From contig DF237100.1 in assembly GCA_000708835.1 (NCBI GenBank), positions 108,628 to 172,627 on the forward strand: 64,000 nucleotides of DNA, given 5' to 3'. The stretch is from Klebsormidium nitens. Taxonomy: Eukaryota; Plantae; Klebsormidiophyceae. Positions 1 to 64,000 of this stretch are shown here, in pieces (position 1 is the first letter of the stretch; every line of letters begins with the position of its first letter). A program made the translations under genes and the position numbers. Under the pieces are notes generated by a model that saw nothing but the letters and a program-made list of their open reading frames with translations, made no database searches and was not told where the DNA came from.

Positions 1-1319
1 GGTCAGTGGTGGCGCGCGCCGCGGCCGCGAGGTTTTTCGAGGGCGCCACAGGATTGTGCATGAAATTGCTTGCCTTTTGAAGCAGCAACCATCGACTAAC
101 ATGATCATTGAACTGGATCGAAGCAAAAGCCGTTGCTCTAGTGTACGAGTTCCCAACTTCCGGCAAGGCCCGGCCTAGGCGCCAACTTAAGGGCAGCGCT
201 GTGGGTGAATGGTGACATGATGTTGAATTAGAGAGCTTGGCGGTTGATGGAGCAAACCCGTGGTGCATCATATCATCGCGGACGCGGCCCAGAGATCCTG
301 CAGCAGCTCCTACTGCATCCGGAAAAGCAGGACCGATCCGGCTGACTTCACTTCTGAAATGGAGAATGTCATGCAGGATCATCACCATTGGAATGCCGCG
401 AAACGGAGATGATGCTGATTGTCTTTAGTGATTGGAAAAGTGCCTTTGAAAGCGACAATTTGGTACGGATTGAACCTGCAGTGCCACCTAAGTTGTATGA
501 GCGGAAGGCGCAGGACAAAGGATGACGATACTAGACTAGAAGAGGCTGTGCTCTAAAGTGCAGATGGCATGCCGCTAGCACCCGCCGTCTGATCAGTGAT
601 ACTGAGATTCGGGCTTTCATCATGGGCACACAAGCCATGCTCGTCGGGCAACTGCGTATCAAGCACAACATTGATCTTGGACAGAGAAACTTTGAAAATC
701 CCGCTTGCATCTACTGCACTAAATCAGGTCTCTATTTGTATTGATTACCAGTGAATTGTCAATCTGTAGCGGTTAAAAACTAGACTAAAGCGCGGCTTGC
801 TGTACCTAGGTATCTAGCTAGTGTCTGTTTGGCTAATGCCCACAGATTCTGTGTCGGTTACAAACAGTTGCGGGCGCCTGTCTATCAAACTCAGCCCTTA
901 GCAAAAGCAACGAAAACAATCTGCTGCTACAATGCTTGGCAGCAACCTTTCAATAGGTCTCAAAGAATGGTTCGACCCCCGCTACTCCCAACCCCCGGTC
1001 AGTTGTTCTTGTGATTTACAACTCGCGCTGCCACAACAATCATCTTTGCTTGCTCCCGGGAGGGGCCAGGTCTGCTCTTGATCTATGTGCGCGCACTACA
1101 GTAATCGCTCACTTGAAACCCGTCTCTCTTATGCGGTCCTCCACCTCCATCCCCGCTGGTTGTCAGCTCGCAAACACGCTCGCAGTTGACAGTATACGCA
1201 ACACGCACAACACAAGTTGGGAGACTCATCGCAGCCGCCTACTTACAATCAGTCCGTCAACTTAATGGATAACTTCTACGCTAGTCAGTATTGGGCCCGT
1301 TTCCCTCTATCTTTCCCCT

Positions 1320-4300
1320 CTACCCACCCCACGCCGCCTCCAGCTCGTCCTCGGAGCACTGCGCACGCAGCAGCTCTGCGATCTGCAGCAGGTCGTCTGC
1401 CACATGGCGCGCGCTGGGCCGCTGGCTGGGGTCCACGTGGCAGCAGCGCTCGACGAGCGCCACCAGGTTCCCCCCGTAGGCGTGCACTTCGTTCGGCCAC
1501 GCGAACCAGAAGCCCATGGCCATGTACGCGAGCAGCGCCTGAAGAAAGAAACGGGCGAAAGATGGTAAGAGATGGAAGGGACATCGACTGAGCGGAACAC
1601 TGCCTTTGGCTCGGAAATGTGGTCGTCCGACGAGGACGTCAAGGACGATTCAACCGAGAGTTCCAACCAGTCAAGAGTCGGGGGGGTGCAAATTATTGTT
1701 AACATGGAACAAGCGTATACCAACGTGCACTGATATTGGCTCGAGAAGTTCGATTATGTGGATGGGTGTTCTGATAAGAATCACGGAAACTGCAGTCAAA
1801 CCTTCTCACCAGACCAGAAAGGCTTCGGACATAAGTCTCTCACCCGAGTATCGTGGAAGCCGTAGTGTGGCCGGCTGCCTGTGACGAGGGCCCAGAGCAC
1901 CACTCCCAGGGCGTACACGTCGCTCTCCTTCGTTTGGTAACCGTGGAGGTACACCTCGGGGGAGAGGTACCCCAGGGTGCCGCCCTGCAGAAAACCAGGG
2001 TTAACGAGAAGTTAAGACACACTTCAAGTGTGATTGAAACAGGCTTTCAGAGAAGGAGAAGAGGCATAGGCAGCGGACGCACAAGGCTTGGGCAAAGCTC
2101 AAGCAGGCCGTTTGGCTGTTCGAGCAGATTCGGAAAGGTCCCTCCGTGACGTCACAGGTACATCTCTAACTTATGATCGAAATTTAACATCCCAAGGCAG
2201 ACCCTTCCAGGTAACGAAATTTGAACCGAACCGGAGACTCTCCGAGATTGCGCTCAGAACCTGGAAAGAAGTCGAGTCTCCATCGCATCGGAAGATCAGT
2301 TGTGGGTTTAAAAGCAGAAAAAGCTACAAACGGAAAAGCAAGAGCCTTACCGCCCCCTTGGCAGCAGCCTCGGTCTCGCGCACGGCAATCCCGAAGTCCG
2401 CCAGCACCGCGCGGCGCAGGTCAAAGAGGATGTTCTCGACCTTGAGATCGATGCAGGAGAGGCGGTAGAGGTAGATCAGAGTCAACGACAAGTGCATTTC
2501 ACGTGGATTGTAAGAGGAGACCAGCTTCATGAACAGCAGTCGCAAGTCAGCGCAGATTCAACTTTACAGATGCTCGCCAAATTACACTTTTTTGAAGCGT
2601 GATCTGTTTCTGCAATCATTCAGCGTATTATCATACTCTGCAAATTCCACCAACGTCAGCAATGCCGTTCCATCAGCCGCTACAGCTTTCCCTGCCGAGC
2701 CAACTTCAGACCTATAGCCCAAAAAAGCATTTGCACTTCAGTCTCTGCTAACATCCGACCAAAGCCTTGCACCACTCTCTACAGCACGATCACCGGATCA
2801 AGAGTTTTCTCAAAACCCTCACCCGTGCAGCCATCCAAGATTGTGCATCCCCTCCAGCCCCAGCGCAACCTGGTAGACCATCACGGCGATGTGGTACAGC
2901 TGGGGGGGGGTCCACTGCGCGCCGGCCCCGGGCTGCGTCCAGGCGGGGGAGGGGTCCGCGAGCGCGTATAGCGGGATGAACGTGCCCCGCTGGACGGTGA
3001 AGCCCAGGAGGGGGATCACGTTGGGGCAGGCCTGGAGCTCCACGCAGACCAGGGCCTGGAGAGGAGAGTTGACGAGTCAGCGAGAGACTTGCTGAGGATG
3101 CCAAAAACTGAAACCTGAGAGTTGAAGGACCCTAGCCCGTCACATCTTTGAAGCAGGTGTAGAAGAGAACGTGATGAAGTAAAGGTAAGCTAAGGGCAAA
3201 ATAAAGACTTCAGGAAGCCTCATGATTGCGTCCGACCGAGTCAATTTCGTTTTAAACCCTGACATTCCTAGAACCTAGAAGTAATGAATCTCGAGATCCT
3301 CAATCTCAGCGCCCGACCCTTCGTAAACAGCAACAAGCAACGGGATTGCTGGCTTCCCCTCACCTCTTGCAGCAGGTAGTCCCCCGGAAGGCCTGCCGAC
3401 GGTACCTTTGTTGCAACCGGGAAGCGCCCCCGGTCCGTGCTAAGAACGTCCGCCAGGTATACGGTACCCTGCCCGCCCTGCACGTAAGCCAGAGAAACCA
3501 TCAGCTGCCTTCGTGTCTGCAGATCGCAAGAAAATGAACCTCTAGAACCCTCCGAATGATTGTTCACTGCCAAAAACATCTCCGTCATGCCTTTTCCAGA
3601 GATTCAGGGTTTCCACCTTTTGCCTGCACTTCTTGAAAGCCGAAAGCCTACACAGCACCATCCTCTGTTTTGTATTTGGAGACTGGTGAAGAGCCTATCG
3701 AGGCAGACAGCCAAGAAAGATCATATTCAGAAGGAAAAGGATCTTCAAGTACCAGAAATTTCTTCCCCAGAACTCTGCAGAAGCGAAACAAGGGAAAGGC
3801 CGTGGTCAGAGCTGGAGCAGAGGAGTCTCCCGGCCTTCTTTTGAAACAGGACCTGCTTCTTAATTGTCGTGCTTTCAAGCTAAGATAAAATAGTGATTAG
3901 TCGAGCTTTGAAGGTCTCAGCAGAAAGAAACGTAGTGCTGGCTGCTCACCTTGCCCAGCTCAGTCCCCATCATTACGTGCGGAAAGAACTCGAGGACCCC
4001 AGCCAGGGATGCGTACTGCGGGGGGAAGCGCGAAGCAGTCCTGGCGGCCTGCACGCACAGTGGCAACCTCGATCAGGCTCTATGCACAGATATTCTCATC
4101 ATAATAGTTGCACAGAGGCGAGTACACGTATATTGCAAGCACACCAAGGTTCTAGAGTGCCAGTCCTCGTGCGACGTTGTTGAAGCTCAACACTCACCGA
4201 TGATCTCAAGATGTCAGAATACGAAGGGGTTTGAGTTCTCAGGATTTTGAGCGAAGTCAGACTGTTTTTATGCCGAATGTTTTCATGCCGGATTCAATGG

Positions 4301-6134
4301 AGAATCAAGGGTAAAGGAGAGAGGTGGCGGAGAGCGCACCTCTACCGGATGCTGGTCCTGCGCGACGCTCTCCTCCCTCGGCCCCACCTCCTCCGCACCC
4401 GCTGTCTCCATCAGCACCCCCCTGGGCAGCAGCGCCTCTCCGCAAGACAGCGCCTCTGCCTCGGCCCCCGCTATCTCAGCCACAGCCCTCTCCTCCTCAG
4501 AGGCCGTAACCCCCTCGTCAGCAGCAGGGAGCGGGTCAAAGTCAAACAAGGGGTCGGAGAATAGGGTCCCGTCATCGCTAGGGAGGACGAACGCGTCTGC
4601 GCTGAATAGTCCTCCCTCTGCGGATGACGACCCGCCCCCGCCGCTGCCCCGCTGCTCCTTCTGGGGTTGCGTCGAGTGGGGGGCCGAAGCGGCGGGGGGG
4701 TCTGCGGCCGCCTCGGCGAGGGGCGCGGCAGAGGGTGCCTGTGGAGAGAATGGAATAAGTTGCAGCAACTATATACTGGAAGGGGCTGTAACATGATGTG
4801 AAAGGTAATCCTACGAGATTGTTACTTTGCCAAATGTGTTTGTTCAAGAGCGCATGATGCAGGACTCCCTCATAAGCACAGCTTTAAGAGGTTTCTACTG
4901 ATATGATTGATCCAACTTCTGACCATCAAACAACGGAAGGTGCACAGATTCCTAACTTCAGACCAAGGATGCCTTTCCCTGCGCAAGTGAAGCATGTTTG
5001 AGTTCCGCTTTGAATTCCTAAGCAAGTCAGCCACCATCTCATCTGCACTCCTTGACTACGTTTCTTTACATATCATTTTCTGCTGTCTTTCCTGAAACAA
5101 ACCAGTGCCGTACCTCGTGGTAGCCACCCTCTGCGCAGGAGGCGCCGGGAGACCGATCCTCATCCCCCTCCCGAGCGCCAGAGTCGTCTGCCTCCTCCCC
5201 AATGACAGTGGAGTCCGCCTCCGCCGCGCCGGTGCCCCGCTGCTCCGTCTGGTCGGGCGCAGAGGCAGCGGCGGGGGAGGCGTGAACCACGTCGAGGAGG
5301 GGCTCTGCAGAGGGCGCCTGCAATGGGGAGGTTGTTGCATTCAGAAAGCAGGCCAGATCTATGTAAGACCTCACTAAACACTCCCCTTAGAATGGTCAGA
5401 GGCGGGCCTCGCTGCTGGATTGAACATGGAGAAACCCGCTGAATCTCAACGATGCTGCAGCATTGTCCATGAATCTAAAAGCTACTGCATGCCCGGATTT
5501 GTTTCTTCAGACACCATCGAGGTGGGCAAAAGAGCACAAATGAACAAAGAGAGAGGTTCTTCAGATGCGGAAATCACTGACAAGCAGGACTGTAATATCA
5601 AGCCTGTTGAACAAAATGCACTTGACAACACAACACAAAAACGTTAGTCTGGAAAGGGCGCAGTTGCGGGGAACAACCCTCTCTCTCATTACCCAGCTGC
5701 CGAATGCCAGAAGCTGAACAAATTTGTTCGAGGGTCATCACCTCATGGCAGTCACCCTCTGCGCAAACTGTCCGGGGAGACCCTGCCGCATCCTCCTCCT
5801 CTCGGACACCCTCAGTCACGACCACCAACCTCTCCTCCTCCTCCCTCCCCACCTCTCCCTCCTCCTCCCTCTCCACCTCTCCCTCCTCCTCCTCTCCCTC
5901 CACCAGCCCTGCCACCATCCTCCACTGCCCCTCCGCCTGGGCCTTCTCCTCTGCAGGGAGAAGCGCATCCAGGGCCTCACGGGCAACCCCTGCCAAGAGC
6001 TCCCCTCCAGGAACCTCGCTCAAGCTGGAGCTAAGGACTCCAGCAAAATCACGTGCTCCCTCACAAAAGGTGTGAGCGAAGTGCTCAAGGGGCAGCGCGA
6101 TCGCCTGCTCAAACAGGCTGTAGAGAGACGCCAT
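1320..6134 (-). CDS. Protein kinase (non-RD, HGD type) with acidic low-complexity N-terminus, copy A, ~633 aa, 9 exons; catalytic-exon acceptor reads AT instead of AG, so possibly disabled
   Basis: Exons 6134-5742, 5317-5114, 4738-4340, 4048-3950, 3477-3364, 3055-2823, 2450-2351, 1984-1844 and 1538-1320 join in frame. Motifs: LGKGGQGTV, VATK, HGDLKVEN, DFG, YLSPE, SDVYALG, RPSA. All junctions are GT-AG except the exon 7 acceptor (ctcctgcAT at 2451, vs ctcctgcAG in copy B). Confidence 0.88.
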
Positions 6135-9100
6135 GGTATGGCGCTCTCGAGTGCTGGCTAACAAAACGTGGGGGCAGGGGACTGACGGCGCGATCGTAAA
6201 GCAGGCACACGCTGGAAAGCTGGAAGCTAGGGCGCCTGAAAGCTGGGTTTCTCCAGAGAACTGAAGAATGAGAGATTCTCAGCTCAGATTCGTGCAAAAT
6301 TTTAAATGCAGCTTGCCAGAGCTAGAAATCCCCGTCAGCTTTGCGCATCAGGATCATAGGTAGTATGCTTCAGTCTACAGATGACTTTGGCGCCATATTT
6401 TGCATGGGATCACGTGCTCGCTTGGGCAACCGGCGGCAGTGTACGGCAAGTCAAGAGAGCCAATGGCCGTCCAGATACCCGTCCTTCTCATCGGACGGCT
6501 GCTGAGAGAACCGTGCCTGACGTTTCTGTATGCAAGCACATACTTGACTTGAACGGCCAAGATTGACCCTGCTTATCGGACGGTCGAGACGACCTCGCTT
6601 CAGACCTCTTACTAGGACCTCGCACTCAAGCAAAGTTCAAGTATCGCATTGCGGAACATTGAAGATCAACTGCATAATGGGCTGCACCTGTATTGCACTT
6701 GCGTTACACTCACTCCCACGCCAATGGGAGCTTCGACTATTGTACGTTCGTCATCAAGAGATCGAAGCAGTCCTTGCGCCCAAGCCGGGCCTCTCGTAAT
6801 GTTGCCAGCATCATATACAAGTCATTTTTGATCGTCCTCGTTTGAATGATGAACAAGGAATTTAATTGGCTCATATCCAAGACGACCCGAGCCGCTAACG
6901 TTCATGGATGATAGCAGTGGTTGGCTGTTTGCGCCCGGTGAAATGACCGTCCGGGGCCTGCCACGACGACTATGCGCACATACATGTTGTGCAAATTATG
7001 TTCGATGATTGCAAACCAGCCACAAATATGCAAAACTCCACCGCTGCGACTTGATTTTTCTAGAAGATCGATCACATGCCAATCTGGCTTTTCAAGGCCA
7101 CGCCTGCATTTTTGCAAGTGAGCGTAGAATCTGGGAAAATTGAAGAACGGTCTCGGCTATATATTGTTCTATTGTTCTGAGGAAGAAATGCCGTGCGGGT
7201 AGTCTCGACTTTCACCTCGTTTCGTTCAGACGACACTCAAATGTCCTGCGTGAACGATGGCCACGTGATGACTGATGCGCTCACTGAAATATCAGTGGGC
7301 CCTCACTTGCAACGATTCACGAAAAGCTTGTAGCTTTGCGTAGATATTACTTGTCTGGCTTTGGTTGGATGAACGGAGCGTTTATGCTCAATACATGATA
7401 TTGCGCCTACAGCTGCCATGTTCGCAAAACTCGGATACTGATCATCCACATTTATCATACTCACTTTCTTCCAGAATTGCAAGTGCATATTTTCTTATGA
7501 CGGTTATGCACAATCTGGTCATATAACACTTGAGCTATCTACGGTGGGGGCTATGACGCGTCCCGGTTCCCGTTCCCCGGGGTGTACTGCGGCGGTAGGG
7601 CCCGTCTTCCAACGTGCACGGCGAACTGTCCCAAAGGGCGTCCGAATCGGCATACAAACCGTTGTACGCTGTTCGAGCGTCGTTCGCAACACCTTCGCCT
7701 GGCTCGTCTAGGAACCGGGTGAGAATAATGGTCATGTGAAGCTCTCCCTGCGGGTAAGCAACAAATTCGGATCTCAAAGTAGCAACTTGCTGGTTGTAAA
7801 CAGGGCCGATACAACAGGACCGAAGTTGCACTGGCAATGGCCTAATGACAACCAAAATTTGGAAGCGCTTTCCCAGCGCGCGGTACGGAAGCAATCGTGG
7901 CGCCTCCAAATCTTTGTGTTACCCTTCCTTCGGTATCAGAAGTTATGTGCTTACCTAGCGCCGCCTCTTCTTCAGAATCTCAACGTACAGCCTTTTCAGC
8001 TGACCATTGGTTGTTTCGCCATTCATGATGCTAATCCGTGGAGTTTAGAGACGACAAACGTACCCGGAATTTCTCGTCGATGACCGTTCCGACGATGATG
8101 TCTGCAGCGGGGTGCACGTGACCCGCTACAATCTCCGCAACAGTGGTCATCTGCACAGAGACACAGAGTAGGATCTTCATGGATCTTTCAAATAAAGATC
8201 AATCTTATCATTCTAATCGTTGTAGGTTGCACTGCTAACGAGCATAACTTGAATCTTTGACGAAGCGCTAAGGAGCTGAATGTTCTTATCACCGCTGCGC
8301 TCTTGGGGAGATTCAGACGCAAAAGTCCGTCGAGCACAAGGGAACGCACAGAAATCACAATTTTTCGGCCAAAACGAGCGGCACAATTGGACATCTATCG
8401 TGATGTCCATTTCATTTTATATCAAAAGGCTTGCTTTGCTGGAAATATTCGCGCCCTTACCAGCAACTAAAGTCTGGCTTCTTTGTTACTTAGCCAAAAC
8501 TTCGTCGGCTCTTGTGACGATCCCTCTGTCTCATCGGGTTTAAATCTGCCAGGAAGTACACTTTTCTTCTCAGAGATTGAAACGATGAGAGCGCTTCACC
8601 TCTCGTAAGGTGAGGTCTCTCCCAGATGTCAGGTTGTAGATCACGCCCGTCGGCACGCCCTTGCCCTCCAGGCTCTGCAGCGGCGACCCGAGCGCGCGCG
8701 TCGCGGCGGCGCGCGCGCGGTCCGGGCCGGAGCCCTCGCCGATGCCCAGGATGACGTCACCCGCGTCCTTCATTATAGCCCTGACGTCAGCCAAATCCAC
8801 GTTGACCAGGCCGCGCGTCTGTGGAAGCGGCGTCGAAAAGCCGTCAGGCAGAAGCGCGGAAACTGCTAAATGCAAACGGACTCTAGAATCGGCCGTCACC
8901 GGAACCGCTCGAGTAAGGTCTTTTAAACCACAACAGGCAAACACTTCTCGTCCGCAGTTATCCGATCCTCGCCAAGCACTTTCAAGAAAGCCAGAAAAAA
9001 GTAGGCCGAACGTTTCACTTCGAAGAAGAAAGACAACGTTTCAGAGGCGGGAATATATTAAGAATAGGTAGATTTAGAAGTCCGGCCGAGCTGGACCATA

Positions 9101-9777
9101 AGTAGGGGGATTCGGGTGTGCTCGACGCAGGCACCGGGATGGGAATGCAATCCCTCGAAAAACCAGGGGCAGGGAAGGGCACTTCGCTGCCCAGGAGGAG
9201 CCCGGCGCGGAGAGGGGGGTGAGAGTAGGGGACTGGAGAACCCCCCCGAGACAATACAACGCTTTGTTTAAATGGGCTGCTCTCAACTCAGGGAACATTC
9301 CAAACTGGCAACTGATGAGAATATTATGCCGCTTGCTTGAGCATTCTGAAGAGGAAAGGGTCCGTCACTTACCGTGATGATGTCAGAGATTCCCTGGAAC
9401 CCCTGACGCAGCACCGCGTCGGCCATGCGGAACGCCTCCTCGATAGGAGTCTGTGGACGGAAAATGGGTCGTCAAAACCAATCCTCGACTTGTACTGTGC
9501 TGCAATTTGTTCGTGTTCCTCAATTGGCAGAGAGTTAAGGGAACAATAGGAGATGCCCAAACCAACCATCTGGCTTGTCCTGCTTTGCGGAAAGAACGCC
9601 TCACTTGTACTCTTCTTAAGATCCTCCGGCCGTTGCATGGTACGTGCCATTAAACGAATTGAAATTGACACTTCCTTCTGAAAAGTATAAGGAAGTGACG
9701 GTGTCCGGCAAACCGGGCGCACAAACCTTGTCGGTGATAAGGTCTAGCAGTCGGTCGTTTGGCACCACCACCAGCGC
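1590..9777 (-). repeat. Arm A of a diverged ~8 kb inverted segmental duplication
   Basis: Kinase exons 1-8, its introns and promoter, and FtsZ exons 5-9 recur in the same order, reverse-complemented, at 54595-63100. Boundaries are approximate, from visual alignment. Confidence 0.92.
6375..6600 (-). promoter_or_regulatory. Conserved upstream block of kinase A, with a G-box and ATCGGACGG-like motifs
   Basis: Roughly 80% identical by eye to the reverse complement of 58034-58260. Contains CACGTG near 6411 and ATCGGACGG near 6490 and 6576. Confidence 0.45.
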
Positions 9778-12700
9778 ATCCACGGCCGCGCGCAGCGCCT
9801 CAATACCAGTGCGCACCTGCCAGGGGGGTGGAGAAATACTAGTAAATCAGAAATTGTATCGTTCTTTCTCATCCAAAAGACAGGGGTGCCGGAAGCTTCG
9901 CGATCGGCAATAAACCCTCCTGCCGGTGTTCAATCTGGTTACTGGTACCAGAAAAAGTATCTCGAAGTGAATACGAGTCCAAAGGCTGTGCATTACACCT
10001 TGTTTTGCCTCAGTCGCCCTTCCTGGTATGTTCAAAAAGGCGTATCCGCGTCCGCTTACGATACCTGGCCGCATTTCTGGGTCCGCTGAGCAGAAAGCGT
10101 AAAAAGCGTCAAAAACTTTGGTTCAACTGGTTTACCATAAAGGCGGCACCAGGGGTCCGGAAGCCCCAGAGAAAAGCCTTTTCGAGTCTCTAGATTAGGG
10201 CCAGCTTCCAATCGGGCTTGATATATGAAGTCTCTAAGATTTCGTAGCCAGAAGACAAGTCTGTTGTACGATCTTTGCATCATAATATTTTCTTCAATTC
10301 CTTGCATAAGTTCTCACTCTCAAAGAAAGGGTCAAGCGGCTACAACCCACGTCCAACTATTGAGAGGAAGAAAGAAGCCTCTCCATCAATCTCCTACAGT
10401 TTTCTAAATTCTTTAAGACAAAAGTCGTCGCTTTGTCTCTCAGAAACCTTTTCAAACACCCTGAACTCCGAATCTGCCACAAAGCAAATGTTCCACTTAC
10501 AATTTTGGCGCGCTTGGCTCCTTCAAAAGCGAACGGCTCCGTGACGGTGCCGATCGTCAAGGCCCCCGTTGCTTTTGCTAGTCTGCAGTGGCAGCGAGTA
10601 GATTAGGAACATGCAGTTTGGATGAGGTTTCAAGGTCCTCGTCCCCGCTCACATCAGCAGCCCTTGTACCTATGAGCATCTCATTTTTGGCTGTTTTTCA
10701 TAACCACTCTACCAATCTTCGCCCCCAATATTCCTGATTGGCGCTACGATGTCTACGGATTTCAGATAGCGCTTCCCGCTATCGAAATCCCGACCATCCT
10801 CAGTGAATTCAGCTGTCTTGACCTTCCCGTAAGACTCATCCCCTCGGTACGTACTTGCCGACAATTGGTGCGATGCCGGTGCCGACCCCTCCACCCAGCC
10901 CGGCCGCGATGAAAACTAGATCGGCGCCCTTGACTGCATCCTCCAGCTGCTTGTGGTGCTCCTCCGAAGCCAGCTCGGCCAGCCGGGTGTTGCCGCCGCT
11001 GCCTGCACTCATTAACTCGAGCAAACGCCGAGTTCCCAACAGTTGATACCGCAGAGGATTTTTCAATGTCTGGATTCTGGGCTGGGAATTGGGAGTTCCA
11101 TAACGGTTCCTGAAACGCAAAATTCTCAGGCCGATATTAGATTACGCCTCATCAGTTGATAGTTTCGAAGACTATGTTTCGGTTCAAATATCATTTTTCC
11201 CGGCGAAGTTTTCAAGCGACTGCCCAATGAACAAAGGCTTCTCACTTCGAAGCCAAGAACAGGTTGAGAAATATGAACAGCTGTCAGCGAGCTGGGATGT
11301 AACCTCCAGGCAATCAGGCCGCGTGAGGCAAACGACGCAGTTTATTTCACGAAAACGTTTCCTGTCAAATCATCCGGGAACGTACGGGCAGATTGCCTCA
11401 CCCCCGGGCAGAACAGTGTTTCTGCAAAGGAGCTGAAGCATTGGTGATCATCAGGCGTACCTTTTCCGTGCGTGATGGAGCGCCCGATCTGCATCTTGTG
11501 CTCCGCGTGCGACAGGCGCAGCTGCTGCGCGTCCGTGTTGATCGCCCAGAACGTGACGCCGCCCACGCCGTCTGCGGCATGCAGATGACGTCAGCGATGG
11601 TGTTCAGCGGCAAGGTCTTGACAGCAACGTACAAAAGTAGGGGAGTATTGAGTGGTCTACGCTTCTTTTACCAGCCCGCCGGCGGTCAACTCTCAATATC
11701 AATCTTCGGTACATCTTAAAGCATTCACGTTCTTTCTGGGATACAGTAAAGTATACGAAGGCAGAGGAGTCCTGAAACGCCTCACTCCCTCTCTTGCAAA
11801 ACAGTTTGATGGCCCTGCGAGGGCCCGCAACCATCCGTTCCTCACCTTGAACCATCCTGTCGACAGCATTACAGCCCCCACCGCCGATCCCAATCACTTT
11901 GATAACCGCCCTCCCCGCAAGCGACTCTTCCCGCAACGCCTCCAGATCGCCGCGCGTCTCAAAACCCAAATTTTCAGACCCCTCCCTATGACTTCCGTCG
12001 ACAGACCCGTTCTCTCCTCTAGAGACTTCGCTTCCGCTTGCGATGACTTCCTTTTCGTCGAAACTTTCCTCTAGCGCGGTTTCAATCCCTGCACCAGATT
12101 TCGGGACCCCTTCCGCTTTCTGGGGCGGCGCATCCGGCTGCGGCAAGACGAGCGGGGCGAGGTGGAGCTGTGCAAGTAATGACGTTAGCAAGTGGAGAGC
12201 GCGCGCGTCGTGTTTCAGCGTCTCTGACGTCAGCGCGCTTTCTGTCGCGCGCGCACGCGCTTCGGCTGGCGCCGGTTGACGGATGGACGGCTGACCACTC
12301 GGATTCGCTCCCTTCTCCTCGCCCTCTCCTTTCATCTCTCTATGTGGCTCTTCTTTTCGAACTAGTCCGCCATCTATCTCTGCATTTGCTGTGGATCCGT
12401 TTTCTTCTTCCCGGCTGACTCTTTGAGGCGACGCCGCACTCGCATTAGACTCTCTCTCAGTCGCCTCTACGAAGGCGTTATTCTCCGCTTCCCGGTCATC
12501 GTTACCCGTCCCAGCAGCCTCTATCCCTCCCTCCAAGTCGCTCTCAGGCAGAACCCCATCCGTTTGCGTTTCTGGTTCCAGATCAAGAACCCCCGTCTTC
12601 GACGCCTCATGTAACGCTGAGTCGTCTTTCGAACTAGGCGTTACAGCCTCCCGCCAGGTTTGTCCCAGCTCCGAGCCGCTCAGCTGCGCGTGCAACGGCA

Positions 12701-14066
12701 CGTGCCTGTTTCCCGTCGTTTCATCGTCTTCTCCCGCTTTTCTAGTTTCCTCGGTCGAACTTTGCGCTCCTTGGAAGAGCTCCATAACCTTCGGCGCGTT
12801 CAAAACCTTTGCCTGCGTTTGCATCTGATTCTCCTCACGCAACATTGTGACCTCCGGCTCTCTGGATCGCTCAGGCGCCTGCGTTTCTTCCGGACCAACC
12901 TCCTCGTTCTGTTCGGCCTTCACCCAATTCGACCGTTCTTCAGACCAATTTCCGGTTCTTGAGTTGTTGAGCCCGGTTTTTAACGAATCTGCCCGCCCTG
13001 GTTCTGTAGGGTCAGTCTCGCTTGTTGACATCGGAGCAGAACTACACCGGGCGTCGCGATTCACCAGGGACACAGCCGAGTGGAGCACGACTGACGTCCC
13101 CGGGGCCTTGAACCGGGCAACCGTAAGCTCGCTCTTAGTTTGCATAATAAGAGCAGAAGCGCTCTTCGCCTCTCCACGCACCAGAGCCACCACACTTCTC
13201 TTTGTAGCAACCGGTAACAACAGTCCAACCTCTTGCTGCCGTCCCTCCGGCTTGCTCTGCTTTCCTTCTCCTGACTCTTCCACTGTTCTCGAGTTGGAAG
13301 GAGGCTTGACTGACTCTAAGCGGAGGGTTTTTCCTTTGACGTTTGATCCTGCCCCTCTTGTTGCGGAACTGGACGGGATCTGCAACCGGGCTTCCCTCAG
13401 GTTCTTCTTGTGCTTGACAGACGGGACAGCAGGGGCATGCGTCACCGAATCACGTCGCCCGACCCTTTCTTCATATCCCTTGGCACCCGGGTTCTTGCCT
13501 GGACCTTTCTCCTTTCTGATGTGCCTAATTTCAACTTTTCTAGCGTCTGATTCGACCTCCACCTTTTTCTTTTCAATGTGGTGTCCGCTTCCCGCTCCTG
13601 GTCCCTCTCTGCCTTTAAGACCGCTGCCACGCGCTGTCTCATCCTCATCTCTTCCTTCGCTGACACTTTTCCGTAGCTGCTCGTTCCGTTTCCTTTCTTT
13701 TGATTCCTCATCATCCTCATCTTGCCCTGTTACTCCATTCGTTTCACCCCTCTGCTCACCATCCGTGCGCCTTTCTTCATGCTCCAACTCACCATTCTCT
13801 CCTTTCCGCCTGCCCTTGCTGAGCTCGCGGCGCCTTGCTACTTGCTTTCCACAGTCAAGGTGGCACCTGCCAAGGCCCCATGTCTTTGTTCTTCCATCTG
13901 CTACCGGGCATGCATTGCTGCCCTTTGGAAGGAGGTCAAAGCTCGTACGACTGCGCGGCGTATAGCATGTCTGAAGAGCGATTGAGCAGGACGAAAGCCT
14001 ATTGGCTGAAGGATGACATCCCAAAGGCCCCTCCAGCTTTTGAAAGGCGCATGGGACTGCCGCCAT
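7535..14066 (-). CDS. FtsZ: Divergent plastid-type FtsZ with ~720-aa N-terminal extension (~1082 aa, 9 exons)
   Basis: Exons 14066-11846, 11571-11461, 11002-10855, 10582-10501, 9816-9727, 9450-9373, 8818-8600, 8150-8064 and 7747-7535 total 3249 nt and are in frame. Motifs: IKVIGIGGGGCNAVDRM, FWAINTDAQ, AGLGGGVGTG, TEPFAFEG, DALVVVPNDRLL, GISDII, GLVNVDLADV, GELHMTIILT. Confidence 0.93.
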
Positions 14067-14855
14067 GCTTCCTGTGTGAAGGCGGAGTGATGCAAAACGT
14101 TGGAGCTTCTTCAAGCTTCGAAAAGTGGCAAACTCTTGTAAAAAGATGATTGAATAGAGGCGCAAACTACAGTACTTTGCACTTGGTGAAAATCTACCCG
14201 CTGCTTGTAGACTTCGCTTTCACTCTCGTACGGGCACTCTTTGTAGGAAGAACGAAGCTCGCTTGACAGAGAAGGTAGCCCAAGGTAGCAGCCAAAGATT
14301 GGAGTTGTAGCAATTGTGACGTATGACACGGAAAGCTTTGGAACCGACATTGCTTGCTTCGAGAATCTTGCCGTTTGACATTCGAAGAGGCCAGACGTTT
14401 GAGGCTGCGCAAACGTTCGGTCTGCGCAAACCTTGTACATAACAGCGCTGATGCGCATTTCGCGGCGCGGGCGGTGTCCGACACTGATTTTGGACCGTCC
14501 GGTCGCCGCCAGCTATCGGTCCCCCGGACGTTTCAAACCCCGCTGCAGGGTTTCGCAGATGGAGGCGGCCGCGTCAGAAGCCTGACGCAGACGTCGGTTG
14601 CTGCGACAAATCAAGGGCCGGCCATTGCATCCAACATTGATCATTATGGTGCTTGCCGTCTTCATCACAGGATTTGTAATTGCTAAACAGAGTATTCGAA
14701 ATAATCTGAAGTTCTAGGTGCGCGTAAGCGATTCTGCAGACAAAAGTATCTAAACATTGGCAGGCATTGACTGCAGGGAGGCACGCTGCTGGTCAGCCAG
14801 CTGACAGGGCTCCTCATCCTAAACCGGTGCTTCCGTGCACTAGAGTCCAGAATAC
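14067..14855. promoter_or_regulatory. Short divergent (head-to-head) intergenic region between FtsZ and the 2OG gene
   Basis: About 790 bp between two oppositely oriented start codons, with a GC-rich core at 14450-14600. The 2OG start codon is uncertain. Confidence 0.45.
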
Positions 14856-17800
14856 ATGTACAAACACCTTCTGACAGAGAATCCCAAAGCGTTGATTACG
14901 ATGGAGAGTCTCTCTGCAACCCCATACTGCACAAAGCTGCACTCAACCCTCCAGAGTGTAAATCAATCTGGCAGCTTCTGTATCTCAAACACGCTGAAGT
15001 CCTTCAGCCTTCCAGGGCTGGAGGTGTCTGCACTCGGCCCGATAAGCATGCCGCTTAATCCCTACCAAGCGCAGCAGCTTGCACAAGCGTGCTTCCCCGC
15101 ACCTTTTGGCCGCAGGTGAGAATTAAGTGTCGCGCGCTCAAATTAGCCCTTGACCTCACCAGGTTGCATTTTCTTCCAGTATTTCACGATCCAATCTTTC
15201 AAAGTGATCTGTCTCTTTTGGCGTTTTTCTACATCTGCTGGTTTAAATAGAGATCTTCTTGGAAGACCTCCGATTGCCTGCACTTGAGGTGCCATTAAGA
15301 CGCCTCATTATTGTTGAATTCTCTGTCATGCTTGCTCCAGAAATGGAAGCAGGCTAAAAATTGACCTCAGGTGACGCAGCGACGCAGATTCAACGAACTG
15401 TCTCAACAGTAAGCCGCTTCCTTTCCTTCTGTAACAGGGACGCAACCATCTATGACGACAGTGTCCGCAAATGCCGGCAGCTTTCCCCCCACGAATTCAG
15501 ACTAGCGGGACTGGATTGGGATTCCCAAGTGCGTCAGCTGGCAAATGAAAGGGTCAAGCGGGACCTTGGCCTCCCAGAGACTCTCACAGTGATTCCAAAA
15601 CTCTACAAGTGCCTCTTATATGAGGCTGGCGACTTTTTTACGAGTCATCGTGACACCGAGAGAGAGGAAGGCATGTTTGCGACCCTGGTCATCGCGCTGC
15701 CCTCCGCACACTCTGGAGGTGAGCAGTTGGAATACAAGCCATCCATTACTCCTATCCTCAAAGATCATCTTTATTTTTGTCTTAATTCTGACCTGGCTTT
15801 TGGTAAGTTTGCGTCTGATCACGTTGCAAGCTTCGAATGGTACTTGCAGCATCTCATTCCGGCTGCTCACAGATTACAAGGGGACCAATCTGCTCGACGA
15901 CCTTGATGTGGATTTCGTTTTGCACCTCGAGACAAGCTTCGTACTTCGGACTAGTTTTCGAAGTGAAATGATTCAAGACGCGTGTACTTCTAGGAGAGCT
16001 TGTGGTTCGCCACGCCGGCCAGGAGATTGTCGTCGACTTCGGCAGCAGAGACCTGTACCAGCTGCACTACGCCGCCTTCTTCGCAGACTGTCAGCACGAG
16101 CTGCGGCCAGTCCGCTCGGGTTACCGCCTGGCGCTTGTCTACAACCTCATCGCTCAGGTATGGCCCTTACAGAGTCACTGACATCAGGAACTTCTTTGTT
16201 CGGACGAGATCCGTCCGCACCAATGTAGAAGGTGACGGACTCAGTTTAGCATGTTCACAGAGATTGAAGAAGATCCAGAAATATACCATGAGATCTGCCA
16301 TGATGCAATATTCAGAACGGGAACCTTGACGGCATGAAAGCCCAAACAGAAGTTTAAGAGGTTGCCTGGGTTTCACGAAATTTCTTGACACCCTGAACTT
16401 GGTCTGAACCAACAATTTGACTAAATTCAGTTCAGATTTAATTTCAGATAAACACTCTCCAAAACCGCGACGTCGGAAGCTGATGAGCAATCGGTAAAAG
16501 TGTCGCATACGTCGAACTTTATGAAAGACAGAAGAATCTTCGTGACGTGGATATGATGAAAACCGCCAGCACATTCTAGTTCAGGAAGAAAGTTGAAAAA
16601 TATAAGAGTAATGTATCGGGCGCCTGACTGACAAAGTTAGCGACTACAGCTTTGTCACCTTATTCGTTTCCTTCCGCTCGACCGCATTCCGTTTTGATGT
16701 TTGTGGTGTATGCAGGGATCCACGCGCGTCCCGCAGCCTGCCAACAACACGGAAGCGGCTGGAGAGATCGTGAAGGCCACCAAAGCTTGGAGCCAAGAAG
16801 AGAGAGGCCCTCAGAAGCTGGTCATCCCTTTGGCACACCAGTACTCGAGCAAGAGCCTGACCTTCGACAGCCTCCGGGGAACGGACATGGCCACCATTGA
16901 CGTCATCTTGCAGGCAGCCAAGGTGCGGAAGACTCAATGTTTCTTGGCTTTTGGTGAAATGAAAAGCACTCGCTCTGAGAAAATGGGGTTATTATGTTCA
17001 AACTTGTCGAACTCCATTTAAATCCATTCGGAGAGAGTAAGTTGTTTCCTTTCAGGGCTGTCTGCTCGCACGCATGTACGTTTCCGCCGCTGGCAATAAT
17101 GGTCGACTCAACACGTCCCCCGGTGCTCTGCATGACGTCACGCTTTTTCATAGGTCAAATTCTCGCAAATATAGGAAATTGTCTCGTCGATTGACCTAAT
17201 AATCGGTGTCGGTCTTGTGATTCAGGCCCCGGGTGCACCTCCCTTTCATTGTTACTTGGGAACATTGGAAAAGTACGAGGACGGTTGGAAAGAATCGTAC
17301 CGGAGGGGCGACGTCACGAGTACGTACACGAAGTTGCGCGACCTGGTGGCTGCTGACGAGGCGGGGCACACGTATGACACGCTCACGTTCAGTCGGAGTG
17401 GTGAGGATCGTTCACTCGGGTCTCGTCAATCGGGGCTGAACAGCTTGTGAACACTAGCATCTTGTAGCCTTCAAATTTGGATGGATTCATGTATGTCACG
17501 AAAGATTGATACCTTGAGTGCCGTTAGGTCATGGATTTGACTCTAAGTGATCCACAGAACGTTAAAGAGAGCCTCACTAGGCAGCAATGTGGCTATCTTT
17601 TCTCTACCTTGTCATCCGCAGCAGACCAACGTTTGACCGACTCTTCTACTTGCAGCTTCGGAAATGCATGCTTGACGCGCTCACCCTCATCCTATTGACA
17701 TTCCTGCAGAGCTCGTCCCAGAGGAAGCTCTGGACAACCGGGGCTGGGCAAGAAGGTGAAGACACCGGGAACGAGGGAGTGAAAGAGGAGCGCTGGTACC

Positions 17801-20446
17801 ATCAGGCGGCGGTCATCCTCTGGCTGCACACTAATCACTGGGAGGTGATCAGCGCCGACAACGGAGATCAGGCCGTCATGGTGAGCCAGCGGAACACCTG
17901 ACGGAGCAGGGTCGATCGGAGATGGCAACTCGCTCCCCTATGCATTCATTCCCTCTGCAAATCATTCCAACCTATGAAAGGACATGGTCGTAAAGCTACC
18001 ATACTTTGACGAGCGTCTGTTATAGACTGGCAACAATGAGAAAGGCAGTGTTTCTTTACCACCCTTTCAATTTTGGTATATTCCAGGAGGCGTGCTCAGT
18101 TTCCGACGCGCTGAGAGCTCTTCCGCGCATTCTTGAGGCCGTATGCATGCGCACGGGAACCCTTTCTCCAGGGGAGGCGGGCACCGTCACGGATCTCATC
18201 CTCAAGCACGGCCACGTGTCACTCGAGGACGAGATGTCGCGTGCGCTCGAGGCGCTGTGCAAACGTTCGAACCTGCTTTCAGACGTTCATGCCAGAAAGC
18301 TGGCCAATCTCGTCATTCAACACGGCACTATGGACCATGCAAAGGTGAGCATCCAAGTTTAGCAACGGCCGTCACGTCGTTCTTCTGGTGTTGTCAGCCC
18401 GGCAACGAATAATGGGCACACATTTTAACATTGGGACTCGTGAAGATTACTAAGGACAGCCAAAATGAGATGAAAGCATCAATTGTTGCATCTGCTTGCT
18501 AAAAAGTCACCCGAAACAAACGCTCTGTTGGACTGGATTCTGCATCTGAACCTGCCTTCAGCGGCCAAGTCTTTCTGTAACTGTCTTGCTCTTTCGACCG
18601 CTGAAACTCTGCTTCTCCGTATAACTTTTTCTTGTCCAATAGAAACAGGTTTCTGAATGCCACGACGTGCACTTACAAAATTCTCGTCCCACAAGTAAGC
18701 CTCCAAAACATCAGCAGACGATGCACCAGTTTTACACGAGACACAAACGACGTCCTACGTTCCTTCGCATATCGCAAGCTTCGCCCTAAACGCACTGAAC
18801 AACTTCGAACGCGGCAACAGTTGATCCTCGTTTTGCTGCTGCTTCCAGACGTTTGTCCATCGCTATCGTGGCCCGCACGCGCCCGCCAAGCCCGTCGTGG
18901 CTCTCCTCGGGGCCCACTTCGGCTGGGAACCGCTGCAGCTACAACTGCTCGCCGCTATCAAGCACTCTTTCTCTCCATCCAATCTGGCCCGCGGCTTCTG
19001 GCTCATGCTAGACGTAGGGCCACCTTTTGCAAACCAAGAAGGGTCGGCTGAAGGAGAGCCCCGCTGCGGGGCGGCCGCGGGGGCCAGCTCGACCGGGGGC
19101 AAAGGGCGCCTGGACGGAGCGGCTGCGGCCGCGAGCGAGCGCGCGCGCGTCGAACTGTGCGCGGACGCCGTCGCCTGGTTGACCGCGTTCGTTTGCGCGC
19201 GCCGCCTCGCTGTCGATGACTGGGATAAAGGCGACGATAATCTCCAGTTCGGCCTCAGAGACATAACTGCCACCGGAGCCTATTTAACGGTTCTGGAGCG
19301 GTACGGACCCAACAGCTGGGCACTCTTGACGGAGAGAGTAGCGAAAGAATTGGTTGGCGTCTCCCTGACTATGGCGACGGAGCTGCTGTTCAGGATCGCG
19401 GTCGACAAATGCGGCGGGTGCCCGGGCGCACGCGCAAACGGCGACCTTTTACCTGGGGCCGTGGCTTTCTGCAAGAGCTTTGCGAACGAGGTGGTCGCCG
19501 CGCTTCTGAAAGAACAGGACGCGCCGCCCCCTCCCCCACCCCGCTCGACGCCGTACTATTATGATCCGCTAGACCCCGCGCGTAGCCCTGAGTGGTTCTG
19601 CCAACTGCTCCGGTCACTCCACTGCCTCCAAGTTCCCCTGGAAACCATGCAGTCGTTGTTCGCCCACTTCGTCGCCACGCCTCGGCTTCACGACGTAGAC
19701 ACGACAGTCGTTCCGGCAATCGAGCCGCTTTTTGAGTGGTTAGGAGCCGACCGCGCCAAAGCGACCCCCTGGTTTGTGAAGCTCTGCCTGGCGTGCCTGG
19801 CCGAGCGGAAGAAGGTCTGTGTGGAGCCTCCCGTGCCGCGGAACTGGGCGGTTCCCGCAACGTGCGGGTGCGACTGCGACAATTGCCAGGAGCTACTAAA
19901 ACTCTGCCTCCATCCAGCCCGCACGCGACATACTATGACTGTGCCAGAAGAGATGGAGGCCCATGTACGGGACACTGTGCAAAGGTGAGCCAGACACTTT
20001 GCGGCCTGAGCAGGCTTCACTGCCAAACTCAAGTTTTGATGTATGTCATTGTGTTTAGATGTATGTCAAGGGTATTCGTATATCAACATTTGTTGTTTTC
20101 CGACAGTATTGGATTGGCCTTGATCATTAGAAGCACCTTCTAGAGCTCCTTTGCACGGCGCAGTGCCAGCTATAAAAGTCCAAGCACCCTGGAAAGTGGT
20201 TAAAGCCAAGGGGGTTTGCTCTACAGGTACGCAATCCCCGTCTGGACGGAAGGGCGAAAAGGGCGTACCTATCTCGAGTGGATCCAGGTTGGCTCTACAG
20301 GCTTCTCCGATGAATGGGATGCGACTCAGGCCGTCCGGTTGCAGGAGGCTTACGCGAAGAACGTAGAAAAGCTAGCGCAAACTGAAAAGGTCCTCAACAA
20401 GGTGCTTGGAGAAGATCTGCTTGCCAATTTGAAGGGGAACGTGTGA
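14856..20446 (+). CDS. 2OG-Fe(II) oxygenase-domain protein, long bacterial/fungal-type architecture, 9 exons, apparent frameshift in exon 6
   Basis: Exons ~14856-15116, 15438-15718, 15994-16158, 16716-16922, 17226-17400, 17710-17880, 18087-18344, 18849-19984 and 20228-20446. Motifs: APFGR, HRDTE (HxD), DCQHEL (distal His), GYRLALVYNL, HQY..L.F..L.G.D, TGNEG..ERWYHQAA, and a C-terminal CGCDCDNC. Confidence 0.82.
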
Positions 20447-21487
20447 ACCTAAAAACTACTTCGCGTATACGTTCTCGGATGTTCATTCTGCGAAAGAGCT
20501 AGACATGCCATGCGCACCGTGGCACGTGTTCCGTGCTTGTAGATCTACGTTGTAATATACCATGCATGTACGTATTATCATTTACGAAGTATACGAAGGA
20601 AAAACGTACATGCTCGCCTCTCATTGTCGGAAGACCTGTTTACCAACCCTGGGCCGCAGTTACGTACAATTGAAGTGGATTGACTTTGTAGCCGGCTGTA
20701 TATCCTTATTGAAAGAGGCCCGCACGCGCGAATACAGTGTAGTGCTGCAGCGGCTGCGTTTGCTCGCGACACCAGATTTCCAAGCGGTCAACCGATGTCG
20801 ACGTACGTAGGACGCGCCTAGGCGCACATGTGCATGCTTCATACAATTGCACGATCTGAATCCATCCTCGCACATGTACCTACAATGTGGGGCGGCAAGT
20901 GCCACTGTGCATATATAACCACTAGGGCCCAATTGCATGCATGCTTTCATATAGGACCGTAATTCAGTAATGAAAGCGTGTGGGCGCGAACATACGTGTA
21001 CTCGTCGGAAGATCCTGCTGTACAGCCACATACATTCGGAAAGCTCGACATGTCAGATATGAAAGAGGAGTTTGCGGAAGCATCAGCCTCCAGAACTCAT
21101 ATCATTGTGCATGGCTTTTTGATTGCTTCCCCTTTATTGCATGCAGCAAGAAGGGCCGCTGTCAGGGTACAAGGCACCATACTTTCAAAATTTATAGCGG
21201 GACCATATGCGGCGCGGAGCATGGGAAGATAATCACAGCGCACTTTTGCTTAGCAATCTGACACACACAGAATCCTTCGTTGCAGACATGGAGACAATTA
21301 TCCGCAGCAAGCTTTTGAAGTGGCCCGCTTGAACTACAAAACGCCCTCCAAAAAGGCAGTGCGCGAGCATTGATTTAGTCGTCCCACCCCCCCCATGTCA
21401 CTCCTCGCAGACCTCGGACCCCTTCCCACACCCCGCCCCCAGTTCCTTGACGATAACTCCTTCCCCTTCCCCCGTTGCTCCCCTTAT

Positions 21488-24400
21488 CTACTCGTCCAAC
21501 TCTTTGTTGATCTCCTTGATCAGCTCTTTTCTATATTCCTCGAACGATCCGTCATACCGCGCCACCTTCCCGTGCTCCACTACCCACACCTCGCTCGTCT
21601 CCTCGTCCCCGCACACACGCGAAATGAGCCGCGCGTCGTGGCTCACGAGCACCACTCCCCCACTGAACTCTTCTAGAGCGTCTGCCAAAGCGTCGATGCT
21701 CTGCATGTCCAGATGGTTCGTTGGCTCGTCGAACAACAGTCTGCGGAAGGATCGAGACGGTTAAGCAACCAAAAGGGGAGGCGAACCAGATAGATACAAA
21801 CACTCTGATGAGGAACTTTAGACGCGGGGGCAAGTCAAATAGCAAACTGGCGCAGGCAGAGTTTGGCGGCAAAGGTTTGTGGGCACCAGGAAGGCAAAAG
21901 TCAAACGCAAGGGAACTTAAACCTGGCTGAAACAAACGAGGGAGAAGACGGAGGTAAACAGAGAGAACAAGGACCTCGCAGAGGTGTATGGAGAATAAAG
22001 AAGCCATATCTGCTTCAGAGTACGGGGTGTGTTAAAAGATATAGGGAGGTAGAGTCCAAGAAAACAAGGTAAACGACTGTACTCCTCTACCGCCAGATCG
22101 CAAAGTTACCTTGACTCAAAGCGAAGAGGCTCCTCCAGGCGAAACGACTTTCCCGCCCTTGTTGCTTGCGAACGTGGTTCACCGTTGCCCCTCTTAGACA
22201 AAGTGGGACACAATGAAGAGCACGTTGCCCATCGCTTGGCACTACGGTCACTTAGAAACGGACTCGTCTACTTACATGTGCGGCTGCTTGAGCGATATTG
22301 AGGTGAACACGACGCGCGCCTTCTGGCCGCCCGACAATTTGATGATTGGCGTGAGGTGGTTGTGGCTGGGCAGCCCGAACTTGCCCAGCTTGGCGCGCAT
22401 CGCCTCGCTCTTACTGGGGCCCTCCTGGTCAGGGTACAGCCGCAACAGGTACTGCGCGAAGGAAAAGGAGACGTGAGCTATTGGATAGCCGTTAGGCAGT
22501 TGATTCTCAAATTAGGTATCAATTTCACGGTCAAGGTGGTGTTTGGGATTGGTTTTGAGCACAAAATGAGGTATTGAGCTTCTGCTTACGAGGCGCCGAA
22601 CCGGCTTTCGGGGCCCTCTTAAGCAACCAAACGTCGCGAAATTGCACAAGACAGAAATAACGGGGTATGCAGACCGACGTCGCCGACTTTCGTCTGGAAG
22701 GGGAGGCCGGAAATGCGTCGAGATAGGAGGACTTTATGCACAAAAGCCTTGAATTAAATCCAACGCACGAGCGCAAAGGTATGGGAGGGGAGGTTGGCGC
22801 TTCTGCAAAGCGGCCGATTGCTGCTCCTCTTCACCTGGATAAACAAGCATAAAAAGGCACCAGCAGGGAACCCTCCGCCTGCATGAATCCGAGGACTCAA
22901 TTCAGCACGTTTGCACAGCCCCGCAGCAATACCACCCCAGAGCCCGAAAAGATTCTCACCTTCTGAAGCACCTTTGAACCCAACAGACAAAACTACACAT
23001 ATGAATTCTGGGAGTCTATAATACTTAGGGCCGCTCCCTCACCTGCACGGGGTTCTCGTCCATTGTCAGCAAGTCCACAAAGTGCTGCGAATACCGCCCG
23101 ATGCGCAGCTTCTGACTCCGCCTCGTTTCTCCCTCCGTCGGGTCCAGATCCCCGGCCAGCAGGTTCAGCAGCGTCGACTTCCCCGCCCCGTTGGGCCCAA
23201 TGATCGCCACCCTAGTTCCCATGTCCACCCCCACGTTGACGTCACTCAGCCGGAAGTCCGACCGGTTCGGGTACTCAAAGCTGACGTCAATTATTTGCAG
23301 CAGGGGCGGCGTCAGCAGCGTCGGCTCCGGGAAATGGAACACCACCTCGTAGTCTTTCCACTTCCGGGGGGCTTCCACAGGCGCGTCCTCGTCCCCCCCC
23401 GCCGCGGCGGCGGCCTTGCCTTTACTCTTTTTCTCCCGCTTTTCCTGCGCCATTTTGGCGCGGTCCTTGACCTTATCCTGGCTGGCCTTGCTGCCGCTCG
23501 CTTTGGCGGCCTTAAGCTGCTTGTCGTACTTCTCGTAAAGCTTGTTGTTCTCCGTCCGTTTCTTCTCGTACATGTCGTCGAACGCGTCGAAGTTGCCCCT
23601 GCGGAGAGCCCGCGGGGGAGGCGTCAAGACTCGTGCTTCGAGAAGGCAGTGCTACCAAAAGCACATCGTGTGCTCGGAGAGAAATAGCTAAACTCAAGGG
23701 GTACAGTGCCGAATCTTCAAGGCTTTATCCTACGTTGAACAACTAACACGACCTGATTTTCAAGCCCAGTGGAACAGTAAGTAAGTATCCAGATAATCTT
23801 CACGTCGAAGCAAAGTATCTCCCTAACGAATCAACTATCCAGTCAAGACATGCCAGCGTACCACTCAAGACATTTCCGCCTCTCCAACCTCATGCTGATC
23901 ATCTTTGTTCCCAAAGATGCTGTTTGACCTTTCCTTTAAACCTAGAATAGGGCCCCAGATAGGTTGCGCAAGTGCCCTCAAACGGGAACTCTGGAGAGCA
24001 GGGTTCCAAAACTCTGGCTTTCAGATCTTTTGGGGTTTGCCCCTCACCTGTAGTAGTGCAGCTTGAGATCAAACAGGTGTATAATATCGGTGCAGACGGA
24101 GTTGAGGAAGTCGCGGTCGTGAGACACGACCACGAGCGTCTTCTTCCAGCGCATGAGGTACTCCTCGAGCCACAGCACGGCGCGCAGGTCCAAGTGATTA
24201 GTAGGCTCGTCCAGGAGAAGCAGCGTGGGCTGGATGAAGAGCGCGCGCGCGAGGGAGATGCGCATGCGCCACCCGCCGCTGAAGGACTTGGTGGCTCGGC
24301 CCTGCGATTTTGGGGGAAGAAGAATGTTTGTCAGACGGCGTGGGGTCAAACCTGGAAAGGAAGCGACCATCAGGTTGGATAGTGGTGGCGAGCGTGAATT

Positions 24401-27400
24401 CCATCTTTGGTCGGACGAAGTGTTCACAAAACATGCAGAGTAGGTTGGAGGTAGCCGTCTAACTTGCTGAAGGTCAAAGTCGAGAGTCTTGTGCGTCACG
24501 CCAGAATTTATACTGGAGGCGAAATTGCGCAAAAGGGTTCCTCATCCCCTTCCTCTCCCAAGTGAGAATCTGGTTCTGGAAAAATGCTGAACGGACCTTG
24601 ATCACACAGCGGGGCGTCTCCGATCAATGGCAACATGAGAACGCGAAGATTGGCGGCCAAGCTTGTTCAACTTGGCCTCAAGAAAGATTGCCACAGATCC
24701 CAACGGTTGACCGGCAAAAGTGAGGTGACGGGATTGTTAATGCTAGCTTGAAGAGCAAACAAGCTTTCCATGAATGCTTGCACATATACTCGTAGACCGA
24801 GCCTGTAGCCGTAACGTCTCAACAAGAATCATATTCTCACCTCACTAAATCCAAGTGAGTCCTGCTTAGACAAGAAACAAGTTCATCCCTCGTCCTTTAC
24901 CAAAGTCAAAACGAGCAACGACCGTCCGTTGGTGCCTTGTCAAGGCAGTAAGAGAACGAACGACCATCCGTCTTTTGGCGTCCCGTCAAAGCAGAAAGAA
25001 AACGAACGACCGTCCATTGGCGCACCCCGTCGAACCAGAAAGCGTAACGACAGCCTGAAGCCTACCACTTTCCAATTCAACCTCCGCAATAATATTCGAC
25101 TTGGGAACTTGAGAGCGAAATTGCTGACACTGCCCTTTTCCTTGCTCGTTTTCTGGCCCCCACCTGCATAGCGGAGTCAAAGCCCAGTCCTGCCAGAATC
25201 TTGGACGCCCTCGCGTCCGCTGACTCGGCACCAATCTCCTTCATGCGCTCGTAAATCACCGTCAAGCGATCCGCCGCCGCTGCCTCTTCTTCCTCGTCAA
25301 CATCTTTGCTGTCGTCATCTAACGTCAGGGCCTGTCCAAAACGAGACAGAAGGTCAGCGCACCAAGGAAAAGCTTCATTGACGGTTGGAAACAGCTTCCA
25401 ACAAGACATCGGTTAGCAACCTCGCGCAGTCAAAGTGGCAAACAATGGAGGGGACCCAAGGTATTACTCGACCCAACGCTCCCGCAAGTCTCGTCTCTGC
25501 ATGAAAAGCACGTTGAGTACGGTATATAGCACCTGACTACAAAGACTGACAATCGCTGTGTCTGCAGAACAGATTCATTTTGCTCATATCATCTCACCAC
25601 TCTGCTCCAACTCGTTGCCGCAACTGTGGGGACAATCTGTCAGTTCCCTCTGTCTGAGAACGATTCTTCCCAATTCAGAAGGAAAGGATATGCGGCCTGA
25701 GACTCCCTCACCTGTAACCGCTGCTCCTCCTCTCTGAGCGACACAAGCTCCTGGTCTGCCGCCACCACCGCCTCCAACGCACTCTTGTCCTCGCCCACGA
25801 CCTGACATCAGCATAAGAAATGCAAGGGTCAGAACAAGGGTCGTCCGAGGACCCTGACATATTACATATCCGAGCATCACAAACATAAGCAAGATGCTGC
25901 TCGGGCAAAGTAAAGCCTTCATGACATTCCCCTCGTCACTGACTCCGTTTTGCATGCTCTGACATTTTGATTGCTGTTACGACGTGCTACGAACTGCGGA
26001 CATATCATTCTTCAGAGAATGGTTATGTTGGAAAAGATTTGACACCCCCGAGGAAACATTGATCGACGGAGGTGAAAGTGCCGATCCTTGGGAGAAACAA
26101 AGTCCGCCAGTAATTTACAAATCGCACTCATCAAACAACTTGTTTACCACAAGGATACTTGGCCTGAAGTCTTGTTTCAGCCCATCGCACAGGCGGGACA
26201 CCAAAACTTATCAAATCGAGACCCTGGTTTCAAGAAGCACACGCACACGGATAACCACTGGCAAAACCCTCACCTCCTGTTCCACTAGCAGGACGTCAAT
26301 ATTCTTCGGGATTGGTATTTGTCGCGTGGACACCAGTTTGAGCAGCGTCGTTTTGCCCTTCCCGTTCGGCCCCACGAGGCCGTACCTCCTGCCCGCAACG
26401 ATGTTCAAGTTCGTGTTCACTAGCAGCTCCTTCCCCTTCGCCGACACCGAAAAGTTCTCCACCTTGACATCCCTACTGTTCGCGTCGACCGCTTCTTGCT
26501 CCCCCTCTAGTTGGCTGGACCGCGAAGCCACGGCCACCGAGAAAGCATTCATGTCGTCCCGCAGGGCCTCTTCTTTTATTTTGAGCGCCGCGGCCGCTTG
26601 CTGCATCTCTTTCCGTTCCCGCTTCTTGGCTTCGCGGTCTGTCACCGATGTGTCTAGCTCTGCAGCGTCGGACTTTGCGCTCACAGAGACAGGTCTGGAC
26701 CCGGATGAGCTGGCCTGGAGATAAGTTAGAGAAAGTTTAGTCGAAGGAGAATCCTGTCTTGTGACTGGGGCAAGTCAGCATCACCCGGGGTTGTGCAGTT
26801 CAGAGGACATATTCGAAGGCCTTCTGAGAGTATCCGCCCGGGTTAAACAAACGACAATCATAGAAGAAAGTTCCTCTGATACAGGCTTCCTGAGAAAGCT
26901 GCCTTTTCAAGCCTGGAAGCAGGTTTCGATGAGCAGAAGACTGCCCACGCAGCCCCGACATGCGCAATGCAACCCTGAGCAATCGGCGACAGGCGCTCTG
27001 CTTGTAAAAGTGGGCGGGCCCTTAGCTTGGTTTCCCCCCTCCAATCAGAGATCCAAAGGTGATCACATCACAAGAATATGGATATGTGAAGGGCACAACG
27101 AACGACAGAAAGACAAAGGAGAGGGCAGAGCGGCCAAACCAGGCAGCAGATCTAAGACTGATCACAGGCAGGATTTGAGTCGAATCTGATTCAGAACCAA
27201 ACATATACTTGGTAATGGTCATGCATAAGGAGACGCTTTCAACAAACATCCCATCGCAGCATTGGTGGAAAAACTTACCTTAGCACCGCCAGCTGCTCCG
27301 GCTCCTTCTTCCTCTCCCTCTAGTTCCTCCTCATCATCAGACGGCGGAAGATCAATCCCCCCAAGATAGCTATCTCCCGGCTTCGGGCCTCCTTTTCCTT

Positions 27401-27584
27401 TCAGCTGTGGCTTTGGCTTTGGCTTGGCCTTTGTCTTCTCTTCTGCAGGAGCACTGCTGCTCGACTTTGCAGAAGAACTCTTCCTTGTGTCCCTATCTTT
27501 CCTCACGCTGACCTGTGCGGAGGTGAAATCATCAACCGCATCAGCGCCGGAGGGCGACTTCTTGACAGTCTTCTCACGGACCAT
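21488..27584 (-). CDS. ABCF4: ABC-F family ATPase (GCN20/ABCF4-like), 8 exons, intact
   Basis: Two ABC cassettes ([27 protein letters not shown] and [27 protein letters not shown]) with no TM domains. Exons start at 27584 and lie near 26280-26717, 25710-25800, 25165-25333, 24048-24302, 23043-23600, 22275-22450 and 21488-21740. Confidence 0.95.
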
Positions 27585-28421
27585 GGCTGCGACTTTTGCA
27601 ACGAGCGCGCAATGCTGACCAGATCGACCAAGGCGTTGATTTTTCAAGCAGAAATCCTAAACTTCTACCTCTCATACAAAGTCAAGGACGAGGAAATAGC
27701 CCCTCCAGAGTCCAGAAGATCTGCTGGCAATTGAGGCTTGAGGAACTGCTGTCAAGAAGTGTCACTGTCATGAGTGACAAACTCGCAAGTTGCAAGCTGA
27801 GCGCTCGCTGTACAAACTTCATGCAAAGCTCAAAATTGATTCTAAATTTTTTGAAGATTGAAGCAGCAGAAGGCAGCGGCAATTCATGCTGACAACGTAA
27901 AAACCTGAGCGCCAAATATGATCATAAGCAGCGGTTTCTACACTATACGACGCGACGCTTTTGACGTTTGTTGAACGAATATGGCTGGGCCTCCCAGATT
28001 TCGGAGGCTAGGTACTAATAGATACCGAAAATTGGAACTTTCCATTTTGTAGAATTCATTGCAGATTCATCGACACGTGAAATTAATGTACCGTACCCTA
28101 TGATCGGGCCAGCTTTTGCTGGCTCGTATATGCAGCTGTCCAAATACCATCGGGGCATAAACAAAAGGGACAAACTGGGACAAACGTGTTACATATGTAG
28201 TACTAGTATTACCGAGCGGGTCCAAATTTCGAAGAGAGTTCTTGGAGAAGGCGCTTGCTGATTGAATGAACTTGATCAGCTGGTGGCAGCAGGAGGAAGG
28301 GGGAGGAAGGGGGAGGAAGCGCGAAGAGCAAGTAGCGAGCAGCTGTCATCAGTGAGCAGCGAGGGGTTCTGCCCAGTCCATGCCTTGGGCACAGCTGCCA
28401 TTTTATGAGCACTGAGTCAGC
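27585..28421. promoter_or_regulatory. Divergent intergenic region between ABCF4 and the GLTSCR1-domain gene
   Basis: About 840 bp between oppositely oriented ATGs; site-II-like TGGGCC/GGGCC motifs near 27985 and 28105. Confidence 0.4.
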
Positions 28422-30815
28422 ATGTCTGCAGCTGCCGCATTGGTGTCAAAGAGTGGCCCAGCCGTATCGCCCAGCAGCAGTGGTGACAGTGACGTTCCGC
28501 TTGGCACTCAAGCCCTCCAGGCATCTGCCACCAGCAGTGGGGCGAAGGGCGGATCTAAGCCAGGTCCCAAACCGGGCACCAAGTACAAAACACGGGTGTA
28601 CAAGGTCAAACCCGGGCCAAAGCCAAGGGACTCTGACGGCAATGTGATAGAGAAGGCGGAGTACGCACATGGGAATTACCACCGCGAGGTCTTGACAAAG
28701 GGCACCCTGCCCCCGAAAAGTCCGTCCGTGACGCCGTCCCCCGTTGTGAAGCACACCCCAGCCCCGTCTAAGTTCCCCGATGCAGCGGACTTGGATCATA
28801 AGAGGGATACAGACCTGCGGCGGAAGCACGAGGTGGAGCAGGCCAGGCTTGATGGGAAGAAAGTGGCGACCCCGGACGTAAAGCGGCCGTTTTCGAGTGT
28901 TGATGATGTCATCGACCGGTTGCTGCCGTACCATGTTCTGGCCAGCTATGACGCAGATGAGCTAGACCTGGAGCAGTGGCAGCGGGACGGTCAGTTGCCC
29001 TATGAATGAGTTTCGCTGATTGTCTGCTTGATGGTAGAGTTAAAAATTGGAGTATTTCAGAAGCTGGAAAGCCCCCTTCTGAGCATCGCTGGTAAATGAG
29101 AGGCGAAGGTGCCTTCCCAATTCAGCTCGTCAGAAGCGGGGGATAACTAATGCTTTTGTAATTGCTCTTATGTGTGGACACAGAGTGTTATGCAATCCGA
29201 CTTCTCGTGCATGCAACGCTGGAGATATTCAGCTGTCCAAAGCCCAGTCAAGGTGCAATCAAACCTGACTTGCAATTATCAGTGTTTTGGACTTCCGGAG
29301 TTTGACGCTCTGAAATTGAGAAGTGCGCCCGTGAAGCTTAGTGACAATCGGTTCCATCATCGTTAGCCTGTTTCATTCTTTTGGACGCTTCCTGGCTTAT
29401 ATGCCTCCCGGAGACCTTAGGGACCTGGCTACAAGGGAATTATGCCTTGTACATATTGATTATCACAGTGGGTCTGGCAAGGAAAGGACACCTGGATTTG
29501 CCACCTGCGATCTTTCAGCTTATCTGACCCTCCGAAAGGCACCTTATGCACACAGTTGACAGACTGTGTATTGCACCAAGACTGGATGAGATTCAAATTT
29601 GTTCATCAATCAATCTCACGTCTCAACTGATCGGTCGAATCTTCAACAAGCTCGTCTGTGCCCACCTGCTGAATCCCTTGTTCTTGGAGCAGAGGAATAA
29701 AACGAGCACGCTTTGAAACTCGAAGAAACGAGGATTTATGACTATTCTGCAGAGTCGCCGCTGCTGTGCTCGCGCGCACAGGCCTGGAAGGAGCTGCTCA
29801 TCGGACGCGCCGCCGAGTTCTCCACCCAGATGATGCAGCAGGTCGAGCGCTTCAACCGCGTCGTGCGCCGAAAGCTCGCCGGCCACGTACCAGGGGAAGA
29901 AACGCTTTTAGCGGCGAAGCTGTTGATCGAAGATGAACGCGCAAAGCTGGCGGCGGAGAAGAAGCTGCGACAGGAGGAGTTGGACCGGCGGCTCGAGGAG
30001 AAGCGGGCAGAGGAGGAGCGGAGGAGGAAGCAGGCAGAGGAAGCGGAGCGGGTTAGGTTAGAGCAAGAGCGTGTTAAGCAGGAGGAGGAGAGGGTCAAGG
30101 CCGAAGAGGAGAGGGTTAAGAAGGAGGCGGCTGAGAGGAGAGCGGTCGCTGCGGTTGCGGCAGAGGGGTCAGGGGAGTCGGAGGACGAAGGGGGGGAGTC
30201 GCAGTCAGGGGAGAGGGACGGGGAGGGCAACAGTGGGGGTGATGAAGGTGAGCGGTGGTCAAGGGACTCTGTCGTTGTCTTGCACGTCAAGAGCGGACAC
30301 AGAAAAAAATGGTGCCTTCGCAATGTGCTGGCAAGTCTCAAAGTTTCCTACGATTCGGTGCCCTCAGCTGTGTGGAAGTCCGGTTTTGCAACACCTTGAA
30401 ATCCTTGCCGTTGCTTTGATTAACATAGAAATCGCATGGCAGTTAGACCTAGTTCTGGATCAAAGCTTCTAGAAAGCCGAACTCCCCAGCACTGATTGCT
30501 TCAGATGGAGTATTAGCGACAACTGACGGATCGTATCGTCCTCGCTGTTACACAGCGAATTTAAGAGTTCGGAACAAGATTCTCATCTTTGCTTCTTCGA
30601 TTGTCTTCCTTCCAGAGGAAAGCGAGGATTCGGATGGCGCCGGCATCCTGATCAATAAACCATCTCATACAACAGATGGTAGTGAGCTTGTAAACTTCAA
30701 CAATCCTTTCTTGGGGTCCTCTGACTGGACGAAGCAGGGATCAGGTCTGAAAGGAGCGGGATATCCGCTCAAGAGCAGTGATAGTGGCACCCGAACAACA
30801 TCTGGAATAGATTGA
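28422..30815 (+). CDS. GLTSCR1/BICRA-domain protein (plant BRIP1/2-like SWI/SNF subunit), 3 exons
   Basis: Exons 28422-28989, 29753-30247 and 30616-30815 are phase-compatible. PDVKRPFSSVDDVIDRLLPYHV matches the GLTSCR1 core, and SRAQAW...AAEF...QVERFN...EE.L....L..ER resembles the plant BRIP proteins. A coiled-coil, E/K-rich tail follows. Confidence 0.82.
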
Positions 30816-31597
30816 TTGTCTCTGCCTTTAGAGTGACGTCGACTTTCGTACGCGCGCATCTGCTGGAACAAGTTGCATACCGATTACCTTGTCGAAAGAC
30901 GTGTTCTGGAATGTGCTTGAGAACGACATGCATGCTGCCCATGGTGGGCCCGACCGGAAGTGTTCCTCTCTAAGTTCCTTACAGCTGGCGCCGCCTTTTC
31001 ATTGTTGCCAAGTTTTGCAGCCGATCTCGAGGGATCAGTGCACATACTGCATACTGCAGGGTCATGCGTGATGATAAGAACATGTGATCGAGTTACGTAT
31101 ATTGTGATGTAAAAAGACCGTCATATGTACTAAGTCGATCATGCATGCGTGCTATGGCTTCAGAGCAAACAAATCCTATAGTCCGCCATGTGGCTGGGCT
31201 TGTCTTTGCGCTGCTGATACATTGTGGTCTACATATGTGCACCTGAGACGACATTCTAGAATGATCAACTTCGCGCATATATGTGGAAACGTGTAACACG
31301 TACTGTAAGTACAGAGTCAATCCTTCGACCTACTCGTTTGCCTACTGGCGGCAGGTTGAAAGCAATTCTCCAAATATTATAGAGCAAGGCAGAACGTAAG
31401 TTTGTTATGAACCTGACTCTGCTCGACTTCACAACAAACTGCTCAACACTGCGTTGTAGAAAGTTCAGTAAACTATGTCAGTAGCAACGAACTCTGACTA
31501 CAAGCCTCACGTCCCACCTCGCTGGATCCTTTATACGGGATGCTACTTTGGAAAACAAACCCCAAACTAGATCAGAACAGCCAGAATTGGTCGTCCT

Positions 31598-34154
31598 CTA
31601 GTACATGGCGGACACCTTCTGCCAGGAGGGGCGGCTGGAGATCCTCTGCCACCAGGCCCACACGTTGGGGTACTTCTTCAAAACAGCCTCGCCGCCCCCC
31701 TTGTTAACGTAGTAATCTGCCCAACAAAGACACATGAGTCAAGTCGATGCCAGACGTGTGGCAGTCGAAGGGCACACCCTGACGAGCCGCGTCTACAGAT
31801 CTACAGCATCAGCAGAAGTACCTCTGAATCCTGGTCAGGCACCTCAAGCGAGCCGAAAGGTGCGCTAAAAAGGGCATTCAAAAAGACCTACCTGTGTAGG
31901 CAAGGTGGGAGAGATCAGCGGCGGAGAAGCTGGAGCCATTGAGATACTCCTTGTCGGCCAAGTGAGCGTCGTACACAGCAAGCACCTGCGGAATAAGGCA
32001 ATGTGTTGAAGGGCCGTGAGTATACACACGAGGCGGTGGGAAGATAAGTTCAGCAAGGAAAGTAGAAGGTAGTCGTTAAGTTCGTTGGTTGAAGAAGCGC
32101 GGTTGAAGTCAAGCTATCATTCGACAGCGAACACATTGCGCGAGTCTTCTCAATCTGGAACTGTTTTTGCTTCAGATCGTTTAGACTAGGGGCACAACGG
32201 GCTCATCAGCAACTCGCTTTTGTTGGGTTGCTAGCAATGAAAGCCGGCTTGTGAGCGCACGCTAATCGAACACAATCTAAACGGATCACACGGCTGAAAC
32301 AAGAGGACGAGGCTGTGGATATCGAAGTACTCGCAGCAGGCCCTTGCAGAAGGTTCTGAGTGCCACGAAAGGCAACTTTCTGCCGGAGTAGCCTCACCTT
32401 CTCGAGCTTTTCAGTCTCCTGAGCAACAACCTTCTCATCCGTCTGCTGTCCATACATCGGAAGGAAGACCTTCTGTGCGACTATCGTGCTGAGTGGAGGG
32501 TTGTAGTTCTGGGCCTCAACCTGCAAACAACTCTCCACGAGTCAGATTATGTCTGACTTTCAATCAGTGGTGTGCGGCTTGAGCTAAGATAAATCACATG
32601 CATCAGATCTCCGCCACTGAAGGCTATCAGCTCCCCAACTGCAAAAGCTGTGTGTGATCCTTATGATGCAATCAACGATTATAGATCTTATACAGCAGAG
32701 TGCAATCTGGGTTTAGGTCAGATGTCTTGGCATTTAGCACACTGTCTTCGGTCGTCAACCAATGGTTCTGCTGCTTGGTCTACTCGTCTGACTTAGTTTT
32801 GGGGCTTGATTGCACTTGCAAAGGCAGCTTTTAGAAGAGCCCAAAGCAGCTTCTCAGTGAAAGCTTGCTCAAGCGTTCTGCTTTGTTTTAAGGTCCCTGA
32901 GGCAAAATCATACCTCAACCCAGGTATCAGTGAGGGCCTTCTCAGCAGCAGTCTTGCCCAACAGGTCTGTTCCCTGGCTCGCCCACTTGTTGCTAATGTA
33001 CCTGTGTGAGACGGTCCCAACTTTGGTACTTCACATTCTCACTTCAGACGAAGAATGGCCCTTTGAAACGAATTCAAAATTGGGAAGTGGATAGGTTGCC
33101 ACTTCGCTCCTGCTGAGTGTCCAGTTTAAAGGCGATTGGCATACATGTAGTAATCATAGTGTGCTCTGCTATGGCCCTTTGAATTATTATAGCCGTTCCC
33201 CTAAGTAAAACCGAGTTGTTCATGCAACCATACACTGGTTGATCTAATTGAAAACAAACAGACACGATGATCCATATGAGACATTGCAATCGGATTTTCC
33301 CTCCAAGCCATTCTCCCAGCAATGTCACATACCAAACTACAAGAAAGCAGGCGCACCTGGCGATTGCCCTCGACTCGAAAACCTTCACATCGCCGTCCTC
33401 GAAAGCGGGGATCTGGCCAAAAGGCTGCCTGGCCAGGTGGTCAGGCTGCTTGTGCGCTCCCTTGGAGAGGTCCACAGTGACCACCTCATAGGGAACGCTT
33501 TTCTGCGAGACAAAAGGTAAGAACAGTAAGCTCTTATTGATAGAACGTCATGCTCACTGGAAAAAAACCCAACGGAGATCAAACAGGATGTGCAAAGAAG
33601 ATGTATTGTAGAGGGTCATCAAGGAGATTCATCTGTTCCAGCTTGATACTGCTCATTGCTCAAATTATAATGCAAGTCCGGGAGACTCCGCTGACTCGAC
33701 ACACTGGCAAACGTGTGAATGCTCGCGGCAGGTCCTAAATGAACTGATGGTCAGAAAAACCTTTTCTGAAGGTTGAGAGAGTGGACAAGGCAGTTGGGGA
33801 GAACCGCTGCCCTACCTCCTCAAGCGTTGTAATCACCCGTCTGGTGCAGGTGCTCATATTCCTGTAATGCACAGAAGAAGGAAAAAAGCGCGTAAGGTTC
33901 TAGCACCCTGTCTACATTTGGCAACAACCTAGAAAGGATGGACCAAAGAAGCAATAGCAAGCAACAACTACAATCTGGGGCTGCACTCATAGAGGCAGCC
34001 AGCATCATAGATGCATCAGGCATAGCAGGCACTGAGGAAAATCTACATGCGAATAATCAGCCACTTCAGAAGAGGATGGAATCATCAGGACTGGATTGTG
34101 CTGTGACATACTGATCAAAACGACTTACATTCCATAGATGGTGACGGGGGCCAT
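31598..34154 (-). CDS. GSTF: Phi-class glutathione S-transferase, 7 exons, intact
   Basis: The spliced protein reads MAPVTIYGMNMSTCTRRV...[41 protein letters not shown]...WVEVEAQNYNP...YDAHL...YL.G..FSAADLSHL...PNVWAWWQRISSRPSWQKV, with all phases compatible. Confidence 0.93.
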
Positions 34155-34769
34155 CTTGCAAATTGGAGGTAGACTGGCGGCAGAGGCAGGAGCACTGGGT
34201 AAGACTAGCGAGTTATGCAGATGAGGAGACGCTTTGTTCTGAGGAAGCAAAGAGAAATGGCTTGTGCAAAGTTGAGCTCGGAGATAAGTGTGAGAGCGAT
34301 CAGAAAGCGGAAATTAAATACCTAGAGTACGTGTTGGGATGATTGGACCGAGATAGGCCCTAGTGCTGCTGGAACGAACTGCAGGGCGAACTGCAGAAGA
34401 AGTTGGATACTTCTGGAAGGCGGCAAAGTGCTCGTTCAGAACATGCTACATTACAACATTGCTGGAGGGGGACGTCATGGAGGTGGAGGTGACTATATGG
34501 GGTTCCCTCACAGACCCTCATAACCCGAGCCCCCTAATCCCACTTATTCTGCATCTTATGACTCTTATTGAACGGTAGAGAAGGCCAGGGCCGCCAGATT
34601 GAATTAATCTACGGATTAATCACAGGTTCCATTTTCCAACTCTTGTCAAGGGTTTGGTCCAACAGGCAGCTGTGGTTAGCCACTGCAGTTAGCCACTTCA
34701 AATTGGAGTTTGGCTCTACGCGCACCAACTTTAACGGTTGTTGCCAGTTGGTACTGCAAGTGCTACTAC

Positions 34770-34945
34770 TACAGCTCTTTGCCTCAAACCTGCCATCGGG
34801 TTTCAAATGTTCCGAGCGTGGTTCCTGATCTTAGACCATCCGATCGACGACGAGGAAGTCATCCAGCGGTTCAAGATCAGGAACGACTCGGAACCGTGCT
34901 CGGAGAGATCGGAACCCGCTGGCAAGTTTGACGCAAAGAGCTGTA
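34770..34945. repeat. Imperfect inverted repeat (hairpin) with ~65-75 bp arms
   Basis: 34770-34837 (TACAGCTCTTTGCCTCAAACCTGCCATCGGGTT...GGTTCCTGATCTT) pairs with 34868-34945 (AAGATCAGGAAC...AACCCGCTGGCAAGTTTGACGCAAAGAGCTGTA), with a loop of about 30 nt. Confidence 0.85.
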
Positions 34946-35617
34946 CCTACCGTACCTTCATTGCAGAGCTAAAACGCTAGCTTTACATGTAATGCCGCAT
35001 GCACAGCAACGGCCGCTAGAATCTGCATCTCTACTGGATCCTTATGATGACGCTCAATTGCCACATCTAACACCGGCCAAACGATATTGGACGGCCGCAA
35101 ATTGTACGTTAAAAGATGCTCGCGTCAGCATATTAGATGCACCGAGTTTACCTCGGCTTCACTCGATTTCACTCGATCCATTTCCTTCTGCTGGTTTCCG
35201 ACCTGGCACCGGCCACCTCGGAGCCAGCCGGGCCAGTACTCCCCTGGGGCAGGCCGAACCGGACGAGTCAAAGTCTGCCAGGTGATTACCCGGGTAGTAG
35301 ACTCGGTTCGACTTCGGGAGCAGCCGGGGCCGGGCCGAACGGCGGAAAAGTACGCTGAGCAGTTGCAATGTGGCATGTGCATTATGATGATGGCAGCCGT
35401 ACATTATTGACGTTGCATGTGCGCGCCACCGGCCCGCCGCGCCGGAGTCGCGGCCGCGGCCCGGCGGCCACCGTCAAGCTTGAAAATCTGATTTTGAGTG
35501 TCTTGAGTCCGCAACAAGAAGCTTCGCCAAACTAGTTGTCAACATACTCAAGTTCAGGTCTGATGGCTTCTCTGAGTCTACGACTCTGATGCCTGCTTGT
35601 CAGCAGAAACGAGCGCC

Positions 35618-38600
35618 ATGGCCAAAGCGCAGCGAGACGTGGTGGAGATGGACATCGAAGAAGTGATGGGCCTCATCGCACCTCAGAAGAAGCCAGCTGT
35701 ACCAAGTCAGGCTGCCGTTCCGGCAAGCTTGCATTCGCCGTCAGATTCTACCCGGAGAAATCAGCAGACTCCGACCGGTGGAGCTCCTCCATCTCATCGT
35801 GGCGAGGGTTCGGTACCCTTTGCAGGCCCAGGGGGGACAAGTACTCAGTCATATTCGGAAACAGGCACCAAAGAAATGCAGAGCAACGCAATGGAGGAGG
35901 ACGATCTGTACGATCCTTTGGCAGGGGATGAGTCGCCGTCTCCTTCAGTAAAGCAGGAACTATTTGAGCAGGCAAAGCAATTGGGGGCCGCAAGTGAGGG
36001 TCTATCGGTTTCAAAAGGAACGTCTGATGATGGTACTTTACAAAAGGTGGTGCCACTTCCAGGGGTCAAAGAATCTGCAGAACAAGCAAGCGAGGCGTCT
36101 CAATCAGGAAAAGACCATCTTGGTGCAATGCAGCGCGCTCGAAATCCTCCAAAAGCGGCGCCCTTAGCAGGTTTGTTGGAACAGTACGATGACGAAGAGA
36201 GCGAGGGGGAGGAAGAGGGTGGTGTAAGCATAGAGGAGGGGGGAAGGGGCCCTACGGTAGAGAGAGGAGATGCGAAACGAGGGACGAAGAGCATGGAGCT
36301 CAAAGAAGCATTGCAGTTTGTCTCAGAAGTGAGGGAGCCGCCTCTGGATGACATGCAGGAGGCGGGTGTGGAAAGCAGAGAAGGCGGAGAGGAGGCTGCA
36401 GAGGAGAGAATGGAGACGCAGGCAGACATGCGCGGTGGCAAAGAGAGGGCTGAGAGAGGTGGTTTAGAGAGGGACGAAAATTTGGATTCAGGGAGGCAGA
36501 GAGACGGCGGAGAGGCGAGCACTAGGCATTCTGAGCATGGCGAGAGATACGGTCCCAAGGATCGTGGGGGCGGCCAGGACCGACGGCGCGACAATTGGCG
36601 GGGCAGCGAGAGGTCGAGGCACCCGGATGACCCCAGGAGTGAGAGGGATCCCCCACGGGATGTTAGATTCAGTGAGCCAAGAGGTCACCGGCAGAGCAGG
36701 GGCCACTTTGAGAGAGCTGAAGACAACGCCCGTGGTGGAAGATTCGGCGGAGAACGGGACCGGGGTGATCGAAGAAGAGACGATGCTTCGTTCCGGGGGG
36801 GAAACAAAGATATGCGGGACCGGGGCAGAGAATCGGAGTTCAGAAATGGGCCGAGGACGGAGCGAAGAGGGGAGGGTCGGGACCGAGAGCCTCCGAGCAG
36901 GCACAGCGACTCTCGACACAGGATGCGTCCACGATCTCCGGCGATTGACGACCGCCGGGAAAAGCCTCCTGCGGGGCCTAGTCACAAGCCCCCCCGGAAA
37001 GCTGACTCTCGACCCGATTCCAAACCCGCTGCCAAAGCAGACCAAAAGCACGGTCCAGCCGCCAAGGAAGGCAGCACGGGCGCCGATGTGGATCTGAGTG
37101 CGGCAGTGGCAGCGGCTGCGGCGGCGGCGGCGAAAAGTGCGAAATTGGCGGCCAGCAGGGCGCCCCCCCCTCCGGCCGATCCTGCGGAGGCTGCCGCGAA
37201 AGCGGCAGAGATGGGTGAGCATTTCATAACTGGGCATGCTCAAAAGCACTGTCTCATCGTGCTTGCTTAGACTCATTTCCGATTTTGACCCTGTAAATGT
37301 TACCGATGCGCACGGCAGTTCGATTGTCCTCCACGGTAGTCCATGGGGAGACCTTTTCCAATGAAATTCGGGATTGTAGTGCCCATCGACACGACCACCC
37401 ACCTTTTGCGGCAACTCCATCATGGTTTGAGTTGACTGATATGTTCCCTTTCTGCCTACGATTGCTGTCACTCACAGTCTGGTTCTATATTGTGTCGCAC
37501 TCTCAACCCGCTGGCTTGTGTCAAGATTCGATGCTCATACAAAGCACTTTGCCGCCAGGAAAAAAGTGATAGTTGATTGCAGTCTGTGGATCGATTTCGT
37601 TTGTGACCAAGTTTTCTCCCTTGCATTCTCAAGCTCCATCCATCAGGATGACGCTGCACGCAGCTTCCAAAGTTGACCTCGATCGTTATACGATCGTTGT
37701 CCAATCGTGGTCCGAACAAGACGGATCTGGTCAGCGGAATGTAAAGGCGGGTTCCATGAACGCCTAGGTCCACAAGCATCGACTACTCAGAAAGTGCTTG
37801 ATGCACCTTCTGCTTTTTTCGTGCAGTGAACAAGACGCTGATGATCCAGAACGCAGTGCTACAGCAGAAACGGAAGATGCTCTGGGGCGATAAGGCAGCA
37901 ACAACCGAAGAGGTGCGGTTACAGGCTATCTTGTCATTTGTATTGCCCTCTCCATATTTGCCCCGCTGTAGATTTGCACGTTCACCAGAGAGGCTGGATT
38001 CGGTTGTGCAACTTGCTGACAACATGGTTGACATGCAAAGCTTTATGTCTGCTTGTCAATTCGGCGGTCTCAATGTACCATATCAGGACCCGTCTAAATC
38101 ATTTCAAGACTGCTGTCAGCAAGATGCTGAAGGCCTCTCTTGGTACGCTTTTCAATTGGTGTCTGTGGTAGGCCCAAGAGAGCAAGGATTGTGTTGGAAA
38201 CTCTGGTCGCTTGTTGAATAATTGTGTCTCGGAGGGCAGCCGGACCTGGTCTAGTGTGCAATACTGTTTCGCACTGCATGCTAATATAATGCTTGGAGAT
38301 TTGTTCGTACTTGAGACTTCAGGTTGGGGATATGGGCCCAAAACGCAGGGGTATTTTGTCATAAACCCAAAGCCGAAACCTTGACCGCAACTTCCACTAT
38401 GCAGGCGGCCACAGGAGGGACCAATCGGTGGGACGCTGTGGCAGTGGGCGACACCGAGCGTACGCACAAGTTCCAGAAGCTCATGGTAAGAGAAACGGCG
38501 CCGTTTTTTCGCTGTGAGTGTCTTTCTCAAAGCTTGCTTTTGAATAAATATCCAACATGGATAAGCTTCCGCACATTTGACTCTTAAATGCATTTCCCTG

Positions 38601-39311
38601 AGAGACGACTCGGCAAGAGCCGATGGGCGGTTATAAAAGCGAATGCGACGATTTCGCAAGCTTCGCGCATGAAGTAGTCCTCCAAGTCGTTTGCATCGAG
38701 GATCTTCAATCTGGCGTGTGTCGTTCACCTTACGACGCCAACATTTGTCTTTAGAAAGGAGGACATCTGCGCTGGTCGAGCTCCAAAGCCGCCTGGCTGA
38801 TTATAACAGTTGGGAAGTGTAGTTGGGTCTGGCCGGACACTTGGCAATCATCTAGATCGATTCCGTTTTAGGAGTCATCCGTTTTATCTAGTAAGCGTTT
38901 GTCTGTCCGGTGCTTGGTTATGAAGCACCTCGTTCAAACCTCTTCCCATTCTGCTCGCTGCCTGTACTTGCAGCCGACGTTTCTCATGGCATTGCTCACC
39001 GTGATCCTGTTTGATATCCGCCCAATAATGAGGCACCAACGTCTAACCCTTGCGTCTGCGTCCTTCCGTTACTCCTCCGTTGCTCCCACGACTGACACCC
39101 TCTCAGTTTCTGAGTGTCCTCCCGCTGGCGACGCATACAGGGCCTCAAGGGCGCAGCTCCGCTATCCCCGCCGAAAACGGGGGAGGTGCCAGCTGTCGTG
39201 CCAGCTGTCATGACCGCGGAGAAGCAGCAGCAAGTGCAAGCGGAGCTAGAGCGACAGTACGCAGCGGGGCTGAGGCGAAGGGACGGGCGCACCGTTGGGC
39301 TCGGCTTGTAG
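35618..39311 (+). CDS. RSRC2-like Arg/Asp-rich protein with C-terminal SMAP domain, 4 exons
   Basis: Exons 35618-37214, 37827-37912, 38405-38485 and 39141-39311 are in frame. There is an R/D/E-rich region, then QQKRKMLWG, NRWD......ERTHKFQKLMG and a terminal LERQYAAGLRRRDGRTVGLGL, as in plant RSRC2-like proteins. Confidence 0.85.
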
Positions 39312-40448
39312 AAGCCTGGTGATAAACTGCGGGAGCTTGATGCGGTTAGTTGTGACGGAAAGTGGAAGAGAGGCGGTGTGTGGATAAGATCATGCATGTC
39401 CAGTCAAGCCATACTTGTTAGTCAAAGCAGCTTGCGGTATACATGTAGAATCGAACGAGATGGACCAAGGGCCCGTGATAGCAAGAGCTTCCATTCAGTT
39501 GAAGAGAAAGAGGAGGATCTCTTTCAAGTCAGATAAGGTCGATCAGCTAAAACAAAGCATCTGGGATCTGTATCGTGGTCAAGCACCAAGTACTGCTGCG
39601 GTAATTGTACCTTCATTGCATGTTACACGCGAGAAAATATCTTTCAATTTCTGTGCTACACACTATGCGAGCGCGGGCCGGGGCATTATTATGCGCGGGC
39701 TATAGATGCACGCTCTGTCACTCAGTGTCACGTTGCATGTATATGCGGGCTGGATATTTCGGGTCTAAGCTCGGCGTGAACGGTGATATGCTTGCAAGCG
39801 ATTATACCTGACTGACTAGACATTATGACTATAGCAATGGTCATGATCTGTGACAGTTCGCTTGTCCAGGCTGCTAGCTTGACTGCATGGCCCAGCATGC
39901 CGCGCCGGAATTTGCTTGCTTCAGAGACTAAGATCACTCATGCATGCGGGCTACACAATTCACGTGCGTGTATCGATTGCCACGTTCTGGTGCAGTGAGT
40001 GCTTCATCCCGAGCTTCTATCTACGTTTACTAATATCAAGTTATGTACACGATTGCGGGGTCTGTACAGCTAGTCCTAAAATGAGGCTATCCCAGAGTCC
40101 AACGAGAATGAAGTGACCTTGCTTCTGCTGTCAAGCAGGCCATATCTGACTCTGATTGTGTAACGAGTTTTAAAACCCTTGTCTGGCTAAATCTGCATTA
40201 CAACACTATAAGGTCAGAGAGAGCATGCCTGGGCTGGTATCCAAATTCCACCCTCACATGCTTCGTTCGTCGTCGCACAGTGTGCGAGTAAGAGAGGCAG
40301 ACCCTCTGCATCGGCGGCCTATTATGCCCCCAAGGGCAGAACCCCGGAGAATAGCTCTTACCAACCATGACCAGCTGATCATACGAGAAGCTTCCGGTCC
40401 TTCTTCATACGTGACGTCGAACCAGTACGGCTCCTCCTCAACACGTCC

Positions 40449-46002
<5,554 letters not shown>

Positions 46003-46360
46003 CTTTGCTGCGGTTTGTCAATGCAGCGCCGCTCTGTTTTCTCAAGATGAAATTGAAACAGGCACCTCAGATACCCTCCCAGCACGCGGCCGTTACATGC
46101 ATCTAACACAAGACTCCGAAATGCTGAAACCTCGGCTTTAGACGCAGCAAACAGCCACCAAGGCTAAGCAGATCGCTCCTGCATCTACTAGCTCATCCTT
46201 GTACTAGCTAGTAGGTATGATTGACCTTGAGAACCTGGACTTTTCTTCCTTCTAAGTTCTAGGACTATGCAGCAGCTACAGAGGGCACCTGTGACCTAGC
46301 CTGGGTCACCTATGACTAGTATGAGTCAGATCACGCGAGACGATTCGACGAACGGGTGCC

Positions 46361-46375
46361 CACGTGTTCCACGTG
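46361..46375. promoter_or_regulatory. Tandem G-boxes upstream of AGT2
   Basis: CACGTG at 46361-46366 and 46370-46375, about 360 bp upstream of the AGT2 ATG. Motif match only. Confidence 0.35.
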
Positions 46376-47672
46376 ACCAAGACGAGTGCGCACACCGTAG
46401 AACAGTGAAACTGCATGATACCTAGTTCAGTAGCGCGCCTGCCGCGCACCAGCGTGATCACCCACGAGCGCGAGCGGCTGCTACTAAGTTCGAGCAGTAC
46501 AGAGCCCTGACTCCTGAGTGTGCAATCAGCATTGACAGCACGAGTCCGAGGGCCCGCATCCGAGCAGCAGAATATAGCTCGACTTTGACACCTTTTCAAC
46601 TTTATTGCTCTGATCTGACGCCAGCTCGGGTTCAACCGCATGCAACAACGAGGAAAAGAATTGAGCTGAGGCTGGAATACAACCACTCATGTTGCAAAAC
46701 ACGCGCAGGGATGGCTGTATATTGACTCTGAGAGATCTCGTGAAGGATGAAAAGCTCCCCCACGGATGCGAAGCCAGGCGTTCATGCAGTACTGTTATAA
46801 AGAATCTATGCCATTCATTCTCGGGCTCACTTCATCCATAATATCATTCGACTGAATTGAATGGCTAGCCTGATGCGTTCCGTCCATGCGACTGGGAGCT
46901 TTGGACTCGGACATGCGTATCCGCGAAGTGTGCACAAAGTGTGGCGTCGCAGCACCGGCATCAAGCTAGCCACGATGATGCACCGGCCTCCAATAAGTCG
47001 ATGTAACATGCTTATTGAGTGTCATGTAAACAGATCGACTTGCATGCCAATGCCTGTATAATATGCTCTATGCACGAGGTGACTCGATTCCAACATCCGA
47101 CGGTTCTCTCTCGAAGTTGCTCTTCGAAGGTATAAAAGGGAGTGACAGTATTCACTTCAAACGGAAAGTGCTTCAAATGAAGGAAGCCCGATACCAGACA
47201 CGTGAAGGATGCAGTAGCCAAAGACACAAAAACTTAGCTAAGAGGGCTTGCAATGCAGACGCTGAATGCATGTAGCATATCTCTATCACCTGCAATTACG
47301 AATTCGACACATCACACATCATGAGTTCCAGTGGGTGTCGTCACAGCTCAAGTTAGATACATGCTAGCAACGATATTTCAAATCTTGCAGGAACCAATAT
47401 TAAAATCGTAACTTAAGGGCAGAGAGTCCCCAAAACAACACAAGGACCTGCGGTTTCTCGAATGCAGCTGGCCGACGCACAAACCGGAACCGTATCTTGC
47501 ATCAATTTTGATTCTTCGTGCGAAGTCAGAGCTGGGATTGCTAGGTCCTTATGTAACTTGTAAGTCAAATAGTCTCGACGGCTTAAAGTTGTAGGGGACA
47601 CACTTACGCAGCTATATGCTGATGAAACCGACTATTCTTGAGAGGTCGAATAGCAGGGCAATCGAAACTTAC

Positions 47673-50600
47673 TCAATCCAAAGCATATGGGTCCAGATGA
47701 TCCTCGCCAAACAAGCCTTCACCGTTCGAGATGCCCGAGGGAGCCGGCTTCTGACGCTGCAATCACAGAGATAGTATGAACGTTCGACAATTTTGACGCT
47801 ATGGAAGATCGTGTACAGTAGTTTGCTCTTTCATTCGGACACGTCCAACGTTGCTTGGCCGCCAACAAGCTATGCCAAACATGAACTCACCGATGCTGCA
47901 CCATACTGGGTTCGCTTCCAGGAGCTAGACTGGATTCTGGTCTGAGTACCTCCGCTGAATGTTCCCTGCGGCAGGAAGCATGCGTTCAGGAAAACAAGCC
48001 GCTGCTCTCCGAAGAAGATTTCTAAAACACTCTGGTGCCGAAGCCACTCGAACTTCTATATTAGTGCCAAACCTGAAGGGCCAGGGTGCATGGGCATAGC
48101 TGACTTTACGGTGTGTGGACCGAGTCCTACCCCGAAGGTGACGCTTTTGGTCTTCTTGTGGTTAGTGACGGTCTGATTCTGTCTCGACGTCGCGACTTCA
48201 ACCTCGTGCCTCCGTATCTGTACAGAAGGAGCGGAGATCAGACCCCACAATTCGATCAATATCGAGTGGAACGTTGAGCAGCAAAGGCATCTGATCCTGA
48301 CCCCTCGGCACCGCATTATCGGCTAGCTTTCTTCCTGCTAATCGTGAGACCATGTTTTTGTTCACCTTCTGAACCGTTGTGGCGGCTGGATTGAAGATCT
48401 CCTCCTCGTCTTCGTCGCTTTCTGGCTGTGTGCGTGTTTGCCTTGGGCGCTTCTTCTGCCGGAAGACAACGACGTGAGGGAGTTGCATTCACCTTTTGAG
48501 CATCATATTCTCTAACAGTCTCCTTTTATCTGTGAATGCTACAAGATTTGAGCATGTCCTTAATCACACGATTCTGAAGCAATTTCATACAAATTGCTTG
48601 AATCTCGAGGCCAAGTAATCTGCTTGTTGCTCCAAAAAGGGTTCAAATACGTGAAATAGGGCTACGACAGAAGCTCGAACCTGCTTGACGTTCTTCTGGT
48701 CAATGATAACTGTGGGTTCTTCAGGCTCTCTCTCTGCTGTGCGCCTTGATAAGCCGCGATTCCTTGGCCCCGCGTGACGTTTGTTCGCCTGCGAAAAGAC
48801 CCGGACGCAGGTTGGCTTCCTGCTTCTCAGACATTCTAACGTCTTTGCATTCAAGGGCTTCACGTTTACAGCTCAATTAGATTCTTTGTTTCTATATGAG
48901 GACAAATTACCTTGTCTTCGCCAGCTTTACCTTGTCTTTGACCACGTTGGGTGCCGCCTCTTTTATCTCCTGATCCGTCGCGGTCAAATCCAGGAGCTTG
49001 ACCTCCTCGGCTGCAATTGCTTCGGCGCTCTGAAAGGAGGAGGGTCAAACTGTTAATACGATGGATCCAAGTTGCTGAGTCCAAGTGTAGAATCATAAGA
49101 GGGAATGGTCATAAATGTCAATCGCTTGTCGACCATCAGGATAATGCTTCAGGCCCCAAAACCACGACTCAGGCTTACTTGAGGGTCCTTCGTTTCTTCT
49201 CGATCAACTTTGCTTCGAGTCAGCGACTTCGCCTCCGCAACCTGCAAGCAAAGTTTTAATTTCAAAGTGAAGACATCCAAACAGCACTCACCATCGACAA
49301 GCAGTCGACAGTTTGTAGAACTGCCAAGTGAACGAAATAACGAGAGTATTAGCAAGGTCGTGTCTTCAAGGAGATTGAAGTAATGCGGAGCTGAGGGTGC
49401 ATGCGAACCTCTTTTGCCTGCAGGTCATTCTGCAGTTGCTTCACCTCCTTCTCATGATTGAGCTTGAGGTTTTCCAGGTCTTGATGAGCTCTTTCAACCT
49501 CGCCTTGGGCCTGCATGATGGTAGAAGACTGTAAGCATCGAGGGATTGGTCGACATATATAAGGAATTGCATCCGTTGTTGCATCCGCGTGAAGAAGCAA
49601 TTGCCTTGCGTCGTTGAACTCAATTACCTTGCGTAGCTGGGCTTTAATCTCCTGGGTAGCCATGCTGATTGCTTCCTCCTGTTGCCGTTGCACTCCCGTC
49701 TGGATCTTCTTTTCCGCCTTTGGTTTTTCCTGCAAAAAGTCATTTCAGGTAGCCGACAGAAGTCCTAAGCTGTTATAATATATATGCATGGAGGGAAGAA
49801 AAAGCAAGGAGTCGAAACAAGTCAAATAAAGATAATCAGGACGTCGAGACAGATGCCGAAAACGATCCCACCTTGCCCACAGCATCTTTCAGCTGAGCTT
49901 CACTGTTGAGGGCATCTTCAAGCTCTGCTTGCTTGACCTTCAACAAGCTCTGAAGAGTCTCGGTCAACTTGGCGTGGTCAGCGTCTTTGCCAGCTAGCTC
50001 TTCCAACATCTGGAGGTACAAAGATAAATAAAAAGAGGTCCCCTCAAGTAATAAAAGATACTGAATCAAAATGAAATTGAAGTACCAAGTTGACATAGTT
50101 TTCATCGATGGCCACAAATGAGGCGGTGAAACCATTCAATCATTCTCGAACACCAATACGTGGCCCATGTTCAGATTCTATCGCGCGGTCACGATGCAGT
50201 CGTGTACGATTGCAGAAGTCCTTGTCTGACCATAAGGTTTCTAGGTGCTTACCTTCCTCTGAAGCTCATCTTGCTGTGCTTTTATCAAATCTTGACATCT
50301 CGATCTTTCCTTACAGATCTGTACGTCGAACTCTTCCTTCGCATCTTGCATAAGTTTTTGCGCCTGTGACAAGTGTAATAGTTTGTCAATCAGAGTAAGG
50401 TTGAGCAGATTACTCTGCTCGGAACAAGATTGTCGTCAATTGGCAAGCCATTTGCCTCTCCAAATGAGACATTCGTACCTGATACCATGCACACACCTTT
50501 TCCTTCTCAGCTCTCATAGTCTTCGTCTCTTCCTCCAAGCCCTTGCGAATGTCCGCCATCTCCTGCAAAGATCATAGGACAGTGGTTGACTTCATAACAC

Positions 50601-53600
50601 AGATTCGTAGATTCTCAGAAATGTTCACGAGGGAATCACAGGCCTGCTCTCTTTCAACGGGCCGGTAAGAATAGCGCTTGGCCGATCCTTTTTTCAATCG
50701 ATCTTTCCTAACTTAGTAAATATGCAAGGGAGCAGACTTCTTACTTGATTGTTCCGATCAGAAATCTCTTTCAGATGTTGATTCAGCTCCGCCTGCTTCT
50801 TTTCCATCTTCGCTTCTGCTTCTTTTGCTGCAGCTTGCATGGTTTCATCGAGTGACTTGAGCTTCTCAAGGAGCTGCAAAGAAACCCCCAAAACAGCAGT
50901 AAATAGTCGACTTGGGGTCGAAGATCCGCTGTCAAAATACGACCCAGGATACAAGAAGAACCACGATGGCTCCAACGAACGGAAGATCAAGCAATATGGA
51001 TAATAGTACTTCCTATTTCGGTGAAGATTACCTGTGCATTGGTGGTTTCCTTGTTCTCAACGGCACCTTGCAAGCTCTCTTTCTCCTCGATTTCCCTCGC
51101 TAACTCCTTCTTCATTGCTTCTAATTGTACCAAGCAAGCCTCTTTTTTTGTTTCCTCCTCCGAAACAACTCTTCTGAGCCGGTCCACATCGGAGGCCTTC
51201 GATTGAAGCTCTTCATTGAACTTGAGCAGATTCTCTTCCATTTTAAATGTCAGCGTAATGGCGGCTTGCTCCAGATTCTCCTGCACAGAAAGTAAGGGCC
51301 ACTGATATAAGAATTCCAACCGCCTGATTGGGCAACCGCAGCTGAATTTGTCAAGCATAGGAGGAATTCGACTATCCGACAAAGTGAGTGATAAGCTAAA
51401 ATAGTTTTACCTTTTGTTTTTGGAGGTCCACCGTGGTCTCTTTCTGTCGAATAAGCTCCGTCTCCAGCACTTCTTTGTTGTTTTGCGTGGCTGAGACGAT
51501 TTCCGCCAACCTTTGGATCTCAGCTGACAGAGAAGCTGCTTGATTAGCGCCATGCCTAGTGGTCGATTCGTTGAGGGCTTGGAATTCTTGGAACTGGCGT
51601 GCAGCGTCTGGAAAAACAAATTGATATCGGATCAAGATACTGCTACGTTGAAATCTTTAACCCGGTTATGAATAGTCAGCCCGTGAAAAGCGTGTCAGCT
51701 GCTCAAAAATTGAGTCTTTTCAAAACATGGCCCCGAAATGCCGTTTGTATTGGGAAGGCCGGAAACGGTTCTCAACAGCTCACCTGTAAGGTTGGCCCTC
51801 AACTCTTGGACTTCGGCTTCTAGTATTCCGTTCTTCGTTTGCTCCTCTGAACTACGTTCATTGCTTGCTTTCAGCGCCTCGGAAAGATCTCCGACCTTCT
51901 GAAGGAAGATCTGCCCTTGTGCTTCCAGATGTTGAACGTTCTCTGAGGCCTCCGCCAGTTGATGGGTGACTTCAACCAGCTCTTGTTTGGCTTGCTTGAA
52001 TTGGTTATCCACTGCCTCTCGATGCTTCTCCGTCTCCTTCTGGGCTTTCAACTGCAGAGGCTTTTCCAGGGTTTGTTTTGCGACTTGGGTACCCCTCTTT
52101 CGGTGCGTTGATACGCATTCTTCTGAGTGTTCCAAAAAGTGCATTTAGCAGCTATCAGCATCTGAGCTACCAGCATCTGAACTAGTTCTTGGGTTTAGCA
52201 CTTACCGCCCTGCTTGAGCTACTAAAGTCAAACCAGCATGCGTAGCGGCTTACCGAGTTCTCAAGCTGGACGTTGAGCTGCTCGTACTCATCATTTCTCC
52301 TGCTGAGCTGTGACTTCAGCGTCTCCTCCCCGGCTCTGAGGTTTGCTATCGTCTCGGCGAGACTGTCGTTTCTCCCGCTGGCCTCTTTCAAAGCAGCTTC
52401 AAAATCATCTGTCGAGCGCAAGTTGTTCAGTTTTAATCATACTGTGACATCTTCACTCAAGGAAGGCTGAAACGCTAACCCGTCAGAGAAATCTTCGAAG
52501 GATTTCCTCGAAAAGAGTACAGATCTTTTGTATGTCTCCTGGACGCATCAAGTAGCAAAGATGGTCTCCAGGTTTTGAGAAGGCAATATACTTACCTAAT
52601 AAGAATCTGCAGATGGAGAAAGAGATGCACAACCTGCCTGACTTACCTTTCTCTGCACGCAATTTCAGGATCTCTTCTTCCTTCCTGTGAATCTCCTCCT
52701 GCAGCTCCGACAGAGTCTTCTGAATTTCCACGCTTTCTGTCAATCCTGGATAAAATGGACATACGTTACGATGCAGTCAATTGACATTATAGTAGCAGTC
52801 TGACGGAAGATTGACGAGAGATTGAATAGATTTCGATTTAAAGAGACAATCTTGGCAGTTTAGAAGAGTCTCATTCCGTGTGAATCTCCTCAGAAGAACG
52901 TTTCCCTTACACAAAGACTCACTCTTCGCTGCATTAGCTTCTGCCCGCTCGTTCTCCCTCCTGAGTGCTACAATCTTCGCCTGAGTATCTTCGTAATAGT
53001 TCGCCCTCTCGATAAGCTTCTGTTCAAGGTCAACGCGGATGCTTTCACCTGCGAATTACACCAGCAGTCACGATTCGGCATTTCCAATTAAACGTGCATC
53101 TCTTGACCTCCAACGGTATCAAACTTATCTGGAAAGATTTTGTCATTGCTGGATTTTTAATATTTGGAACATGAGGAGGGGACCCTGACCTTCTTCCACT
53201 TGTTGCTGGAGGCTTTGCAAAGTTTCCGTTAGAGACTGGCTAAATGCGTTTATAACCTGTAGGGACAACAAGAAGATCCAATCAAAGGCTTCATCAAAAC
53301 GTGTTCATGGCCTCCCCTACAATCAATCGAGCGGAGTACATAAACGACCGAAACAAAGTCCGGGGCCTAGCTTGGCATGCTGTGTCGAAGATACCGCAGC
53401 AGAATCACTATCACGTCTCACGTCTGCGCAGTTCCTGATCCCCAAGCTTGCGTACCTGCAATCTTGTTTCTAGACTCTGCCATTTCTTCTCGTCCTCTTC
53501 CAATTTGACCTGCACTTTTCAAAGACGCTTTATTTAAAGGCCCAGAGCAGTCTCCACTTGATACAACGGATGGTAAGGCAGGACAGCGACAAAATGATTG

Positions 53601-54162
53601 TCATTCAATCCTATGAACTCAGTTCGGCAGATGACTTAGCAGCTTTATGAACCTGCCCTGTGACTTCCAATGCAGATTTCGTACAATTGACCAGGAGAGT
53701 TGCTCCTTGAAGAAGCTTCGTGCTGATCAACCTGACCAACACTCTAGACATGTTCCCTCCTTGAGTTCACGCCTCATCTTACTAGTCTATACTGCAGATC
53801 AAACAAGCACTTACTCTGAGCATGTGATTTTCATTCTGCAACTCTTGCTTCTTCAGCTCCAAAGTCTTTTCAATCTTCTCAAATCTTTGAAGCTTTGTTT
53901 GGGTAATGCTCAGGTCAGTCTTCGTAGTAGCTTGATCGTGCATCATCCTTTCTGCTGTCAGTTTCAAGTGGGTGAAGCTTTCAGTAGGGGTGAATTCCGC
54001 TTTGGCCATGCTGCCCTTCGTTGCAGCTGCTTGGCGATTTGATTCCCCCGAGCTTCCATTGGTTAGAAGACTGCGTAATCCAGGTAGTCGAGAGGCAGAC
54101 TGCTCCACACTTCGCATGGCAGCCATGGGCGGACGACTCTTCTGCAATTGCATGGTCGCCAT
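47673..54162 (-). CDS. ZYP1: Synaptonemal-complex transverse filament protein ZYP1-like, ~22 exons, with a 1-nt frameshift in exon 2
   Basis: The N-terminal SFTHLKLTAERMMHDQA..KTDL, NEN..LRV...EDEK.W..LE and LTETLQ match plant ZYP1 (SFSNLKLTAEKLVKDQA, EDEKLW, LTETLQ). A long coiled coil follows, and the C-terminus GLFGEDHLDPYALD* resembles DDPYAFD*. All other exons are phase-compatible. Confidence 0.87.
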
Positions 54163-54594
54163 ACCTCTTCTGATTGTACCTGGCGCGAAAATGCTTTTGA
54201 TCTTCCCAACGGCCTGACAATCAAAGCGGAACTTCGCACAGGGGTTTCCACGAACTGACCCGTCTCAGAAGCTCCTCTATATCTGTTTTCTCTCACGACG
54301 CCCGCAGTTATAAGTTGAGGAAGCACGAGGCGCCAACATGAAGGCACAGCTTCATGACGCTTCAATCCATCTCTGCATTCGGAGATCCCAACAAAGAATG
54401 GTCTGTCTGCCTACCGCCGGCCGCCAGCTACCCTCCCCTCACCCCAACTACTGCAGCCATTGCGGAGCGTACGCAGCGTGCAAGCTGCCCTTTAGAAAGC
54501 TAGCCTACTCGTTGTTACTCGTGCGGACAAGGCGCCTGACATCATAAAGGGAAATTGTTCAAAGACAAGCTAACAGGCACTGTGACAACAATAC

Positions 54595-57013
54595 GCGCTG
54601 GTGGTGGTGCCGAACGACCAACTGCTGGAGTGTAATACTGACAATCAGGTCATGCACCCGGCTCTCCTGACACCAATTTTGCTTCTGGCTGAAGCACTGG
54701 AGATCTGCATATGTTGTGTCAATAGCCCAAGGTTTCAGCCGCTAGTGACTGACATCAGATGAGGCGTGATCACGACTCAAGCTCACAAAAAGGCGTATAA
54801 GTCTTGGCTGATTCGCTGACTGGCCGCTTCGCAGTTGATCAATAGGATATCGGACGTGTAGTTTCATAGCTCTGGCGGAGCATGCACTTCAAGGAGCATG
54901 TTATGGCAAGAAGCTTCTGCCTTTCAAAGGTCGAAATCGAAAGAGCCGCACCGGTGCCAAAAGAGCCCAAGCAACAAGGTGATGTTGCACATGTGAAGGA
55001 AATTCGATGTCGGAACCACGCAGTCATCTTTTCGTGCGCAGACCCTCACAGATAGAGGAGGCATTCTGCATTTGGCGACGGATGCTGCAACAAAAGGTCC
55101 ACACGAAGAGCGGCGGACCCTCCCCCTCCCCAGAATGCTCACGCGAGCGCGATTGATCTACCCGGCCCTCAGGTATAATTTTCAGATTATCAGCAGCGCT
55201 TCCACTCGAAGCGTCATTTCGTCGGGGGTCTTCAGCTCCTCACTCTAACCCTGCCCTCGACCGTGCCGCGCTCCTCCTGGGGGCCGCTTTAGTGCCATAA
55301 CCTGCCTCCACTTTTTCGGCCGCGGGTAGCTCGAGATCCCTTTTTGAATTCATGTCTAGGCCACACCCGATCCTTGCAGCACCTAGAGATTGTCCACCTC
55401 GGTCGGACCTTCCTGCCAGTGAACTTGTTCTTGCCGGTATGTCTGCCCAACTTTCAAACGTTTGAAACTTCTACTGAAGAGAGAGTTGCGACAGACCCCT
55501 TTCTGGTCTTTGTTAAATGCTGACCAGGATCGAACTACTGAGACCAGTAAAGGTTTTCGCAGGCTTAAATCTCAAATCAAAGTCCATTTGAGCTAAGATT
55601 CGCGGCGCTGGGACGCTAGAAGATCCTCGCTCTTGATTGTTGTCGCTCTTTTGCTCACGTTCTTCCGCCCCCTCCCTAAATTACGGGCGGCCTCGTGAAA
55701 GGGGACTTGAACGAGCTGACGTCGGGGCCATCATGAAAGACGCGGGTGACGCTATCTGGAGATCGATATCGGCGAGGGCTCTGGCCCAGACGCGCGCGCA
55801 CGGGAGCAACGGGCGCGCTCGGCTCGCCGCTGCAGAGCCTGGACGCCGACGGGCGTGAACTACAACCTGACGTCAGGAAGCGACCTCACGTTGCAAGAGG
55901 TGAGGCGCTCTTACCGTTTCGATCTGTGCTGCGTGGGAAGGTTTTGAGAAGGGGACCATACTTTTCGGCATATTGTAAACTTGATGAAAGAGACTGAGAG
56001 GTCGTCACAAGGGCCGACGAAGTTTTGGCCGAATACCATAAGGGCCATATCTTAGCTGATGGTCATGGGCGCGAACCCTTCTAGTATAGCAAGCCTTCTG
56101 ACACAAGATGAAGTAGCTTCACGGTAGGTGTCTCATTGTGACGCTCGTTTGACCGATAATCAAAGAAGGGTTTCTGTGCATTCCCTTGTTCTCCGCGGTC
56201 GTTTGCTTTCTGATTTTCTGTCAAGGGCGTTGCGATGCCCGTTAAAAATTAGCTTCTCAGCGCTTATTTGCAAAATCCCAGGTATGCCCGTTGATAGTAC
56301 TGTGAACATGGAAAGGTTTTTATTTGGCATGCTGAATTACTTTTAGTCCTTGACTCTCTGGCATCACGTTACAAGCCTCCGCAAACCAACCGTAGATCAT
56401 TTTGGGAAGATTCACCACTTAAGCGACTAAAAAACATCCTACTCAGTGCAGATGGCCACGGTTGCAGTAACCGTAGCGGATCACGTGCACCCCGCTCCGA
56501 ATATCATCATCGCAACGGTTTTCAACGACAACTTTCGGGTTGGTCCGTCGTTCCAGAAGTCCACAAATATGAATACAATCAGTGGTTGCCTGGTTGAGAA
56601 GCTTTCTGTCGAGACTCTGACGGAGAGGCGACGCTAGGTGAGCACCTGATTGATTACCTAGAGGACGAGTGACACACAAATTCGAAAGCGCCCCGAGTGC
56701 TTCTGTACCAAGGCGCTTGGGAATCGCTTCCAGATTTGTATGTCTACTAGGCTTTTGTCAGTGCGACTTCGGTCCTCTTATACCGACCATTTACGGCCCG
56801 CAAGTTCCTGCTCTGGGATTTGAGACTGTTGCTTACCTGCAGGGAAAGCTTCGCATAACAACCACATTCCTCACCGGATTCCGAGACGAGCCAGGCGAAA
56901 GTGTTGCGGACGACGCTCGAACAGCGTACAAGGGTTTGTACGCCGAATTGGACGCCTTGTGGGACAATTCCGCGTGCACGTTGGAGAATGGGCCCTACCG
57001 CCGCCGCAATTAA
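54595..57013 (+). pseudogene. FtsZ: Decayed 5'-truncated FtsZ copy (remnants of exons 5-9)
   Basis: Remnants: ALVVVPNDQLL (54595), EEAF (~55055), a frameshifted ADVGAIMKDAG...GSPLQSL...YNLTSG.DLTLQE (55700-55900), HVHPAPNII (56450-56535) and GKLRITTTFLTGFRDEPG (56843-57013). Exons 1-4 were not found. Confidence 0.9.
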
Positions 57014-58033
57014 CCCTGGAGTACGGGAACCGGACGCGTTCCTGGCCCATACGGTTACATATCAGACAACCAGATATTGTGTAGATACCATTTAGGGGGA
57101 AATTGGCACTTGCGCTTTTGAAGAAAGCGAGCATGGTCAGATTCGACCTTGTCGCGAACATGGCGGCTGGTAGGTGCCTAGTTAAAGTGATGGATATAGA
57201 ATCTTGTCATTCCTGTCTGTTTGCGTGCCATATGATTGATCGATGGCCCGCCTTGCGAGTGCAGTCTTTGCAGATGAGGCCTAGCAATATACCGTAACGT
57301 TGCAAGTGAGGGCTTCAACCCACACTGCCACTTACAATTCAGTGGGCGCTGTCTCCAACTACATTGTCTACGCAGGACGTCAATGCGCCCGATTCATCTC
57401 CACGAACCGCATGTCCAACGAGGTGCATTACTCCCATATGACTCATGAAGCGCGGCCTTGAGGCCTTACTGGAGATCCGAGGTTGTTTATGTTCTCGATC
57501 CTCTAGAGCACAAGTCACTCAGTGGAGGTGTAGCACAATGTCTCGAAGGTTTCAGGTCAAACCTTTGTTAGAATCTGTAATAATCTAACAACGTATGCAA
57601 GTCTCAAGCACATGTATGCCACGCTCAAGTCACCACTAAATGCCAAAGCTCTGTCATCTGGACACTCGCCTTGCGCTCGGTGATCGTCTCTGATTTTGAG
57701 CAGACTACATTCTTCACATTGATCAAATCTAAGGGCAGCTCCGAGCTTAGAGTCTCGGCAACGTTTGTATTGTGCCGCAACTTTGAGACAGGCTCGGTGC
57801 TCCACCGTACATTTAGACTCCGCTTCACAAAAATGCCGGCCGCCGACAACTGCCCGCGGACGATGGGACGGATATCACCCAGACAATTTCCCATTGGCAT
57901 GCTACTTTGGATGTAGGTACAAAATAATTGCAACTCGACGTTAGGTTGCGGGACTTCTTGCTAGCAGAGAGCACAAATCCCTTATGTCCGCGAGGACACT
58001 GGTTGATCACCCACGAAAAAAAACCTATAAACC

Positions 58034-58260
58034 GAGATGGTCTCGACCGTCCGATAAGCACAGGGCAATCTCTGCCGTTGGTTGAAGGATATGCTTGCAT
58101 ACAGAACCGTCAGACATGGTCGCTTTTCGGCCGTTCGATGAGAAGCACGGCTATCTGGACGGCTTTTGGTTCACCTGAGTTGCCGTTTAGCGCCGCCGGT
58201 TGCCCAAGCAAGCACGTGATCACACATGCAAAATATGGCGCCAAGTCATCTGTAGACTGT
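58034..58260 (+). promoter_or_regulatory. Conserved upstream block of kinase B
   Basis: Homologous to 6375-6600; retains CACGTG and CCGTCCGAT/CCGTTCGAT motifs. Confidence 0.45.
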
Positions 58261-58509
58261 ACGTACTATTACATGAAATCCCAATGAGCAAAGCTGACGG
58301 GGCTTTATCTCCCAGCTCGGGCAAGCTGCATTTTGCTTAGCGGTTAGCCTTGAGTCTGAGCTTGGAGTTCGTCATTCTCCAGTTCTCTGGAAGACAACTT
58401 ACCAGCTTTTTGGCGCTCTTGCTTCCAGCTTTCCAGCTTGCACGGTTTGCGATCGCGCTGCCCAGCCCCCCCCCACTGTGTTTAGCCAGCAGTCTAGATG
58501 CGCCACGTC

Positions 58510-61500
58510 ATGGCGTCTCTCTACAGCCTGTTTGAGCAGGTGATTGTGATGCCCCTGGAGCACCTTGCTCAGACCTTTTGTGGGCGAGCACGCGGTGCTG
58601 CTGAGGTCCTTTGCTCCACCTTGAGCGAGGTACCTGGAGGGGAGCTGTTGGCAGGGGTTGCGCGTGAGGCCTTGGATGCGCTTCTCCCTGCAGAGGAGAA
58701 GGCCCAGGCGGAGGGGCAGTGGAGGATGGTGGGAGGGCTGGTGGAGCCAGAGGAGGAGGAGGGAGAGGTGGAGAGGGAGGAGGAGGAGAGGTTGGTGGTT
58801 GTGACTGAGGGTGTCCGAGAGGAGGAGGATGCGTCAGAGTCTCCCCGGACAGACTGCGCAGAGGGTGATTGCCAGCAGGTGATGACCCTCAAAAGTTTGT
58901 TCAGATTCTGGCACCTGGCAGCAGAGTATAAAAGAGAGGGCTTTCATTCCCCACAATTGCAGCCCTTTACAGACCAACGTCCTTGTGTCGTGTTGTCAAG
59001 TGCATCTTGTACAACAGGCTTGATATCTCATCTCTGCTATCTCTTGCATTTGCACAACCTGTCTCTTTGTTCAATTGTGCTTCTGTTGCCCACCAAGATT
59101 GTAACCGAAAAAAGGGGTATGAAGTAGCTTTAAGGTCATGGACAATGCCGCAGCATTTCTGGAGAATCAGCGGGTTTCCCCATGTTGGATTCAGCAGCGG
59201 GCCTGGCGTTTGACCACTGTAAGGGGAGTATTTGTTGAAATCATTCATAGATCTGGCCTGTTTTCTGACTGCAATTGCCTCCCCCTTACAGGCGCCCTCT
59301 GCAGAGCCCCTCCTCGACGTGGTTGACGCCTCCCCCGCCGAAGCCTCGGCGCCCGACCAGACGGAGCAGCGGGACACCGGCGCGGCGGAGGCGGACTCCA
59401 CTGTCACTAGGGAGGAGGCAGACGACTGTGGCGCCCGGGAGGGGGACGCAGATCGGTCTCCCGGCGCCTCCTGCGCAGAGGGTGGCTACCACGAGGTACG
59501 GCACTGGTTTCTTTTCAGGAAAGACAGCAGAAAATGACATGTAAAGAAACGTAGTCAAGGAGTGCAGATGCAGATGGTGCTGGCTTGCGTAGGAATCAAA
59601 AGCGGAACACAAACATGCTTCACTTGCGCAGGGACAGGCATCCTTGGTCTGAAGTTAGGAATCTGTGCACCTTCCGATGTTTGATGGTCAGAAGTTGGAT
59701 CAATCCTGTCAGTGAAAACCTCTTGAAGCTGTGCTCATGTTATCCAAGAGGGCGTCCCGCATCACGCCCTTTTGTACAAACACATCTGACAAAGTAACAA
59801 TTTCGTAGATCTCATGTAAAGCCCCTTCCAACAATTAAAGTCTGAAAGTCATTCCATTCTCTCCACAGGCACCCTCTGCCGCGCCCCTCACTGAGGCGGC
59901 TGCAGACTCCCCCGCCGCTGCCCCTGCGCCCTTGGTCCCCCACACGACCAGCCTCTAGAAGGAGCAGCGGGGCAGCGGCAGGGTTGGGTCGCCATCTGCA
60001 GGGGGAGGACTATTCAGCGCTGACGCGTTCGTCCTCCCCAGCGACGACGGGACCTTGTTCTCAGATCCCCTGTTTGACTTTGAGCCGCTCCCTGCTTCGG
60101 ACGTGGGGGTTAGGGCTTCTGATGGGGAGAGGGCGGTGGCTGAGACAGTGGGGGCTGATGAGGGCGAGGCAGAGGCGCTGTCTCATGGGGAGGCGCTGCT
60201 GCTCAGGGGGGTGCTGGTAGAGACTGCGGGTGTGGAGGGGGTGGGGCCGAGGGAGGAGAGTGTCATGCTGCAGGACCAGGATCTAGTACAGGTGCGCGCT
60301 GGTTGGTCTTGTGCTTCGTCTTGTAGAATAGGACCATAGAATTAGTAGGACCTTGCTCACATCCTCGTCTTCGAACCTGTTTCTACTCTCACGTCTGAGA
60401 GTGTGTCAGAGTTTGGCTTCATCAAGAAAATATTGGCCATTTTGAACCTTGTTGCGCCTTGCGAGATACATATGCTCGAAGTAAGTTTTTCTGCAGGAAT
60501 TGTGCGGATTGCAAAACCGAGAGCTCAATTCCTCGTTGCAATTGTACCTGCAGGCCGCCAGGATCGCTCCGCGCTTTCCCCCCCAGTACTCATCCCTGGC
60601 TAGGGTCCTGGACTTCTACCCACATGTCATGATGGGGACGGAGCTGGGCAAGGTGAGCAGTCAGAGCCGCGGTCTTTCTGCTTAGCCCTTCAACAAATCT
60701 TGACCGAGCTTGGCTCGCTGTAGGTTGGAAGCAGCAACAAAAGCAGTAAATTTCTTTCAGAGATGCCTGGGGACTTCTTGGCTTTTCAACCATTATCAGG
60801 TTTCTCGGATTTCACTTTGGCAGACTCTTAGGGGATATCTGGTTCTCATTGGAAGCGATCATCTCTGCCAATTTTCCCTCTGTCTTTTGAAAAGTTCTCG
60901 AGGTCTCCAAGCTGGGGTAAAGCAATGTCTGTTGAGTAGGCTTTTTACCTGTCAAGACAAACAGTGCTTCCAGGTAAAGATACGTAATTGAGTTCTGGAA
61001 CAAGCGTGAGAGAAGTGTAGTCTGAACGAACATTTGGACTCCGGTTTTTAAGAGTTAGGCTTTCACGAGTTGCGGACAGGATCGGAAGCCGACAGCGTCT
61101 CCTGCTTAGTGCAGGGCGGGCAGGGGACGGTGCACCTGGCGGACGTGCTCTGCGCGAACAGGGGGCGCTTCCCGGTTGCCGCAAAGGTCCCCGCAGCGGG
61201 CCTCCCGGGGGACTACCTGCTGCAAGAGGTGAGGGAAGCCCGCACTTCTGTTGCTTGTTGACATCTACGAAGCCGGATTTGTTGGTCGGGCATCAGAGGT
61301 CTGAGGATTTCAGGATCCTTTCTATGGTGATAGCAGATTTCTTTCTTTTTAGGAGTCTCTTTTTGAAAATCTGAGGCAGGATTGGAAATGCATTGGTTTC
61401 CGCTGGAAGCAATCATGAGACTCCCCCAAAGACTGTGATATGATCTCAGCTTCGCTCACGAGAAACACGTTTGTCCTACAGCTTCCTCGAAAGAACTTTA

Positions 61501-62826
61501 ATCTGTACGCTTTAGGGTTCTACATTTCCAGGCTTTCAGCTTTTGAATTGCTCACCAACTCTCCCACTGACCCGTCAACTCTCCTCTCGCAGGCCCTCGT
61601 CTGTCTGGAGCTCCAGGGCTGCCCCAACGTGATCCACCTCCTGGGCTTCACCGTCCAGCGGGGCACGTTCATCCCGCTCTACGCGCTCGCGGACCCCTCC
61701 CCCGCCTGGACGCAGCCCGGAGCCGGGGCGCAGTGGACCCCCCCCCAGCTGTACCACATCGCGGTGATGGTCTACCAGGTCGCGCTGGGGCTGGAGGGGA
61801 TGCACGACCTGGGCTGGCTGCACGGGTGAGGGTTTGAGAATTTTGTTATGGCTCTGTTTGGAATGCTTTGGCGGCGGGTGCAAGGCTTTGATCAATGTGA
61901 GCCGAGGATAGAATGCGGATGCTCTTTGGTTTGTCGGTCTTCAGGTGGCTCGGTAAGGGACTCTGTGCATACCAGCATGGAGCTTGCAAAGTACGTGACG
62001 ACGCCGAATGATTGCAATGTTCGGTCAGGAAAGCAGTCCCTTTGCTATGCCGGCTCAAAAGGTAAATCTTAGCATGGATGGAGAAGAGCAGCCTGGATCG
62101 ACTTGCGGCTGCTGGCCCTGAAGCTGGTTTATTCTTGCGAAACATCTCAAAGGCTGTTGTCATTTCGAGTCGTGTAACTACGGTCAAACACCTGCCGTCT
62201 CTCCTGCAGCGATCTCAAGGTTGAGAACATCCTCTTCGACTTCCGCCGCGTCATGCTGGCGGACTTCGGCATCGCCGTTCGGGAGAGCGAGGCTGCCGCC
62301 AAGGGGGCGGTAAGGCTCTTGCTGTTCCGTTTGTAGCTTTCTTTGCTTTCAACCCCACGACTGATCTTCCTATGCTTTGAAAAGTTCACAAATTTCGAGG
62401 ATCTGCCCGCAGTTTTCGAGAGTCTCCGGTTCGGATAGATCTCTTTCCAGAAAGGTCTGCCTTGGTATGAGATTCTGGTGTGTTTGAATCTCAAAGAATT
62501 TAAGGATTATACATATGCCGTCACGGAGGGACCTTTCTGAATCTGCTCAAATACCCAAACGGCCTGCTTGACCTCTGCCTATACCTTGTACATCCGCTGC
62601 CTATGCCTCCTTTCCTTCTCTGAAAGCCTGTTTCAGTCGCACTCGGAATGTGTCTTAACCTCGCGTTAACCCTTGTTTTCTGCAGGGCGGCACCCTGGGT
62701 TACCTCTCCCCCGAGGTGTATCTCCATCGGTACCAGACGAAGCAGAGCGACGTCTACGCCTTGGGCGTGGTCATCTGGGCGCTGGTTACTGGCAGCCGCC
62801 CCCACTACGGCTTCCGCGATACCTTG
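58510..62826 (+). pseudogene. Protein kinase copy B: exons 1-8 present, in-frame TAG in exon 3, last exon absent from the window
   Basis: Exons 58510-58878, 59292-59495, 59869-60291, 60554-60652, 61115-61228, 61593-61825, 62210-62309 and 62686-62826, all GT-AG and in phase. TAG at 59956-59958 where copy A has CAG. Kinase motifs are intact (GKGGQG, VAAK, HGDLKVEN, DFG, SPE). Confidence 0.85.
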
Positions 62827-63110
62827 GTGAGGCGCTTTATTCCACTTGCTCCTCATGATCTGGTGATTTCTACCTGTGAGAAGCTTCCGCCACGGCCTTG
62901 TTAAGGCATCGAACCAGACTTGTCGATGATCTAGGAGCTGACGTCCCGCACTCAGTGCACGCCCTTTCAATGTCATGATATCATTTGCAACCTCCCAACT
63001 CGTGGTGAGGGCCCTTTGGTCGACTTTCATTTGACGTCCCCTTTAGCATACCGCACCAAATTGTTGACAATGTCTTTTCTGACACTGAGGTTCCGCACTT
63101 CGGTGCGCGC

Positions 63111-63959
63111 TTGCTGGTTGTTGATCAGAGTGGGGCACTTTTCGAACCAGACGATACCACCATCAACACCCCTAGAAGATCCATCAACAGACATAAGTAC
63201 CCTTTAGTAAAGTCGATCCGATCGCTCTACAAGCAAGGCATGTATGCCATTCCGTTAAGGCTCGAAATGGAAAATGGGAAAAAGAAGCCCTTCTTCAATA
63301 AAGGAGGGTATCTACAATTATCCGGGTCCATAGAGGCATACAAACAGAGAATCAACGCATTTGTTTGCCGAGCTCAATCGAACGTGAACGCTTTGGCGGT
63401 CCTGTGTGAAATTTCGGACATTTTTTTGTTTGACGTAGACGCAGAAGGGAAGGAGGCCACAGAAAGGAACGTAGGGAAGGAGGCTGGAACAAAGCTGTGG
63501 AAGGAATTGATAAACAAACACGGTGACAACGTCACATTAAAGGCGAGAACACGTTCAGGAAACGGTTTACACTACTTTTTCTCGGCAAGCAAGACCGAAG
63601 GGCTTCTCAATCCATCAAACTTCTCGACAATCTTTCACGAAGGTACCACATGTGCGATGGATGGTCGTGGAAAGGATGGATTAGCTTTTGTAAGCCCCTC
63701 GAGTTACCAAGATAACAAAGGCAGAACATTTGGTTATTCCTGGATAGAAGGTGATGAAACCACATCACGAGTTGCTATGCCGCCGTGGTTGGTTCGATTC
63801 CTGAACAACACGTCAGCAAAGGCAGTCGGTGGTACAACGGGAAATGTGAAGGTCAGCAAGACCCTCAGCAACTCGAATACTAGCAATAGGCCCATCAGCT
63901 CGCCGCACGTGACAATCCGTACATGCAAGCTGAAGAATCAACAGGGGGCTCGGACTTAA
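63111..63959 (+). mobile_element. Intronless bifunctional primase-polymerase (Prim-Pol, AEP superfamily) domain ORF, probable viral or mobile-element origin
   Basis: Motif order G...IPL...KKP, LAVLC...IFLFDVD (DxD), ARTRSGNGLHYFF (sGxH) and DGRGKDGLAFVSPS (D.R..G..v.pS) is typical of Prim-Pol. No introns. Spot counts give about 40-45% GC, lower than the GC-rich neighbouring exons. The frame is open from 63009. Confidence 0.78.
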
Positions 63960-64000
63960 ACATGGATTCTGTGACGGTTGGACAGGGTTCACACGCTGCC

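What the first reader, a model, noticed from the sequence alone, without database searches (positions are those of the whole stretch)
7535..14066. Giant FtsZ with ~720-aa N-terminal extension and an altered tubulin signature
Seen: a 2.2-kb stop-free first exon (transit-peptide-like start, then charged E/K/R/S low-complexity sequence) is fused in frame to a complete FtsZ fold, giving ~1082 aa. The signature is GGGVGTG rather than GGGTG(T/S)G. Other changes are GKGSGGNT for GLG(A/T)GGNP, NVDLAD for NxDFAD and TRF for TGF, and there is no FtsZ2-type C-terminal core peptide. Established: plastid FtsZs are about 400-500 aa, and the replaced Thr (E. coli T108) contacts GTP phosphates. Inference: a specialised, possibly GTPase-impaired FtsZ acting as scaffold or regulator rather than a standard division ring. 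This is the strongest candidate for novel biology here.
Basis: partly seen in the sequence, partly recalled or inferred. Interest (0 to 1): 0.72.

Follow-up and report, generated by a model that had tools for sequence, protein, structure and literature searches.

The report
Giant divergent FtsZ3 of Klebsormidium
This alga's copy of the chloroplast-division protein FtsZ3 carries about 640 extra, probably floppy, residues at its front and a unique change in its GTP-binding signature, so it is an odd member of a known family, not a new kind of protein.

Summary
A nine-exon gene on the minus strand (7535-14066) encodes a 1082-aa protein. It is identical to the GenBank entry "plastid division protein FtsZ [Klebsormidium nitens]".

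**Extension.** Exon 1 is a 2.2-kb stop-free ORF. It has a transit-peptide-like start followed by about 640 charged residues that are predicted to be disordered. It runs without a break into a complete FtsZ fold.

**Family.** A tree places the protein inside the FtsZ3 clade (support 99/95) with Physcomitrium FtsZ3, at the position expected for this species. Its branch is about seven times the median length.

**Which oddities are special.**
- GKG in place of GLG, and the missing Pro, are FtsZ3 family traits.
- Unique to this protein are GGGVGTG (V against T in 421 other signatures), NVDLAD, P203R, G314R, the loss of the VP(D/E)FLRR tail peptide that other FtsZ3s keep, and the extension itself. 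Other FtsZ3s have 91-156 residues before the core.

**Is it functional?** The T7 catalytic residues are intact. Comparison with a decayed duplicate 42 kb away shows purifying selection on the 3' exons.

**GTPase.** E. coli FtsZ T108A loses GTPase activity yet still forms static rings, so impaired GTPase is plausible here but untested.

**Gaps.** I could obtain no RNA reads, so translation of the extension rests on ORF statistics alone. The scan's notes list this finding only for this stretch.

The parts
13827..14066 (-). Exon 1, aa 1-80: transit-peptide-like N-terminus (net charge +8, few acidic residues). The first ATG follows an in-frame stop about 100 nt upstream.
11907..13826 (-). Exon 1, aa 81-720: lineage-specific charged extension predicted to be disordered, with no homologue found. 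It contains a Leu-rich helix at about aa 622-632.
11846..11906 (-). Exon 1, aa 721-740: start of the FtsZ core (T1 loop, GIGGGGCNAV). Phase-1 GT donor at 11845.
11461..11571 (-). Exon 2 (T2 loop NTD, and the GKG of the T3 region).
10855..11002 (-). Exon 3 (T3 SGGNT, and the T4 signature GGGVGTG).
10884..10886 (-). Codon GTC = V817 at the E. coli T108 position. Unique among all FtsZ proteins examined.
10501..10582 (-). Exon 4 (T5, VTEPFAFEG).
9727..9816 (-). Exon 5 (T6, VPNDRL).
9373..9450 (-). Exon 6 (helix H7). D895 is kept at the E. coli N186 column. A896 replaces the conserved Asp at the E. coli D187 column.
8600..8818 (-). Exon 7 (T7 loop NVDLAD with N, D and D kept, L919 replacing Phe, R912 replacing Pro; first part of FtsZ_C).
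8064..8150 (-). Exon 8 (FtsZ_C).
7535..7747 (-). Exon 9 plus the stop codon: last core strand (ILTRF) and a 58-aa tail without the VP(D/E)FLRR peptide.
54595..57052 (+). Decayed, inverted partial duplicate of exons 5-9 with their introns (71-75% DNA identity, stops and frameshifts). Used here as a neutral comparator.

Best explanation
This is the single FtsZ3 orthologue found for Klebsormidium nitens. It is a functional nuclear gene for a plastid-division FtsZ, and it has diverged unusually fast.

Shown:
- It sits inside the FtsZ3 clade at the position expected from the species tree.
- It has a complete, confidently folded FtsZ core with the T7 catalytic residues and nearly all nucleotide contacts intact.
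- Its 3' exons have been under purifying selection.

Inferred from ORF statistics:
- About 640 residues of charged, disordered sequence have grown inside exon 1, between a transit-peptide-like N-terminus and the conserved SLAGRA-IKV start of the core. They are translated as part of a 1082-aa precursor.

Inferred mechanism:
- The protein still co-assembles head to tail with FtsZ1 and FtsZ2, because its T7 loop and polymer interfaces are largely kept.
- The Thr-to-Val change in the GGGTG phosphate loop slows or abolishes hydrolysis at its own nucleotide site, so subunits it contributes turn over slowly.
- Having lost the C-terminal peptide that tethers other FtsZs to partners such as ARC6, it would reach the ring only through co-polymerisation. 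The long disordered arm may act as a spacer or a new docking surface.
- K. nitens keeps ordinary FtsZ1 and FtsZ2 genes, which would allow FtsZ3 to specialise.
For: Identity with the annotated 1082-aa protein and nine GT-AG exons. Careful tree: FtsZ3 clade 99/95, branching order Mesostigma, Klebsormidium, Spirogloea, land plants, with P. patens FtsZ3 (Q70ZZ6) inside the clade. Family-specific residues are shared. No second K. nitens FtsZ3 appeared in a clade-profile search. FtsZ1 and FtsZ2 of K. nitens are listed in the supplement of PMC11285052. AF2: core pLDDT 80-98, aa 1-704 mostly below 50; Foldseek TM 0.90-0.97 to solved FtsZ structures. Extension: 0 stops against 21 and 42; period-3 power 9.9 against a shuffle maximum of 2.8 and 0.2-1.4 for introns; GC by codon position 0.63/0.50/0.56. 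Selection: divergence from the decayed duplicate is 0.13 and 0.12 at codon positions 1 and 2, against 0.28 at position 3 and 0.24 in introns. T108V is unique, 1 against 421. E. coli T108A has almost no GTPase activity and forms static rings (PMC5979038). The tail peptide is present in the other FtsZ3 proteins checked, apart from a Riccia model that appears aberrant at its C-terminus, and absent here.
Against: The extension has no homologue anywhere, so its age and constraint are unknown. Its GC3 (0.56) is well below that of the core exons (0.75), and its first 360 codons show only weak periodicity. Low pLDDT is expected for any orphan sequence without alignment depth. Val is isosteric with Thr, so its effect may be milder than that of Ala. 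The long branch and 15 unique changes at near-invariant sites could reflect partly relaxed constraint. The selection test covers only exons 5-9 (the aligned coding columns are mostly in exons 7-9).
Confidence: 0.55

Rival explanations
1. Ordinary-sized FtsZ3 from an internal start. Transcription or translation begins inside exon 1, for example at Met578, which would give 505 aa and match the 445-511 aa of other FtsZ3s. The upstream ORF would then be a leader that contributes little or no protein.
For: Met578 lies 143 aa before the core, close to the 91-156 aa seen in relatives. The extension has lower GC3 than the core, and its first 360 codons have period-3 power within or near the shuffle range. 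No homologue of the extension was found.
Against: There are 720 in-frame codons without a stop, against 21 and 42 stops in the other sense frames (7 and 22 in the first 359 codons). The sequence after Met578 starts acidic and is unlike a transit peptide, whereas aa 1-80 look like one. The nearest upstream gene is divergent and 835 bp away, which leaves room for a promoter upstream of the ATG at 14066.
Confidence: 0.15
2. A fully GTPase-competent, ordinary ring subunit. The Val, Leu and other replacements are tolerated neutral or compensated changes, and the extension is only a long linker without a special role.
For: All T1-T6 contacts other than T108, and T7 N207/D209/D212, are retained. Val is isosteric with Thr. 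The core folds with high confidence. Mesostigma FtsZ3 also carries a large disordered insertion and many unique changes, so this family tolerates such drift in algae.
Against: Thr at this position is invariant in 421 other signatures, and its replacement by Ala in E. coli removes GTPase activity. The partner-binding tail peptide is lost as well.
Confidence: 0.2
3. A gene drifting towards loss. With FtsZ1, FtsZ2 and other FtsZ-like genes present, FtsZ3 is under relaxed constraint. The long ORF and odd residues would be the early stages of decay.
For: End branch 3.06 against a median of 0.41. There are 15 unique changes at near-invariant columns. The tail peptide is lost. A dead duplicate lies nearby.
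Against: All nine exons are open and every splice site is canonical. Codon positions 1 and 2 diverge half as fast as position 3 and introns when compared with the dead copy. The core exons have GC3 of 0.75. The catalytic residues are intact.
Confidence: 0.1

Closest known systems
FtsZ3 of Physcomitrium patens (UniProt Q70ZZ6) and its orthologues in bryophytes, lycophytes and streptophyte algae
   Same: Same clade (99/95). Shared family residues: GGGGCNAV, G(K/R)G, no Pro after the T3 glycines, VTEPF. Similar post-core length, 58 aa against 49-54 aa.
   Different: Pre-core length is 721 aa against 91-156 aa. V replaces T in the signature. F210L, P203R and G314R are unique. There is no VP(D/E)FLRR tail peptide. 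The branch is about seven times longer.
ARC3 (an FtsZ-derived plastid-division regulator with MORN repeats)
   Same: It is a precedent for an FtsZ-family protein in the green lineage that regulates the Z ring rather than building it (PMC8964177).
   Different: This protein has no MORN domain and a complete FtsZ_C domain with an intact T7 loop. It groups with FtsZ3. An earlier scan note places ARC3 elsewhere in this genome.
E. coli FtsZ T108A laboratory mutant
   Same: A change at the same signature Thr. The mutant polymerises into rings but has almost no GTPase activity and does not treadmill (PMC5979038).
   Different: That is an engineered Ala in a bacterial protein. Here the change is a natural Val in a plastid FtsZ3 and has not been assayed.
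FtsZs with long disordered segments or N-terminal peptides: Mesostigma FtsZ3 (643 aa), the Nostocales FtsZ N-terminal peptide, and a bacterial metagenome FtsZ of 856 aa
   Same: Each has extra, apparently unstructured sequence attached to a normal core. Mesostigma has about 200 extra residues in the C-terminal linker. P0252 has about 400 residues before the core and sits next to ftsA. The Anabaena N-terminal peptide (aa 2-51 deleted in the study) is required for normal polymerisation (PMC6175996).
   Different: None of these is homologous to this extension, and none combines it with a changed signature and a lost tail peptide.

Membership tests
FtsZ (tubulin/FtsZ superfamily) | Tubulin/FtsZ GTPase domain followed by the FtsZ_C domain, with the FtsZ fold | tested here: met
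   Pfam PF00091 and PF12327 match the exons and the whole protein. PDB FtsZ chains match by sequence. The AF2 core matches solved FtsZ structures at TM 0.90-0.97.
FtsZ (tubulin/FtsZ superfamily) | Signature GGGTG(T/S)G in loop T4 | tested here: not met
   The sequence is GGGVGTG. It is the only V against 421 T.
FtsZ (tubulin/FtsZ superfamily) | T7 synergy-loop residues (E. coli N207, D209, D212) | tested here: met
   N916, D918 and D921 are retained. Only F210 is replaced, by Leu.
FtsZ3 (streptophyte algae, bryophytes, lycophytes) | Groups with P. patens FtsZ3 to the exclusion of FtsZ1, FtsZ2 and cyanobacterial FtsZ | tested here: met
   IQ-TREE with LG+C20: clade support 99/95, species-tree order inside the clade. 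FastTree gave 98.
FtsZ3 (streptophyte algae, bryophytes, lycophytes) | Residues shared by the clade in my alignments (my own reading, not a published definition): Cys in GGGGCNAV, Lys or Arg in G-x-G before T3, no Pro at E. coli position 74, Glu (Gln in Selaginella) at position 133 | tested here: met
FtsZ3 (streptophyte algae, bryophytes, lycophytes) | C-terminal conserved peptide VP(D/E/S/N)(F/V/I)L(R/K)(R/K) | tested here: not met
   Absent here, and no such motif occurs in any sense frame of 6500-8100. Present in Physcomitrium, Ceratodon, Sphagnum, Marchantia, Selaginella, Spirogloea and Mesostigma.
FtsZ3 (streptophyte algae, bryophytes, lycophytes) | Dual plastid and cytosolic localisation and a plastid-shape phenotype, as reported for P. 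patens | not testable with these tools
   Known only from the literature (PMC10030945).
ARC3 | FtsZ-like domain joined to C-terminal MORN repeats | tested here: not met
   No MORN hit in Pfam. The protein lies in the FtsZ3 clade.

The most novel reading that the evidence does not exclude
This would be a natural FtsZ that no longer hydrolyses GTP and has no tether peptide. Its 640-residue disordered arm would replace the lost C-terminal tether. It would build a static or condensate-like scaffold that sets where and when the single chloroplast of Klebsormidium divides. That would make it the first natural slow-turnover FtsZ polymer subunit described in a plastid.
Probability: 0.2. Interest if true: 0.65.

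Novelty: new variant of a known kind. Interest (0 to 1): 0.45.

Why it matters
FtsZ3 is the least studied plastid FtsZ. [quoted passage not shown] A natural FtsZ3 that keeps its catalytic T7 loop but has changed the invariant signature Thr, dropped the partner-binding tail and gained a very long disordered arm is a ready-made natural experiment. It could show which FtsZ3 features are dispensable. It could also show how hydrolysis rate and tethering shape the division ring in an alga with one chloroplast per cell. It also warns that presence/absence tables listing "FtsZ3 present" in Klebsormidium hide a strongly modified protein.

Tried and rejected

2. Homologues of the extension. These all gave nothing or no usable hit: the word search with exon 1 returned only itself; in the exhaustive phmmer search every listed non-self match falls in the FtsZ core (one alignment starts at aa 530); the ESM Atlas gave no usable hit; Pfam found nothing; Tandem Repeats Finder found nothing. 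The phmmer list shows only the best 150 hits, so weak hits confined to the extension could be hidden.

3. The 840-aa Closterium hit. It looked like a giant orthologue but is two FtsZ domains in tandem.

4. A lost guanine contact. I first suspected that A896 removes the guanine-contacting Asp. I rejected this. By the numbering table in PMC8456036, the changed column is E. coli D187 = S. aureus N188, an interdomain-cleft residue. From memory, the guanine contact is S. aureus D187, the neighbouring column (E. coli N186), which is kept as D895.

5. Grosche and Rensing 2017, the paper that defined FtsZ3, is not held. I could not see whether it comments on this protein's length.

I used the stored database protein P0001 and checked each exon and each split codon separately.
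Full report
**What is there**

The feature is a gene on the minus strand. ORF listing shows a single open frame from 14165 down to 11604. Its first ATG is at 14066, and its end carries the first FtsZ motif, IKVIGIGGGGCNAV. Short ORFs further downstream carry the remaining FtsZ motifs.

Pfam finds Tubulin/FtsZ and FtsZ_C on these pieces. Sequence searches of the PDB return only FtsZ chains.

A word search with exon 1 found one protein, P0001. It is 1082 aa, 100% identical, and named by NCBI "plastid division protein FtsZ [Klebsormidium nitens]". It sits on scaffold DF237100.1 of assembly GCA_000708835.1.

I used P0001 as the reference and checked each exon and each split codon separately. This gives nine exons:
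- 14066-11846
- 11571-11461
- 11002-10855
- 10582-10501
- 9816-9727
- 9450-9373
- 8818-8600
- 8150-8064
- 7747-7538, with the stop codon running to 7535

All eight introns are GT-AG.

**Is the extension coding?**

Statistics on the extension (the first 720 codons of exon 1):

| Measure | Extension | Comparison |
|---|---|---|
| Stops in frame | 0 in 720 codons | 21 and 42 in the other two sense frames; 9-25 in antisense frames |
| Longest open run | 740 codons (all of exon 1) | at most 205 in 2000 composition-preserving shuffles |
| Period-3 power | 9.9 | shuffle maximum 2.8; introns 0.2-1.4 |
| GC by codon position | 0.63 / 0.50 / 0.56 | introns flat at about 0.48; FtsZ exons 0.67 / 0.49 / 0.75 |

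The frame has therefore been kept open by selection. Its codon bias is weaker than that of the core, and the first 360 codons have only marginal periodicity.

The nearest upstream gene is divergent, and its coding range ends 835 bp from the ATG. The extension does not overlap another annotated gene.

There are no tandem repeats, and no homologue of the extension was detected.

The composition divides into segments:
- aa 1-80 are basic, rich in hydroxylated residues and poor in acidic ones, like a transit peptide.
- aa 81-280 are about half charged.
- aa 360-720 are mostly acidic, with one Leu-rich helix near aa 622-632.

AlphaFold2 gives pLDDT below 50 for almost all of aa 1-704, with three short helices. 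The core, aa 720-1029, scores 80-98. The low confidence partly reflects the lack of any aligned sequence for the extension.

Transcription and translation of the extension remain inferred.

**What family is it?**

An exhaustive phmmer search of 1.84 billion representatives gave no close relative. The best non-self hits are 50-54% identical, and every listed match falls in the FtsZ core (one alignment starts at aa 530). The top hit, an 840-aa Closterium protein, is two FtsZ domains in tandem and does not share the extension.

Cluster look-ups named the neighbours. One of them is UniProt Q70ZZ6, "Putative plastid division protein FtsZ3" of Physcomitrium patens.

A careful IQ-TREE analysis (LG+C20, 35 rows, E. 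coli as outgroup) places the Klebsormidium protein inside the FtsZ3 clade with support 99/95. The branching order is Mesostigma, Klebsormidium, Spirogloea, then land plants, which matches the species tree. FtsZ1, FtsZ2, Cyanophora and cyanobacterial sequences fall outside.

Its end branch is 3.06 substitutions per site, against a median of 0.41.

A search with a profile of the clade found further FtsZ3s (Marchantia, Diphasiastrum, Ceratodon) but no second Klebsormidium member. The search scores at most 8000 word-sharing candidates of 245-779 aa, so this is not proof of absence.

Klebsormidium also has ordinary FtsZ1 (GAQ85535.1) and FtsZ2 genes, listed in the supplement of PMC11285052.

[quoted passage not shown] In moss it is located in both plastid and cytosol, and it is the least studied FtsZ (PMC10030945; PMC8964177).

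**Which oddities are special?**

I aligned the protein with E. coli FtsZ, taken from the annotated K-12 record, so that E. coli numbering could be used.

Family-wide FtsZ3 traits:
- Cys in GGGGCNAV
- Lys or Arg in the G-x-G before loop T3
- no Pro at E. coli position 74
- Glu at position 133 (Gln in Selaginella)

Unique to Klebsormidium at columns where all, or all but one, of 33 other rows agree are 15 changes. They include T108V, F210L, P203R, V193F, M104L, G77A, A81S and G314R. In addition, E. coli D187 is replaced by Ala, where 31 of 33 other rows have Asp.

The codon, GTC, is two changes from any Thr codon.

Retained residues are G19-G22, N24, N43, D45, G71, G105-G107, G109, G111, F135, E138, R142, N165, D166, F182 and the T7 residues N207, D209 and D212.

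I first thought the D187 change removed a guanine contact. The numbering table in PMC8456036 shows that E. coli D187 equals S. aureus N188 in the interdomain cleft. From memory, the guanine contact is S. aureus D187, the neighbouring column (E. coli N186). That column is kept here as D895.

Other FtsZ3 proteins have 91-156 residues before the core and a VP(D/E)FLRR-type peptide near the C-terminus. Riccia, whose model looks aberrant at its C-terminus, is the exception. The Klebsormidium tail has a similar length (58 aa) but lacks the peptide, and no such motif lies in any sense frame nearby.

**Is the gene alive?**

A decayed partial copy of exons 5-9 with their introns lies inverted at 54595-57052. 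It is 71-75% identical at the DNA level and holds stops and frameshifts.

Against this copy, the gene differs as follows:
- 13% of first codon positions
- 12% of second codon positions
- 28% of third codon positions
- 24% of intron positions

This is the pattern expected if the gene has stayed under purifying selection while the copy drifted. The copy shares Klebsormidium-specific residues such as KDAGD and GEGSGPD, and it shares the odd tail (62% amino-acid identity). Much of the divergence therefore predates the duplication.

**Mechanism**

Shown: a well-folded FtsZ3 core with intact polymer-catalytic residues, one unique change in the phosphate loop, and a lost tail peptide.

From the literature: E. 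coli FtsZ T108A has almost no GTPase activity yet assembles rings that do not treadmill or turn over (PMC5979038).

Inferred:
- The protein co-assembles with FtsZ1 and FtsZ2.
- It hydrolyses GTP slowly at its own site.
- It cannot be tethered through the usual C-terminal peptide.
- It carries a long disordered arm that may space filaments or dock new partners.

Three rivals remain open: an internal start giving a protein of about 505 aa, a normal GTPase with neutral drift, or a gene in early decay. Each is weighed in the Rival explanations section.

**Novelty and score**

The protein is already in GenBank and belongs to a described family. I found no paper that describes its size, signature change or lost tail. 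The founding FtsZ3 paper is not held in the library.

Long extra segments on FtsZ are not unheard of:
- Mesostigma FtsZ3 has about 200 extra residues in its C-terminal linker.
- A bacterial metagenome FtsZ has about 400 residues before its core.

I rate this a new variant of a known kind, with moderate interest.

Earlier scan notes say the same genome also holds ARC3 and another FtsZ paralogue with a dismantled GTP pocket. I did not check those notes.

Noticed in passing
window 54595-57052 (+): An inverted, decayed partial duplicate of exons 5-9 of this FtsZ3 gene with its introns. It is 71-75% identical at the DNA level, with in-frame stops and frameshifts, and has no trace of exons 1-4 or the extension.
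   Followed up: partly
P0122 and its cluster members P0271-P0274 (Closterium spp., 729-861 aa): Proteins predicted in several Closterium genomes; in P0122 (840 aa), the one checked, two complete FtsZ2-clade domains stand in tandem in one polypeptide. This is either a real tandem-domain FtsZ or a repeated fusion of neighbouring gene models.
   Followed up: partly
P0129 (Mesostigma viride FtsZ3, 643 aa): This protein has about 200 extra residues between the core and a retained VPEFLRR peptide, and 13 unique changes at near-invariant columns. Early-branching streptophyte algae seem to tolerate large changes in FtsZ3.
   Followed up: partly
L002:2001-4571 (P0252, bacterial metagenome assembly GCA_965332725.1); P0209: P0252 is a bacterial FtsZ of 856 aa with about 400 residues before the core, encoded directly after ftsA. 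P0209 (757 aa) carries a caspase-like Peptidase_C14 domain in front of a full FtsZ.
   Followed up: partly
window about 14901-17450 (+): A divergently oriented neighbour gene (363 aa, weak 2OG-Fe(II) oxygenase hit). Its coding range ends 835 bp from the FtsZ3 start codon, which suggests a shared bidirectional promoter region.
   Followed up: no
window 28422-30399 (+) and 23025-23627 (-): ORFs with GLTSCR1 and TAF4-like matches, and an ABC-transporter ATPase exon. These look like ordinary neighbouring genes.
   Followed up: no
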